A stretch of DNA of 64,000 bases from an uncultured Verrucomicrobiae bacterium (GTDB taxonomy: Bacteria; Verrucomicrobiota; Verrucomicrobiia; Chthoniobacterales; Terrimicrobiaceae), in NCBI GenBank assembly GCA_963706955.1, contig CAVPOC010000002.1, positions 64,001 through 128,000 on the forward strand, given 5' to 3'. Made by a program: the position numbers and the translations under genes. This document shows positions 1-64,000 of this stretch, one piece after another; the first letter of the stretch is position 1, and the number at the start of each line of letters is the position of its first letter. Under the pieces are notes generated by a model. The model did no database searches and was not told the DNA's origin. It saw only the letters and a program-made list of their open reading frames with translations.

Positions 1-208
1 GTTGCTGGCGATTGACCTCCACCAGGTCCACCTTCTCGGTTGAGGAAAATCGCACGTCGGCCGATTTTCCCGTGGTGATATAGCGAATGATGGCTTGGAC
101 AAAGGCGCGCAAATTGCCGGGCGTGCGATGCTGGACTTCGAGGACGATGGCCGGGTTCCCGTTGTAACGGATGGCCATGCCTTTGCGGAGATCATTTGCG
201 AGAGCCAT
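1..208 (-). CDS. efp: Elongation factor P, N-terminal part (runs off the window start)
   Basis: Manual translation from ATG at 208: MALANDLRKGMAIRYNGNPAIVLEVQHRTPGNLRAFVQAIIRYITTGKSADVRFSSTEKVD, matching the EF-P KOW-like N-domain pattern. Not in the ORF track because it is partial. Confidence 0.9.
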   Translation of the reverse strand, partial: MALANDLRKGMAIRYNGNPAIVLEVQHRTPGNLRAFVQAIIRYITTGKSADVRFSSTEKVDLVEVNRQQ

Positions 209-255
209 TGGAGAGATGATGGTGGATAAGTTTTAGCGGCGGAGAGGTTTTATAG

Positions 256-1227
256 CTAGAGGATTTTCAATCGTGAGAGGTCCTGCGAGTCGACTACTCC
301 AATAGGACGTTCCCCAGAGTCGACGACAACAATCTCGTCGATGCGGTGCATCTGTAAAACGTGAAGAACCTCCGCGGCAAGCTTGTCGCCTGAGATGGTG
401 ATTGGCTTGCGCGACATGAATTCGCCGACCGCACATCTGCCGATGTCCGGCGTCTGCGGAAAATGCCGCGCGAAATCGCCGTGAGTAAAGATTCCTTCGA
501 GGGTGCCGGCGGCGTCGACCACCACGGCCGCCCCGGCCCGCAAGGTGGTCATCCGTTTGATCACGTCGACGATCGGAGTGTCCGGCGAGACTTTCGCCAA
601 CTGATCCTCTCCACGCATGATCTGGTGGACCTTCAACAGGAGGGCGCGCCCGAGTCGACCGGCAGGATGGTAACGTGCGAAATCCTCCTTGTTAAATCCG
701 CGCGCCTCCAGCAGCACCATAGCCAGCGCGTCTCCGATGACCAGCATCGCGGTCGTGCTCGAAGTTGGAGCGAGATTCAATGGGCACGCCTCTTGGCTGA
801 CCCGAACATCCAGAACGACATCGCAGGCCATGGCGAGAGTCGAATTCACCGCGCCGGTAATGGCGATTTTTCTAATATTGAAGCGTGCCAGAGCAGGCAG
901 GATGTTGATGAGTTCATCGGTTTCTCCGCTATAACTGAAAGCGAGGACAACGTCCCCATCGCTAACTACGCCTAGGTCACCGTGAAGAGCGTTGAGCGAA
1001 TTGAGCACGACGGCCGGCGAGCCCGTGCTGGTGAGCGTCGCGGCGATCTTCTCACCGACATGTCCGCTCTTGCCGACCCCGAGAACGACAACCTTCCCGC
1101 GGCTTTCCACCGCCGATTTGATCAAATCGACAGCCTTTTCGAATCCGGCATCGAGGCGCGCCGCCACCGTTCGAACTTCGGCCAGCTCGATCTCCACCAC
1201 TTTGCGCGCCCGCGAAAGGTAATCCAT
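256..1227 (-). CDS. kdsD: KpsF/GutQ family arabinose-5-phosphate isomerase (SIS + 2 CBS)
   Basis: GVGKSGHVGEKIAATLTSTGSPA, HGDLG, EACPLNLAPTSSTT and YHPAGRLG motifs, with a C-terminal CBS pair. Confidence 0.92.
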   Translation of the reverse strand: MDYLSRARKVVEIELAEVRTVAARLDAGFEKAVDLIKSAVESRGKVVVLGVGKSGHVGEKIAATLTSTGSPAVVLNSLNALHGDLGVVSDGDVVLAFSYSGETDELINILPALARFNIRKIAITGAVNSTLAMACDVVLDVRVSQEACPLNLAPTSSTTAMLVIGDALAMVLLEARGFNKEDFARYHPAGRLGRALLLKVHQIMRGEDQLAKVSPDTPIVDVIKRMTTLRAGAAVVVDAAGTLEGIFTHGDFARHFPQTPDIGRCAVGEFMSRKPITISGDKLAAEVLHVLQMHRIDEIVVVDSGERPIGVVDSQDLSRLKIL

Positions 1228-1456
1228 GCTGCATTCTTAGAGCGCGACGACGGCTATTCAATACTGATCCTGCAACCGATTTGCGACCCTCGCAAAGCCG
1301 CCTCCATGTCGAACCTCGGTCGTCGCTTGAGATCTCCCCCGATCAAAGGAACGCGCGGGCTGTGTCCTGCGTCAGGCGAAGTGTCCCCTGCCCGACAGGG
1401 AGCAGCCCGATAGCACTGGGGTTGCATGGCCAGTCGAAAATGTTAGATTGGATAGT

Positions 1457-1753
1457 ATGAAGAAGACCATGAAAACGCTGATGATTGGGCTTCTCTCCGT
1501 TGGGACGGTTGCCGCACAAGAGTTTGTCGCCCCGGAGGCGGAGCGGCGTGAAGTTGTTCCCGCAGAACCCGCTGAGCGAGGGCCGAGCATTGAAGGAATA
1601 GTCAAGGAGATCTTCACGAAACGCCCTTGGCAGCTGGTGAACCCGGCCGCGCCTGCCGAATATGGCAGCGGGCAGAAAATGGTCTCTCAGGATTTTGGCC
1701 CCGGCACGCCTTATCACTCTACCGGACTGATCGTTGCCAGCGTGGAGTGGTAG
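1457..1753 (+). CDS. Small hypothetical secreted protein
   Basis: MKKTMKTLMIGLLSVGTVAAQE looks like a signal peptide. C-terminus is PWQLVNPAAPAEYGSG...ASVEW. Confidence 0.65.
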   Translation: MKKTMKTLMIGLLSVGTVAAQEFVAPEAERREVVPAEPAERGPSIEGIVKEIFTKRPWQLVNPAAPAEYGSGQKMVSQDFGPGTPYHSTGLIVASVEW

Positions 1754-1881
1754 CGAACTGAGCGATCTGAGGTTCATCCGACGCTGAGCGCTTGGGGCTA
1801 GCGAGCGCCTGTGTTCGGCGCTCCTTGAGTAGGAAGTGAAATTTCCGCGCAATTCGGCACTCGGTTTGCTAGTCCTAGGGC

Positions 1882-2481
1882 ATGAGTCTAGAAGCCCTAT
1901 TCGAATCGAATCGAAGGTGGGCTCAGCGGATGACCCAGATAGAGCCAGATTTTTTCGAAAAGCTGGTCGACGTTCAGACACCGAAATATCTTTGGATTGG
2001 CTGTTCGGACAGCCGCGTTCCAGCCAATGAAATTCTGGGGTTAAAGGCGGGAGAGGTCTTTGTTCACCGCAACGTAGCAAACGTCGTCAATCACACCGAC
2101 TTCAATTGCTTGTCGGTCATTCAATACGCCGTAAGCGTGCTGCAAGTAGAGCATATCATGGTCGTCGGGCACTACGGGTGTGGGGGTGTGCGCGCAGCGC
2201 TGCTGGATCAAGAGCTTGGGTTAATCGACAATTGGCTGCGGCACGTTCGCAGCATTTACCGACGACAACCGGAGCGTTTCGACGGTCTGATGCAGGAAGA
2301 CAAGGAGGATCTTCTGTGCGAACTCAACGTGCTCGACCAGACTCGTCACGTGGAGGAGACCAGTTTTGTCCAAAACGCATGGAAGATGGGTCAGCGACTA
2401 GAGCTGCACAGCTGGGTTTACCGACTCTCCGATGGTTTGTTGCACGATCTGCACTTCAAACCATTTTCCAGAAAGTCTTGA
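1882..2481 (+). CDS. can: Beta-class carbonic anhydrase
   Basis: Zn ligand motifs WIGCSDSRVP, FVHRNVAN and GHYGCGGV. Confidence 0.95.
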   Translation: MSLEALFESNRRWAQRMTQIEPDFFEKLVDVQTPKYLWIGCSDSRVPANEILGLKAGEVFVHRNVANVVNHTDFNCLSVIQYAVSVLQVEHIMVVGHYGCGGVRAALLDQELGLIDNWLRHVRSIYRRQPERFDGLMQEDKEDLLCELNVLDQTRHVEETSFVQNAWKMGQRLELHSWVYRLSDGLLHDLHFKPFSRKS

Positions 2482-2802
2482 AAGAGGACTTGTCGATCGC
2501 ACAGCTGGAAAACCTGAAACTGCTGCCGATGAATGTTCATCCGGCAAGCCTAGCTAACCACAGAGAACACAGAGGACACAGAGTTCTCAATCAACACGTC
2601 CCGGGTTGTGGGTCGATCAGCGATTCTCAGTCGATCGAACGCTTCTGGGTGTGATGTCCGGCATCCCGCCGGACAAGTCTTTAGCGCTACTGGTGGCAAT
2701 TGCTGCCGAAGTGTTCGCGAAGATTGGGTCAGCTTCTCCATTCGCTTCTGCCCCATTGAGCGAGCGCCCGGCGGGGGACGCGCAGGCTCGGTGCTTGAAC
2801 CC

Positions 2803-2866
2803 TTGTAGAGGCGGTTGTGTCAACCGCCTGATTTTCAACAGGCCCTTGACACGAGGGCCTCTACAA
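2803..2866. repeat. GTAG-type REP doublet (REPIN-like)
   Basis: TTGTAGAGGC...GCCTCTACAA inverted ends, with two internal hairpins: AGGCGGTTG-TGT-CAACCGCCT and AGGCCCTTG-ACA-CGAGGGCCT. Confidence 0.7.
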
Positions 2867-2894
2867 CTTTCCGGCTAATAAAGCGACGGGTGAG

Positions 2895-2957
2895 GCCCTC
2901 CTCATTAACTTCAACGTTTCATCCCTCAGAGACGGTCTAAAGCGTATTGTTCATGAG
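2895..2957 (+). pseudogene. C-terminal remnant of a GxxExxY (PD-(D/E)XK-like) protein
   Basis: Translates to ALLINFNVSSLRDGLKRIVHE, matching the family C-terminal GLLINFNVxxLKDGIKRxV pattern. No upstream ORF. Confidence 0.7.
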
Positions 2958-3026
2958 CTTTTGTGCTCTCGGTGCCCTCTGTGGTTGAATCCAATCGAGG
3001 CGGAGCCTGCTCAATTGAGGGAGCTG

Positions 3027-3446
3027 TCAGTCTCCGATTATTTTGACGAGGACCCTCTTTCGGCGACCGCCATCGAATTCGCCGTAGAAGATTTGCTCCC
3101 AGGGACCGAAGTCGAGCTTTCCATTGGTGATCGCCACGACGACCTCTCTGCCCATGATGGTGCGTTTAAGGTGGGCGTCCGCGTTATCTTCGCCGGTGTT
3201 GTTATGGCGATACTGCCGGTGTGGTTTTTCAGGCGCGAGGTGCTCGAGCCACTTCTCATAGTCCGCGTGCAGGCCGCTTTCGTCGTCGTTGATAAAGACA
3301 CTTGCCGTAATGTGCATGGCATTGACGAGGCAAAGACCTTCGCCAACTTCACTCTCTGCCAGACATTTTGCGATATCGTCGGTGATGTTGATGAGCTCTC
3401 GCCGCCTTGGAGCATCAAACCAAAGCTCCTTCCGATATGATTTCAC
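3027..3446 (-). CDS. yjbQ: YjbQ family (UPF0047) protein
   Basis: [20 protein letters not shown] and [15 protein letters not shown] motifs. Confidence 0.92.
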
Positions 3447-4333
3447 GGCTGCTCCGGATCGACACCCAGCTCGCTCAGGATGCGGTGGAGATCATCATTG
3501 CCGTAGTATTCGATGGAAATGCTTCCACGCTTTTCGGCATGGTGAATGACCACGCGTGTAGCGAGGCGTCGCGTGAGAAGATTTTGCAGGTTTTGGATAG
3601 CGGGAGAGAGCGTCGCTTCGTCTGATGAGGTGCGTTTGGAGGAAGGTTTTCCTAGTCGGGCAAGTTGCTGAGCAGCCAATTTTTCCGCCACCCGGACCGA
3701 GGCTCCCTGTCGCACAATCACATCCATGAGCAGCCGTTGTTCCTCGTGAGACTTGAGGGAAAGCAAGACTTTGGCGTGCCCAACGGAAATCCGCCCTTGC
3801 TTGAGGAGCGCTTGCGCTCCCGGGTCCAGGTCGAGCAGTCGCATCGCGTTTGCAATCGACGCTCGACTCTTGCCGACGCGCTTGGAGATCTCATCCTGGG
3901 TGAGGCCGAAATCGCGATGGAGCCGTTCGTACGCGCCGGCCTCCTCGATTGGATTGAGATCCTCGCGCTGGAGGTTCTCGATAAGCGCGAGCTCAAGCAC
4001 CTCGCGATCGCTTGCCGTGCGGATAATCGCTGGGGCTTCGGTGAGCTGGAGCTCGCGCGCGGCACGCCAGCGGCGTTCACCGGCGATAAGTTCGTACGTG
4101 TCGCCCACCTGCCGAACGATGAGCGGCTGAATGATGCCGCGTTCCCGGATGCTCTCCACCAATTCCTGGAGATGCTCGCTTCGAAACTCCTGTCGTGGCT
4201 GGAGCGGGCTGGGTGTAATCTGATTTAGCGGCAAGGGCTGGACGCGCTCGCCAAGCTCTTCCCTGGGGGCGGGAGCGGCGACGCGAGCGTTAATCAATGC
4301 GCTGAGTCCTTTGCCAAGTGCGGGTTTTGCCAT
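3443..4333 (-). CDS. parB: ParB/Spo0J chromosome partitioning protein
   Basis: N-terminal [47 protein letters not shown] and an HTH. Confidence 0.96.
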
Positions 4334-4401
4334 GGTAGATTTCAGATCGAGGCCAGATGTCAGAGTTGACTAATTGAACGCAGGACGCTGTTGATTTGGC
4401 A

Positions 4402-5070
4402 ATGCCGCTCTTCGATGTAGTTGATCTCTTTAATGACGAAACTGCCCGAAACGGCCCCGAACAAATGGCGCTCGACGAAGCGCTGCTCGAGATTACGCCA
4501 CGCCCATTACTGCGCATCTATCGATGGGCGGAACCGACTGTTTCCTTCGGATACTCGCTGCCTCTTGCGTCAGTGAGAGACCGTTTCCCCGGTCTGCCCT
4601 GCGTGCGCCGATGGACCGGCGGCGGAATCGTGGCACACCTCGACGATTGGACGTTCGCTCTGCTCGTTCCCTCGAGCGAGGCGCTGGCCAGCGTGCGGCC
4701 CATTCAGGCCTATCAGCTCATTCATTCGGGCGTTGCGGCGGCATTAACGAAGATCGGTTGCGCGGCACGTCTGGCAGAACCGTTCCATTGCGCCGATGGC
4801 CCCGCCTGCTTCACGTCTCCGGCATTACACGACGTGATTGGCGTTGGGGATCGTAAGCTGTGCGGCGGCGCGCAGCGCAGGACCCGCCGAGGGTTCCTGC
4901 ACCAGGGAAGCATTCAGAACGTGAAGCCACCCCGGAATTTTTCACGACACCTTCTTGAGTTGGTCGCCGGGAAAGCGGGCGTATTTTCCCTGTCGACGGC
5001 CACAGTCGCCAGGGCGAAGGCGCTGGTGGCCAATAAGTACGCAAGCCAGGCCTGGCTCGAGCGAGCGTAG
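4402..5070 (+). CDS. Lipoate-protein ligase A family (BPL/LplA catalytic domain)
   Basis: QMALDEALL, LRIYRW, VRRWTGGGIVAH, KLCGGAQRR and LHQGSI motifs. The start is uncertain (4396 or 4402). Confidence 0.85.
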   Translation: MPLFDVVDLFNDETARNGPEQMALDEALLEITPRPLLRIYRWAEPTVSFGYSLPLASVRDRFPGLPCVRRWTGGGIVAHLDDWTFALLVPSSEALASVRPIQAYQLIHSGVAAALTKIGCAARLAEPFHCADGPACFTSPALHDVIGVGDRKLCGGAQRRTRRGFLHQGSIQNVKPPRNFSRHLLELVAGKAGVFSLSTATVARAKALVANKYASQAWLERA

Positions 5071-5142
5071 CAGGGTTTTTGAAGCAGCAGAATCTCGAAA
5101 ATCTCACCTTGACCTTGCTGGCCGTAGGCGGACGATGCCAGC

Positions 5143-7230
5143 ATGGATTTTACGGATGGTTCCTACTTCATCAATCGCGAGCTGAGTTGGTTGGAGTTCA
5201 ACCAGCGCGTCCTCGATCAGGCGATTGATGAATCGAATCCGCTTCTCGAGCGCCTGAAATTTCTCTGCATTGTCAGCTCCAATCTCGATGAATTTTTCGA
5301 AGTGCGCGTCGCCGGTCTGAAGCAACAGCAACAGATGCACTCATCGGAAGCCGGCCCCGATGGTTTAACGGCCAGCGAGGCGCTCGCGGCAATTAGCCGC
5401 CGAGTGCGGCGGATGGTCGACGACCAATACGCGTGCTGGCGGGATCAACTCCAACCTCAACTCGAAGAACAGCGTCTCCGCTTTCACACGTATCCTGACG
5501 TTCCGCCAAGCGAGCAGGAGCATTTTGCCAAGTTCTTCACCAAGAGTATCTACCCGGTCCTTACGCCCCTGGCGATCGATCCGGCCCACCCGTTTCCCCA
5601 GCTTCTCAACAAGAGTCTCAACGTGATCGTCGAACTGGAGGGCGGCGAAGATTTTGGAACAGACATCGCGGTTGTCCAGGTGCCGCGGATCCTCCCGAGG
5701 GTCGTCCCGTTCGCGAAACAGGAGAACGGCGATGACTACGTGTTTCTCGGGCATATCATTCAGCACGATGTGGGGAGCTTGTTTCATGGTATGGAAGTCA
5801 AGGGAGTGCACCTGTTCCGCGTGACGCGCAACAGCAACCTCTACGTCGATGAGGAAGAAGCGCGAAACCTCCTCCATGCCATCGAAGCCGAGCTTCACAA
5901 GGTCAAGCGAGGAGCTGCCGTGCGACTTGAAGTCGAACACGATTGCCCTCAGCATACCGTAGAGCGCCTGCTGGATATCTTCAATCTCGAAGAGGAAGAC
6001 GTCTTCCGTATCGACGGTCCACTGAATTTCGTGCGCCTCATGCCGCTGGCGCTGCAAATAGATCGACCCGATCTTCGCTACAAGCGCTTTTCGCCGAACA
6101 CTGTCGTCTCACTCGAAACCGAGTCGGATATCTTCTTTCACATCCGTCGGGGTGACATTCTCTTGCACCACCCGTACGACAACTTTCAAACGGTCGTCGA
6201 TTTTCTGGCCCAGGCCGCAGAAGACCCCCACGTGCTCGCGATCAAGCAAACGCTCTACCGGACTAGCTCCGATTCGCCGTTTGTCCAGGAGCTGATCGAA
6301 GCCGCGCGCAACGGGAAGCAGGTCACCGTGGTGATTGAGCTGAAGGCGCGCTTTGACGAGGCCGCGAACATTAAATGGGCGCGGCTGATGCGCGAGGCAG
6401 GCGTGGACGTCGTCTACGGGGTTACCGGTCTGAAGACACACGCCAAGGCCACACTGGTAGTGCGCAGCGAGGGCGATGGGATTCGCAGGTATGCCCACCT
6501 CGGAACCGGCAATTATCATCCTTCGACAGCCAAGATCTATACCGATCTCGGGCTTCTCACCTGCCGGGAGGCTGTGACCGAGGAACTCGCCGAGACGTTC
6601 AATTGTTTGACGGGTGTATCGAAGTTTCCGGAGATGCACGAATTACTCGTGGCCCCCTTCAATCTCTACGACTCCTTGCAGCAGTTGATTGAAAGCGAAG
6701 TCGAGCATGCCAAAGCGGGTCGGCCAAGCGGAGTTTATGTCAAGGTGAATGCCCTCGTCGAGGAAGGCATGATCGAGGCTCTCTACCGAGCATCGGCAGC
6801 CGGCGTTAAAGTCCGCTTGATGGTCCGTGGAATGTGCGCCCTGCGAGTCGGTATTCCCAACGTCAGCGAAAATATCGAAGTGCGCAGTATTGTCGGAAGA
6901 TTTCTGGAGCACAGCCGCATTTTCCGGTTTGAGAATGGAGGCGATACCAAGGTCTATCTTGGCAGCGCCGATTGGATGCCCCGCAATTTGTTCCGTCGCG
7001 TCGAAACCGTCTTTCCGGTCGTTACACCGGGAATGAAGGAGCATGTGGACGAGATTCTTGAGTGGTTCTGGCGCGATAATGTGAAAGCCAAAGTGATGCA
7101 ATCAGATGGTGTCTACAAGCTACGCAATGGCAGCGAGCCGCCCTTCGACGCACAGGCGGAGTTTGTCGCCGAAGCTCAGCGGCGCCGCAAGAAGCGCATG
7201 GCGGCCGTGGCCACCGCAGCAACCAGCTGA
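5143..7230 (+). CDS. ppk1: Polyphosphate kinase 1
   Basis: NRELSWLEFNQRVL, HPFP, HHPYD, ELKARFDE, LKTHAK and GRFLEHSR motifs. Confidence 0.97.
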   Translation: MDFTDGSYFINRELSWLEFNQRVLDQAIDESNPLLERLKFLCIVSSNLDEFFEVRVAGLKQQQQMHSSEAGPDGLTASEALAAISRRVRRMVDDQYACWRDQLQPQLEEQRLRFHTYPDVPPSEQEHFAKFFTKSIYPVLTPLAIDPAHPFPQLLNKSLNVIVELEGGEDFGTDIAVVQVPRILPRVVPFAKQENGDDYVFLGHIIQHDVGSLFHGMEVKGVHLFRVTRNSNLYVDEEEARNLLHAIEAELHKVKRGAAVRLEVEHDCPQHTVERLLDIFNLEEEDVFRIDGPLNFVRLMPLALQIDRPDLRYKRFSPNTVVSLETESDIFFHIRRGDILLHHPYDNFQTVVDFLAQAAEDPHVLAIKQTLYRTSSDSPFVQELIEAARNGKQVTVVIELKARFDEAANIKWARLMREAGVDVVYGVTGLKTHAKATLVVRSEGDGIRRYAHLGTGNYHPSTAKIYTDLGLLTCREAVTEELAETFNCLTGVSKFPEMHELLVAPFNLYDSLQQLIESEVEHAKAGRPSGVYVKVNALVEEGMIEALYRASAAGVKVRLMVRGMCALRVGIPNVSENIEVRSIVGRFLEHSRIFRFENGGDTKVYLGSADWMPRNLFRRVETVFPVVTPGMKEHVDEILEWFWRDNVKAKVMQSDGVYKLRNGSEPPFDAQAEFVAEAQRRRKKRMAAVATAATS

Positions 7231-7314
7231 TCGCAGATCTCCGTAGACAGGCGCTTCGCAAATCGCGTCTAGGCAATTTGAGTTCGTCGCGGGCGAGAGT
7301 AATGCTTGGACTGC

Positions 7315-8604
7315 TTACGGGATGATTTCTGCTTCGATGAGGTCCGCGTAGGTTTGTCTTCTGCGAACCAGATGCGCGGCCGCGCCTTCGACAAGGATCT
7401 CGGGCAAGAGCGGCCGCGAGTTGTAGGTGGAGGACATCGCGAAGCCGTAGGCGCCCGCGCTCATCAACGCGATGCGATCTCCCTGGGCCAGGGGTGAGAC
7501 TGCGCGGTCCTGCGCAAAGAAGTCGCCGCTTTCACACACAGGTCCGACCACATCCATGATCAGTTGCTCGCCGTTAGGGCGCTCTCGAAGGGGGACAATC
7601 TCATGATAACCTTCGTAGAGGGCGGGGCGGATCAGGTCGTTCATCGCGGCGTCGACAATTGTAAAAGTTTTCGCGGGCGTTTCTTTGACATATTGCACCG
7701 TGCTAAGGAGGACGCCGGCATTGCCGACGAGGAACCGGCCCGGTTCGAAGAGGATTCGCATTCCCAGTGGCTGCAGGATCGGCAGGATGGCGGCGGCATA
7801 GTCTTCTGGGGTGATCCGCTTGGGATGATCTCTTGATTTCCACCATTCCGGATGGCCACTGGCTAGAGCCGGATCATAGACAATTCCTACGCCGCCTCCG
7901 ATACTGAAGAAGTCGATGCCATATTGATCGCGCAACGACCTCGCCAAGGGAACGAGCTTCGCCGCGGCCTCGGCGAAAGGTTGGGAATCGAGAATCTGCG
8001 AGCCGATGTGGGTCTGCAGACCACGCAACTGCAAGTGCGACAACTCCGCTGCGCGCGCGTAAACTTCCGCCGCACGATCAAGCCCGATGCCAAATTTGTT
8101 TCGGCTCTTCCCCGTGGAAATATACTTGTGGGTCTTTGCATCGACGTCCGGATTTACGCGGACCGCGACGGGTGCTTTCTTATCGAGCCGTTCGGCGATC
8201 GCGTTGATGCGTTCGAGCTCAGGCTCGCTTTCCACATTGAAGCAATGAATGCCCGCGCGCAACGCCTCGGCAATCTCCTCTTCGGTCTTTCCAACGCCTG
8301 CGAAAGTACAAAGGTCAGCGCGGCCGCCCGCTTTCAAGACCCGGAAGAGTTCTCCGCCGGAGACAATGTCAAACGCCGCACCCTCGCGAATGAGCAGGCT
8401 TAGGATTGCCAGGTTCGAGCAAGCCTTCACGGCATAGCAGATCATGTGATCCAAGGGCTGCAGCGCAGTGCGGAGCCGGCGGAAGTTGGTCCGGATGGTT
8501 TGGCCCGAATAGACGTAGACTGGCGTCCCGATTTGGTCGGCCAGCTTCTCAAGGTTCACGTCCTCGCAGTGGAGAACCTTGTCGCGGTACGAAAAGGAAT
8601 GCAC
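7315..8604 (-). CDS. lysA: Diaminopimelate decarboxylase
   Basis: YAVKAC PLP lysine, HIGSQI, EPGR, GPVCESGD and GAYG...YNSRP motifs. Confidence 0.96.
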   Translation of the reverse strand: MHSFSYRDKVLHCEDVNLEKLADQIGTPVYVYSGQTIRTNFRRLRTALQPLDHMICYAVKACSNLAILSLLIREGAAFDIVSGGELFRVLKAGGRADLCTFAGVGKTEEEIAEALRAGIHCFNVESEPELERINAIAERLDKKAPVAVRVNPDVDAKTHKYISTGKSRNKFGIGLDRAAEVYARAAELSHLQLRGLQTHIGSQILDSQPFAEAAAKLVPLARSLRDQYGIDFFSIGGGVGIVYDPALASGHPEWWKSRDHPKRITPEDYAAAILPILQPLGMRILFEPGRFLVGNAGVLLSTVQYVKETPAKTFTIVDAAMNDLIRPALYEGYHEIVPLRERPNGEQLIMDVVGPVCESGDFFAQDRAVSPLAQGDRIALMSAGAYGFAMSSTYNSRPLLPEILVEGAAAHLVRRRQTYADLIEAEIIP

Positions 8605-8691
8605 TGGACTTAGAGAATGCGAGCGCGCAGATCGCCTGTCAATCGAAGCGCCCCGGTGAGAGGTGCGGCGCTAGTGCTCCGGCTCAGACGA

Positions 8692-9657
8692 TCATTCGTC
8701 CATCCAACTGCAGTAGGTCTCGGTAATAGCCGTGGCAATATCGATGAGATGGACCTGCGTCTGGTCCAGGAATTGATGCAAGCCGGCTTCGAAGATAGCG
8801 CCGATGGTCGTGTAGTTCAGGTTCGAGCGCAGCATTCCGCAAAGACGCTCGGCTTCATTGCTGAAATAGCCTGCCTCACAACCGGAAATGCTATGCAGGG
8901 CATTGTTGAGCTGGTTGGCGCAAAAGCGTATCGAACGCGGAAACTCTCCATGCAGGATTAGGAACTCTGCGACTTGCCAACTGGAGACCTCGCCGACATT
9001 CGTCTTCAGATAGGCCTCGAGCGCACTGCACGATCGCAAAACCGCCATCCACTGGGTGATGTCCACATGGCCGCCGACCTGTTCTCCGCTCGGAAGCAAA
9101 ATATGATATTTGATGTCGAGCACGCGGGAGGTTGAGTCTGCCCGCTCGACATACTTGCCGAGCTGAAGGAAATCCCAGCCTTCGCCGTGGATCATCGTCG
9201 CATCGGAAGTTCCTTGAAAGGCATGCAACTTGTCGACGAGACCGCGATAAAAATCGATCGGGCTGTCTTGAAAGTCCGCTCGGGCCATGCCGTCGCGCAA
9301 ATAGAGAAAGGTGCGGTTGAGTTGCTCCCACATCTCGCTCGAAATCTGTTCACGAACGGTGCGGGCGTTTTCTCGGGCCCCCGCGATACAGGAGATGATG
9401 GCGTTGGGGTTCTTTTTCTCGAAGGTCACAAATTCCATCACCGAATCCGGCGTGATCTTCTCATGGTGGTTGCTGAAGAGCTCCTGATCCTCGAGAGTAG
9501 CAAGCACCGGCTGCCAGTGCTGAGGGAGCATGTTGGGATTTTGATCCTCGAAATCGAGCATCAGCTGCATGTTGACATCGAGGATTCGTGCATTGGTCTC
9601 TGCGCGCTCAATATAGCGGCTCAGCCAAAAACAGGAGTCGGCAACCCTCGCAAGCAT
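8692..9657 (-). CDS. Alpha-E domain protein (DUF403)
   Basis: Starts MLARVADSCFWLSRYIERAE and has a second ER motif (GKYVERAD), ARENARTVREQISSEMWE and FPRSIRF. The true start is ATG 9657, not the longer ORF. Confidence 0.92.
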   Translation of the reverse strand: MLARVADSCFWLSRYIERAETNARILDVNMQLMLDFEDQNPNMLPQHWQPVLATLEDQELFSNHHEKITPDSVMEFVTFEKKNPNAIISCIAGARENARTVREQISSEMWEQLNRTFLYLRDGMARADFQDSPIDFYRGLVDKLHAFQGTSDATMIHGEGWDFLQLGKYVERADSTSRVLDIKYHILLPSGEQVGGHVDITQWMAVLRSCSALEAYLKTNVGEVSSWQVAEFLILHGEFPRSIRFCANQLNNALHSISGCEAGYFSNEAERLCGMLRSNLNYTTIGAIFEAGLHQFLDQTQVHLIDIATAITETYCSWMDE

Positions 9658-9658
9658 C

Positions 9659-11206
9659 CTATTGGACTTGGGACTGCGACTGCGATTGGCGCTGCGCCTG
9701 TGCTTGGCCCTGCGACTGAGATTGACTCTGCGACTGCGATGGAGAGGCGAGCTCCGGCTCGCCGTTCTCATCGAGGACCCAGGTATCTTTGCTGCCCCCG
9801 CCCTGGCTGGAATTGACCACCAGCGAGCCTTTGCGCAGGGCCACCCGCGTAAGGCCGCCCGGAATGATGCTCGTCTTTTCGCCGCAGAGAATATACGGGC
9901 GCAGGTCGATGTGTCGACCCTCGGCAGTCCCTTCGCAATAGGAGGGAGAGCGGGACAAGAGCACGACCGGCTGCGCGATGTATCCTCGCGGGTCCGCCAG
10001 AATCGCCGCCCGGAATTCCTCAAGCTCCTCTTTGGTGGCGTGAGGGCCAATGATCATTCCGTAGCCGCCACTTTCGTTGGCCGCTTTCACCACCAGCTTG
10101 TCCAAATTTTCCAAGATGAACGTCCGGTCCGTCTCATCGGTGGTGAGATAGGTCTCTACGTTTGGAAGGATCGGTTCCTCCCCGAGGTAAAATTTGATCA
10201 TCTTGGGGACGTAATAGTAGGTGACCTTGTCGTCGGCCACGCCAGTGCCGATCGCATTCGCCAGGTTTACGTTTCCCTTGCGATACGCTTCGATGATGCC
10301 CGGAACGCCAAGGACAGAGTCCTTCCGAAAGACGGTGGGATCGATGAAATCATCGTCGATTCGGCGGTAAATAACGTCAACCTGCCGAAGTCCCTTGGTG
10401 GTCTTCATGAAAACTCGTGAATCCTTCACGACCAAGTCACTCCCGGTAACGATTTCGATCCCCATCGAACGCGCGAGAAACGAGTGCTCGAAATAGGCGG
10501 AATTATAGATGCCGGGACTAAGAACCACCACGGTGGGCTCCGGGTCTTCGTGGGGGGCCACGTAGCGCAAGACGCCGAGCAAGTCTTGAGCATAGCGGTC
10601 CACAGGGCGCACCTGATAGCGCGCGAAGAGCTTTGGAAAGACGCGCTTCATCGCCTGGCGATTCTCCAAGACGTAAGACACGCCCGAGGGGCATCGACTG
10701 TTGTCTTCGAGAACTGTGTAGACGCCATTCCGATCCCGAATCAGGTCCGTTCCGCAAATATGGATGTAGATCTTTTTCGGAACATCGAAGCCCATGAACT
10801 CCGGCCGAAAATGCTTGGCGCCTCGGACAATCTCCTCAGGAATGATCTTCTCCTTGATGATACGCTGGCCGTGATAAACGTCGTGCAGGAATAGGTTGAG
10901 AGCAGTTAGCCGCTGAATCAGCCCGCGCTCAATGTGCTCCCATTCGTTCGCCGGAATAATCCGGGGAATGAGATCGAAGGGAAAGATACGCTCGGTCCCT
11001 TCATCGCCACTGTAGACGGTGAAGGTGATCCCTTGGTTGAGATAAGACTTCTCGGCGAGGAGCCGCTTGCGATCGAACTCTCCGTCGGCCATTTCCGAAA
11101 AGCGGCGCGCGAGGCGTTGATAATGGGGACGCACAACTCCCGGCGCCGAAAACATCTCGTCAAAAAAATTGCCGATCTCGTATTCCTTGAACAACCTGTT
11201 CATCAC
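9659..11206 (-). CDS. Circularly permuted type 2 ATP-grasp protein (DUF404/407)
   Basis: [49 protein letters not shown] and [14 protein letters not shown] motifs, with an SQ-rich C-terminal tail. Confidence 0.95.
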
Positions 11207-11258
11207 GTCTCCCTCCCCAATACGCTGCGCAGGTTCTGTCTGCCGCAGGCCAATAGCA

Positions 11259-11792
11259 TCACGCAGCTATTCGTTGCGCAACCTCAAAATCCGGAGCCCA
11301 GCGGCTTCCCGTCCCTCCAAACTTCGAATAGAGGAACCGGGCAGCGGTCGATTTTTCCCGGCTGATTCCGTAGGCTTGGGAGAGGCCTGCCTCACGCAAA
11401 GCGACCAGCGAGGTCCTGAAGAGAACCGTCCCAAGTCCCCGCCCACGATATTCCTGAAGAACACAAGGACCGGTCGACAGGTGATTCTCGACGCCCTCGC
11501 GCGAGTTCACGACCGAGGCAGCGATGATTCGATGGCCATGCTGGATAATCATGCAATCCGGCGGATCCGACGCAAAACCTGCGTGAACATTTCTAACGAT
11601 GACCGCGCCAAACATTCTTTGGATGTCACTCCAGCCGGTATCCATGCTGAATGCGTTGGAGACGACCGTTTCGACGGCGTCGCGCTCGTCTTTGTCGGCC
11701 CCGCGCAGCATGAAAGGCGGCGGGACATTGCTTTCTTCAGCTGGAAGCGTCCTCAAGTCCCATTCGAATCGCAGCCAGCCGAGCGTGGTCAC
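11259..11792 (-). CDS. GNAT-family N-acetyltransferase-like protein
   Basis: Acetyl-CoA motif [14 protein letters not shown] and [14 protein letters not shown] start at 11792 is chosen by inspection. Confidence 0.7.
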
Positions 11793-11957
11793 CGAGGGAT
11801 GATTAGTTAGGGAGCATCCGAGTCGTTTTGGCAGGCCCACCAGATTCCGCCGATGAGAGCGCCGCACAACACGACGAAGGCGGTAAGAGTGAACATGAGA
11901 ACCGCGGGAGAATGTTCGATTCGCACCGCAAGTCAACAGAATTTCCTCGGTTGCAAA

Positions 11958-12407
11958 TCACGCCGGCTCAATTCCAAAAAAATCGCGGAACACACTCACG
12001 TAAACTTCACGCTTCATCGGTCCAATCCAATCGAGGTCGAAGGACGCCGGTGGGAGCCACCGAGCTGCCCGAAACTCGTCAGAGCCTTCGAGGCGGATGA
12101 CCGCCTCGGGAGTGGTGAGCTCGGCGAGGAAATAGTGCTGTTCCTGGCCGTCGTATCCGTTCTTCTTCCGACCATTCAAAAAAAGGTACCGATAGGGACC
12201 TTTGCTTGAAACAACGCGATAATCTTTCGGCTTGAGACCGAGCTCCTCCTCGACCTCACGCACCAATGCGTTCAGCAAAGTTTCGCCCTTCTTCACGCCT
12301 CCTTGCGGGAACTGCCAACAGCCCGAGACATCGCTGCGCTCGCAAAGCAGAATCTCGCCCCGGCAATTTCGCAAAATAATTGCGGCATTCGGCCGGTATG
12401 AGGGCAT
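11958..12407 (-). CDS. NUDIX hydrolase, RppH/Ap4A-like
   Basis: YRPNAA, WQFPQGG..GET....REVEEELG Nudix box and GQEQHYF. Confidence 0.88.
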   Translation of the reverse strand: MPSYRPNAAIILRNCRGEILLCERSDVSGCWQFPQGGVKKGETLLNALVREVEEELGLKPKDYRVVSSKGPYRYLFLNGRKKNGYDGQEQHYFLAELTTPEAVIRLEGSDEFRAARWLPPASFDLDWIGPMKREVYVSVFRDFFGIEPA

Positions 12408-12836
12408 ATTGCTTTATGCAGCAGAAGTCATGCGCTCCGCCAGCGCAGTTTTGCGGATTTTGCAAGCCGCGGCCAGCTGCTCGTGACCTCGTGCGTCCTC
12501 TTCTCGAGGCAAAACGGCGTCGTTGAACGTGCCTACGTTTCTTGATGCTTCTGACACCCTCCGTCTCGACGTCAGCCCGAATGCCTGGGAATCTGGATTA
12601 CGAGCATTCTCCTGATCGCCTTGCCGGTTCCGTGAACTGATATGAACGCTTTGCCACGAGCTCTCTTCTTCGTGTGGTGCGCATCCATCTGCCGGCACAG
12701 GGTCGGAGAACTGCTCGCCGCCGACATCCGTAGCGGCGGCGCCAGCGGGCCGCGGCCGAACGCAGCAGAGCGATTATTCAAGCCTTGAAAGATGGCGTGA
12801 ACTCTCCATTTTCCCGCTGTCTTCCATCGACCAAGC

Positions 12837-14279
12837 GTGCGACAGAAAATTAAACCCACCCACGAGTGCGGCGTCTTCGCCATCTTCGGCCATCCGGAGG
12901 CTGCCAGCATCACCTATTACGGTCTGTTTGCCTTGCAGCACCGCGGGCAGGAGAGTGCGGGTATAGTTTCCGCGAAAGGGACGGAGAGTCCCTTCACCGT
13001 CCATAAGGGAATGGGCTTGGTCTCGCAGGTCTTTTCGCCGGACACCTTGGAACGACTCTCCGGCACCCGGGCGATCGGCCATGTGCGTTATTCGACGACG
13101 GGCTCAAGCACAATCAAGAACGCTCAACCTTTCGTGGTGGATACTGGCCGTGGCCAGATCGCGGTCGGTCACAATGGCAACCTCGTCAATGCGGCACAGC
13201 TTCGTGAAGAACTGGAAGCCAAGGGCTCGATATTCCAAACCACTGTCGACAGCGAGATTATCCTCCACTTGCTCGCGCAACCGCGCGGTTCGGGCGGCGT
13301 CCTTTCCGCGCTGCGGCGTATCGAAGGCGCCTTCTCGATCGTGTTGATGGGCGAGCGCGAGATCCTTGGCTTTCGAGATCCTCACGGTTTCCGGCCGCTC
13401 TGCATCGGACGCAAGGACGGCGCCTATGTTCTTTCCTCGGAGAGCTGCGCACTGGACCTCATTCAAGCTGAATATATCCGCGAAGTTGAACCCGGCGAGG
13501 TCGTGATCATTGACAACTCGGGCATTCGTTCGGAATGGCCGTTCCCCTCCACACGAAAGGCGTTTTGCATTTTCGAGTACGTCTATTTCGCTCGCCCCGA
13601 TAGCACGATTGCCGGCATAAACGTCAGTAAGGCAAGAGTTGAGATGGGCCGCGAGCTCGCGCGCCAGCATCCCGTCGAAGCGGATCTCGTCATCCCTGTG
13701 CCGGACTCTGGCGTCTATGCAGCCCTTGGCTATTCCGAAGAACTCGGCATTCCCTATTTTCCGGCATTCGTCCGCAATCACTATATCGGCCGCACCTTCA
13801 TCCAGCCAACCCAACGAATTCGCGACTTCAATGTGCGGGTAAAATTGAATCTCATCCTGGACGCGGTGAAGGGCAAACGGGTGGTGGTGGTAGATGACTC
13901 GATCGTGCGCGGCACGACCGCGCGCTCGCGAGTAGTTACGCTCCGAGAGGCCGGTGCGAAAGAGGTTCACATGCGCATTAGCTGTCCGCCGCACAAGTTT
14001 GCCTGTTATTACGGGATCGACTTCCCCGATCCGGAAAAGCTGCTCGCCAATCAGTGCACGCTCGACGAGATCCGAAACTATCTCGGCGCTGACTCGATCG
14101 GCTATCTTGACCTGAAAGGGATGATCACGGCCACAGGTCAATCAGAGAACACGTTTTGCACCGCGTGCTTCAGTGGCAATTACCCGGTCCCCTACGACGC
14201 GGCGTTCGACAAATTTATCATGGAGAAACGGCTTGGCCGAATCCAGCTGCTCGAAAAGGAGCAGGCGCGCTTGCTATGA
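12837..14279 (+). CDS. purF: Amidophosphoribosyltransferase
   Basis: Propeptide then CGVF, LQHRGQESAG, GHVRYST, VDDSIVRGTT PRPP motif and Fe-S cysteines CTAC. Confidence 0.97.
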   Translation: MRQKIKPTHECGVFAIFGHPEAASITYYGLFALQHRGQESAGIVSAKGTESPFTVHKGMGLVSQVFSPDTLERLSGTRAIGHVRYSTTGSSTIKNAQPFVVDTGRGQIAVGHNGNLVNAAQLREELEAKGSIFQTTVDSEIILHLLAQPRGSGGVLSALRRIEGAFSIVLMGEREILGFRDPHGFRPLCIGRKDGAYVLSSESCALDLIQAEYIREVEPGEVVIIDNSGIRSEWPFPSTRKAFCIFEYVYFARPDSTIAGINVSKARVEMGRELARQHPVEADLVIPVPDSGVYAALGYSEELGIPYFPAFVRNHYIGRTFIQPTQRIRDFNVRVKLNLILDAVKGKRVVVVDDSIVRGTTARSRVVTLREAGAKEVHMRISCPPHKFACYYGIDFPDPEKLLANQCTLDEIRNYLGADSIGYLDLKGMITATGQSENTFCTACFSGNYPVPYDAAFDKFIMEKRLGRIQLLEKEQARLL

Positions 14280-15298
14280 AAACCAGTCCGCTAAAGGCCT
14301 ACGCTCAAGCCGGTGTGGACGTCGATTTTGGCAACACGCTCAAGCGCGGGATCCAATCGATTGTCCGCGCCACCCACGGACCGGAGGTGCTCGGCAAGAT
14401 CGGCGGATTTGGGGGACTCTTCCGAGCGGATTTCAAAGGAATGAAGGCGCCGGTGCTGGTGTCCAGTGTTGATGGTGTTGGCACGAAACTGAAAGTGGCT
14501 CTTGCCGTCGGACGTCACGACACCATCGGTCAGGATCTCGTCAACCACTGCATCAACGATATCGCCGTGCTTGGCGCGCGACCGTTGTTCTTTCTCGACT
14601 ACATCGCCGCGGGCCAGCTCGAGACGAAGGTCTTCCGGCAGCTCCTCCGCGGCTTGGCGAAGGCGTGCAAGGCGGCACACTGCGCGCTCATCGGTGGTGA
14701 GACCGCGCAAATGCCAGGCATGTATCGACCAGGCGAATACGACATCGCCGGGACGATTGTCGGAGTGGTGGACCGCCCGAAAATGCTCGATGGTTCGCGC
14801 GTTCGGCCGGGCGACACCTTGGTCGGTCTTCTTTCGGACGGATTGCAGACCAACGGCTTTTCCCTCGCGCGAGCGGTCCTCTTCGAGAGTATGGGCCTGA
14901 AGACCACTTCGCGCCTCCCTGAACTTCGCCTTACCCTCGGGGATGAGTTACTGCGCGTGCACAAGAACTATCAACCGGCGCTAGCCTCGATCAGACCTGG
15001 GACGGTCCACGGCGCGGCCCACATTACTGGAGGAGGGCTCGTGGACAATTTACCCCGCGTGCTGCCCTCGAACTGTCAGGCAAATATTCGCCGGGGTTCC
15101 TGGCGAATCCCACCGATCTTTCAAATCATCCAACGTGGTGGGGAGGTCAGCCCGTCGGAAATGTATCAGGTTTTCAACATGGGCATCGGGATGGTCCTGA
15201 TCGTGCCGAAGAAGCACGAGGCGGAGGTCGCGCGCAAGACTGGTGGCCGCATCATTGGGGAGATTGTCGAAGGTCCCCGAATTGTTGCGCTGATATAA
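14276..15298 (+). CDS. purM: Phosphoribosylformylglycinamidine cyclo-ligase
   Basis: YAQAGVD, DGVGTK, GGETAQMPG, HITGGG and FNMGIG motifs. Start overlaps the purF stop (ATGA). Confidence 0.96.
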   Translation: MKTSPLKAYAQAGVDVDFGNTLKRGIQSIVRATHGPEVLGKIGGFGGLFRADFKGMKAPVLVSSVDGVGTKLKVALAVGRHDTIGQDLVNHCINDIAVLGARPLFFLDYIAAGQLETKVFRQLLRGLAKACKAAHCALIGGETAQMPGMYRPGEYDIAGTIVGVVDRPKMLDGSRVRPGDTLVGLLSDGLQTNGFSLARAVLFESMGLKTTSRLPELRLTLGDELLRVHKNYQPALASIRPGTVHGAAHITGGGLVDNLPRVLPSNCQANIRRGSWRIPPIFQIIQRGGEVSPSEMYQVFNMGIGMVLIVPKKHEAEVARKTGGRIIGEIVEGPRIVALI

Positions 15299-15528
15299 AG
15301 CTGGCCGCTCACGAGAGGCGCAAATCGAGCCCGCCAACGCCAGCGAAACGTAGCTAAGGCGATCGCTCCGGGCGCTGCACTCTCTCCTGGATCGCGGTCT
15401 CGCGATTGCGCACTCCGGGTCTCTCATTTCGACCGGCATTTCCAGGCCAGAATAACGGGGCTCGAAATTCCTCAATGAAATTGAAGAGTGCTCTATGGAA
15501 GCAATCTTTTTCATGCTATGAGGAGGGC

Positions 15529-16524
15529 GTGTTGAATCTCTGGAAACGTAAGCCGGCGCTAGGAATTGGAATTGGCGTTAGCCTGGTTGGCGCGGTGGCC
15601 CTGGCGGTGCGCTACGGCTTTCGTCGCGCGCCGCGGGAACGCATCCCGGACGATATATCTCCGGCCATCTTCGCGACGCGAGTGACCGAGACAATTTTTG
15701 GGGAGATGATCTACCACATCTCGGGAAGCGGAGATCCCGTAGTGTTTCTGCACGGCATCTATCTCGGGGCCTCTTCCTACGAATGGTCGAAAGTCTACCC
15801 GCACTTTACCTTTGGTCGCGAGGTCATCGTTCCTGATTTGATCGGTTTTGGCGAATCTGAAAGGCCAGGCGTAACGATGGATGCCACAGATTACGCCGAA
15901 AGCCTGGCCGAATTCCTGCGGAATACCTGCGGAGATCGGACACCTATTGTCGTTGCCAGCGGCCTCACTGCCGGGATTGCCCTCCTCCTGGCCTCACGAC
16001 ACCCCGAGCGGGTCAGCAGGCTCATCCTTCTCCTGCCAACGGGACTGAAGGAATCGGGAAAATGGGGGGCTTCTGGCATGGTGGCACTCGTCGGATTGCC
16101 CGGCCTGAACCGCTTCGTTTATCGAAACTATCTTTCCCGAGCGCCGTTCATTAGAGGATGGCTCACCAAGTTTGCGTTGGGCGATCCCTCCCGCCTGAAT
16201 GAGGAAATGGTGCGCGCATTGACGACTTGCGCGCAACAGGTCGGCGCCGAGCATGCCATCTTTGGATTTCTCCGCGGGCGGCTGGCGTTCGACATTGAAT
16301 CGCGCCTGGAGCGGGTCCCGCATCCGGTGAGCATTCTCTGGCCAGAGCGGGCCTCCGGCTTCCCTCTGGCCGCCGGAGAAGAGATCTCGCGAAAGCTCGA
16401 ACGCTCCAGAATGATTCCCGTGCCAGACTGCGGAATTCTGGCGGCTCTGGAAGCGCCAGCCGTGCTGACATCAATCATTGCTGCAGAGCTGGACGGCGAC
16501 TTTCGTCTTGAGGGCGCCGCGTAA
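15529..16524 (+). CDS. Alpha/beta hydrolase fold protein with N-terminal membrane anchor
   Basis: VVFLHGI and PDLIGFGESERP motifs. The nucleophile elbow is atypical (VASGLTA). GTG start follows GAGGAGG. Confidence 0.75.
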   Translation: MLNLWKRKPALGIGIGVSLVGAVALAVRYGFRRAPRERIPDDISPAIFATRVTETIFGEMIYHISGSGDPVVFLHGIYLGASSYEWSKVYPHFTFGREVIVPDLIGFGESERPGVTMDATDYAESLAEFLRNTCGDRTPIVVASGLTAGIALLLASRHPERVSRLILLLPTGLKESGKWGASGMVALVGLPGLNRFVYRNYLSRAPFIRGWLTKFALGDPSRLNEEMVRALTTCAQQVGAEHAIFGFLRGRLAFDIESRLERVPHPVSILWPERASGFPLAAGEEISRKLERSRMIPVPDCGILAALEAPAVLTSIIAAELDGDFRLEGAA

Positions 16525-16554
16525 GTTGCTATCCCGGCAGCTTTCCACATCTAA

Positions 16555-17845
16555 GTGAACGTCTCCGACCTCCGCGAGATCCTCCAATACGTTCCCCGGT
16601 TCCGGGAGCGCGTCTTTGTCATTGCCCTTGATGGGGAGGTGGCTGCTTCGGATAACTTTCCCAACATTCTCCTCGATCTGGCAGTCTTGCGTTCTCTGAG
16701 CGTGAAGGTCGTCCTCGTGCACGGGGCAGGGTTCCAGATCGTCAAGCTCGCGCGCGAGCGCGGAGTCAACCTGACAAACTCGGATGGAACCGGCATCACC
16801 GATGAAGTCACCCTGCAGGTCAGCATCGATGCAGCCATCCGCTTAACGAACCAAATCATGGAAGGCCTCTCCGCCGTCGAACTTGCGCGCCGCCTACATG
16901 AATGCGGTGATCGCCCATCCGGCAGGAATCCTCGGAGGGACCGACCACCAATTTACCGGCCGGGTGGAACGCATTGATGTCAAGGCGTTGCGCCTTTTGC
17001 TTGACGAGGGAATCGTCCCGGTGGTGCCGCCGTTGGGCTTCGATGGCGAAGGCCGAACATATCGGGTGAATTCCGATGCGGCGGCCGTTGAAGTGGGTGA
17101 GGAACTCTCGGCGTCGAAGATCATTTACCTCGCGCCCAGCTCGGCCTTCGCCGGACATTCGGTCCTGCCACGTCAGCTATCGGTCCGCGACACTTTGGAA
17201 TTGGTCAAACGACAGCGCGACGACTTTTCGCAGAGCATTGCCTCGAAGCTGGAATGCGCCGCGCAGGCTTGCATGCAAGGCGTCCCGCGGGTGCATCTGC
17301 TCGATGGTGGAGTCAACGAGGCGCTTCTCACCGAGATCTTCAGCTATGACGGCTTTGGCACGATGGTCTACTCGAACGAATACCAACAAATCCGCCGCAT
17401 CTTTAAGAAGGATGTTCGTTCGGTCATGTCGCTGATCCGCCAATCTGTGCAAAGTGAGGAGCTGGTTCGCCGCACCCGCGCGGAAATCCTCGAACGGCTC
17501 GAAGATTATTGGCTCCTCGAAGTCGACCGCACCCCGGTGGCCTGCGTCGCCTTGCACGTCTATCCCGAGGAGGCTGCGGGTGAGCTCGCTTGCCTCTACG
17601 TCAGCAAGGCGCACGAGAACCAAGGCTATGGTCAGAAACTTATGGCTTTCGCCGAGAACCTTGCCCGCGAGAAAGGTCTCAAGCGAATCGTTGCACTCTC
17701 GACCCAAGCCTTCAGCTATCTGCAGCAAAAAGGCGGGTATGTCGAAGCCGCTCCCGAATCTCTCCCTGCGGAACGTCGCCTCAAGTATGAGGCCAGCGGA
17801 CGTTTTTCGAAAATCCTCTCCAAGCCAGTTACAACGGCCAATTAA
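16555..17845 (+). CDS. argA: Amino-acid N-acetyltransferase (AA kinase + GNAT), split by one frameshift near 16883
   Basis: ORF 16555.. (YVPRFRERVFVIALDG, VVLVHGAG) continues into ORF 16883..17845 (GVPRVHLLDG, ELACLYV, ALSTQ). Removing one T in GAACTTGCGC joins them. Confidence 0.85.
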
Positions 17846-17857
17846 GAGAAAAGCGGG

Positions 17858-19507
17858 ATGGCACCAGATTCCCCAAGTGGTCTATTGGTCGATGGGCTCG
17901 TCGTCTTTCTTTACTTCGCCGTCATCATCGCGATCGGGCTCTACAAAGGGCGCGGGAGCAAGGATCTCGAGAGCTTCGCGGTAGGCAACCGGAATATTCC
18001 CTGGTGGGCGGTGCTGGCATCGATCCTGGCCGCGGAAATAAGTGCGGCGACATTCCTGGGGGCGCCGGGTGAAGGCTATGAGAAGCGCAACTTCACCTAT
18101 GCGCAGCTGGCCCTCGGCACCATTCTCGCCCGCGTCATCATCGCCTACATTTTCATCAAGCCCTACTACGATTTTCGCGTCGTCTCCATCTACGAGTATT
18201 TGCTGCTCCGTTTTGGAACCAGAACTAAGGACACGGCGTCGGCAATCTTCCTGATCACACGCGCCCTTGCGAGCGGAACGCGGCTCTACGTCGCAGCCAT
18301 CGTCTTCGTGATGGGATACGAAATGGTAAGTGGCGAGACCCTCAATATCTGGCAACAAGTCTGGATCTATATCGTCGCACTGTCAGTCATCACCGCCCTG
18401 ACCGCTCTCTATACCGCGCTCGGCGGCATCAAGGCAGTCGTTTGGACCGACGTAATTCAGGCTTGCATAATGTTCGGCTCGCTCGGATTTGCCATCTGGT
18501 CGCTCCTCCAAGCTATTCCTGGCGGCTGGCAAGGCGTTACCGCCGCCCTGAACCAACCCGACGATTGGCAATTCTTTTCCAGTGGCGTGGAGGCTAGCAG
18601 GACCTTTGGGGAAAACGTTCGCAGCATTCTCGAAAGCGAGTACACGATCTGGGCCGCCCTGATCGGATCCACCTTCACGACGCTGGCGACGCACGGGACC
18701 GATCAAGACATGGTCCAGCGCATGCTCACGGCGAAAGACCACCACCGGAGCAGACTTTCCCTCATCATGTCGGGGTTGGCCGATCTCCCGCTGGTCATGG
18801 CGTTTCTCTTTCGTCGGAATGCTTCTCTGGGCATTTTACCAGGAGCCCGGCAAGAACGCTCCCTTCGCTTATTACATTGTCCACGAACTTCCGCCTGGAG
18901 TGCGCGGAGTTCTGATTGCGGGCATTTTCGCCACTGCGATGGGGTCATTGAGCACTGCGCTCAACGCTCTGGCGACAAGCTTCACCGAGGATTGGTATCG
19001 GCCCTACATACGGACCGGACGCCTCGCAAGCCCAGATCGTTCGCGCGGCGCGGGTGAGCACGGTGGTCTTCTCGATTTTGCTGATCCTGATTGGCTCAGC
19101 GACCGCCTACGCCAAGATCGTTCTGAACGCCCGGATCATTCCCATCGTCCTTGGCATCTTTGGATACACCTACGGCTCGTTGCTCGGCGTTTTCCTGGTA
19201 GGTCTGCTAACCAAGCGGCGAGGCAGCGAAGCAGGAAACCTCTTCGCCATGGTGTGCGGCTTCCTGGTAGTCGCAGTTCTTAGCGGCCTGCATAACGACA
19301 TTTGGACACTTCTCCATCCAAATACCGCCGGAAATGAGCACCGCATCGCTCTGGGCCCCAGCGTGGCTTCCGCGAATTGAGTTTCCCTGGCGAATCGCAT
19401 TCGGGGCGGTCGTGACTTTCGCCGTGGCCGTTTGCTTCAAAACTCCCGAACCCAAAGTCCGCTCGACCGAAGAATACCTCGCCCGCTGCACCCGCATGGG
19501 CGCTTGA
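17858..19507 (+). CDS. Sodium:solute symporter family protein, about 3 frameshifts
   Basis: SILAAEISAATFLG, GGIKAVVWTD, DQDMVQRML and AMGSLSTALNALA segments lie in different frames (shifts near 18810, 19040, 19345). The last frame ends ...IEFPWRIAFG...MGA* at 19507. Confidence 0.8.
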
Positions 19508-19642
19508 CCCGGCCGCTCGTCAAGCGTTTTACCGCAAAGGCGAAAAAAATTTCTTATGGCCCGTTCAACCCTTTTTTCTTGAGTGACTCGCGTTAGGGAT
19601 TTCTATTCTCGCGCCGCTTGCGGCAGACGAAGGCAAGCGTGT

Positions 19643-19917
19643 TGTGAACAACTTGTGAAGATGTTGAATCCCCCGATTCAATGAAGATGAGCGCGCGTGT
19701 CACGCCCAGCCGCAAGGCTTGGCGAGAGTGAGGAGCAGGTTTGGGGCACCCATCCTGCGCGAATTTTCTCAACCTTCTATCAGTGAACGAATTAGAATGA
19801 ACTTTCTTCCCAGAATTTCTGAAAAAAACTTGGCGCGCGCGCGATTTTCAGTTGTTCTGAGAAGGGTCAAAGCTGCCGAGCTGGTTCCGAGGGGCAAGCC
19901 AGGGATCTCGTGCATAA
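19643..19917. promoter_or_regulatory. Candidate DnaA boxes upstream of dnaA
   Basis: TGTGAACAA (19643-19651) and CGTGCATAA (19909-19917) each have 1 mismatch to TT(A/T)TNCACA. TGTGAAGAT (19654-19662) is weaker. All lie in a 416-bp intergenic region. Confidence 0.45.
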
Positions 19918-19923
19918 CTTTCT

Positions 19924-21288
19924 ATGACATTGAATTGCGGGACCATATGGGCGTCGGTTTCCGAGGTGATCCGGCAACGGATCAGTACCGACGGGTATGA
20001 ACGTTGGTTTCAAGGCGTAGATGTTGTTTCTGACGACGGACTCAAGCTCGTTTTTCGCGTGCCGAATCCGATCCATCAGTTCTTTATCGAGAGCAATTAC
20101 TTGCGCCTGGTGCAGGATGCTGCTCAGGAAGTGCTGCGGAGTCCGCGGAAGATCCAATTTGTTGCTCCAGGAAATGCGGAAGGCGATCCTCCCACATTCT
20201 CCTCTGCGAGCATCGATCACCCGCCACCACGTGCCATGGTTCCTGAGCGTTCGCACGGACAAGGCACTTCGGGGATGAATCCCCGAAACACCTTTGAAAC
20301 CTTCGTCGTCGGATCAAACTGCCAATTTGCGCATGGTGCCGCTATCGCCGTGGCAAAATCTCCAGCGAAGACCTACAACCCTCTCTTTGTGTATGGAGGG
20401 AGCGGTTTGGGCAAGACACACTTGCTCCAGGCCATCGGCCACTACGTCATAAGCAGCCATAAGTCCTCTCGTGTGGTCTATCTTTCCAGCGAGCAGTTCA
20501 CCAACGAATTCATCGATGCGATTCAGCACGGAACGCTGGTCAAGTTCCGCAAGAAATACCGCTACGCGGACATCTTGATGATCGATGATATCCAGTTTCT
20601 CGCGGGCAAGGAACGCTCCCAGGAGGAGTTCTTCCACACCTTCAACACGCTGCATGACGGCCACAAGCAAATCGTGCTTTCGAGCGATCGCCCCGCCAGC
20701 GAGATTGAGAAGCTCGAGCAAAGGCTGGTCTCGCGATTCGAATGGGGCATGACCGCGGAGTTGCAGCCACCCGACGTCGAGACCCGTATCGCCATTCTCA
20801 ACAAAAAGGCCGAGAGTTTGAATATCGCCCTCGAGTCTTGGGTGATCGAATTTCTGGCCGATCGCATCCGCAATAATGTGCGGCGCCTCGAGGGAGCGCT
20901 CATGCGCGTGGCTTCCTACAAGTCGCTCAGCGATCGCGAAATTACCCGGGAGGTCATCGAGAATTTGCTCCGTGATATTTTCCAGGAGCAGGCACGCCGC
21001 GCCGTCACCATCGAGCAGATCCAGCGCAAAGTGGCCGAGCATTTCGATGTGCGCCTGGCCGATATGACCAGCAAGCGACGTCCAGCGAACATCGCCTTCC
21101 CAAGGCAGGTGGCGATGTTCCTGTCGCGCGAGCTGACGAACAGCTCGCTCAGCGATATCGGAGACGCCTTCGGAGGCAAGGACCACGGAACGGTGATCCA
21201 CGCCTGCAAGCTCGTCAAACGCCGTATCGAAGAGGATGAGCAGACCCGCCACGTCATCCGCCTGCTCGACAGTCAGCTTCAACGCTGA
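19924..21288 (+). CDS. dnaA: Chromosomal replication initiator DnaA
   Basis: NPLFVYGGSGLGKTHLL, IDDIQFL, QEEFFHTFN, RLVSRFEWG, RQVAMFL and GGKDHGTV motifs. Confidence 0.98.
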   Translation: MTLNCGTIWASVSEVIRQRISTDGYERWFQGVDVVSDDGLKLVFRVPNPIHQFFIESNYLRLVQDAAQEVLRSPRKIQFVAPGNAEGDPPTFSSASIDHPPPRAMVPERSHGQGTSGMNPRNTFETFVVGSNCQFAHGAAIAVAKSPAKTYNPLFVYGGSGLGKTHLLQAIGHYVISSHKSSRVVYLSSEQFTNEFIDAIQHGTLVKFRKKYRYADILMIDDIQFLAGKERSQEEFFHTFNTLHDGHKQIVLSSDRPASEIEKLEQRLVSRFEWGMTAELQPPDVETRIAILNKKAESLNIALESWVIEFLADRIRNNVRRLEGALMRVASYKSLSDREITREVIENLLRDIFQEQARRAVTIEQIQRKVAEHFDVRLADMTSKRRPANIAFPRQVAMFLSRELTNSSLSDIGDAFGGKDHGTVIHACKLVKRRIEEDEQTRHVIRLLDSQLQR

Positions 21289-21425
21289 AGCAGCGCGCCC
21301 GTTCAGTTGGAAGACGACCCGATCGAAAAGCCTCCGCGGTGTAGAGTTTCGCACGATTGCACGCGCGGGACTAATGTTTGACTTCGCCAGGTCGGCTCAA
21401 TAAATGAGACCTTTTCAACAATGAC

Positions 21426-22523
21426 ATGAAGTTCGCAGTCACCAAAGAAGCTCTCCAGGAAGGGCTGCAACGCATTCAGAACGTCGTGAGCACACGTTCG
21501 ACACTGCCCGTGCTCACCAACGCGCTCTTGGAAACAACCAAGACCGGTTTGCGTCTCACCACGACGGATTTGGAAGTGGCCATTCGCTGCGAGATCGTCG
21601 CCCAGGTAGAGAAAGCCGGCGCGACCACCTTGCCCGCTCGCCGGCTTGCCGCCATCGTGCGCGAACTTCCTGCCTCTGAGATCAGCCTCGAGACCGACGC
21701 CAAGAACATCTCCTCGCTGCGCTGCGGCGCGAGCTTTTTTAAGATATACGGCCTCGCCAAAGAGGAGTTCCCCGCCTTCCCCTCGTTCAAGGATGCCAAG
21801 ACTTACACCATCCGGCAGTCGGAACTCAAAGATGGGCTGCGCAGAACATCGTACGCCATCTCGGTGGACGAGACCCGTTACGTGCTCAACGGAATTCTTT
21901 TCTCGTTCAAAGAAAACAAGCTGACGCTCGTGGCAACCGACGGGCGCCGCCTCGCCTTGTTTGACAGCGATCTGGAGTTTCCGCACAGTCACGAGCGCGA
22001 TTTCATCGTCCCCACGAAAGCCGTCACGGAGCTGCAGCGGATGCTGGGCGACGAGGGTGAAATCCAGATAGCGGTGGGCGAGAACCTGGTCTCCTTCGAG
22101 CAGAACGGCTCGCAGCTTGTCTCCAAGTTGGTCGAGGGCAACTATCCCAACTACCGTCAGGTCATCCCCGGAGAGGCCAAGGAACGTATTACCATCGAGC
22201 GTGAATCCCTGCTCAACAGCGTGCGACGCGTCTCTTTGCTAAGCAATGATAAGACCAGCTCAGTCCGACTGAATTTCTCTCGCAACAACCTGGACATCGC
22301 CGCCAACACTCCGGAGGTGGGAGAGGCGCGGGAAGCGCTGGCCGTCGTTTATCGCGGGCGCGACTTATCTATCGCCTTCAATCCGGAGTTCCTCATGGAT
22401 CCTCTGCGAAACCTCCCCAACGACGAGGTCCATCTGGAGCTTATCGACGAGATGAGCCCCGGAGTCATCAAGATCAACACGCCGTTCCTTTACGTCCTCA
22501 TGCCGATGAGAGTGTCAGTCTAA
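21426..22523 (+). CDS. dnaN: DNA polymerase III beta clamp
   Basis: TTDLEV, RYVLNGI, VATDGRRL, GNYPNY and YVLMPMR motifs; follows dnaA. Confidence 0.97.
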   Translation: MKFAVTKEALQEGLQRIQNVVSTRSTLPVLTNALLETTKTGLRLTTTDLEVAIRCEIVAQVEKAGATTLPARRLAAIVRELPASEISLETDAKNISSLRCGASFFKIYGLAKEEFPAFPSFKDAKTYTIRQSELKDGLRRTSYAISVDETRYVLNGILFSFKENKLTLVATDGRRLALFDSDLEFPHSHERDFIVPTKAVTELQRMLGDEGEIQIAVGENLVSFEQNGSQLVSKLVEGNYPNYRQVIPGEAKERITIERESLLNSVRRVSLLSNDKTSSVRLNFSRNNLDIAANTPEVGEAREALAVVYRGRDLSIAFNPEFLMDPLRNLPNDEVHLELIDEMSPGVIKINTPFLYVLMPMRVSV

Positions 22524-22529
22524 GGAGTG

Positions 22530-22622
22530 TTAAGTTTTAAGTTTTAAGTTTAACGCCTCGAGATCTCAGCCCGTTGTCGGCGTTTTCTCTTAAAACTTAC
22601 AAACCTAAAACTTAAGACTTAG
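22530..22622. repeat. AT-rich inverted heptamer arrays between convergent genes (possible bidirectional terminator)
   Basis: (TAAGTTT)x3 at 22531-22551 faces TAAAACT/TACAAAC/CTAAAAC/TTAAGAC at 22590-22622. Confidence 0.65.
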
Positions 22623-23107
22623 CGCCCGAAAGTGGCCGTCAGCACAGCTCGGGCAAACCGCCCTGCTTGGGGCTCCTCCGACTTGCGCGGGCCCGCCGCA
22701 TTCAGCCGGCGAACTAAATATTGACGCAAGAATTTTCGCAGGAGAATGGCGCTTTCGCCCACCGTTAACGTTTCCGCGGAGAGGTGCAGCACCGGTTTGT
22801 GGAACTTCTTGCAGGCTTCCCACGTTTTCCACGAGCCCCCGGAAAGTTTTGCGGATTGCGAGAAGATCACGGTCGCCTCGCTATCCCGAACGTTCCACTT
22901 GGTGCGTTGGGCAGGCCGGGCCGAAGGCGTCTCAAGCAACTTGTAACGCGCAGGGATCTCGCCGTCTTCGGCGCGACGCCCTTTGGGACACCAACCTCCG
23001 TGCTGAAGCCCCCGCCGAATAGCCCAGGCAAGACACGCCCGATCAACTCCTGTCTGCCCTCCGCTGATGATGCAGAACGCCTTGCCCACCACATCCAACC
23101 GTGCCAT
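22619..23107 (-). CDS. Putative molybdenum carrier / SLOG (circularly permuted YpsA-like) protein
   Basis: IISGGQTGVDRA, GGWCPKGRRAEDG, RTKWNVRDSEAT and LNAAGPRKS motifs. Start is uncertain. Confidence 0.85.
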   Translation of the reverse strand: MARLDVVGKAFCIISGGQTGVDRACLAWAIRRGLQHGGWCPKGRRAEDGEIPARYKLLETPSARPAQRTKWNVRDSEATVIFSQSAKLSGGSWKTWEACKKFHKPVLHLSAETLTVGESAILLRKFLRQYLVRRLNAAGPRKSEEPQAGRFARAVLTATFGR

Positions 23108-23110
23108 GCT
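23082..23110 (+). promoter_or_regulatory. Possible sigma70 promoter of tRNA-Thr
   Basis: TTGCCC-N17-CATGCT with a TG extension, 14 nt upstream of the tRNA. Confidence 0.35.
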
Positions 23111-23124
23111 TTTGCGCCATTGTC

Positions 23125-23196
23125 GCCAGCATAGCACAGCGGTAGTGCAACTGATTTGTAATCAGTAGGTCCCCGGTTCGAATCCGGGTGCTGGCT
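23125..23196 (+). tRNA. tRNA-Thr (anticodon TGT)
   Basis: GCCAGCA/TGCTGGC acceptor stem, ACTGA-TTTGTAA-TCAGT anticodon arm and GGTTCGAATCC T-loop. No encoded CCA. Confidence 0.96.
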
Positions 23197-23247
23197 CGGT
23201 TGAAAATCAGTTACTTACTACATTTTAAGAATCTTTGAGCAATCTTG

Positions 23248-23267
23248 CTTGGACACTTCTTGGACAC
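23248..23267 (+). repeat. Tandem CTTGGACAC repeats, candidate integrase arm-type sites
   Basis: CTTGGACAC-TT-CTTGGACAC lies ~50 bp inside the left att site. Confidence 0.45.
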
Positions 23268-24104
23268 ATTTCGCATTCTGAACTGCTGACGTGTTGATCG
23301 CCCACTGCTCGCGATCGAGGCTCTCGCCCCATGGACAACTGAAGGATGGGTGGCTCGGCGATAAGCGCAAATTTGAGTGGGAGGAAGATCGACCTTGTCC
23401 GTGTGTGTTAGCCTTGTCGAATGCCCTTGCGCTTCTTGAATCGCGACGCGATCAGGAGTCCGAATCCCTAAACTCCACATGTTTATTATCAACATGTTAT
23501 GATAATCAGGCTCCGATTTAGAGTCGCAGTTAGAGCATGTCCGCCAACGTTTCAAGTTGGTGTCAACCAAACAGGCCGAACACCTCCTCTGATCCGTAGC
23601 TCACGCTGGCCGGTGCGAGAGAGGTCACGGGTCAGCTCGAGGGATTACTCTCGGGCCGCATGGCGGACGACCCAGGTTTCCGATACAAACTACGTTCCGA
23701 CTCCCGTCATATCGACCGTTCAAAGTGCCTCCTCGTGGCCGACTATTGTGCTCGGTGGCCGATGATCCCGGTCACCTGATGACCGTATTTGTGCAGGCCC
23801 TGAGTTCTATCTAGATAGGGTCTGTTCGCGGTGGTTTGGTCGCACCGTGTTTGTTCGTGCGTACAGGTCGGATAACCAATATTTGGTCAATCGCGCCGAG
23901 CCTGCTTTCATAGCATCTAGCGCATGGCGCAGAGCAATGAACGCCACCGCGTGCGCCGTCGCGGTATTGCATTTGCTCAATTGCCCCTATGAACAGCGAT
24001 GACGATTCGCGGAGTCCTGGAAACATCAGAGCGTCGTTGAACGATGCCCTCGATCTAATATCCCGTTATCCCAGGTTAGCTCTACCAGTGGGGTCGTGGT
24101 CGCG

Positions 24105-24455
24105 CTATTCGGCTTGGCGCACCTGGCCGAAGTGCGGGGAGAAACCGGGCAGCCTCGGGTGGGGCGCCATCTTCCCGCACATGGTCACCTGGGTGAAGCT
24201 GGCTTCGGACGTGGTGAGAAGTCGGTGGATTCGATTCGAGCTGAGTCCGGTGGCGCCCGCGATTCTGCGGATCGATAGGCCCGCTTGATGTGCTGAGACA
24301 ATTGCCCAGATACGTTCGGTCTGAGCATCGCTAAAGCGCACGTTTGCGGTTCGTAGCCGAGCGATCAGCTCCTGCTCACCTTGCAACCTTTGGCGCACGT
24401 CCTCTATCTTGTGGCCACGGGCCACTTTTACACCCGAGGACTCCGAGCCGTCCAC
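24105..24455 (-). pseudogene. Helix-turn-helix protein fragment
   Basis: AIVSAHQAGLSIRRIAGATGLSSNRIHRLL is an HTH-like segment. Ends are poorly defined. Confidence 0.5.
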
Positions 24456-24520
24456 AAAACTGAACGCCTTATGCTACTTCTCTGCTCCATGGCTCCCCAA
24501 TACCCAAAATCGACACTGCC

Positions 24521-25540
24521 ATGATCATTCGCAACCCTGAAAAGAATTTCCAAGAGTTGTGGAAGACCTTCCACAACAGGTATCCATTTTTCGAACTGAG
24601 GAATGTCGATTGGAAAAAACAGTATGACACCTACAGACCAAAAGTCACAAGGGAGACCAGTGATGATGAGCTCTTCAATATTCTCTGCCAAATGCTCGCC
24701 CCGTTGCATGACGGGCATGTCGAGCTGATAGCCAAAGCAAGTGGGGATCGGAAGAAACGATACTTCACCCCAGAGATAAAGCCCAGATTTTGGCAGGAAT
24801 TCACGAGCCGAGAGATCAAGCAACTCTTCGAAACGACGGAGAAGACTCTTGTCGCCAATGGTTTCGGGCAGCCTACAGAGACTCAGGCCTGGATGCTTCA
24901 CTATTGCAGGTCACGGGCATTTGGTTACATTCGGATCCTCGAGCTGGAAGGCGTTAAAAAGGGGAGTTTGACTGCCGCTCTGGACAAGATTGCCGGTCAC
25001 TTCAAGGACTTGGACGGCGTCATCATCGATATCCGCAACAACCCCGGCGGTGACGATAGTAATGTAATCACGATCATCAATCGGTTTTGCGACCGCAAGC
25101 GAGTCGCCTTCCGCAGGAAGACAAAGATTGGCCCAGGCGAAGATGACTTTACAAGCCTGAAGACCTGGTACATCGAACCGCAAGGTGACGCACAATTCAC
25201 CGGGCCAACCGTACTCTTGACCTGTGATTCTGTTTTCAGCGGTGGAGAGGCCTTTGCGCTGACGATAAAGCAACTGCCTCATGTTACGATCATAGGTAAT
25301 CATACCAACGGCATATTCTCGTATCAACTTGAGAAGAAACTCCCCAATGGCTGGCGTTACTGTTTGTCGTTCCAGAAGTACTTTTCAGCTGACATGGTGT
25401 GCTACGAAGGCAAGGGCGTAGCAGTCGACATCAAGCTACTCAACAACAAGACCGATATTGAAAACGGCATCGATCCGTTGATTACCCGCGCATTGAAAGT
25501 GTTGAAGTCAAAGAACGCGGGAACGGCGAATAAGAGATGA
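24521..25540 (+). CDS. S41 family peptidase (tricorn C1-like + catalytic domain)
   Basis: YPFFELRNVDW, PLHDGHV, IIDIRNNPGGD, VFSGGEAF and EGKGVAVD motifs. Confidence 0.9.
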   Translation: MIIRNPEKNFQELWKTFHNRYPFFELRNVDWKKQYDTYRPKVTRETSDDELFNILCQMLAPLHDGHVELIAKASGDRKKRYFTPEIKPRFWQEFTSREIKQLFETTEKTLVANGFGQPTETQAWMLHYCRSRAFGYIRILELEGVKKGSLTAALDKIAGHFKDLDGVIIDIRNNPGGDDSNVITIINRFCDRKRVAFRRKTKIGPGEDDFTSLKTWYIEPQGDAQFTGPTVLLTCDSVFSGGEAFALTIKQLPHVTIIGNHTNGIFSYQLEKKLPNGWRYCLSFQKYFSADMVCYEGKGVAVDIKLLNNKTDIENGIDPLITRALKVLKSKNAGTANKR

Positions 25541-25689
25541 TCGATTGCGCGGCCAGGACTCATAGTTCTTTCGTGAGTTTGTGGGTGAGGTATTCTCCGA
25601 AGAGTCTTTCGTAGTCTATGATTTCACCACTGCTGTTGACGAGGTTGACAGTCAGTGGTCTGCCGTAGATTTCAGTTCCGTGCGTGCGG

Positions 25690-25929
25690 CTTCCGGTCTC
25701 ACCCAAGGCTCTCCGGGCCCGGCGCAACATCTCGTCTGAAGCCCTGCGCGTGAACGTCAGAAGCATGATCCGGCCCGGATCGATCCCCTGTGACACAAGC
25801 CAACACCCGCGCCGCGAGAGTTTTGGTCTTGCCGGTGCCGGCCCCCGCAATGGTAAGAACCGGGCCCTCGCCCATAGTGGCAGCGCGAAGTTGTTCGGGG
25901 TTTAGATCGTCAATCCACGATTCGGGCAT
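25690..25929 (-). pseudogene. UvrD/REP helicase N-terminal fragment, frameshifted and truncated
   Basis: LNPEQLRAA..GPVLTIAGAGTGKTKTL, then in another frame GIDPGRIMLLTFTRRASDEMLRR. The rest is missing. Confidence 0.85.
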
Positions 25930-26044
25930 TGTCCCATCGAGGATACGTGCCACCACGCCCGACGTCCAGTCACTGAGGGGAAGGTTGGCGTAGGATAGCA
26001 GAGGGGAGACGGACGGCAGCGGTTCTACCAGTGCCGAAGGTAAG

Positions 26045-29000
26045 TTAGCAAAGGGGCAGTCGAAGTCCACGTCCTCCTAACCCACTCGCTTTTTGGCGGC
26101 GGTATTCCGCGTAGGTTGCTTCTGCGCGTTTCTCTAGCGAAACCGACTTCTGCTTCCGGGCGATTCTGAGGGCTTCGCAGAAAGAAGCTTCAATTTGGGT
26201 GTCGTTAGCGCCTATGGCCACGAGAAATACACCGCGAAGGCGACGTAGTTCGGCACACCACCAACGCTCTTCAGATCTTTCGACCCATGCTTCCGCTTCC
26301 GTTATTGCCTCAAGAGCTTCGGACACACGATCCGCAAAGTGCAAAGACTCAGCGTTTAGGGCCAGAAAATATGGCATGCGCAGCATGGCACCGGTTGCTC
26401 GATAGTCCCGTATTCCGCCCTCGATCCATGAGATGCCTTCAGCCGTGTTACCGGAAGCGCTGCGTGCCCAACCGCGGAGAATCTCCCCTGCAGGCAGCCA
26501 AAATGCAAAATTCTGACGCGTCGACAGCTCAATCAAATCCGAAGCCAAGCGTGCCATTTCCGCAGGATTACCTTCGAGGTGACCGAGAATCACCGCCCAA
26601 AAAAGTAGTGCCAGGGCTAACGCGTGCATATCATTCAGCTCTTTCGCCAGCGAGATGGCTTCCGCCATGGTCGCGTGGCAACGGGCCGTCTCACCGAAAT
26701 GCCAATCGGATAGGGCCTCAAATACGAGACAATGGACGGCGGGCGCGATGAACTCTTCGACCGGAGAGTGTACGTCTCCCGAGCGCCAGATCTTGAGACC
26801 ACACATCGCGTATTGTCGCGCGGCCTCGAAATCGCCCAGAAAGTACTGCGTGACGGCCAAAGCGCGGCATCCTCCTATCATTAGCGCAGAGTCGTGCTGC
26901 TCCTGCGCCAGTGAATACACTCGCTTGGCAATCTGCATCGTTGCACTCAGTTTCTCGGTGACGAGGGAAAATACCCACTGACCCGTCAGTCCGGAATACA
27001 GGAGCAGGGGACGATTAAGAGAATGACACAAGGGCTCCGCGTGCTCGTAACAAATTCGCGCCTCCGGTGCTCCCAATCCTCGCGTGAGCGTTAGATATAA
27101 CCCCGCCTGCATGAGGACGAAGAGCCGATCTTCGGCAGTGAGACTTTGAGCCTTGGCGCTCGCTTGCGCGAGCGAACCCCAGCGTCCCTGTTCAAAGAAA
27201 TGAGCCAAAGCCGAGAGCAATGCCCCTCGGGCTCCGAGGCCCTTAGCAGCGAAGGACGCATTCCCCCGCTGGATTCTCGGAAGGTAAACTTCATGCAGCG
27301 CTTCGTGATACAAATCGGCGTTGCAGCCGCAAATTACCGCCAAGAAAAGTGGCTCCATCTCCCTAAAGCTTTCCGGAAACTGCGGCGCAAGCGCTCGATA
27401 ATAGTTAAAGAGCCGCTGATTGCATTCCTTCCAAGCCTCGGGTCGTTGACTGCGGAGTTGTTCGCCAAAGTATTCTCGAACCAAAGGATGTGTATCCAGA
27501 TCCCCGAGATGGTGCGGATCTTCCCCGGCGAGGAGTCTTGCTCTTCGCAATCTGGCGACAATCGCTCGTCGCTCGGTAGGGCTCAAGTTAATCAACGACT
27601 CTGTGAGGCCAGGAATCGCAGGTGATTTCAGCAGGACTCCAAGCACATTTTCGTCAGCGGGCCGATCAAACAGACCTAACATGCGGAGAACGGACAGCTC
27701 AGGACCCTCTCCAAACCAGGTTTGGTAAGATTCCATTACCTTCCGAGCATGAACTCCCTGTCGTACGTCGTGAGAAAGGTGGTCTGACACTTCTTTCCGG
27801 CGACGAACATCCCCGTTATAAGCATCGGCCAGATAGCTGCCTAGCAGTGTTAGAGCGAGACAGTGGCCAGCGAACTCGTCGCTGGCACTTCGCAGCTCCG
27901 CTTCACCTCCTTTGACGCCCAGCGCTCGGAGCAGTTTTGCACCTGCATCGCTGGAGAGTTGCTCCAGGTCCCGGCGCGGGGCTGAGGTGCGCTCGTGATC
28001 TGCAACGTCCGCAATCGGCAACCGCGTGGTAATTACACAAAGCCCCGAATTGAAGGCAGCAAGCTCCTTCAAAAGAGCCTGGAGGGAAGGCTCACGGAGT
28101 CTTCCTTCTTGGGCACCAGGCGGATTTTGGAGCGGTTCCAAGCCGTCCAGAATCAGTAAGGTTCGACGATGGGAGATCAGCTTCGCCAATCTTTCGCCTT
28201 TCTCCCACGCCGTCCCTATCCGTGGATCTGGATCTCTAAACCAAGCTAAAGCTGCGTCAAGAAATTCATCTGCTGACGACGTGCCGCCACTGCTACCCTG
28301 CCGGTAAAAGGACCAGCCAAAAACGAGCTGCGCAGAACGATAATGTTGAGCGGCCATCCCTCGGAGCCAATGGTTGACGAGTGTCGACTTCCCGACACCT
28401 GCCCAGGCCACAATCGTGACGATATTTGTATCCTCGTTTGCCCAGCAACCATCCAAGAAAGCGATGTCATCCTCTCGCCCAAAAATATCGCTCCCTGTAA
28501 CTGGCAATCTGGCTATTGAGATGTGCTCCGGTCCCAGTCTTGCAGGCGGCTTGCGGGTTACGGAGTAGGAATCTCTATCGGGCCTCGACCCCAAGCTCTG
28601 ATAAGTAATTGTAAGGCCTTCATCGATAGCGCCCGTTATCGTCGGCAACGCCTTCAGAAGTTCGGCCGGTGTCTGAAAACGCTGCTTGGGATCTTTATCG
28701 AGCAGCACTTCAATGAGGCTGACGACCGGCTGCGGCACACTTTCGAGTTCCTCAACCGGCAAGGGAGCGTGCTGGTGTTGAGACATAACGTCGACGGGCG
28801 AACCCCGAAATGGCACCTGACCTGTCAGCATCTGCCAGAGCGAAACACCAAGCGAGTAGAGATCCGAACGGATATCTACCTCTCCTCCGATAACTTGTTC
28901 CGGACTGGCGAACTCTGGTGTTCCTGCAAAGGCGCCGCTCCCCGAGATCGTGGTTTGAGCATCGGCTTCATCGGCTGTCTTGGCCAAGCCGAGATCGATA

Positions 29001-29632
29001 ATCTTGGCTGTCACAGCGCCCTCCTCGTCAAAGCTCACCATGATATTGCTCGGTTTGATGTCCCGGTGAACGAGCGCTTGCCTGTGCACCGCGGCCAAAC
29101 CGGCGGCGACCTGCATCGCAATGTCCAGAGCCAACTTTACCTCAAGCCGGCCCGAGCGCTTGATGAGATTCTGCAGAGTTTCTCCCTCTACAAACTCCAT
29201 GGCGTAGAAGTAACCCTCAGCGCTTCTCCCCAAGTGGAAGACCGAGGCAACATTCGGGTGGCGCACGCTGGCCGCCGCGCGCGCTTCGCGTAAGAAACGA
29301 AGCTGCGCCGATTCGTCGCCGAGATACTTCTCGCTGATCACTTTCAATGTCACGGGGCATCGAAGGTCAATGTCGAACGCTTTGTAGGTTACGCCCATCG
29401 CGCCGTGACCTAGCTCGACAAGTCTCCCGTCTTCGCCGACTACTACCTCATAGTGCTGAAATCGTCGTGCCACGTCTTGCGATTTCGGCTTGGTCACCCG
29501 CTCAGAAGAAGACTCGCCGGACTCAACGTCATCAGCGAGTGCCCCGTGCAGCATGCACAACGGACAGAATTCCACTGCTCCGGAAAACTCATTACCGCAA
29601 CTCGGGCAGACCCGTCTGTCCTCTGTTCTCAT
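26045..29632 (-). CDS. Ser/Thr protein kinase - STAND-type P-loop NTPase - TPR-like fusion (~1195 aa)
   Basis: Zn-ribbon-like CPSC..CPLC; kinase GHGAMGVTY, HRDIKPSN, DLG and GTPEFASPE; Walker A AWAGVGKST; Walker B LLILDGLE; helical repeat C-terminus. Likely start is ATG 29632. Confidence 0.88.
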   Translation of the reverse strand: MRTEDRRVCPSCGNEFSGAVEFCPLCMLHGALADDVESGESSSERVTKPKSQDVARRFQHYEVVVGEDGRLVELGHGAMGVTYKAFDIDLRCPVTLKVISEKYLGDESAQLRFLREARAAASVRHPNVASVFHLGRSAEGYFYAMEFVEGETLQNLIKRSGRLEVKLALDIAMQVAAGLAAVHRQALVHRDIKPSNIMVSFDEEGAVTAKIIDLGLAKTADEADAQTTISGSGAFAGTPEFASPEQVIGGEVDIRSDLYSLGVSLWQMLTGQVPFRGSPVDVMSQHQHAPLPVEELESVPQPVVSLIEVLLDKDPKQRFQTPAELLKALPTITGAIDEGLTITYQSLGSRPDRDSYSVTRKPPARLGPEHISIARLPVTGSDIFGREDDIAFLDGCWANEDTNIVTIVAWAGVGKSTLVNHWLRGMAAQHYRSAQLVFGWSFYRQGSSGGTSSADEFLDAALAWFRDPDPRIGTAWEKGERLAKLISHRRTLLILDGLEPLQNPPGAQEGRLREPSLQALLKELAAFNSGLCVITTRLPIADVADHERTSAPRRDLEQLSSDAGAKLLRALGVKGGEAELRSASDEFAGHCLALTLLGSYLADAYNGDVRRRKEVSDHLSHDVRQGVHARKVMESYQTWFGEGPELSVLRMLGLFDRPADENVLGVLLKSPAIPGLTESLINLSPTERRAIVARLRRARLLAGEDPHHLGDLDTHPLVREYFGEQLRSQRPEAWKECNQRLFNYYRALAPQFPESFREMEPLFLAVICGCNADLYHEALHEVYLPRIQRGNASFAAKGLGARGALLSALAHFFEQGRWGSLAQASAKAQSLTAEDRLFVLMQAGLYLTLTRGLGAPEARICYEHAEPLCHSLNRPLLLYSGLTGQWVFSLVTEKLSATMQIAKRVYSLAQEQHDSALMIGGCRALAVTQYFLGDFEAARQYAMCGLKIWRSGDVHSPVEEFIAPAVHCLVFEALSDWHFGETARCHATMAEAISLAKELNDMHALALALLFWAVILGHLEGNPAEMARLASDLIELSTRQNFAFWLPAGEILRGWARSASGNTAEGISWIEGGIRDYRATGAMLRMPYFLALNAESLHFADRVSEALEAITEAEAWVERSEERWWCAELRRLRGVFLVAIGANDTQIEASFCEALRIARKQKSVSLEKRAEATYAEYRRQKASGLGGRGLRLPLC

Positions 29633-29862
29633 GGACCTCACCCGATTTCGAATACCAGGGTGTCGCAGGGAGCATCGATCTCTGCCGGACCTGATACCGT
29701 GCGGTCGACCTCCTCTCGCAACTGCGGGGTGGGTTTCACGGAAGAATTGGATCTTTTGCCAACAATAGCGGCTGAAAGCGTCTTTAAAAACAAATTCCTG
29801 AAACTCAGCAAGCTTCCGTCTTGGTGAAAGTCGCCGACGATGTAGCCGTTGGTGCGAGAAAT

Positions 29863-29920
29863 CGATAGGCCATCCAAGCCTTGGCGGTAACCTGCTTGGC
29901 TTGACCGCGTGCAGTACATT
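29863..29920 (+). pseudogene. 3'-end remnant of a paralogue of the ThDP enzyme gene at 35853-37640
   Basis: Encodes IGHPSLGGNLLG and aligns with the reverse complement of 35847-35905 (6 mismatches, 1 gap). Confidence 0.8.
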
Positions 29921-30206
29921 CGGTGTCACGATCAATCGCCCGATTCGCCGCAAGCAGTCCCACTGGCGAAACTCGCCCTTTAGCAGCCCGACAGCCGGGC
30001 GCTGGCGAAATCACGGGGTGGCCTTACGGCAGGCAGCCCGCTTCCATGGAACAGCGTATTTCTACGGGGTCGGCAACCTCACTCGTTCGCGGCAGGACGA
30101 GAGCTCGGCACGATCGCCAACGATTTTTCGAGAAACTTAGAAACTCCGCGCTCCCAATGCCTTTGTACCTAGATGAACCCGATAGACTCGGGTAATCGTA
30201 CTTCTG

Positions 30207-31127
30207 ATGACGACCATAGTGGGGATATTCGACAATGAACGAGACTTGGACAGATCCGTCGGGAGACTGGCTCACGCTGGATTCAAATACACTGTTTACG
30301 ATGAGGCCATCGTGTCCGAAGAGCCAGGCAGCTTCGGTTCGCTAATCTTTTGGTCGGGCTATGCTCCGGCGGTGTCCTGGGGCAGCACCGAGCCCGCTTT
30401 GCTAACCAAGCGCGGCACGCACCGTGTCGTCCAGGCCTTTAAAACCCATCTTGCACATTGTGAATTGCCGAACAAGGTCATCGAGGCCTATGCCACGACC
30501 TTCTCTGAAAATGGCCGGTTCGTCTTGGTTAAAACCGACACTGTGCAAGCCGAGCAAGTCATGGAGATCCTGCGGGAGTGCGGCGCCAGACAGGTGAATT
30601 GTCATGATAATTCAGCTTCCCAAGAGCACGGCCCAATCGACCTCTTCGACTTTCTACTCGAGAACACGCCGGACCAGATTTACTTTAAGGATCGACGCGG
30701 AAGGTTTCTTCGCGCGAGCCGAGCGGTCGCTGAACTGCTTGGCGCCTCGAGTGCGAAGAACCTCATCGGGAAAACCGACTTCGACTTTTGGTCGGTGGAG
30801 ACGGCAAGAGGAACTGCGGCAGACGAGCAGAGGATCATGAAGACGAGAGAAACACTCGTGGGAAAAATCGAAAGGCTTGTTCACCGTGATGGCAGAATCT
30901 CCTGGGACTACACGACCAAAATGCCGCTTCTGGATACCCGCGGGGAGGTCATCGGAATCTGCGGAATCAATAAAGACTTCACGGCGATGAAGTCCATGCA
31001 GGATGCCCTGGAAGAGGAACGCGATCGGCTCAAAGCCACGATTGCTGAGCTTGAGGCGAAAAACGCCCTACTCCAAGCCGACCTTCAATTGGCTCAAGGG
31101 ATTCAAGAGGCCGGCGTCACCCGGTAA
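30207..31127 (+). CDS. PAS-domain protein, probably a truncated RsbU/SpoIIE-type phosphatase
   Basis: PAS (TPDQIYFKDRRGRF, IGKTDFDF, TTKMPLLD..GEVIGICGINKD) and a coiled coil ending ADLQLAQGIQ, then a stop where the PP2C domain would begin. Confidence 0.7.
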   Translation: MTTIVGIFDNERDLDRSVGRLAHAGFKYTVYDEAIVSEEPGSFGSLIFWSGYAPAVSWGSTEPALLTKRGTHRVVQAFKTHLAHCELPNKVIEAYATTFSENGRFVLVKTDTVQAEQVMEILRECGARQVNCHDNSASQEHGPIDLFDFLLENTPDQIYFKDRRGRFLRASRAVAELLGASSAKNLIGKTDFDFWSVETARGTAADEQRIMKTRETLVGKIERLVHRDGRISWDYTTKMPLLDTRGEVIGICGINKDFTAMKSMQDALEEERDRLKATIAELEAKNALLQADLQLAQGIQEAGVTR

Positions 31128-31182
31128 GAGTGTTCTTCGGTGCCCAAGAGGGACATCTCCGCGATAAGCCGCTCGAGCGTGA

Positions 31183-31744
31183 TCATGACAGGTTTTTACC
31201 CCCAAAGTCTTTCGGGTCTACGGCAAAGCGGGTCCAAACCCTGAGCGCCTCGCGGGCGCGGGCGCGCTGCTCTTCGCTCTCCGAGGCCACGCTGGGCGGG
31301 GGTTCAGTGCGGACGGCCGCATCCATGCCCAGCAGTTTGGCCTTGCGGTCGATCAGCTTGACGAGAGCCCCGCAGGCTTGAATGCGGGCCTGCCACTCTT
31401 CAATCGAGATAATGACCGATCCCTTTTTCCCGGCGATCTCGGTTTGGATCGTGATGTCGCATTGATGTGCGGAATGAGCCGTCAATCGCGTTGTCGAGGA
31501 GGGCGAGAGCCTGCTCGCGTTCGCGGGCGGCGAGGTCCGCGGTTCCGGTGCGCAAAAGAACGCGCTGTTCTGCGATGTAGTTGTGCACGCAGGTCTTCGA
31601 GATCCCGAATTCGGCCATGAGGGTTGAGTGAGTGGCGCCTTCGCAACGGCGCTTCCAGACGGCGGCGGCACGCTCGAGTCGCCTTTCGACCTGGCCGGGG
31701 ATGGACACGCCTCCTTTAGATGAACGGAGACTTTTCTTTGGCAT
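31183..31744 (-). pseudogene. Phage-related HTH protein (small-terminase-like), frameshifted
   Basis: N-part HTH (GATHSTLMAEFGISKTCVHNYI) is in ORF 31400..31744. C-part LVKLIDRKAKLLGMDA is in ORF 31183..31671. Confidence 0.55.
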
Positions 31745-31951
31745 GGTTCACGCGCATAGGGTTCCGGAGTTTCTTTGCCACGAGTGGCCCCTTTTTTGGC
31801 AACCGGAACTTACGACAAACCCCCGATGTGGCAATCACGGTTGGCAGGGCTGAGTATGCAAAGCGCGTAAACGATGCGAGTTGTGTTCGCCTCACCGGGT
31901 GTCCTCCGGCTGTCGATTCCGCGAAATCAGCGATCTCGCAAAGGAGGTGCG

Positions 31952-32998
31952 TCACGCGCGATGATTATCGATCGAGGCGTGCGTTCCACCGAACACCATC
32001 TGCCTGACGAAATCATTGGTCAGGAAATCATGCGGGAAGCCGAGTTCGATTTTGGTGGCCTCGTCCAGCTTCGCCAACTGCTCATCCGTTAGCTTCCAGT
32101 CAAGAGATTTTAAGTTGTCCTCAATCTGCGCGATCCGGCGAGCTCCGATAATCGGAATAACGACGGCCTGGCGTTGGCGCAGCCAGTTGAGTGACACTTG
32201 CGAAGCGGAACGTCCTATTTCGTTTGCCAACTGGGTTACCGTTTCTCCTATGCGCAGCTTGCGTTCATCCGGAGGGTTGCCTTCGCTGCTGAAGCGAGCG
32301 GTGTCAGAATTCGTCTTCGTCCCCTTGGCATACTTGCCGCTGAGAATGCCACCGGCTAGCGGAGACCATGCGGTGAGGCCAATGTCAAAGGCGCGCGCCA
32401 TCGGAAGCAGATCACGTTCAGGTTCGCGCTGTGCGAGGCTGTATTCGACTTGCAATCCAACGAACGGGCTCCAGCCGTGGACTTGGGCGAGTGTGTTGGC
32501 TTGCGACACAATCCATGCGGGGGTATCGGAGATCCCCACGTAGAGCACTTTTCCTGCACGAACCATATCATCGAGCCCTCGCATCACTTCCTCAACCGGA
32601 GTCATGAAATCCCAAGCATGAACCCAATAGAGGTCGACGTAGTCAGTTTTTAGCCGCTTGAGGCTGGCCTCGAGAGCGCGGGCCATGTTTTTGCGGTGGT
32701 TGCCGCACGCGTTGGGGTCGTCCTCTCGGGTGAAGAGTGTGTATTTGGTGGCGACTACGAAGTGGTCCCGATCGGATTCCAGGAATTCGCCGAGGAGGCT
32801 CTCGCTCCCGCCCTCGTTGTATTTGTTGGCGGTGTCGATGAAATTGCCGCCGGCCTGAGCGAAACCGTCAAAGATTTTTCGAGATTCGTCTTTCGACGTG
32901 GCGAGGCCCCAGTCTTTCCAAGCTTCGCCGAACGTCATCGTGCCAAGGCAGAGCTCGGAAACCCGCAGCCCGCTCCTTCCTAAAAGTTTGTAGCGCAT
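31952..32998 (-). CDS. Aldo/keto reductase
   Basis: LCLGTMTFG, NFIDTANKY, VATKY, DLYWVH and WSPLAGG motifs. Confidence 0.95.
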   Translation of the reverse strand: MRYKLLGRSGLRVSELCLGTMTFGEAWKDWGLATSKDESRKIFDGFAQAGGNFIDTANKYNEGGSESLLGEFLESDRDHFVVATKYTLFTREDDPNACGNHRKNMARALEASLKRLKTDYVDLYWVHAWDFMTPVEEVMRGLDDMVRAGKVLYVGISDTPAWIVSQANTLAQVHGWSPFVGLQVEYSLAQREPERDLLPMARAFDIGLTAWSPLAGGILSGKYAKGTKTNSDTARFSSEGNPPDERKLRIGETVTQLANEIGRSASQVSLNWLRQRQAVVIPIIGARRIAQIEDNLKSLDWKLTDEQLAKLDEATKIELGFPHDFLTNDFVRQMVFGGTHASIDNHRA

Positions 32999-33425
32999 AG
33001 TCCGTTTGAATGTTCTCCATTTCTGGCGTCAACGCGACCGGCAAATTCCCGGTTCACTTCCGGCCGTTCAGTTCCCTGTCGAACACAACAACCAGCCTTT
33101 CGAAGATTGAGCGAGTTAGCTTGATCGCTTCGTGGCGCAGATCGGCCATGCGGTTTTGAGCCTTAAGAAATGTCTCAAGGCAAACACCCTTCGAGTTCCT
33201 TGCGCAGTCTGGTGCGATCAAAATCGTGAGAATAAGGGGACAGCCGCCTCATTTCCCGCTGCCTGCTGTCGGCGTGGTGATGCACCGCAATCTTTTCGTT
33301 CTCGCGGTAGACAGCCACGATTTTGGCGCCAGCGTCGCGCCCAACAAAGCTGTTGCAAATATAAGCCATCGTATCTGTGCTTTTCTTCCACCGTTTTCTT
33401 GTCTAGCTCTCTTGCTCAACAATAG

Positions 33426-34389
33426 ATGGCTCCATTCCCTGAGCAATTGCGTGCGTTTATGCTTGCGTCGCCGGGCATTGAAGCTGAAGCCACACGCGGC
33501 AGTCCTGAAGATTATGCTGACCGCAATGGCTACCTACCCGACTTTCTTGGCGCTGGAAGCGACTTCCTCGCTTCCTCTGCTCAAGGTCACGGACGATCTT
33601 GTTCAGGTCGAGCGAGCGCCGAAGGAAAGGCCATTTGAGCTACGCTACCAAAACTTCAGCGTTGCCATGAGCCGATCGCGTCGTCTCTGCTGTATAACGG
33701 GGGTCAATATCGACGGCAGCGCCCCCTTTTTTCATATCAAGAGGCCGGGATGGAAGATAGATCCTCGGATTCCCCAGGAGGCTCAAGTGGGCGGAGCTGA
33801 GTTCTATGTTCCGACCGTATTCGATCGCGGACATATGGTTCGCCGGCTTGATCCCGTTTGGGGTAATGAAGGCACCGCACGCTTGGCCAACGCGGACACC
33901 CATCACTACACCAATTCCTGCCCCCAGGTGCATTCGTTCAACGACATGACGTGGGGCGACTTGGAAGACTGGATTCTCTCGCAAGAGCGAAGCCGCGATA
34001 GTAGAGGGTCTGTTTTCACCGGTCCGATCTTTCAAGAATCTGATCCCGTGTATGAAGGCGTAAAGGTCCCGGTGCAATTCTATAAGGTAGTGGTCGTAAT
34101 CGACGATGCCAAAGGTCAGCTGAGCGTAACTGCATTTCAGATGGACCAATCGAGTGTAATGCCGCCGCGACCGGAGGCCGCGGAACCTAGAGCACCGTTC
34201 GATCCGGGTCGCTTTTCGGTGGACCAGATAACGTTGTCCGACTTGGAAGAACGCTCAGGCCTTGATTTCGACACGCTCAAGGATTTCGATGTTCTGGCGG
34301 CGCAGCCGATACCAAGGTCCGTCTTGGAGGGCGCCCCACTGCGTCTGCCCTTAAGGACTGTCCGAGAGGCCGTGCTGTGGGCTCCTTGA
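33426..34389 (+). CDS. DNA/RNA non-specific endonuclease (NUC family), frameshift near 33570
   Basis: N-part DYADRNGYLPDFLG in ORF 33426..33638 joins the frame with LRYQNFSV, FDRGHMVRR, HYTNSCPQ and WGDLEDW. Confidence 0.85.
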
Positions 34390-34482
34390 CGGGCGTGCTT
34401 TTCGCGGCTTTTGCTCAGGTTTCGGGCTGGGCATGGCTTCGGTTAATTCGTGTTCATGTTCCGAACGCTATGATGTGCTGGA

Positions 34483-34713
34483 TCAACCAAAACGCGGCGA
34501 CGCTTCCGATGGCATAGGGCGGCACGCGCCAGGCCCAAGGAAAGCGGGTGTCAATGTCGGGTGTCGAATGTCGAGCGCCTTGCGAGCCAAGCTAACGACC
34601 ATCAGTACCGCCGCGATAAACAGGAGTTGGCCGGCTTCGACGCCGAGGTTGAAGAACAGGAGCGCAACTGGTATGGCATTTTGCGGCTGTCCGACTTCGC
34701 TCAACGCGCCGGC
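34483..34713 (-). pseudogene. HupE/UreJ-like membrane protein C-terminal fragment
   Basis: AGALSEVGQPQNAIPVALLFFNLGVEAGQL. The N-terminus is missing. Confidence 0.75.
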
Positions 34714-34715
34714 GG

Positions 34716-34937
34716 GTAGAATACTTCGTCTACAGCATGGAAAGTCACCGCGACACTTATGAACGGCACGGATACTCCCTCACTCTGGTGCAGACCGGAA
34801 TTCCACCTGCCCTGCGCGAGTTGCGCCAGGATCGCCGCAGCTACTTTGGGCACCTGACATATCACCTCGCAACCGCCCTCTTTTTTACCGGTTGCCGATT
34901 TCACGAGTTGGCGCGACTCACGTGTGGGCTTGGGTAA
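34716..34937 (+). pseudogene. Tyrosine recombinase/integrase fragment
   Basis: TALFFTGCRFHELARLT matches the box I TGxRxxELxxL motif. No HxxR or catalytic Tyr region follows. Confidence 0.65.
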
Positions 34938-35435
34938 TCTGCGTGCATGTCTGAACCTTCTGTGTCATGGCGCCGCAGAGAGAATTGAGCACCAGAGCGC
35001 GATGAGGAATATGCAGTCGAGCGAGCGATCCAAACGAAATTCTGAGGCGCAAGCCTTTGCGGGCCTGATCGTCCGAGAGCGGAATCCCGAAAACCTCGAG
35101 TTTCCGTTAAAACCTGGTCGACGTTGTAAGGCGTTGGAACACGGGTGACATCGCCGGGTGTTCTTTGTGTTTGGCGGGTTTGAATGCCGGCGACAAGGGT
35201 GGTTAGGCTCGTTGTTGTGGAAAAAAGACGTCCGCTACGCCACCAGGATGACGACCACAGTCTCGGTCCACTCATGATGCTTGCTGTGACCGCCGCCGCA
35301 TCCTCCTAGTGGCATGGGTTTCCACAAAGGGCGTTTCTTCTTCCTTCAAGAGTCTCCAATCCGTTGAAAGCGACTGTCGAAGTCTTTTCCAAAGCCTACG
35401 CAAAGGCAACGTTACACGAGCGGGGATGCGCGGGA

Positions 35436-35804
35436 TCATTTCTTCCTGCAAGTGGAAACCGTGAAGACATTGGGATAAATGCGCAAGTATGCCTTGACTA
35501 CCGGCGGAATCGTTGTCCCGGCAAATCGCCCGCCTCGGGGACAGCATTCATAGGCCGCACGCATGGCAAAGAGTTTGTGCCGCCTGCTGATTTCAGGCTC
35601 AATCTGCCTTCTTGGCCGCGGCATTCTAGCATCTTTCTTGTCGGACAGTTCTGCCAAACGGACTGGGCCACCCCCGTTTGCACGCCGACTCAAGGTGATG
35701 TCAAGCCAACCAAGCTCCGCCACTTGTTCGATCTCCCAAGGCCAGATGGAAAAGCTGCGCGTCAAGTCCCTCAAGGACCTTATGCCCCCGGGGTGATTGA
35801 GCAC
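35436..35804 (-). CDS. Hypothetical protein (probably a fragment)
   Basis: 122-aa ORF with protein-like composition (RDLTRSFSIWPWEIEQVAELGWL). No family recognised. Confidence 0.4.
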   Translation of the reverse strand: MLNHPGGIRSLRDLTRSFSIWPWEIEQVAELGWLDITLSRRANGGGPVRLAELSDKKDARMPRPRRQIEPEISRRHKLFAMRAAYECCPRGGRFAGTTIPPVVKAYLRIYPNVFTVSTCRKK

Positions 35805-35852
35805 CCGCCGATACGGTGAAGACGTTCGAGGCAGTTGCCAATACCCAATTTA

Positions 35853-37640
35853 CTACACGCGGGTCGAGCCAAGCAGATTCCCGCCAAGGCTCGGATGGCC
35901 TATCGTGCGGTCGCCGACGACATTGACGAGCGCGGTCTTGCCGGCCCTCAGTGCACGTTCGAGGGCAGGGCGAAACTCCTCAGGTCGCTCGACGTGCTCA
36001 CCGTGACAACCCATGAGTTCGAACATCCGGTCGTAGCGTTGGTTCGGTAGTATCTCGAACGGATCGGTCCGACCTTTCAGGAATGGCATTTCGTCGAAGC
36101 TCGGCCCCCAGGAACTGTTGTTCCACAAAACCGCGACGATCGGCAGGCCATAGCGGCGCGCAGTTTCGAGATCGAAACCGCTGATGCCGAGACCACCGTC
36201 GCCTATTATAAGCACGACCTGTTTTCCGGGCCGTGCAAGTTGAGCACCGATGGCCATGCCGACGCCGTGGCCAACGGGTGCGAGCGGGCCGGCGTCGAGA
36301 ATTTGGCCGGGGAAGCGAGCGTGAAACCATTGCGACATCCAGCCGCTCATCGTGAAGCTATCGATTACGATCGTTGCGTGCGGATCGATCACTTCACAAA
36401 GCTCCCGCGCAACCCTTGCGGGGTGTATCGGTACGTCGTCGTGGTGCTTATGCTCCTGTTCGACGATTACCCGATCAAAGTTAGTCCGCACGTCGGCGAC
36501 CTCCTGGAGCCAGGTCGACTGGCTTAGTCGCCTCCAGTCGTTCGCGCGCGCTGCGTCGGAAAGCTGCCGCAGAACGAGTTTCGCGTCACCGACCATGGCA
36601 ACCTCTGCCGGCACATGGAGGCCGATCCGCGTCGGCGTAGCGTCAGCCTGAATGTAACGTGCGGATTCACTCCAAGTGGGTGCCTCGCCGAACTTCTCGC
36701 CGCTCCAGAACCGAAAGCCAATCGCCAACACCGCGTCGGCGCGCCCGGTGAACGGCTTCTTCCATGGACCTCGGATTGCAAGCGGGTGGTCCTCCGCCAC
36801 GGCGCCTTGCCCGGTGCGCCGGGCGTATACCGGTATCCTGGTGAGCTCAACGAATTCGCGTAGCTCGGCTGCCGCACCCGACCAGAAGATTCCGTCGCCT
36901 GCTGCGATTAACGGGCGCTTGGCGGCAAGGAGGATCTCGATCGCCTGCTCGATGCTGTGCGGGTCCGCTCCCGACCGAAGCTCGCCTGGCGCATAGACCT
37001 TCGCGCCGCGGCGTTGATTGCTCTCAAGCCCGCCTCGGTAGAGAATGTTCGTCGGGATTTCGACCAGGGCGACGCCCTGCGGCGGATCCGTCGCATCGCG
37101 AAACGCCTGCCGCAAATCGACTTCGATCGTCGACCAGTCGATTACTCGCTTGGTGAACTTCGAGAAGGAGCGGCAAACTTCGCTGCCATACGCCTCCTGA
37201 AACGAGCCCAGCCCGTCCTCCGTCGTCGGGTGCTGGCCGGCAATGCACACCACCGCGCTCCCGGCGAGACCCGCGGCACAGAGGCCGGTTACGGCGTTAG
37301 TCAGTCCGCAGCCGGCTGTGACACTGCAAACGCCGGGTGTTCCGGTGGTTCGCGCCCATCCGTCTGCCGCGTAGGCGCATGACTGCTCGTGGCGCATGTG
37401 GATGAGTTTGATCCCATAGTCGCGCAGCGCAGCAAGGATCGGCCAAGTGTGGCCGCCGTTGACCGCAAATAGGTATTTCACGCCTTGGGACTGGAGCACG
37501 CGGGCGACCAGGCCACCGCCATCAATTTCCACTGCCGTAGACGGCACGGATTCAGTCGCTCCTTCCCCTGCCAACGCTGCGCCCGCGGTTTTTCCCATGA
37601 CGACGCCCGAGAGCGCCTCGCTTGGTTCTGGCCCTGTCAC
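35853..37640 (-). CDS. ThDP-dependent enzyme (acetolactate synthase / 2-hydroxyacyl-CoA lyase-like family)
   Basis: NGGH, RHEQ catalytic Glu, VTAGCG and GDG...WNN ThDP motif. GTG start overlaps the ligase stop. Confidence 0.9.
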   Translation of the reverse strand: MTGPEPSEALSGVVMGKTAGAALAGEGATESVPSTAVEIDGGGLVARVLQSQGVKYLFAVNGGHTWPILAALRDYGIKLIHMRHEQSCAYAADGWARTTGTPGVCSVTAGCGLTNAVTGLCAAGLAGSAVVCIAGQHPTTEDGLGSFQEAYGSEVCRSFSKFTKRVIDWSTIEVDLRQAFRDATDPPQGVALVEIPTNILYRGGLESNQRRGAKVYAPGELRSGADPHSIEQAIEILLAAKRPLIAAGDGIFWSGAAAELREFVELTRIPVYARRTGQGAVAEDHPLAIRGPWKKPFTGRADAVLAIGFRFWSGEKFGEAPTWSESARYIQADATPTRIGLHVPAEVAMVGDAKLVLRQLSDAARANDWRRLSQSTWLQEVADVRTNFDRVIVEQEHKHHDDVPIHPARVARELCEVIDPHATIVIDSFTMSGWMSQWFHARFPGQILDAGPLAPVGHGVGMAIGAQLARPGKQVVLIIGDGGLGISGFDLETARRYGLPIVAVLWNNSSWGPSFDEMPFLKGRTDPFEILPNQRYDRMFELMGCHGEHVERPEEFRPALERALRAGKTALVNVVGDRTIGHPSLGGNLLGSTRV

Positions 37641-39220
37641 GGCGCACCCCCTTCCGCGCTGCGCGCTTCGTGATTGGCGTACCTGCTCCGGAGAACCCGG
37701 TGCAAAAGCTTTCCGGTGGCAGTCCTCGGCATTTCGTCTTCAGCAATAAACGAGATCGATTTTGGTCGTTTGTATCCGGCGATCCTATCTTTGCACCAAT
37801 CGAGGATTTCGGACTCCGATGCGCCTTGATCTTGATGTAAAACCACCACTGCATGAACGGCCTCCCCCCACTTCTCGTGAGGGACGCCAATCACGGCTAG
37901 ATCCTTGATCTTGGGATGAGCGCCAAGAACCTGCTCCACTTCGGATGGATAGATCTTCTCCCCGCCGCTGTTGATCATATTGCTCTTGCGGTCGGCGAGA
38001 TAGTAGTAGCCGTCCTGGTCCCGACGGGCCATGTCGCCTACCGTGCAATACGCGCCTCGGAACGCCTCAGCAGTCTTCTTCGGCGACTTCCAGTAGCCCT
38101 GAAACGCGTAAGGCGTGCGCGAATAGAGGTCACCGACTTCGCCGTCGACGACCTCGTTGCCTTCTGAATCAAGGAGCTTGATCCTCCCGGTACCGAGGCA
38201 TTCGCGACCGATGGAACCGAGCTTGGTCAGCTGCTCTTCGGGACGCAGCAAGGTCACCCATCCCGCTTCAGTCGAGCCGTAGCCCTCATAGAGCCGAGAT
38301 CTCCTGAAATATTCCATCAGCGCCAGCTTGGTGTCCTGGCGGGCTGGCGCGGAGGAGATGAGGAGTTTGGTGACGCTCTCTACACTGATCTTACGCTTCA
38401 CGGATTCGGGCAATCCGAGAATCATGATGTAGTGCGTTGGCACCAGCGAGGTGAAGGTGAATCTGTCGCCGGCGAGCGTTCTCAGCAGATGGTCCGGTTC
38501 GAAGCTTTTCCGGTCGTAGACGCAGGAGGCTGCGCCGCAGGCGGCAAATACGTACGCGAAATAGAGAGAGTTCGCGTGGCACATCGGCATGACCAGAAGG
38601 CCCAAGTCATCTCGACTGAAACCCCAGTCGACCTGAACGAGATACGCCAGCAGGACGAAGCTGCCGTTATTGCGAATGACGCCCTTGGGCTTGCCGGTAG
38701 TGCCAGATGTGTAGAGAAGGGCATAGGGATCGTCGGGCCCAGTTTCGATCAATGGTTCAGACCGCGCGCCCGCCGCGACCAAGTCCTCGTAGGATCGGTA
38801 GCCTGGGGGCGTTCTGCCGCCGAAATGGATGTACTTGTCCTCGGCGATCAGGCGCTCGGCTCGGATTGTTTCAACGCGGTCGAGAAGATCGTCCTGGACG
38901 ATGATGGCTTTAGCTTCTGAGTTCTCGACGATGTACCGGACCTCTGAGCCAATCAGCCTGAAATTGATCGGCACAACGACGAGCCCCGCCTTGGCGACCG
39001 CCGCATAGATTTCCATCCATTCAAGGCAGTTATACGCGAGGACGGCGATCCGATCTCCCTTCTCGAGCCCCAGTCCGACAAGCGCATTGGCGAGCTTGCA
39101 GGACCGATCGTTCCACCCGCGAAAGGTCAAGGATCGTGTGAGATCGCGCGCACCTACCTTGTCCGGAGACAAATAGGCATTCATGGCGACGATCTCGCCG
39201 AAATGGAGCAGCTGGCTCAT
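37637..39220 (-). CDS. Acyl-CoA synthetase (AMP-binding, class I adenylate-forming)
   Basis: YTSGTTGKPKG, YGSTE, TVGDMA, SGGEKIYPSEVE and PRTATGK motifs. Confidence 0.94.
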   Translation of the reverse strand: MSQLLHFGEIVAMNAYLSPDKVGARDLTRSLTFRGWNDRSCKLANALVGLGLEKGDRIAVLAYNCLEWMEIYAAVAKAGLVVVPINFRLIGSEVRYIVENSEAKAIIVQDDLLDRVETIRAERLIAEDKYIHFGGRTPPGYRSYEDLVAAGARSEPLIETGPDDPYALLYTSGTTGKPKGVIRNNGSFVLLAYLVQVDWGFSRDDLGLLVMPMCHANSLYFAYVFAACGAASCVYDRKSFEPDHLLRTLAGDRFTFTSLVPTHYIMILGLPESVKRKISVESVTKLLISSAPARQDTKLALMEYFRRSRLYEGYGSTEAGWVTLLRPEEQLTKLGSIGRECLGTGRIKLLDSEGNEVVDGEVGDLYSRTPYAFQGYWKSPKKTAEAFRGAYCTVGDMARRDQDGYYYLADRKSNMINSGGEKIYPSEVEQVLGAHPKIKDLAVIGVPHEKWGEAVHAVVVLHQDQGASESEILDWCKDRIAGYKRPKSISFIAEDEMPRTATGKLLHRVLRSRYANHEARSAEGGAP

Positions 39221-39459
39221 TGGAGTCCTCGATGAGACTTAGAGCGCGTCGGTGAAATCATGTCGCTTCGGATGCCTTGTCTACGTCCATCGTGTCTTGT
39301 ACCTAGGAAACGTTGGATTTCTGTTTGCGGTATCCTTCATGTTGGACGGCGCAGGTGCTTCGAAGGACCATCGTGCGTAGGAGACAAACGCGATCAACCG
39401 CGTCGGAGTTTTGGCACGAGCCGTTAGCTTTAGCTCGTGTATCTGCTGCGGAGTGCATC

Positions 39460-39681
39460 GCTTGCCAAAACGCCCGTTCACTAGCATCGCTCTTTTCAGG
39501 GAGCTCAACTTCTTCTCCAATGCTTGAATGCGTTGGTCCTGTTCTTCAAGCTCAGCAACCAAACATCAATTATCTGTAAGCCAACAGGTCCCCTTTTGCC
39601 GAAGGTAACGATTTTGCCTTTCTTAGCGTGCATCTTATCGCGGTATTCTTCGATCGCGGATTTAACTGTTTCGAGGCTCAT
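39460..39681 (-). pseudogene. Small coiled-coil hypothetical protein, frameshifted
   Basis: MSLETVKSAIEEYRDKMHAKKGKIVTFGKRGPVGLQIIDV continues in another frame as VAELEEQDQRIQALEKKLSSLKR. The end is approximate. Confidence 0.4.
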
Positions 39682-39992
39682 CTTTAGCAAGGATTGCGTT
39701 AAGGCTGAGCACCCAAACGCCCATCGTCGAGCATATTTCGGCCACCTCCGTCACGCCGGGGCTATATGAAGAGCGACAGATAGGAGAGGTCTGACCAGCT
39801 CCGCGTCGGCTCTTGAAATTCACCTGCACCCCGATCGCCAGGCTGGCCACGCGAGTTAGCTAGTTGTTTTAAGAGGCATTCGCTTAGTCACCGCTAGCCG
39901 AATTTTGGAAAAGCCCTCAACAGCTCCTCGTCCTCTTTTTCTTTCGCTCTTCGTCGCGTGATGTTCGGCGAAGAACCGTCAAGTTTCTCTCA

Positions 39993-40981
39993 TCACCTGG
40001 CTGGCATTTTTATCGTCGCGCATTGCCACGACGTGCAATGCCTTAGGTGACCCGCATCGGTCCATTCGACGAAGGCGACCTGGCAAACCAGCTTCGGTAT
40101 GACCCAGCGACATCCTTCCATTTTCTCTGCGGTCAGTGCCTCTCCCCATCGCGAGCCCTTTTTCTCAGGCAAATTGGTGAACGGACAATGCGTAGCTCCG
40201 AGCTTTTTGAGCGCTGGGAAGATCTCCTTCCGAATCCGCGGCACAAAGCCGTTTTTCACCTTTGCTACAAAGATGAGTTGTTCGCTCTCGTAGACGCCAA
40301 GGAGTAATGCATCAAGCCCCTGCGCACCAGGAATGTAACCGCCAATCACGAACTCCTGCTCTCGGTTCGCACGGTGCTTGACCCATGCTCAGGAACGTTC
40401 ACCAGGTTCGTAGGTGGAATCGATTCGCTTACCGACAACCCCTTCCAAGTCAAGCTTGCGCACGGCCCTCAAGAACGTGTCCCGACGGGGCCTGCAGCTG
40501 CGGTGACAAGCGAAGCGGATCGTCGGGGTCGGACAGCAATTTAGCCAGCAATTTGCGACGGCGCTCGATCGGGGAGCTGAGCAAGAGTTCGCCGTCCTGG
40601 TTTAACAGGTCGAAGGCGTAGAAAAATACCGGAACCTCGTGCGACGGGTGCTCTGGAGAACTGAAAGGAAGGTCGCCCTTGCGTGTCAAAAGCAACCACT
40701 TCCCCGTCCAGAACAAACTTCCCTTCGAGTGAAGCCAGGGCGTCGACGATTTTTGGAAAGCGCTTATTGAGCACCTTCTCGTTGCGGGAAAACAAGGTAA
40801 CCTCTGAGCCGCGCTTGACGGCAAGGCATCGATACCCGTCAAATTTGATTTCAAATGTCCAGTTCTCGCCTGTTGGCAAGGATGAGACCGGCTTGCATTG
40901 CATAGGTTCAATGAAGGCGGGCTCTATCCGCTTACGGCGTGTTGCCGAAGTCGTTGAGCGATCTCTCGGCCTTTGGCTCAC
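39993..40981 (-). pseudogene. ATP-dependent DNA ligase (LigD/LigC ligase domain), multiple frameshifts
   Basis: FIEPMQC, EIKFDGYR, LDGEVV, FYAFDLL, IGGY and VAFVEWT..GHLRH are spread over several frames. Confidence 0.88.
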
Positions 40982-41022
40982 GCGGGCCTGATTGTGCGCA
41001 TTCGATGGCCCGCAGCAAGGGC

Positions 41023-41223
41023 CTATTTCGCTAGGTCACCCCGGTCGCCCTGGCCTTTCGGCACTTTCTGTTTGGCAGTCGTGCGTTTGTCAGAAGAGAG
41101 CGACTTGCCGACATCGACGACCTTGTTGAATTCGCCTTTCGCATTACGACGCACGTAGCGTTTATCGCCTTTGGTCGGCTCGATGAGTTGGCGAGTGCTG
41201 GTGGCTTTCTTTTTTGTGGGCAT
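41023..41223 (-). CDS. Small basic hypothetical protein
   Basis: MPTKKK...DKRYVRRNAKGEF..VDVGKSLSSD...GQGDRGD, with AGGAG RBS upstream. Confidence 0.7.
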   Translation of the reverse strand: MPTKKKATSTRQLIEPTKGDKRYVRRNAKGEFNKVVDVGKSLSSDKRTTAKQKVPKGQGDRGDLAK

Positions 41224-41304
41224 AGGTTTTCTCCTGTTGATTGCTCAACAATCCATCGCATACCCGCGCACTGTTGCGCGGAACAATAGAGGCCCGCAAT
41301 CGCT

Positions 41305-41602
41305 TCAGGCCGGTTTCAGCGCCGCCAAATCCAACTCACCGTGCTGACTCGTGAACGTCACCTTCCGTCCGCTCCCGCTCTGGTGTTGCTGCACGCCGGA
41401 GATGCGATGATCGCCGGTGTCATACAGTTGGACTTTGCCATCGCCCGTATCGACGGCCAGCCGCTTGTGATCCCCGAAGAATGCATAACGCGTTTCGTTC
41501 TGACCGCCGACTGAGTTGGGATGCTCGCCGAGTTCTTCCGGCCACCATCGCTCTGGCGCTTTCGTGGGCGTCATCGCGTGACATTGGTTTCATGGGTTTC
41601 AT
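41305..41602 (-). CDS. Conserved-looking hypothetical protein (WWPxELG..GGQN..RYA..RLAVD type), N-terminal frameshift
   Basis: ORF 41305..41574 plus an MKPMKPM start in another frame. Confidence 0.55.
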
Positions 41603-42267
41603 CGTGGTTGTTTTGTTAAAGCTGCAGGCCCTTCGGAAAAAGAGGCCAGCATGGGTTCATGTTTACTGTGGGACGGCTCGCGCACAACCGCTCCACCGGT
41701 CGCGCAACTCGTAATTAAACATAAATTGATCGACGTTCATCGTAGAGAATTTTGAGCCGCATTCACGTTTGCACGTTCACAAAGAATTTCCATCGCGATA
41801 AATCGGCTCGCTTCACCACAGCTTGGCGAGAGCATACAAACAGCGTCACGAAAACCACCCTCGTCCGCTCACCCACTCAATCTGCAAATAGGCCTCCTCG
41901 TTCGCACTCAAAAGGCTCCCCTGTGCTCATGCATGAGAGCGAGTCCCGGGGCCCCCGGGTCGCGCGTGCCAGGCCCCCGGGTCGCTAATCGATCGAAACC
42001 GAGACGGATCCCTTCCGTCAACGGCCCATACGACGGCGGAATCTTCGCACGATTCCATAGCGAAGTAGGTGGCTACATAGACGGAGTAGGTGAAGTCCAG
42101 CAAACGGGTGGGGGCGCTTCAACATGCGAGCGGGGCTCAAACTATTCAGTGAACGTTTGACGGCGGTCCGGTAAAAGCTGATCGCCCAAATCTCAAACCA
42201 ATAGTATCGCCATTTTTTGTAAACCTAACATCGGGAAGGACCCGGCTGTTCAAACCCAAAACTACCT

Positions 42268-42705
42268 ATGAAAACGAAACACAGACTGCTCGCCGCCATG
42301 TGTGGCCTCTTCCTCGCCGCACCGTCCTTTGCCCAGCAGGTGCCCATTGCTACGAAGCCGGCTGACGTCACCTCCGCTGCGCACGGCGTGATCATGCACA
42401 GCGAATATGCCAAAACCATCGGCCGCATGGTTTACGTCTGGGGCTGGCCCATGGTCAACCAAATGAACCGCCGTGCCGCGATCACCCAGGCACCGGCGCC
42501 TGGACGGCTCAACGGCGTGTTGCCAGTTGCTCCTCGCGGCCAGATCGGAATGCTCAACGACTACATTGATCCCGGACAAAACTTCGTCACCTGTCCGAAT
42601 CAGGACGTCGTTTACGGCCTGGGCTTTTTCTCCCTCGATGAGGAGCCGGTGATCATCCAGGGTATCCGTCAGACGAACCCACCTAGTCGAGTTGGCTCAT
42701 TTTGA
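42268..42705 (+). pseudogene. DUF1254-type secreted protein, truncated
   Basis: Signal peptide, YVWGWPMVN and VTCPNQDVVYG..LDEEPVIIQ, then an abrupt end. Confidence 0.8.
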
Positions 42706-42891
42706 TGCACTGTTGGGATCCTACTTCTGCCAAAGAATCACCGCGTGCAGCAATCAGCCAATCTGAGCATTTTAAATTTTCTTTCAGTGAGGTGATCCAA
42801 GACGGGCTCCACGCAGTTCTCTAAAACCCAAGCAATGTCTTGCAGTATCGATGGACAGATGGACATACGGGGACAGTAGGAAGAAGCTCGA

Positions 42892-43737
42892 ATGATGAAT
42901 AAGTTCCCCCGACGGTCCTTTGTCACGTCCGATAACGTCCAGTTAAGCTATGTACGTCAAGGAAACGGTCGTCCAATTGTTCTCGTTCACGGCTGGTCCC
43001 AGTGCGCCGAGGAATTCAAACATCAGATCGAGCCACTCAGCGCGCGATATGATGTTATCGCTCTCGATCAACGGTCTCACGGCGAATCACAGAAAGTGTC
43101 CTATGGCTTGAAGATTTCGCGGTTATCCAAAGACCTGTACGAGTTCCTAACTGAGCTGGACTTGAATGATGTGACGCTTCTGGGTCATTCGATGGGATCG
43201 GCAGTGATCTGGTGCTATATCGACCTGTTTGGCCCTGAACACCTGTCGAAGATTATTTTAGTCGATCAGTCGCCATTTCTCACCGCGGATCCGCATTGGA
43301 CGCAACAGGAAGTAGAAGATTCGGGGGCTGTTGATACCCCTCAAAAAGTGTTCGACACCATTGCAGCCTTACGGGGCAAGGAAGTAGAACAGCTAACCCG
43401 ACAGATCATCGATGGGATGTTAACGCGGCACGCAACCTCGGAGGTGAGAGAATGGATGGTCCGATGTAATCTGAAGATGCCCCGGCCCCTTGCAGGAACT
43501 CTATTGTACAATCTCTGCCATACGGACTGGCGAGATGTCATCCCGCGGATTAACCTCCCTGCCCTGATCATCAGCGGTCGAGCAAGCGGAATACCGTGGA
43601 AATCGCAAGAATGGATTCATCGCCAAATTAAGGGTTCGCAGTTCGAAGTATTCGAAGAATCAGAAGGCGGCCGGCATGTTATGTTCATCGAAAACCCTGA
43701 GAAGTTTAATCGGCTGGTCATGGAATATTTAGGATAG
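42892..43737 (+). CDS. Alpha/beta hydrolase (non-haem haloperoxidase-like)
   Basis: LVHGWSQ, DQRSHGES, GHSMG nucleophile and C-terminal His (GRHVMFIENP). Confidence 0.92.
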   Translation: MMNKFPRRSFVTSDNVQLSYVRQGNGRPIVLVHGWSQCAEEFKHQIEPLSARYDVIALDQRSHGESQKVSYGLKISRLSKDLYEFLTELDLNDVTLLGHSMGSAVIWCYIDLFGPEHLSKIILVDQSPFLTADPHWTQQEVEDSGAVDTPQKVFDTIAALRGKEVEQLTRQIIDGMLTRHATSEVREWMVRCNLKMPRPLAGTLLYNLCHTDWRDVIPRINLPALIISGRASGIPWKSQEWIHRQIKGSQFEVFEESEGGRHVMFIENPEKFNRLVMEYLG

Positions 43738-44496
43738 CTATGCCCTCTAAGTCCCCATTGGCACGCTGGCGATAGCCTTCACAGCCTGTGAGGAGCTGAG
43801 TTGACTGAAAGGTGGCCATTAAGCTTGCGCCGCTGGCCGGGAGGTTTTAGGAGCTCAATGGCCTACTGCTTGGTCGAGCGGCCGTGTGCCCCGCCGTTGA
43901 ATGCCCGCTCGATGGAGAGGTTAGGCAGCCCTTTCGGGTGGGGCTCCACGGTAGATGACCTCGAAGCGCTCGCAGACGATTGGCATTCTCGGGCTTGGCA
44001 CTCTTCTAATGCGTTTGCATACTCTTCCGAAGTATGCCCAATGGACTTCGCGCCAATAGCGCAACGATCCATCGCCTTCGCCCTCGGTAGCGGCAGACGG
44101 GAAGCCGCTAAAAAAGCTTCCCAAGAGCGCATACCTGGAGCGACCACCCATTATGCCCATTGATTTGCAACCAAGTCTTGGGGCTCTGAGGTGGTGAGGC
44201 GGTGGTCCGTCCGTCGGCAAAAAAGACGTGCTCGTCACTTCGAAATTTCCGGGATAGCATGCAAAGTGGTTTACTTGGTACCAGCTCGAATGCTCACAGG
44301 GCAGACCGTTGAACACCAGCCGAAAGCACTCGATGAAACCAGAGAGTACACTTCGCCCGCATCAAGAGACAACTGGCTGCGAAGCCGGTAGCAGCCTGAT
44401 AAATAGCAAAGAATGCCTTTGCGGATTGTTGGATTGGCAAGTCGACAGCGACCAATCATTTGGAATTCCTGTCAACAAATAATTAAAGGACAAGAT

Positions 44497-44901
44497 ATGT
44501 ACGAAACTGAAACACTTAACGAAGTTGTGGAGATGGCCGATGACTCGCGGGTCCGGCCGCTATTTCCGGTGAAGGGTGCTGACCCGAGGGCCGCCGTAAG
44601 TAACGGGTTCACTTACCGGCACCCTTGGAGAAGCAAGTTTAAAGGAATCTTCACCCTTAGGGTGAATAACTTCTTTGGGATTAAGCCGGACTGGAACGTC
44701 TTCGTGTCCGCGGGCGAAGCCGTCGTGCTTGGCGATGCGACCGCCGGCTCGTTCATTGGAGACGCGAGGTACACGGTGAACAACGTGTCGCCTGGCGATA
44801 ATTTCATCATCATCAGGGTGACGATCGACAACAAGAATGGAGGACCTTGGGAGGGGAATCCTCTCGCGATCCTCACCGACTACCTCGTGGTTCCGTTCTG
44901 A
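44497..44901 (+). CDS. Hypothetical beta-rich protein
   Basis: AAAGGA RBS; 134 aa including VFVSAGE, FIGDARYTVNNVSP and TDYLVVPF. Confidence 0.65.
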   Translation: MYETETLNEVVEMADDSRVRPLFPVKGADPRAAVSNGFTYRHPWRSKFKGIFTLRVNNFFGIKPDWNVFVSAGEAVVLGDATAGSFIGDARYTVNNVSPGDNFIIIRVTIDNKNGGPWEGNPLAILTDYLVVPF

Positions 44902-45251
44902 GCCAGTGGTGCCACTATACTAAACTAACGAGTTCGACCTGAGAAGTTACGGCGGCTGGCTGGCCGCGGCAGCAGAGCAAATGCGGCAAAGGAAACCCCC
45001 AAGTCTCGGTGCGCGTCGATGATGGTGGAGACTCGTCGATGGCTCTTAACGGATCGGCGACTCCTGAAGGAGAAGATAAGGCCGTTTGTGGCAACCCACG
45101 CCACGAGCAAAAATGCCCCTGCGGTCACAGCAAGCATCAAGATCGAGCCGAAGTTGTGATCGTTCGGCGGTCGGCGCGGCAACTTGCGCTTCTGGTGATA
45201 CCGAATCTCGCAACTCGAAAAGGTTATCCAAAAACTCTGAGCCGCGATGAA

Positions 45252-45291
45252 TGTAATCCGCAGGTCCCCGGTTCGAATCCGGGTGCTGGCT
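45252..45291 (+). repeat. attR: duplicated 3' half of tRNA-Thr
   Basis: TGTAATCcGcAGGTCCCCGGTTCGAATCCGGGTGCTGGCT versus 23157-23196. Confidence 0.92.
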
Positions 45292-45585
45292 TACGGTAAG
45301 TAACTGGTTACGAAGATCATGAGATAGCGGGATCATCTCGTTTCGTGTGCGGTGCCAATACTGCCGAAATTGGGGCAAAAACAGTCCTCGATCTGCGGTT
45401 CAATCGCATAGCGGGATTTCCTAATTCACGTTCGTTATGAACGACACGCCGGCAAGGCTCATTTGACCCTGCTTTGCGACGACCGAGGGACGATTCCTTC
45501 ATTCCTGATAACGCCACCCGGTTCGGCTACAACGGCAGTATTGTTTGAAATCTGTTATTCTCGCGTTAAACTAGTACTGTTCCCA

Positions 45586-46041
45586 ATGGAAGTAAGTCCC
45601 CTGGTATTGGTCCCGTTGGCCGCTTACGCCTTTTTGGTGCTTTTTGCGGTAGGTGTCGCGCAAGGACATGGTAGGATGGAGGGCGAAGAGGAGTGTCTTC
45701 ATCGAACGGAGCGAAAGGCTGATGGCAGAACCCCAACCAGGGCCGCGCAAACGACAGGAACGAGCGAGACCGTCGCTAAGAGCTCTGAAAAGAATGCAGC
45801 TTCCATCCAAGGTCCTAGCCAGACAACCTACGTGCGCAGTGTGATGGAAAGGCAGCCGTACTACTGCTTTGAAAACCAGTCGTTGGATGAAGCTCGCAGA
45901 GTCATGAGCGAACTTCATCTTCAATACCTGGTGGTCTTGGACGAGAACATGCGTGTTGTAGGTACGGTGAAGATGGAAAATCTCAACCGACGTCAGAAGC
46001 AAGACCCACCTGAGCCAGACTCTCCGCAAGGCGGAGGATAG
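45586..46041 (+). CDS. Membrane-anchored single-CBS-domain protein
   Basis: Hydrophobic N-terminus; VRSVMERQPYYCFENQSLDEARRVMSELHLQYLVVLDENMRVVGTV fits a CBS domain. Confidence 0.65.
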   Translation: MEVSPLVLVPLAAYAFLVLFAVGVAQGHGRMEGEEECLHRTERKADGRTPTRAAQTTGTSETVAKSSEKNAASIQGPSQTTYVRSVMERQPYYCFENQSLDEARRVMSELHLQYLVVLDENMRVVGTVKMENLNRRQKQDPPEPDSPQGGG

Positions 46042-46274
46042 CTTGAGAACATTCGGGCTTTGCCTGATTCAGTCACACGCTTGAGGCGTTCGGTCGAGGC
46101 GGCAATTTGCAGCATTGTCAGGCGCACCCAAGCGCGCTCTCAATTTGACGGGAACTTGAATTGGCCTGTAGTCGGGTGACAATTCTAAGTAACATCGCTG
46201 GCGAAAAAATCGTTTAAGCATCGATTCGAGTAGTGCGCGCGTAGCTTCAATAGATACATCTCAAGAGAGCATCC

Positions 46275-47627
46275 ATGAGCGAAAAAAGTGAAAGCGAATC
46301 CGGGACCCAGCCGGTCCGCGTAATCGAAGCCATTCCCACTGCGGGTGAGCACGAAGTGGGGCAACGTGAGATCGAGTCGGAGAGCATTCCGATACCCGCG
46401 CATTTGCGTGTTTATCGCGAGCTTGGCCATGGCGGCATGGGTCGTGTGCACCCGGCAACCGATCGTAATTTACTGCGCCAGGTTGCCCTCAAGTGGCTCG
46501 ACAAGGAACTTGCCCGCGAGCCGATGTATCGCGATGGCTTCATCGCCGAAGCTCAGATTACCGGCCAACTCGAACACCCGAACATTCTTCCGGTGCACGA
46601 GTTGGCCATCTCGAACAAGGGTGTTCCCTATTTCACGATGAAGCTGGTGGAGGGCATCGGATTCGACAAATGGCTGCAGGAACCCTCCCGTCGACCCGGC
46701 GCGCGAGAACGCCTGCAGGACGGTCTCGACATTATTCTCAAGGTTTGTGACGCGGTGGCTTACGCCCACTATCGCGGAGTCGTCCATCGTGACTTGAAGC
46801 CGGAAAATATCATGCTGGCCTCCTTCGGTCAGGTGTACGTTATTGACTGGGGTCTCGCGCGCTTAACGAAAACACGGCCCGCCTCTGGCGATATTTCGCA
46901 AATGGAAGCGGAAGGAGAGGTCGGCGCGCCGGCGTATATGTCCCCGGAGCAGGCACGCGGCAACCCAGCCGATATGGACGAAAGAAGCGACATTTTCGGC
47001 TTGGGCGCAATTCTCTATGAAATCGTTTGTGGTCAGCTGCCCTACGGAAACATCTACAATACTGATCTGGTTGTAGAAAAAGCTCGCCGCGGCGAGGTGG
47101 TCCTCATCGATCGGTTTGCGCAACGCTATCACATTCCCAAGCGTCTCTGTGAGATCGTGAACAAAGCGATTGCGCCGCAGCCCTCCGATCGCTACCAAAC
47201 CGTGCTCGAACTGCAGCAAGACGTGCGTGAGTTTCTGCGCGGCGGCTTGTATTTGCCTCACCAGACTTTCGCTCCGGGAAGCCTGATTATTCAGGAGGGC
47301 GATCGGGGCGATAGCGCCTACATGATCGTGAGTGGCCAGTGCCGGGCTTTCCGAACGATCGATGCTGCTGAAGGAACGCCGGCGCAAGAGACCCTTGCCG
47401 TGATGGCAGCGGGTGATGTCTTTGGCGAGATGGCCTTGATCCTTGACGAGCCGCGCTCTGCGAGTGTGGAAGCCGTGGATGAGGTGACCGTTCTCGTCCT
47501 CGACAAGAAAACCATGGCGGAGGGACTTGGCGAGGGTGGATGGGCCGGCGCGCTGGTGCACGCTCTCGCTCAGCGTTTTCGCAACCTCGAACAACAAGTG
47601 CGCGCTTCGGGAATTCGGCGCGGGTAG
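46275..47627 (+). CDS. Ser/Thr protein kinase with C-terminal cyclic-nucleotide-binding domain
   Basis: GHGGMGRV, VALK, HRDLKPEN, DWG and YMSPEQ motifs; C-terminal IIQEGDRGD...FGEMALILDEPRSASV. Confidence 0.92.
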   Translation: MSEKSESESGTQPVRVIEAIPTAGEHEVGQREIESESIPIPAHLRVYRELGHGGMGRVHPATDRNLLRQVALKWLDKELAREPMYRDGFIAEAQITGQLEHPNILPVHELAISNKGVPYFTMKLVEGIGFDKWLQEPSRRPGARERLQDGLDIILKVCDAVAYAHYRGVVHRDLKPENIMLASFGQVYVIDWGLARLTKTRPASGDISQMEAEGEVGAPAYMSPEQARGNPADMDERSDIFGLGAILYEIVCGQLPYGNIYNTDLVVEKARRGEVVLIDRFAQRYHIPKRLCEIVNKAIAPQPSDRYQTVLELQQDVREFLRGGLYLPHQTFAPGSLIIQEGDRGDSAYMIVSGQCRAFRTIDAAEGTPAQETLAVMAAGDVFGEMALILDEPRSASVEAVDEVTVLVLDKKTMAEGLGEGGWAGALVHALAQRFRNLEQQVRASGIRRG

Positions 47628-47757
47628 GCTCGCCATGCCCCCTCGAGGGCCGCCACCTGAATATCCCGTCGATTCCTGCCGTAATGTGGCGGCGTTGCGA
47701 AAGCTTTTGGTGCAAATCTGCATTCAGGCTAAGTTTTCGTTGAGGCGAGTCGCCATT

Positions 47758-50016
47758 GTGGAAGATGCTAAAAAAGGCTGCGTAATTCGCGAGGTATCCA
47801 AGATCCTTGAAGAGGAACCCTGCCTGGAGGCAGTTGCCCTCAGTCCGGACCAACAGAAGCTCTCGATTGCGACGCTTGGTCCTGATCATGATCATCGCCT
47901 GGCGGACCGTGTCTCGCGGGCAGTATCGGCGGCTCTGCCCGATTGCGCTCATTTAACCAAAGATGGCGTCTGCAGCGTCTGCGGCGAACGACCGGGAACG
48001 CAGGTCGGCAGTTCGCGCGTCGTCGTCAAAGACGTGCTCGGCAGCACGCTCGTTGAAAAGCAAACATGCTCTACCGCGATTTCGTTTTGGAAGTGGGTCG
48101 CTCTGAAATGGCCCCAGTATGCTCCCAGAGAGCACAAGCCGTTCGCGCACGGCGACGATGAGTGGAAACCTCTCGCTTTGCTCGCCGCGGGCTGCCTGAT
48201 TCTCGGCATACTCGGCGCGCTAGTCGATAGGGTGAATCAGGACGTCGCCTGGCTGCTTTATGTTGGCGCCTACCTTTGTGGCGGATGGGACGCTGCTATC
48301 GACGCTTGGGAACGCCTTCGTAAGGCGCGTCTGGACGTGCATTTTCTGATGCTCGCCGTGGCCGGCGGTGCCGCCTTGATTGGCGCCTGGCGTGAGGGGG
48401 CCCTGCTGCTCTTCCTGTTCTCGGCCTCTGGAGCGATGGAGCACTACGCCATGGGGCGGACACGACGAGAAATCAGTGCCCTCTTTCGCGGTGCTCCGAA
48501 AACTGCTCGCGTCCTGCGGGGTGGTTCCGAGGAACAAGTCACAGTGGCATCGCTCGAACCCGGGATGAGGGTGATCGTTACCTCAGGCGAGCAGATCCCG
48601 GCGGATCTTGAAGTCCTTAAGGGGGAGACCGCTTGCGACGAGTCGAGCATCACTGGCGAATCAGTCCCAATTCGCAAAGAGCCAGGTGACGTTGTGCTTT
48701 CCGGCACAATGAATTTGTGGGGCGCCATCGAGGGGCGCGTGCTGCGCAAGGCCAGTGAGAGTGCTCTGCAAAGAATAATCAACCTCATCCAGGAAGCTCA
48801 GGAGATGAAGGCGCCCTCTCAAAGGTTCACTGACAAGTTTGGCACCGGATACACCTGGGCAATCCTAACACTCTGCACGCTGATGTTTTTCATTTGGTGG
48901 ATCGCCTTTGATCTGCCGCCCTTCCTGGAAGAAAACGGCCGGGTAAGTGCGTTCTATCGCGCCATGACGCTCCTGGTCGTCGCCTCGCCCTGTGCCTTGG
49001 TTCTTTCGGTGCCTTCTTCGATTTTATCGGCGATTGCCTCTGGTGCGCGGCGCGGCATTTTATTCCGCGGGGGAGCTGCGGTGGAGACCCTCGCCGATGT
49101 CAACGTCGTTGCTTTGGACAAGACGGGAACTTTGACGACCGGCGAACTTAGCCTCAAATCTTTCGAGTGCCTCCGTGGAGAGGAAGCACATCTGAAGCAA
49201 ATCGCTTGGACCCTCGCCCGACTCTCGCAGCATCCGCTTTCCCGCGCCATCCGCAAGATGGCGCACCAGTGGGGCGTCGAGACGACCAGCGAGGTAACTG
49301 ACTTCCAAACGATCCCCGGACAGGGCCTGCGCGCCTGCATCGCCGACCAGACTTACGCTCTTGGAAGTCGCCAGTTGCTTGGACAGAAAAATCTGCCCGC
49401 CGATGAATCGGGCTCAGCAAGCGCCGAGGTCTGGGTTGCAGGTCCTGATCTTCTCGGGCGAATCATTTTCCATGACGCGATCCGACCGGAGGCTGCCCGG
49501 ACCTTGCAAGAGCTTGAAAGCATCGGCGTGCGAACGGTCATGCTCACGGGGGACCGGCGCGACGTGGCTGAGCAGATCGCTCGTGGCATTGGCATCGGCG
49601 AGATTCGCGCTGGACTGCTGCCCGAGCAGAAGGTCGAAGCCATTCAGGAACTCAAGGAAAACGGAGCACGCAAAGTCGCGATGATAGGCGATGGAGTCAA
49701 CGACGCTCCTTGCATTGCGGCCGCGGATGTCGGCGTAGCCATGGGCGCGCGAGGTTCCGACGCCGCGCTTGAACAGGCGGAGGTCGTTCTAATGAACGAC
49801 CGGCTCGAGAATTTCCTTTTGGCGCGAACGCTCAGCGTTCGCTCACGCCGCATCATCTATCAAAATATCGCTATCGCGCTTGGCGCCATCGTTTTCATGA
49901 TGTGCGCGGCTTCCCTTTTGCCAATTCCCCTCGCACTCGGCGTGGCGGTGCACGAAGGCAGTACGGTCATTGTCGTGCTCAACAGCCTGCGCTTACTGCT
50001 CGCCCAACCCGCTTGA
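47758..50016 (+). CDS. Heavy-metal P1B-type ATPase (SPC motif, P1B-4-like)
   Basis: TGES, VVASPCAL, DKTGTLT, SQHPLS, GDGVND and HEGST motifs. GTG start is chosen by inspection. Confidence 0.93.
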   Translation: MEDAKKGCVIREVSKILEEEPCLEAVALSPDQQKLSIATLGPDHDHRLADRVSRAVSAALPDCAHLTKDGVCSVCGERPGTQVGSSRVVVKDVLGSTLVEKQTCSTAISFWKWVALKWPQYAPREHKPFAHGDDEWKPLALLAAGCLILGILGALVDRVNQDVAWLLYVGAYLCGGWDAAIDAWERLRKARLDVHFLMLAVAGGAALIGAWREGALLLFLFSASGAMEHYAMGRTRREISALFRGAPKTARVLRGGSEEQVTVASLEPGMRVIVTSGEQIPADLEVLKGETACDESSITGESVPIRKEPGDVVLSGTMNLWGAIEGRVLRKASESALQRIINLIQEAQEMKAPSQRFTDKFGTGYTWAILTLCTLMFFIWWIAFDLPPFLEENGRVSAFYRAMTLLVVASPCALVLSVPSSILSAIASGARRGILFRGGAAVETLADVNVVALDKTGTLTTGELSLKSFECLRGEEAHLKQIAWTLARLSQHPLSRAIRKMAHQWGVETTSEVTDFQTIPGQGLRACIADQTYALGSRQLLGQKNLPADESGSASAEVWVAGPDLLGRIIFHDAIRPEAARTLQELESIGVRTVMLTGDRRDVAEQIARGIGIGEIRAGLLPEQKVEAIQELKENGARKVAMIGDGVNDAPCIAAADVGVAMGARGSDAALEQAEVVLMNDRLENFLLARTLSVRSRRIIYQNIAIALGAIVFMMCAASLLPIPLALGVAVHEGSTVIVVLNSLRLLLAQPA

Positions 50017-50292
50017 GCGCAGCAGCGTGCCGACGATTTCTTCCCACTCTGCTTCGAGAGGGCCGAGAGCTGCGGAGCGTCCCGCCCGCCCGTACCAATA
50101 ACCGGCATTTCCATCGTCCCCTTCGCGTCGATGCAAATAGGCATGCACCCAGGCGGCCTCACGCGAATCGTCATCTTGAGCAATCCGGTGCGCTGACTCC
50201 CAGTCACCGTTTGCATCGTGCCACATGGCGCGCAGCGGAGGTGTTAAGCCGACGGGTTCGGTGGCGCTTTGGCGGAATTCGTCAACTGTCAT
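49993..50292 (-). CDS. Conserved hypothetical protein
   Basis: GDWESAHRIAQD...WVHAYLHRREGDDGNAGYWY pattern. Confidence 0.75.
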   Translation of the reverse strand: MTVDEFRQSATEPVGLTPPLRAMWHDANGDWESAHRIAQDDDSREAAWVHAYLHRREGDDGNAGYWYGRAGRSAALGPLEAEWEEIVGTLLRSSGLGEQ

Positions 50293-50320
50293 AGAGCAAC
50301 ATTGCACTTCTGAGCAGAAA

Positions 50321-51310
50321 TCAGGATGGTTTTTTCCCAAAGACAGTGCGGATGACGTCCTCGATCGGTAACTCCGCCACGGTGAGATCCGCCACCGGAG
50401 CCCGGTCGAGGACAAAACGGCAAACCTCAGCGACACGCGCCCGCGGCACCTCGATCTTCACCGAATCCGGTGTTTTTTCTAGGACCGAGCCCACACAGCT
50501 AAAGTCCGCATCCGTCGGTCGGGAAAACTTGGCGTCGATGATCTTGCTGCCGGAGAACTGTTCGACGATGCCTTCGAGGGCTCCGTCGAACATGACGCAC
50601 CCGTGATCAATAAGGATGACGCGCTCGCAGAGCTCTTCGATGTCTTGCATGTAGTGACTGGTCAGCAAGATCGTGGTCCGGCTAGTCGCATTGTGTTGCT
50701 TGAGAAACTCGCGCACGGTCTTTTGGCTGACGACATCAAGGCCGATCGTCGGTTCATCGAGAAAAAGCACTCGTGGACTGTGCAGCAACGCTGCGATGAG
50801 TTCCATCTTCATCCGCTGGCCCAAACTAAGCTCCCGCACCATCACGTCGAGCTGCTCGCGCACATCGAGCATCTCGGTCAGCTCGCCCATGATCTTCTCG
50901 AAATTCTTCCTGGGAATCCCATAGATGACCCGGTTCAGTTCGAGCGATTCGCGGGCCGGCAGGTCCCACCAAAGCGCGTTTTTTTGGCCCATCAAAAGGC
51001 TGATCTGGCGCTTCATGGCATCCTTGCGTTCCCACGGGACATAACCGAGAACGCTGGCCGTTCCCGAGGTTGGGTAAAGCAAGCCGGAAAGCATTTTCAA
51101 GGTCGTGGTTTTTCCAGCGCCGTTGGGGCCGAGAAATCCGACAAAATCGCCGGTGGCAATCTGAAAGGAGACAGCGTCCACGGCTCGCGTCTCAACATGC
51201 CTGCGACGGAAAAGTCCTTTAAGGGCGCCGAGAACCCCGCGTTCCTTCCGATACGTGCGAAACGTTTTGGTGAGTCCACGAAGGTCAATGGCGATGTGGT
51301 TATTGTCCAT
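50321..51310 (-). CDS. ABC transporter ATP-binding protein (ABC-2 type)
   Basis: GPNGAGKTT, LSLGQRM, LFLDEPTIGLD and TSHYM motifs. No permease is adjacent. Confidence 0.93.
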   Translation of the reverse strand: MDNNHIAIDLRGLTKTFRTYRKERGVLGALKGLFRRRHVETRAVDAVSFQIATGDFVGFLGPNGAGKTTTLKMLSGLLYPTSGTASVLGYVPWERKDAMKRQISLLMGQKNALWWDLPARESLELNRVIYGIPRKNFEKIMGELTEMLDVREQLDVMVRELSLGQRMKMELIAALLHSPRVLFLDEPTIGLDVVSQKTVREFLKQHNATSRTTILLTSHYMQDIEELCERVILIDHGCVMFDGALEGIVEQFSGSKIIDAKFSRPTDADFSCVGSVLEKTPDSVKIEVPRARVAEVCRFVLDRAPVADLTVAELPIEDVIRTVFGKKPS

Positions 51311-51311
51311 G

Positions 51312-51764
51312 CTAGAGGATCCGGAGCTGCCTGACGGCTTCGTAAAGGACGATGCCGGCCGCGGTCGCCAGGTTGAGGCTGCGTGCTTCCTCTCGCATGG
51401 GAATCGTCAAGCAATGGCTGGCGTTCATTGCGAGCAGGCTTTCAGGAAGACCCTTTGTCTCGCGTCCAAATACCAGGTGGTCGTCCTCCTCAAAACGCTG
51501 ATGCCAGTAGGGTCGGCCTCGCTTTTTCGTAAGAAAGAAGAACCGTGCTTCGCCAGACTTCTGTCGAACGTCCTGAAAAGTTGGCCAAACTCGCACATCG
51601 CATTTGCTCCAGTAGTCCATTCCAGCGCGTCGCAGAAATTTGTCGTCCAAAGAAAACCCGAGCGGCTCGACCAGGTGCAGACAGGCACCGGCGGCCACGC
51701 AGAGTCGCGCGATATTTCCCGTGTTCGGCGGGATCTCCGGTTCGATCAGGACGACATGAAGCAT
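51312..51764 (-). CDS. trmL: tRNA (cytidine(34)-2'-O)-methyltransferase, SpoU family
   Basis: EPEIPPNTGNIAR, LRRAGMDYW, FGRETKGLP and RSLNLA motifs. Confidence 0.93.
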   Translation of the reverse strand: MLHVVLIEPEIPPNTGNIARLCVAAGACLHLVEPLGFSLDDKFLRRAGMDYWSKCDVRVWPTFQDVRQKSGEARFFFLTKKRGRPYWHQRFEEDDHLVFGRETKGLPESLLAMNASHCLTIPMREEARSLNLATAAGIVLYEAVRQLRIL

Positions 51765-52009
51765 CGAAAGACATTATCCCAAGGCCGCGTAATGAAAACG
51801 ATGGATCGGAGGCGAAGGTCGTCGAGATCCGTTTCCTTCAGATCGCAATGATCTTGTTTGGCAGACCCCCAAGAGGCGCGGAGCGTCAGCGAGCGAGCCG
51901 GTTAGCCCGCAAGAATCTGCTCGTCTTCGCCTAACTTGAATGATACGCGGAGAACCGGCGTTCGCCGGAACATAGGGTAAGCGAACGTTCACCAAACTTC
52001 TTTTATCCT

Positions 52010-53095
52010 ATGGGCCTCATCAATCTCCTCCGCGGCGAACTCATCGAAATCATCGAGTGGATTGACGATTCGCGCGACACCCTGGCGTGGCGATTTCCCG
52101 ATGACGACAAAGCGATTAAGAATGGCGCGCAATTGATCGTGCGCGAGTCACAAGTCGCGCAACTCGTCATGACCGGGCAGTTTGCGGATACCTTTTGGCC
52201 CGGCAAACACACGCTTAGCACGCCCAATGTGCCGGTGCTGGCGCGAATCCAAGGTTGGAAGTACGGCTTCGTCTCTCCGTTCAAGGTGGATATTTATTTT
52301 GTCTCGACGCGGCTGTTCACAGGCAACAAGTGGGGGACTTCAAACCCGGTGATGATGCGAGATCAGGATTTTGGCGTCGTCCGCCTCCGGGCCTTCGGGA
52401 TTTTCGATTTTAAGGTGGTAAACCCTCAGCTCTTTCTTAAAGAAGTCGTCGGGACGGACCAGAATTTCCGGATCGACGAGTTCGCCGATACGATGCGCTC
52501 GCGCGTAGTCAGCGCCTTCAGCGATGCGCTCGCCACCGCTAAAATTCCGGCTCTGGATGTGGCCAGTCGCTACGGCGAACTCGGCGAGGCATTGGTGCCG
52601 GCTATCAACCCGGCGATGATCGGAAAGTACGGCCTCGAGGTGACAAGCTTTATCCTTGAGAACGTCTCCGTGCCGCCAGAAGTCGAGCAAGCAATCGACA
52701 AGCGTTCCGGCATGAGCGTGGTCGGTAACCTGAACGACTACGTGAAGTATCAAATGGGCCAGGGCATGGCTCAGGGTGGGGGCGCCGCCGGCGCGCCCGC
52801 CGAGATGGCAATGGGATTCGCCATGGCGCAACAAATGATGCGCGACGTCGGTCAACCCGCACCGACGGCGTCAACGCCGCCTCCGTTGCCTGGCGTGCCG
52901 CCTCCGCTTCCTGGAGCAGCCTCTCCCGCCGGAGGTGCGCCCGAGGTGTTTACGGCCGAGCAGGTGGCGGAGCGGCTTGGTGTGGCAGCTTCCGACGTCA
53001 TTGCAGCGGTAGAAAGTGGAGAGCTGAAGGGCCGCAAGATCGGCAGCCAGTTGCGCATTACCAAGGCCGCCCTCGACGACTTTCTCGCGCATTGA
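52010..53095 (+). CDS. SPFH/band-7 (YdjI-like) protein with C-terminal excisionase-like HTH
   Basis: IKNGAQLIVRESQ, KWGTSNPV and RLRAFG motifs; Pro-rich linker; FTAEQVAERLGV..VIAAVESGELKGRKIGSQLRI. Confidence 0.85.
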   Translation: MGLINLLRGELIEIIEWIDDSRDTLAWRFPDDDKAIKNGAQLIVRESQVAQLVMTGQFADTFWPGKHTLSTPNVPVLARIQGWKYGFVSPFKVDIYFVSTRLFTGNKWGTSNPVMMRDQDFGVVRLRAFGIFDFKVVNPQLFLKEVVGTDQNFRIDEFADTMRSRVVSAFSDALATAKIPALDVASRYGELGEALVPAINPAMIGKYGLEVTSFILENVSVPPEVEQAIDKRSGMSVVGNLNDYVKYQMGQGMAQGGGAAGAPAEMAMGFAMAQQMMRDVGQPAPTASTPPPLPGVPPPLPGAASPAGGAPEVFTAEQVAERLGVAASDVIAAVESGELKGRKIGSQLRITKAALDDFLAH

Positions 53096-53125
53096 TCAGC
53101 TCAAGTTTCGGCTACCGGCCTGCTC

Positions 53126-54235
53126 ATGGCTGAAATCACAGCACTGCGCAAGTATCCCTGCCCCGAGTGCGGCGGGGACGCCGAATGGAGCGCTTCCAAA
53201 CAGGCCCTCGTCTGTCCCTATTGCGGCACAATCGTGCCATGGACGCCGGGAAAAGATACCCTCGGAGAAACGATCCGGGAAACCGAGCTCGCTGCGGCTT
53301 TGAGTTCGGCAGGATCCGAGACTCGGGATTGGCACTTCGACAAACGCGAAGTCAAGTGCCAGAACTGCCAGGCCATCACGGTTTTCGAAGCGTCGCGCGC
53401 CGCGCAGCGATGCGAATTCTGCGGCTCGCCATCCATTGTTCCGTTGGAGACAACGCGCGATGCAATCACACCGACAGCGGTGCTCCCGGCCAGACTTTCC
53501 GAGCCGCAGGTCCGTGATCGACTCCGCCAGTGGTATTCCTCGCGAATGTTCGCGCCAGACCGGTTCAAAAAAGCCGCGCTGACTGACACCCTGCACGGAC
53601 TCTATTTGCCTTACTGGACCTTTGACGCTCATGTGCACGCGGCTTGGACGGCGATGGCCGGCTATGTCTATTTCGAGAACGTGCAGCGCCGCGGGTCCGA
53701 TGGCCGGCTCGTGAACGTTGCCGAGCAGCGCGTCCGCTGGCAACCGGCTAGAGGTGAGGTGGAGCATTTCTTCGACGATGATCCTGTTCCCGGCACGATG
53801 GGGGTCGAACTCGCCCTTCTGCGCAAAGTGGAACCTTTCCCTACCCGTGGCGACGAACTGAAGCCCTACGAACCTACCTACCTGCGAGGATGGACTGTAG
53901 AACGTTACCAGGTCGACCTGCGGAAAGCGGCCGAACTAAATCTTGCGCAAATGGACACGGCAATGAGGGAACTCTGCGCCAAACAGGTGCCCGGCGATAC
54001 TCAGCGGGACTTGCAGGTGAAAACCCAGTATCAAGGCCGCACGTTCAAGCATGTTCTCGTGCCGGTGTGGCTCGTTACTTATACTTATGGGCCGAAGAAC
54101 TACCAAATCGTCGTCAATGGCTACACAGGGATCGTCGCCGGCGATCGTCCGATCAGCTACATAAAGGTCTTCGTCTACGTCATTTTGCCCGCGCTGATCA
54201 TCATTTTGCTGCTGCTCCTGACGCAGCAGTCGTGA
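53126..54235 (+). CDS. Multi-zinc-ribbon membrane-anchored protein (SPFH partner)
   Basis: CPECG, CPYCG, CQNC, CEFCG, YLPYWTFD and VNGYTG motifs, with a C-terminal TM helix. Confidence 0.85.
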   Translation: MAEITALRKYPCPECGGDAEWSASKQALVCPYCGTIVPWTPGKDTLGETIRETELAAALSSAGSETRDWHFDKREVKCQNCQAITVFEASRAAQRCEFCGSPSIVPLETTRDAITPTAVLPARLSEPQVRDRLRQWYSSRMFAPDRFKKAALTDTLHGLYLPYWTFDAHVHAAWTAMAGYVYFENVQRRGSDGRLVNVAEQRVRWQPARGEVEHFFDDDPVPGTMGVELALLRKVEPFPTRGDELKPYEPTYLRGWTVERYQVDLRKAAELNLAQMDTAMRELCAKQVPGDTQRDLQVKTQYQGRTFKHVLVPVWLVTYTYGPKNYQIVVNGYTGIVAGDRPISYIKVFVYVILPALIIILLLLLTQQS

Positions 54236-54443
54236 TCCGAACGTCTCGAGTGCGCGCCAGCCACGCCGCTCGACGCAGCCGGTGCACGGAGGCGGGCGCA
54301 TTTCAAAGATCTCCGCGTGCCCAAACCGCGCAACGAAAGCTGGTCTGCGGTCGGAGGCGAGTGATGAAGCACCGTTTTTCCGTGCTTTCGGGAAGATACG
54401 TTGGCAATGTCGGAGTTGATGCCGGACGTATCGCCGTGTCTTT

Positions 54444-55587
54444 GTGAGCTGGAAAGGTAACGAGTCGAGATTCTCACTGAGTCGGCTTCCGCTTTTCTGG
54501 AAGCTTCACATTGCTGGATGTCTCCTGCTTTTCTTTGGGCTGTTTCCGCTGCGGCTTTTCCTCATCCCGTACGAAACAGAGCTGCTGGGCTCACTCCAAC
54601 GCCATGCCTATTACCTTATCTGGTGCGATATCACCTGCTTCCTCCTGGCGATCGGCCTGCGCTATCTTTACCGGCTCGAGTATTTTTATCGCATAAGTCG
54701 CGTCTCCCTCGGAATACACATTGTCTTCATTTCTGCCGCGCTCGCGCTCATTGACATCGGACTGACCTTTCCTGTCTTTAGCCTGGTTGAGCGGCTGCAG
54801 ACATCACGCCAGCCCGCATCTCTACATTGCATCATCCATCTGGCCGCGCTTCTGGTTCTTCACAACGTGGAGCCTGCTCTATTTTCTCCTCAGGGCCTTT
54901 CAAGATGCCCGTCGCGCTGACGCGGCGCTGAGAGGCGCTGAGAACCGTCGTCGAGAGGCCGAGCTCCTCATGCTCCGCTCGCAAATTAACCCGCATTTTC
55001 TTTTTAACGCTCTCAACACGGTCCTCAGCGAGTCCGACGGCAACCAACGGCTGACGCTGGTGGTCAGAGGACTTTCCGATTACATGCGCTATGCCTTGGC
55101 AAATCGTCAAAACCTCTTCGTGCCTCTTGGCCAGGAGGCGGAAGCACTCGCCCGGTATGCGGACGTAGAGCAAGCGAGATTCGGCGGCACTCTTTGGATC
55201 CAAATCGCCATCGACCCGAATACTCGAGAGTTGCCCGTGCCCGGAGTCTTCATGCAGCCGCTGGTTGAAAACGCCATCAAACATGGCCGCGAATCGTGTG
55301 AAGAAACTCTCCGGATCCTCGTGCAGGCCGGGTTGGAGAATCGCACCCTTCACATTAAGGTCTCGAATACCGGGGCGTGGGTTCCGCCACCGACTGCTCC
55401 TCTCGACCGGCCCTCGGGCGCCGGGCTATCCATCTTGCGACGTCAACTCGAGCTCCTTTATCCAGGACGATCCGAGTTCCGGATCGGGTCGGAGAATGGA
55501 GGCGTCGTGGCCGAGATTCTGATCGATGATCCCGTCAACGCTGCGAACGAAGCGCAAACGAGCCTCAGGGACGCACGTCAAAGATGA
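54444..55587 (+). CDS. LytS/YehU-type sensor histidine kinase, frameshift near 54830
   Basis: TM-rich ORF 54444..54920 joins ORF 54787..55587 carrying LRSQINPHFLFNALN, QPLVENAIKHG and GAGL. Confidence 0.85.
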
Positions 55588-56315
55588 CTTGGCGGACCCT
55601 GATTATCGATGACGAGCCTCCCGCTCGAAAACACCTTAGGCGACTGCTGGCCGAGCATCCCCAAATTGAGGTCGTCGGCGAAGCGTCCGGAGTCGCCGAA
55701 GCCATCGAAATGTGTGAAAAGTATCAGCCAGGACTTTTGTTCCTCGATGTGCAAATGCCTCGAGCGACGGGTTTCGATCTTCTGCCTAAGCTAACGCCGG
55801 TGCCAAAGATTGTCTTTGTCACCGCGCATGAGGAATTCGCGCTCCGCGCCTTCGAGGTGAATGCGGTTGATTATCTCATGAAGCCGGTGTTCGCGGACAG
55901 ACTGGCCCTTGCTCTTAAGCGCATTCTCTCAGGCTCGGGGTTGGATCCCGCTGCCGATGACCCCTTGGAAGCCGGCGATGCCGTTTTCTTGCAGAGCGGT
56001 CGAACTCTACGCATGGTGCCACTTCGCCAGATCGTTTGCATCGTAGCCGAGGGAAATTACTCCACCGTGGTCCTCAGCGACGGTAAGGAGTTTCTCATTT
56101 ATCGAACCTTGAACCAGTGGGAAAAGCGCCTACCCAGCAGTCTGTTCGTGCGGCTTGACCGCTCGATTCTCGTTAATTTGACTCATCTTTTGGAGGTCAA
56201 GATCATCGACCGGGACGCGGGTCATTTGCATCTCACCGGCCGCAAGGAACCTCTAATGCTCGGCCGGACGGCCATCAATCGCGTGCGGCTCTCTCTGCAA
56301 GAACGGCAAAGCTGA
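55584..56315 (+). CDS. LytTR-family response regulator
   Basis: IIDDE, FLDVQMP, FVTAH, DYLMKP receiver motifs; AEGNYS and FVRLDRSILVN LytTR domain. Confidence 0.94.
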   Translation: MTWRTLIIDDEPPARKHLRRLLAEHPQIEVVGEASGVAEAIEMCEKYQPGLLFLDVQMPRATGFDLLPKLTPVPKIVFVTAHEEFALRAFEVNAVDYLMKPVFADRLALALKRILSGSGLDPAADDPLEAGDAVFLQSGRTLRMVPLRQIVCIVAEGNYSTVVLSDGKEFLIYRTLNQWEKRLPSSLFVRLDRSILVNLTHLLEVKIIDRDAGHLHLTGRKEPLMLGRTAINRVRLSLQERQS

Positions 56316-56551
56316 TCTGGCGGTTGGCGCTTCGCGGCCCCTGCCAACTTCGGAGAGAACTTCGCCGGATTGGGATAAGAAAACTTCCCGCAGCTGCAAG
56401 CTCTGGCACTTAGCTGCGAATCTCATAGCGAGACAAAGCTATGAACAGACGCAGAAAGACCTTCTCAACTTTTCGCAGAGCTTCCGACCGTGGTCGGAAT
56501 TTCCCTGGGCATCGCGCTCCTCAACCCACGTTTTCTCAGACGCTGCGAGAC

Positions 56552-57352
56552 ATGTCTTTCGGAGACATTCTGCCGGGCTCAATCGAAAAACGGATTGCTG
56601 GCAACTGGATTACACCGGAGGAAGCCGCTGTGGCCATCCGAGACGGCGACGGATCGGGGATACGCATCGCCATTCTGGATTCCGGCGTCGAGATTGGGCA
56701 CCCCGATTTTCGTGGCCGGCAACTCGACGACGACCTTGTCATGGATGACGTAAATCTCGGCGAGTTCGCCGAGGGCGAAGGAGAGGACACCTATGGACAT
56801 GGCACGGCGATCGCCGGGATCATCTGGAAAGTCGCTCCAGAAGCGGGCATCACCAGCTTCCGCGTGCTCGGACCAAAGCTCGCCGGACGCACGGCCCAGG
56901 TTTGGCTCGCCGCAAATGAGGCCATCACCAGAGGTTTCGACATCATCAATTGCAGTTTCGCATGCGGCATCTCCGGTCACTTATCTCTCTACAAGGAGTG
57001 GACGGACCGGGCTCTCGTCAAAGGCGTTCACGTAGTGGCCGCCTCGCACGGCGAGGAGCCGGAATGGCCTGCACATTTCGCGAGCGTGCTGGCCGTCGAC
57101 TATGCCGAGTCAGAAATGGACGAAGGCCAGATCTCGTATTCGGAAGGTCGGATGGTGGGATTTACGGCCGCTGCCGATGGCGAGGTTCCTTGGAAGGATG
57201 GCACCCATCGTTCGATGACGGGAAGCAGTTTCGCCGCCGCTCTGATGACGGGAATCGTGGCACGGCTGCTCTCGGTTTACCCGATTCGAGACCCTCTCCT
57301 GCTCAAGGCCCTCCTCCGGAGGGTCTACGGCGGCGAGGAGAATTGGAATTGA
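56552..57352 (+). CDS. S8 (subtilase) family serine peptidase, no signal peptide
   Basis: IAILDSG (Asp), GHGTAIAG (His) and TGSSFAA (Ser). Likely start is ATG 56552. Confidence 0.85.
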   Translation: MSFGDILPGSIEKRIAGNWITPEEAAVAIRDGDGSGIRIAILDSGVEIGHPDFRGRQLDDDLVMDDVNLGEFAEGEGEDTYGHGTAIAGIIWKVAPEAGITSFRVLGPKLAGRTAQVWLAANEAITRGFDIINCSFACGISGHLSLYKEWTDRALVKGVHVVAASHGEEPEWPAHFASVLAVDYAESEMDEGQISYSEGRMVGFTAAADGEVPWKDGTHRSMTGSSFAAALMTGIVARLLSVYPIRDPLLLKALLRRVYGGEENWN

Positions 57353-57628
57353 ATGGTCGACTCGGTGGAAGCGAGCCCGAGCTGAATTGCAGCATCCTTT
57401 CCAATAACGGCAGTTATTGCAAAATAGGCACGACTGTACGGGATCGCTCCGTGTTGGGGAAAAATGCATCTCGATAATTTAAAGGTTGTCGTACGTGCGA
57501 ATGATCTACTACAAAACTAGACCCAAAAGAGCTCACTATGATCAATGCTGATACAATACGCACGACTGATTCTGAAAATGGCAAGTCCCCTGCGACGGAT
57601 TCGGTTGTTGAGGAAATCAAGGGGGAGC

Positions 57629-57994
57629 TTGAAACCAGTAGACCAGTCTAGTTTCCCGGCCAATGAACCTGAGCAGGGTTCTGAAGCGAATGAGCCAGAT
57701 CGCGAAAGTTCCTTTACGAGGCGTGCCCTGCTGCTCAAGGTGGGCTGGGCTGTCCCGGTAATTCTCGCTGTCGGGCTGCCTTCAACGGTGTTAGCCGGTA
57801 TGACGTCTCCGTCGCGTGGCCATGACCACAAACCTAAGTGTGACTTCTGGCCCAAGAAAAACCACGGGTCCGACAAAAACCACGGGTCCGACAAGAACTA
57901 CTGGCCAGGCAAAGACCACTGGTTCGACAAGAAGCACTGGCCCGACGATAACAAGAAAAAGGACTCACATCATTACGACCGATTGTGGTGGTAA
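57629..57994 (+). CDS. Putative RiPP-like precursor: twin-arginine/lasso-like leader + His/Trp-rich hexapeptide repeats
   Basis: TTG start follows AAGGGGGAG (alternatives ATG 57545/57578). Contains FTRRALLLKVGWAVPVILAVGLPSTVLA|G and a repeat-rich C-terminus, and lies directly upstream of a PqqD gene. Confidence 0.7.
   Translation: MKPVDQSSFPANEPEQGSEANEPDRESSFTRRALLLKVGWAVPVILAVGLPSTVLAGMTSPSRGHDHKPKCDFWPKKNHGSDKNHGSDKNYWPGKDHWFDKKHWPDDNKKKDSHHYDRLWW
57857..57946 (+). repeat. Five 18-bp coding tandem repeats (KNHGSD KNHGSD KNYWPG KDHWFD KKHWPD)
   Basis: AAAAACCACGGGTCCGAC x2, followed by three diverged in-frame units. Confidence 0.85.
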
Positions 57995-58138
57995 TTAAGG
58001 ATGCTGCGGACGTTCATCATGCCGGAGTCGACTTTGGAGCGTGCTTCGGCTGCTTAGACAGTGTCCTTGAAGACGGTCACTGGATACTCAGTGGATTCCA
58101 GAATCGCCCAAAAGCCCTTGATACATCCTCTGGATACG

Positions 58139-58435
58139 ATGCTTGCCCGACCTAACCGGCTGGGGAGCGTCAACTGCTATGATTTAGACGACGAGGTGTT
58201 ACTCTACTCCAGCGGGAGTGAGAGGGTGTTCTCGCTCAATAGTTCCGCCAAAGCCATCTGGGAACTATGTGATGGCAGTCACACCATCGTCGAAATTGGT
58301 CAGGAACTCGGCGAGCGCGTCGGCTGCTCTGGCGATGAGCTGTTTGATGACATCATAAACGCTGTAGGTGAATTCCGTGAGCACGGTCTTCTGGAGTTGG
58401 CGGAAGCGTCTCGTGCGGAAATCCCTGGAAAATAG
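58139..58435 (+). CDS. PqqD family / RiPP recognition element (RRE)
   Basis: LDDEVLLY..VFSLNSSAKAIWELCDGSHTIVEI..L....DI...V..FREHGLL is a classic PqqD pattern. Confidence 0.92.
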   Translation: MLARPNRLGSVNCYDLDDEVLLYSSGSERVFSLNSSAKAIWELCDGSHTIVEIGQELGERVGCSGDELFDDIINAVGEFREHGLLELAEASRAEIPGK

Positions 58436-58451
58436 CGAAGAAACGGTCGCT

Positions 58452-59390
58452 ATGAACGGGCAGACATTACACGTTGGGTTCGGCGGCAGCAAGGTAGCTG
58501 TCTACTCTGATGCCCCCGAGGTGCTTGCGGGATTGAAACGTATCTTTGGTGAGATGCTCGAGTCCGAGCCCACGAGGACGGTGGAGCGTTTGGAGGTGAA
58601 GCGGAGAGACGGCAATTACAATGTCTTGGGGATTACGGAAGCTTGCATCGAGTATGGTTCGCTGGCCGATACAGTGGAACGCCTGCGGTTTGAAGTGGTC
58701 TTGCGCCTGATCCAGGCACGCTCCGACCTCATGTGGCTCCACGCGGGGGCTGCGGCCTACCGGTCTGGTTCTGTCATGATTCTGGGCCCTTGGGGGCGGG
58801 GCAAGAGTACCCTCGTCACAAGCCTCTACGCAAACGGCTGGACCTACCTGTCCGACGACGTCGTCCCCCTGGACCCGAATTCTGGTAGAGCATTTCCCTT
58901 TCCTTTGACTCCAATGGTTCGCGAGGACCCAGGACAGGAATTGCCTTTCGAGCGTCTTTCAGAACTGCGAAAGACGGTGGTGCCCCTCCTACCGGAAAGA
59001 ATATGCCGAGATCCCGTCCCAATTAGGACGGTGGTATTTCCAGTTTACCGCCGTGGGTGTCACACCGAACTTCTGCCCTGCTCCCCCGCGACTGCCGCGC
59101 TGGAGCTACTTCAAAATTGTCTAAATTTCCCGAGTCACCGGGAGGCCGCGGTGCGATACGTTTGCGATCTGGTAAGGAAAGTGCCCGCTTTCCGCCTCTC
59201 TTACAGCGACGGCAGACTCGCCGCCGAGCTCATAGCTGAAGCGCATGAAAGCTGGGAGCAGGTAAAAAGCTTCCCACAGCATCCTGACGCAGCCGACGCG
59301 GTCCTCCTCACTTTCCGATCGGGCGCCGATCATCCCCAAGCAACAAAGGCTCGGAGGACACCTTCGGCGTTCATTTCGATGAGGGTCTAA
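58452..59390 (+). CDS. HPr-kinase-like P-loop kinase (RiPP-associated type)
   Basis: WLHAGAA, GPWGRGKSTL and YLSDDVV motifs. Confidence 0.85.
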   Translation: MNGQTLHVGFGGSKVAVYSDAPEVLAGLKRIFGEMLESEPTRTVERLEVKRRDGNYNVLGITEACIEYGSLADTVERLRFEVVLRLIQARSDLMWLHAGAAAYRSGSVMILGPWGRGKSTLVTSLYANGWTYLSDDVVPLDPNSGRAFPFPLTPMVREDPGQELPFERLSELRKTVVPLLPERICRDPVPIRTVVFPVYRRGCHTELLPCSPATAALELLQNCLNFPSHREAAVRYVCDLVRKVPAFRLSYSDGRLAAELIAEAHESWEQVKSFPQHPDAADAVLLTFRSGADHPQATKARRTPSAFISMRV

Positions 59391-59537
59391 GCGCTCGCTA
59401 GTCGGCCTTGCCCGGAGGTAGCTACCGGAAGAAATCCGGAGCGCTTCGAACTGGCAACGCTCTACATGGTGCAGACGCTTGCAAAAAGTTAATTAAACAA
59501 GCGTCGGCTTTTATTACGCGTTCTCAGTTAGGAGCAT

Positions 59538-60641
59538 ATGTTCAAGACCTCCAGTAACGGCGGCGCGGGGCAATTTTGCGCTGAGATCGAGCTGCTCCTG
59601 TGCTGCGCTAGAACGTGCGTGGATTCGAAAGCGGCCGCGCGCGTCGAAGTCCTGCTGAGACAAGGCGTCGACGTGGCCTACCTAATGCGGGTAGCGCGAC
59701 GCCATGGGCTGTTGCCTTTGGTTTACTGGAACCTGCATAAAGACTGCCGAGTTCCCAAAGCTGTTCTCGATCAGTTACGGGGTTATTTCAGGACTAATGC
59801 TGTCCGCAACATAATCCTAGCTGAAGAGCTGATCGAAATTTTGAAGTTACTCAAGACACAAAATATTCTCGCGGTTCCATTCAAAGGCCCGCTTTTGGCC
59901 GCCCTGGCTTATCGAAACCTTGCCCTCAGGGAATTCTTCGATCTGGATCTTTGGGTTCACCAACGTGATTTCGCGGCGGCCCAGACCGTGCTCGAGTCGC
60001 GTGGATACCGACTGGAGGTCCAAGCTCCGTGGGAATCTTGCTTTGTCCGCAACGATGGCAAAATGGCGATGGAGGTGGATCTTCACAGCGGCATTACGCC
60101 GCCGGATTTTCCTCTCGCGCTCGACTTTGACCAATTGTGCGAGCGACTTCGTCACGTCAAACTTTCGACACGGATAGTCCCTACTTTTTCGCCGGAGGAC
60201 CTCCTCATAATCCTGTGCATTCAAGTGGCTAAGGATGCATGGGAGTGTCGTAATCGGCTACTGCAGCTCTGTGATATTAGAGCAGTGATCGACAGTCAAC
60301 AAACAATCGATTGGCGAAAACTGATGAGACAGGCTCGAACCATGGGCTGCCAGCGCATGGTCCTTCTCGGCTTCCGCTTGGTTAATGAGCTTCTGGAAGC
60401 ATCCGTGCCTATGGAAATCCTCCAGGAAGCCGCGGCACATCGGGGGGTCGAAACCCTTTGTCAGCGAGTGCGTGCGGTGCTTTTTGGAGCCGCGACTGCT
60501 GGCTTTCCCAGCAGTTTTGTTTTGCGACATCACGCAATCGATCGTGCGCGTGATCGGGTCCGTCACGCTTTGTGGTACTTTTACTTCAGGAAGGACCGCG
60601 CACTTATGGCGTCGCCACGATCTCTTTCTGGCCATGGATAA
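59538..60641 (+). CDS. Nucleotidyltransferase family protein (NTP_transf_5-like), C-terminus probably truncated
   Basis: [18 protein letters not shown]...[17 protein letters not shown] and LCDI motifs, with AGGAG RBS. Confidence 0.88.
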
Positions 60642-60740
60642 GGTAGCTGTGCAGATGTTCGCCGCTCCAATCGAACGCACTCCGAAGAACATCGTGAGTT
60701 TGGCGATACTGGTGTCGCTTGCCACGAGGAAACGTCGCCG
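60622..60740 (-). pseudogene. pRiA4b ORF-3-like protein fragment
   Basis: [15 protein letters not shown] (frameshift) [23 protein letters not shown] matches the family RR..V....LH..IQ.AF.W...HLH pattern. Confidence 0.65.
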
Positions 60741-60807
60741 AGGGGAACGCAAATACGTCGAACACCTTGGACTTGCTGCTGCCGTTTGGTCCAAGCAAGA
60801 CTGTCAT
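60741..60807 (-). pseudogene. AAA/ABC-type ATPase N-terminal fragment
   Basis: [21 protein letters not shown] is a degenerate GPNGSGKST Walker A. Confidence 0.55.
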
Positions 60808-60913
60808 TGGGCGCGTAGGCGCTACGCGCCCAGCGCTCTGGGCGTGTCCTCACGGAGCTTTCCGGCGCTGGGGACACCTAGGTGCGCCTGGCGGGGACTG
60901 CGGCCGCCGCGCG

Positions 60914-63895
60914 TCAGGCGGATCGTCCGCAGCAATTCTTAAACTTCTTCCCGCTGCCGCACGGACATGGTTCATTGCGGCCGACCTTGGGAACCTCCCG
61001 CCTGATAGGAAGTTCAATCTTCGGGACGGGCGGCTCCTCACTGTTCTCCACGAGCGGAGCAGCAGCCGGCTCCGGACGGGAGGAGAGCCCGGGAATGTCT
61101 GCCTGGATGAGATTCTGCGGCAGACTGCGAAGGAGAGTTTCGAAGGCTTGCAAGTTGGTGGTGCTCCGAAACAAGTTGTTGAGAACTTCGAGTTTGATGT
61201 TGTCCATCAACTCGCCAAACATGGAGAAAGCCTCATTCTTGTATTCGACGAGGGGATCTTTTTGTGCGAAGGCGCGCAGGTAAACAGCTTCGCGGAGCCC
61301 GTCCATGGCATAAAGATGCTCCTGCCAAAGCCGGTCAACAGCATTCAGGATGACGAAGCGCTCCAAGCCGCGGAGTGCTTCGGCATGTTCCATCGCCGCC
61401 TTCCGATTGTAAGCATCCTTGATCACCTGAAGGAGCCAATTGCTGTTCTCTTCGACGGTCCGCGATTGCAGATCCGCTTTCTTCGCCGTGAGACCAAGCG
61501 GAAAGGTCGTGTTTACCCAATTCAACAATCCCTCCCGATCAGGCTCTTCGCTGTCGGTTTGGCCAAGATATTCGCCGACCTTCTTTGGCACCATCTCGTC
61601 GATGACCTCAAAGACGAGCTCTCGCGGATTCTCTGAATCCATCACCTCCTGGCGATAGCCATAGATCACCTCGCGCTGTTGGTTCATGACATCGTCAAAC
61701 TCGAGCGTTCGCCGACGAATCATGTAGTTGCGCTGCTCGACCCGTTTTTGCGCGGTTTCGACGCTCTTGTTCAACCAAGGATGCTCGAGTTCTTCGCCCT
61801 CTTTCAGCCCAAAGGTCTCCATGATCTTGGTCATGCGGTCGCTCGCCCCAAAATTCCGCATGAGGTCGTCCTCAAAACTTACGTAAAAGCGTGACAGACC
61901 TGGATCGCCCTGCCGGGCACAACGGCCGCGCAGCTGGCGGTCGATGCGCCGGGCTTCGTGTCGCTCGGTGGCCAGGACGTAAAGGCCACCTAAGTCGGAG
62001 ACCCCTTGACCGAGTTTGATATCAGTGCCGCGCCCCGCCATGTTTGTCGAGATGGTCACCGAGCCTTTGAAGCCGGCGCGGGCGACAATCTCGGCCTCCT
62101 GCATGTGGAATTTCGCGTTCAGGACCGTGTGGGGGATTTTCTGCAGCTTGAGCATCCGGCTGAGCAACTCGCTCGCTTCGACACTGGCGGTGCCGACCAG
62201 CACCGGCTGACCTTTGCCGTGAGCATCTCTGATCGCCTCGATGACCGCCGTGTACTTTTCCCGTCTGGTCTTGTAGATGCGATCGTTCTCGTCGAGGCGA
62301 CGGACGGGTCGATTGGTAGGGATGACATTGACATCGAGGCGATAGATGTCGTGAAACTCATTGGCCTCGGTCTCGGCGGTGCCGGTCATACCCGCGAGCT
62401 TCTCGTAGAGACGAAAGTAGTTTTGGATGGTGATCGTCGCGAGAGTCTGAGTCTCGCGATCAATCTGGACACCCTCCTTCGCTTCGACCGCCTGATGCAG
62501 ACCATCACTCCACCGGCGGCCAGGCATTTTGCGGCCGGTGAAAGTATCGACAATGATCACCTTGTTTTCTTCGACGACATATTCGACATCCTTCTCGTAG
62601 AGGCAGTAGGCCTTGAGAAGCTGCGAGATGTTATGGATGCGCTCCGCTTGTGCGTCGCAGTATTGTTGCCGTGCTGCCTTTCGTTGCGCCTTTTCACCGT
62701 CATTGAGATCCGGCTTGTTATCGATGTCCGCGAACTCGGTGAGCAAATCCGGAAGCACAAAGGCATCGGGATCGTCAGGATTGAGAAAGTCGCGTCCTTT
62801 TTGGGTCAGGTCGGCATCGTGCTGGCGCTCCTCGATGGTGAAAAACAACTCTTCTTTGAGCTCCACAAGGGCCGCCTTCCCGTCGGTGTCTTTATAAAAC
62901 TCGAGTTCAGCCTTATCGACCAATTTGCGGAGCTCGGGATCTTCCATCATCCGCGAGAGACCTTTGTTCCGTGGTTGTCCAAGCTTCAGCTTAAACAAGA
63001 TGCGCCCGGCTTCGTCTCTCTTCCCACCATCATGGAGCTCCTTCGACTCGGTCGAGAGCCGATTGCAAAGCATGGTTTGCTTGCGGACGAGCTGTTCGAC
63101 AAGCGGTTTGAAGCGGTCGTATTGATGCGTCGAGATGGTCGCGGGGCCGCTGATGATCAGCGGCGTGCGTGCTTCATCGACCAAGATCGAATCCACTTCG
63201 TCGACAATGGCGTAGAAGTGCGATCGCTGCACCTGTTGGTCGCGGCTGGTGGCCATTCCGTTGTCTCGCAGGTAGTCGAAACCGAACTCGCTATTGGTCC
63301 CGTAAGTGATGTCGCACTGGTATTGCGCCCGGCGCAAATCTGGCGGCTGATCGTGCTGGATGATTCCAATGGTCAGTCCGAGAAATGCGTAGAGTTGGCC
63401 CATCCATTCCGCATCGCGGCGGGCGAGGTAGTCGTTGACGGTGACCACGTGAACGCCGCGTCCGCTGAGAGCGTTCAAATAGACCGGTGCAGTAGCCACC
63501 AACGTCTTTCCCTCGCCGGTCGCCATCTCAGCGATGCGGCCGCGATGCAGGACCACTCCGCCGATGAGTTGAACGTCGAAATGGACCATTTCCCAGGTCG
63601 TCGGCTGATCGCACACCGTAAAGGTGTGCTTTCGATCGGAAAGACGTCGAGCGCCCTGCTTAACTACCGCGAATGCTTCAGGCAAAATTTCCTGCAAGCG
63701 CGCCTCGAGAGCGTTTGAGTCGGTGATCGCCGAAAGCTCCTCTTTCCAAGCGGCGGTCTTGCCTCGCAGATCGTCGTCTGAAAGCTCACCCAGTCTCTGC
63801 TCGAACTCATTAATCTGATCGATAAGAGGCTGTATACGGCGCAGCTCGCGTTGATTTTTCGAGCCGACGATGGTCTTGAGAATCCAATTGAACAT
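60914..63895 (-). CDS. secA: Preprotein translocase subunit SecA
   Basis: [60 protein letters not shown] and [17 protein letters not shown] motifs. Confidence 0.98.
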
Positions 63896-64000
63896 GAAAG
63901 CGATTCAAAAAACAATAGCCGAAGAGACTAAAAGTCCACCGCAATTCTGAGGAGACGCGTGCGTGTCGCCGCACCAAACTAGTAAGTCACGATAACCTCC

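Follow-up and report, generated by a model that had tools for sequence, protein, structure and literature searches.

A four-gene cassette between an S8 protease gene and secA

The locus lies in a 64,000-nt stretch of DNA (the window) from a soil bacterium of the Gram-negative Verrucomicrobiota, the genome of which is 92.5% complete. An ORF listing of the window confirmed the five co-oriented ORFs that a preliminary description had placed at 56552-60641. The cassette comprises only four of these, encoding a precursor peptide, a stand-alone RRE, an HprK-type kinase and a PF14907 nucleotidyltransferase (NTase; Table 1). The S8 protease gene is not part of it.

Table 1. Coordinates of the genes and features of the locus, numbered from the first nucleotide of the window.
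Feature	Position	Strand	Remarks
Short subtilase (PF00082)	56552..57352	+	Resident neighbour outside the cassette; frame open from ATG 56441
Inserted block	57353..60911	.	Sister genomes do not have it at this site
Precursor peptide gene, 151 aa	57538..57994	+	ATG 57538; assembly frame shifted by one extra G
Leader core	57719..57796	+	T-R-R-A-L-L (RR 57719), W-x-x-P-x-I (W 57746), 19-residue uncharged stretch, predicted cleavage after V-L-A
Ser at +4 of predicted core	57806..57808	+	Predicted phospho-acceptor; Ser+4 in 40/40 close relatives
18-nt tandem repeat	57857..57946	+	Five copies, 75% matches; encodes Lys/His/Trp/Asp-rich units
Stand-alone RRE (PqqD family)	58139..58435	+	98 aa from ATG 58139; 124 aa from GTG 58061
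HprK-related kinase, 312 aa	58452..59390	+	PEPCK/HprK fold
PF14907 nucleotidyltransferase, 367 aa	59538..60641	+	PF14907, E 3e-63

The cassette is horizontally mobile and arrived as a single block between the resident S8 gene and secA. Comparison with sister genomes placed the likely true ends of the block at ~57370 and ~60843, and the empty-site joint (57352-60914) was present in one contig. The flanks of the insert contained no terminal repeats longer than 8 nt and no transposase. A search of the locus for promoters and terminators yielded nothing above the shuffled expectation, and there were no Rfam matches in 54000-62000. One of the six sister genomes with a cassette-free S8-secA site, G017, carries the cassette on another contig than its S8 gene, at 93% nucleotide identity and beside an ABC transporter. 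In comparison with G017, dS values were 0.19, 0.09 and 0.10 for the RRE, kinase and NTase, respectively, versus 0.87 for the resident response regulator and 0.84 for S8, a gap of approximately ninefold. The enzymes are under purifying selection (dN/dS of 0.37-0.53); for the N-region and leader of the peptide, the ratio was ~1, calculated from very few changes. The cassette moves between species as a unit and may therefore be self-sufficient.

The locus had been suspected of being cut on its right, with loss of genes. Instead, the locus is contained in a single 8,166-nt contig from an independent run, and the G017 copy aligns to 60742, beyond the NTase stop codon. Moreover, nine of the 12 members of the NTase cluster are also 367 aa long.

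Among 18 further genomes of the genus (59-97% complete), a close match to the kinase was found in one and S8 in 14. With a single-sequence query, the kinase was detected in two of 400 further genomes from the phylum; a profile query retrieved it from 13 of 400 genomes of the order, of which only G017 was close. The latter count takes in one genome marked as unpublished, which was left out of later analyses. The neighbourhood survey covered Verrucomicrobiota genomes, seven plasmid regions and four metagenome contigs. One distant metagenome contig carries the peptide, RRE, kinase and NTase genes together, and its 5.5 kb showed neither an S8 nor a cyclase. Of the four peptide matches in metagenomes, two were rejected as cassette loci: L042 had no enzymes within 5.4 kb, and L043 was a chance match. 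RNA-library contigs of four studies span the peptide gene wholly or partly; they show no start, strand or level and may derive from DNA. None of those listed joins S8 to the peptide gene, an absence that carries no evidential weight.

The precursor peptide and its leader

The extra G in the precursor gene, located in the run at 57621-57625, is absent from the contigs of all five covering runs (X1, X5, X15, X17 and X18, from five studies). Once it is discounted, the precursor has 151 residues. The length of ~120 aa given in the preliminary description and a 149-aa ORF from ATG 57545 are both products of the extra G and were rejected. The precursor matched no family in Pfam or NCBIfam and, judging by its sequence, belongs to an unnamed peptide family. 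It was found in none of 60 relatives' genomes, the G017 copy ending at a contig edge with only its last codons left, and all of its Atlas matches were below 0.9 and count as leads at most. As indirect evidence of linkage, 17 of 99 precursor matches were on contigs identical in size to that of an RRE, NTase or kinase match (chance mean of 1.4, maximum of 6). Tat-like peptides or proteins adjoin related kinases in L041, L047, L048, L050 and L088. Among the seven closest kinase loci, a peptide was not found at two (L049 and L051).

We examined 82 distinct leader windows using published definitions of the twin-arginine (PMC13673990) and adaptor (RRE) (PMC13381572) motifs. The W, P and V of the adaptor motif were invariant, an RR pair was present in 74 windows and KR in the other eight, and 72 windows fit Z-R-R-x-phi-phi. 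No charged residue occurred over the 14 positions from W in 67 windows. In the precursor described here, the twin-arginine motif is followed by a hydrophobic, h-region-like stretch of 19 residues with a mean hydropathy of 1.89. Tat signals are further defined by a positively charged n-region (PMC13673990). By contrast, in all 32 close members the N-region, ~60 residues long, carries a net negative charge, RR occurring at about residue 61 in this clade. This long acidic N-region argues against a textbook Tat signal. Among 50 distant members, RR was within 35 residues in 39 and the net charge was at least zero in 39.

The cleavage site after V-L-A is a motif-based guess, the rule having placed a site in 70 of the 82 windows. 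The predicted core is a peptide of 65 residues with Lys/His/Asp/Trp repeats. In addition to the Ser at +4, Thr is found at +3 in 38 of 40 close relatives. Of 50 distant members, 45 have a Ser or Thr after the leader, as compared with a background of 41%.

The genome encodes TatC, and the leader suggests that the peptide is likely exported by the housekeeping Tat system and signal peptidase I in place of dedicated parts. Alternatively, the same cassette could function without Tat export, the RR pair and hydrophobic stretch serving for enzyme recognition or as an uncleaved membrane anchor, so that the peptide, once modified, would remain inside the cell or in the membrane. Consistent with this alternative, the 60-residue N-region is net negative, KR replaces RR in eight windows, the leader is conserved far beyond what export alone would need, and W-x-x-P-x-I-x-x-x-G has the spacing of lasso leaders (compare L082 and L085). 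We nevertheless regard this alternative as unlikely. Most windows agree with the Tat consensus; downstream of W there is an uncharged stretch, which the two lasso leaders found do not share, followed by an Ala-ended site; the cassette has no exporter or peptidase of its own; and Tat can accept cargo that is small, unfolded and hydrophilic (PMC13673990).

The RRE, kinase and nucleotidyltransferase

According to a Pfam search, the RRE belongs to PF05402 (E 5e-12); the only other PqqD protein of the genome is encoded in a pqq operon. The RRE profile weakly matched PDB entry 9x8z (E 0.053), which is LppB (PMC13381572). A structure model of the RRE with the leader scored 0.44, as compared with 0.04 for the best of three controls. 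The runs agreed in at least 86% of contacts, and the partner pLDDT was at least 60. In a benchmark, the mark applied to this model was reached by 116 of 157 solved pairs and two of 215 mismatched pairs; 18 of these solved pairs and both mismatches scored 0.60 or lower. Because RRE-leader complexes have already been solved, the pass possibly reflects mere likeness. The model thus weakly suggests that the RRE binds the leader.

The kinase matched nothing above cut-off in Pfam. Its best match was TIGR04352 (HprK-related kinase A; 75.7 bits, cut-off of 200), which was the best family match for all 103 aligned kinases. The catalytic motifs are intact: conserved residues include His97, Gly115, Gly117, Lys118 and Ser119 of Walker A, Asp135 and Arg157, and the last ~38 residues showed no constraint. 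A PqqD domain above cut-off was present in 10 of the 21 longer kinase matches scanned. In relatives, the kinase is additionally joined to an O-fucosyltransferase-like domain and a 2OG-Fe(II) oxygenase.

In the NTase, K116-G117, R131, D135, D137 and H183 were invariant among 14 aligned sequences. Its nearest folds are those of LnuA, ANT(2'')-Ia and MenT1. That the nearest solved structures are antibiotic O-nucleotidyltransferases and MenT1 raises the prospect that the substrate of the kinase and NTase is a small molecule or a different protein, the peptide being only a carrier or bystander, and a separate peptide was not found at some loci with HprK, NTase and PqqD (L049, L051 and L057). However, a stand-alone RRE and a peptide with an RRE motif travel with the enzymes, relatives of the kinase are fused to PqqD, and homologous enzyme pairs modify peptides in three published systems. 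A substrate other than the peptide is therefore very improbable.

The neighbouring S8 protease

The S8 protease (PF00082, E 4e-19 in a Pfam search) has intact D-H-S catalytic motifs at residues 43, 83 and 226. Its best NCBIfam match, below cut-off, was QhpE (98.5 bits, cut-off of 165), a leader-removing protease. The gene is co-oriented with the peptide gene, 185 nt upstream of it, the adjacency of cassette and S8 recurs in several samples (X1, X5, X6, X8, L040, P0025 and P0066), and the cassette contains no other peptidase gene. These features agree with the earlier proposal that the cluster has five genes and that S8 is dedicated to processing the leader. Nevertheless, that proposal has become hardly tenable. 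In G016, G017, G010, G001, G004 and G008, S8 faces secA directly without the cassette, and a LytS/LytTR pair and secA flank it in all six of these sister loci. In G017, cassette and S8 are on different contigs, and the dS gap separates S8 from the cassette genes. Furthermore, no S8 was seen at L041, L047, L048 or L050, and an S8 paralogue is part of a GAF-S8-sigma module. A seventh close S8 copy (L031) occurs in yet another context. Overall, S8 very probably has no dedicated role in the system.

Relationship to known peptide systems

The enzyme set of the cassette is already published. To call the system undescribed, as was done initially, was too strong, since linear polyphosphorylated peptides (LPP, 2026) and the HPr-rel-A cassettes of NCBIfam had been named. 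A Tat-leader version of such a cassette was not found in a literature search that had most subscription journals outside its scope.

The closest known system is LPP, encoded by lppAKBSDN of Paenibacillus alginolyticus (Popov et al. 2026, PMC13381572). Like the cassette, LPP clusters have a discrete RRE together with an HprK-like kinase and an NTP transferase, and no cyclase. Further likenesses are the conserved [YW]xxP leader with a variable core (LPP precursors are 35-200 aa long), the Ser just past the cleavage site, and a patchy, transfer-driven distribution. LppK phosphorylates core Ser3, and LppN yielded no product (PMC13381572). LPP are described as restricted to Bacillota, with Tat never mentioned (PMC13381572); by contrast, the present host is a Gram-negative verrucomicrobium. 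The cassette also differs in that LppS, a SipW-like, archaeal-type signal peptidase, is missing, there being no TIGR02228 match in the genome, and the inserted block has no counterpart of the MsbA-like ABC exporter of the LPP cluster. The precursor does not conform to the LPP consensus YxxPxVLxHQxIxFETxxS, with which it has only [YW]xxPx[VI]L and a downstream Ser in common. W takes the place of Y, a twin-arginine pair and uncharged stretch that of H-Q-x-I-x-F-E-T, and the Ser is at +4 rather than +3.

In HPr-rel-A cassettes (TIGR04352 kinase, TIGR04353 PqqD chaperone and nucleotidyltransferase), PqqD, kinase and NTase genes are adjacent, as they are here. A Sphingomonas example even has the same order of Tat-like protein, PqqD, kinase and NTase, but its partner is a 161-aa protein without W-x-x-P, whereas the present peptide is a low-complexity repeat peptide with the motif. 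Because the kinase (75.7 of 200 bits) and the RRE (28.4 bits against TIGR04353, cut-off of 35) score below the cut-offs, we consider the cassette a sister subfamily of HPr-rel-A.

The phosphorylated lasso peptide clusters (Bsf, paeninodin and pseudomycoidin) likewise combine an RRE, an HprK kinase and an NTase, and the His, Lys, Ser and Asp-Asp motif of their kinases is kept in the cassette kinase. BsfK phosphorylates core Ser3, and does so faster with its RRE (PMC10368454), and PsmN is required for the hexose on the phospho-Ser of pseudomycoidin (PMC6993621). The present leader contains the lasso motif [YW]xxPx[LVIAFY] and is accompanied by a discrete RRE. By contrast, the cassette lacks a cyclase, B2, an ABC transporter, a ring acid, Thr at -2 and a C-terminal Ser, and its kinase belongs to a different clade. 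Where lasso precursors have Thr, Ile or Val at -2 and Asp or Glu at core positions 7-9, this precursor has Leu at -2 and its first Asp at +10. It ends in Trp in place of the C-terminal Ser of paeninodin-type precursors. Such a Ser, which the preliminary description had held to be needed by these kinases, is not required because BsfK and LppK phosphorylate core Ser3 (PMC10368454, PMC13381572).

The ORFs and domain searches at the locus bore out the reported absence of a PF00733 synthetase and B2 (PF13471). Genome-wide, there was no PF13471 match above cut-off, and PF00733 occurred on three other contigs in AsnB-like contexts. Close homologous loci were inspected for a cyclase and B2 and did not have them. 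A lasso cluster in decay, from which cyclase, B2 and transporter have been lost, is a very improbable reading and is already largely refuted. In its favour, RRE, HprK kinase and PF14907 NTase all belong to the tailoring parts of lasso clusters (PMC8498205), the leader is spaced like a lasso leader and has Gly as core +1, Bsf tolerates Ile at -2 (PMC10368454), and full lasso clusters account for two of the 12 Verrucomicrobiota loci that have both kinase and NTase. On the other side, the remaining 10 of these loci are in genomes without a PF13471 match, the 82 windows include one with Thr at -2 and six with a C-terminal Ser, Asp or Glu occurs at core 7-9 in 12 of 70, cores span 10 to 118 residues, selection maintains the enzymes, the right end recurs in copies from other samples, and the lasso-linked kinases form a separate clade (support of 98/96) that excludes the cassette kinase.

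Proposed mechanism

The initial idea of an RRE-guided, cyclase-less kinase and NTase that modify a linear peptide bearing a Tat-like leader stands as the best reading, without the role assigned to S8. We consider it reasonably probable that the four-gene cassette makes a linear, serine-phosphorylated and further decorated peptide that is probably Tat-exported. In the first step, the RRE would, with good confidence, grip W-x-x-P-x-I in the leader. The kinase would then probably phosphorylate Ser+4 or Thr+3, perhaps more than once, while the core is still joined to the leader; BsfK and LppK likewise phosphorylate Ser3. The NTase may well act next on the phospho-Ser, adding NMP, a phospho-sugar or a sugar in a PsmN-like manner, a step that we favour only slightly. 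Finally, and with evenly balanced confidence, the leader, freed from the RRE, could act as a Tat signal, signal peptidase I cutting after V-L-A to leave a 65-residue peptide outside the cytoplasm.

More tentatively, the cassette could represent a class of linear RiPPs, mobile and widespread, whose RRE-bound leader is at the same time a Tat signal peptide. The precursor would be kept in the cytoplasm by the RRE until its Ser is phosphorylated and nucleotidylated or phospho-glycosylated, and the RRE would then hand it over to housekeeping Tat and signal peptidase I. Such a hand-over would make a dedicated protease and exporter unneeded and leave the core free to vary.

The cassette bears on the final product of LPP and on the reaction of PF14907 enzymes (PsmN, LppN and BsfN) and, as a minimal four-gene version, may offer a clean system for finding what the NTase adds. 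Should the leader also act as a Tat signal, RRE-guided tailoring would be linked to general protein export, the targets of uncharacterised HPr-rel-A cassettes would be hinted at, and peptides phosphorylated at a specific site could be secreted by means of a portable tag.

With its His, Lys, Asp and Trp repeats, the core might bind metal or the cell surface. The number of repeat units among relatives ranges from zero to eight, and the core ends in R-L-W-W in 26 of 40 close relatives.

Composition and reading frame of the locus

All five ORFs proposed in the preliminary description were present, and S8, PqqD and NTP_transf_5 domains were detected in them. The HPr-kinase-like enzyme was likewise borne out: its top family score, under the cut-off, was to HprK-related kinase A, its profile matched HPr kinases by sequence in a search of the PDB, and fold comparison of its predicted structure (pLDDT 95.8) yielded the PEPCK/HprK fold. 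The precursor, described as ∼120 aa, had been misread owing to one base. Because the contigs of all five runs covering a stretch of five G in the window have one base fewer, the gene encodes 151 residues; its homologues begin M-I-N-A/S-D, matching the ATG listed in the table. The extra base is likely an assembly error, a strain lesion being the less probable explanation.

The locus had also been thought cut on the right. A single contig from an independent run spans the region, and 9 of 12 members of the nucleotidyltransferase (NTase) cluster share a length of 367 aa and an identical tail type; the right end is natural. Because the tail is shorter than that of a distant homologue on contig L041 (414 aa; 37% identity over 311 columns) and was modelled with low confidence, the protein may long ago have lost a C-terminal helix. 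The catalytic residues were invariant in 14 aligned sequences. The nearest folds were LnuA, ANT(2'')-Ia and MenT1, with FKRP lower in the list, and the predicted fold is that of a nucleotidyltransferase, not a classical glycosyltransferase.

Coordinates of the features discussed (G000, host genome; C, host contigs; L, fetched loci)
Feature	Sequence	Position
Subtilase module one	window	54444-57352
Span of independent contig	window	55500-62500
S8 subtilase	window	56552-57352
Inserted cassette	window	57353-60911
Precursor start (ATG)	window	57538
Run of five G	window	57621-57625
pqq operon (L006)	G000 C10	251354-254539
Subtilase module two	G000 C15	70637-72903
Insert between S8 and peptide gene	L040	801-1318
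Lone family peptide	L042	4665-4907
Thr-rich repeat peptide	L047	8770-9200
Candidate lasso precursor	L082	6215-6427
Candidate lasso precursor	L085	11375-11554

Insertion beside a resident subtilase

In six sister genomes (G016, G017, G010, G001, G004 and G008), close S8 orthologues come after a LytS/LytTR pair and point towards secA, within about 150-230 nt of it. Alignments of the window to G016 and G017 end at 57353 and 57369 and restart at 60912. In G017, the RRE, kinase and NTase genes, with the peptide's last codons, lie on another contig at 93% identity. Because dS relative to G017 is far lower for the cassette genes (0.09-0.19) than for the resident regulator and S8 (0.84-0.87), the divergence suggests that the block was transferred recently and that S8 was not carried with it. 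The S8 gene, previously assigned to the cluster, is a neighbour of the cassette. As a counter-point, the block does follow an S8 in several soil samples and in contig L040. The L040 S8 is closer to that of G016 (94%) than to that of the window (90%), so the insertion site is common to two related lineages, with and without the insert. In L040, a further 517-nt piece, resembling part of a Ser/Thr protein kinase gene, intervenes between S8 and the peptide gene; the site therefore accepts insertions repeatedly. Overall, the cassette is a mobile unit of four genes that are under purifying selection and retain intact motifs.

We judged the host to be a soil member of Verrucomicrobiota. The reported lack of a lasso cyclase and B2 leader peptidase at the locus was upheld: B2 had no match above the cut-off in the host genome, and the asparagine synthetases are located away from the cassette. 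The second PqqD sits within a pqq operon and recognises a related leader type; given the related types, cross-talk between the two RREs could occur.

Leader and core of the precursor family

A pair of searches returned 99 matches; after removal of 6 without the motif (fragments or frameshifts), the remaining 93 reduced to 82 distinct leader windows. RR (74/82) or KR (8/82) stands about eight residues ahead of an invariant W-x-x-P-V, followed by I/V-L, an uncharged stretch and an Ala-ended site. The Tat hallmarks are mixed: the motif Z-R-R-x-phi-phi, as defined in PMC13673990, fits 72/82 windows, but the N-region of the close clade is acidic and 60 residues long. Cores vary from 10 to 118 residues and have only an early Ser or Thr in common. 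Ser occurs at +4 in 40/40 close members. In 45/50 distant members a Ser or Thr falls between W+18 and W+22 (Ser alone, 36/50), versus 41% downstream; these counts describe the family and are no tests, as kin are not independent. The family lacks the hallmarks of lasso precursors: Thr occupies -2 in 1/82, an acid at 7-9 in 12/70 and a C-terminal Ser in 6/82.

The RRE-leader model scored 0.44, the best of three controls 0.04. The score mark was reached by 116/157 solved complexes and 2/215 mismatches; where the score was no higher than 0.60, just 18 solved complexes and both mismatches reached it. At least 86% of contacts agreed between runs, with a partner pLDDT of at least 60. The model tentatively suggests that the RRE binds the leader; existing solved RRE-leader complexes may explain the pass.

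A lone family peptide on L042 has a charged, helical-looking core. No tailoring genes were seen in the 5.4 kb around it, and it may be modified in trans.

Related loci

Seven loci carry the kinases nearest to this one in the profile search (E below 1e-24). Neither a cyclase nor a B2 was observed at them by family search (G017, G184), record annotation (three plasmids) or ORF reading (L041, L050). A Tat-like peptide or protein, or its end, adjoins the enzymes in five of the seven (G017, L041, L047, L048 and L050); L088, with a more distant kinase, is a sixth example. On L047, a Mesorhizobium plasmid, the peptide is an unannotated Thr-rich repeat on the strand opposite an annotated hypothetical gene, flanked on one side by an RRE-kinase fusion and on the other by an NTase and a TPR glycosyltransferase-like gene.

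An HprK-like match was present in 15 Verrucomicrobiota genomes, 12 of which encode an NTase no more than 5 kb away. Of these 12, two hold full lasso clusters (L082 and L085; G490 and G619) and ten lack a B2 match genome-wide. Several of these ten are of a different type, in which glycosyltransferases are present and a separate peptide was not found. In a cyclase-less type unlike the cassette (L052, L057 and L010), a PqqD with a conserved C-terminal L-L-L-D-P-x-H-E-V adjoins glycosyltransferases, an NTase and an HPr-type kinase; no separate peptide was found at these three loci, and the PqqD tail may act as its own leader.

In a 37-row kinase tree, the four kinases linked to lasso clusters or to AsnB grouped with one further kinase in a clade (98/96) that excluded the kinase of the window; the wider group around the latter was less well supported (87/85 and less). 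Longer relatives of the kinase carry a fused PqqD, an O-fucosyltransferase-like domain (weak match) or a 2OG-Fe(II) oxygenase; a cyclase or B2 fusion never occurred among the 21 scanned. Fusions of the latter two kinds (the former below the Pfam cut-off), alone or together, are P0201, P0209, P0215, P0229, P0244, P0252 and P0266. Such architectures suggest that phosphorylation, hydroxylation and glycosylation of peptides are combined.

Relation to known systems and proposed mechanism

In known systems, RREs recognise leaders of the [YW]xxP type. In the linear polyphosphorylated peptides (LPPs; PMC13381572), as many as four phosphorylations of core Ser3 are catalysed by LppK, and the leader is cut off by a signal-peptidase-like enzyme; BsfK phosphorylates Ser3, its RRE speeding the reaction (PMC10368454); and hexose on phospho-Ser requires PsmN (PMC6993621; reviewed in PMC8498205). 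By analogy, we infer that the cassette works like an LPP. The RRE would guide the kinase to phosphorylate Ser+4 of the core, the NTase would then add a second modification, and export by Tat with cleavage by signal peptidase I would replace LppD and LppS. TatC is present in the host genome and the TIGR02228 peptidase is absent from it. The His/Asp/Lys/Trp repeat of the mature peptide might, speculatively, bind metal or surfaces.

Unlike the LPPs (lppAKBSDN), the cassette lacks LppS and an exporter and has a different leader, which places it outside that class; nor is it a lasso peptide cluster. It is a sister of the HPr-rel-A cassette (TIGR04352/TIGR04353), scoring below the cut-off. No description of the Tat-leader form was found in the literature searched. 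The locus contributes direct evidence that such a cassette is mobile, excludes S8 from it and defines a family of 82 leaders whose acceptor is conserved.

Subtilase modules in the genus

Two conserved modules of the genus contain short, signal-less QhpE-like subtilases. In one, the subtilase lies behind the LytS/LytTR pair; in the other, the S8 paralogue on C15 is flanked by a GAF-only protein and an ECF-like sigma factor, and LytTR-only proteins are encoded close by. The GAF-S8-sigma arrangement is present in many relatives. The two modules may represent a regulatory proteolysis module.
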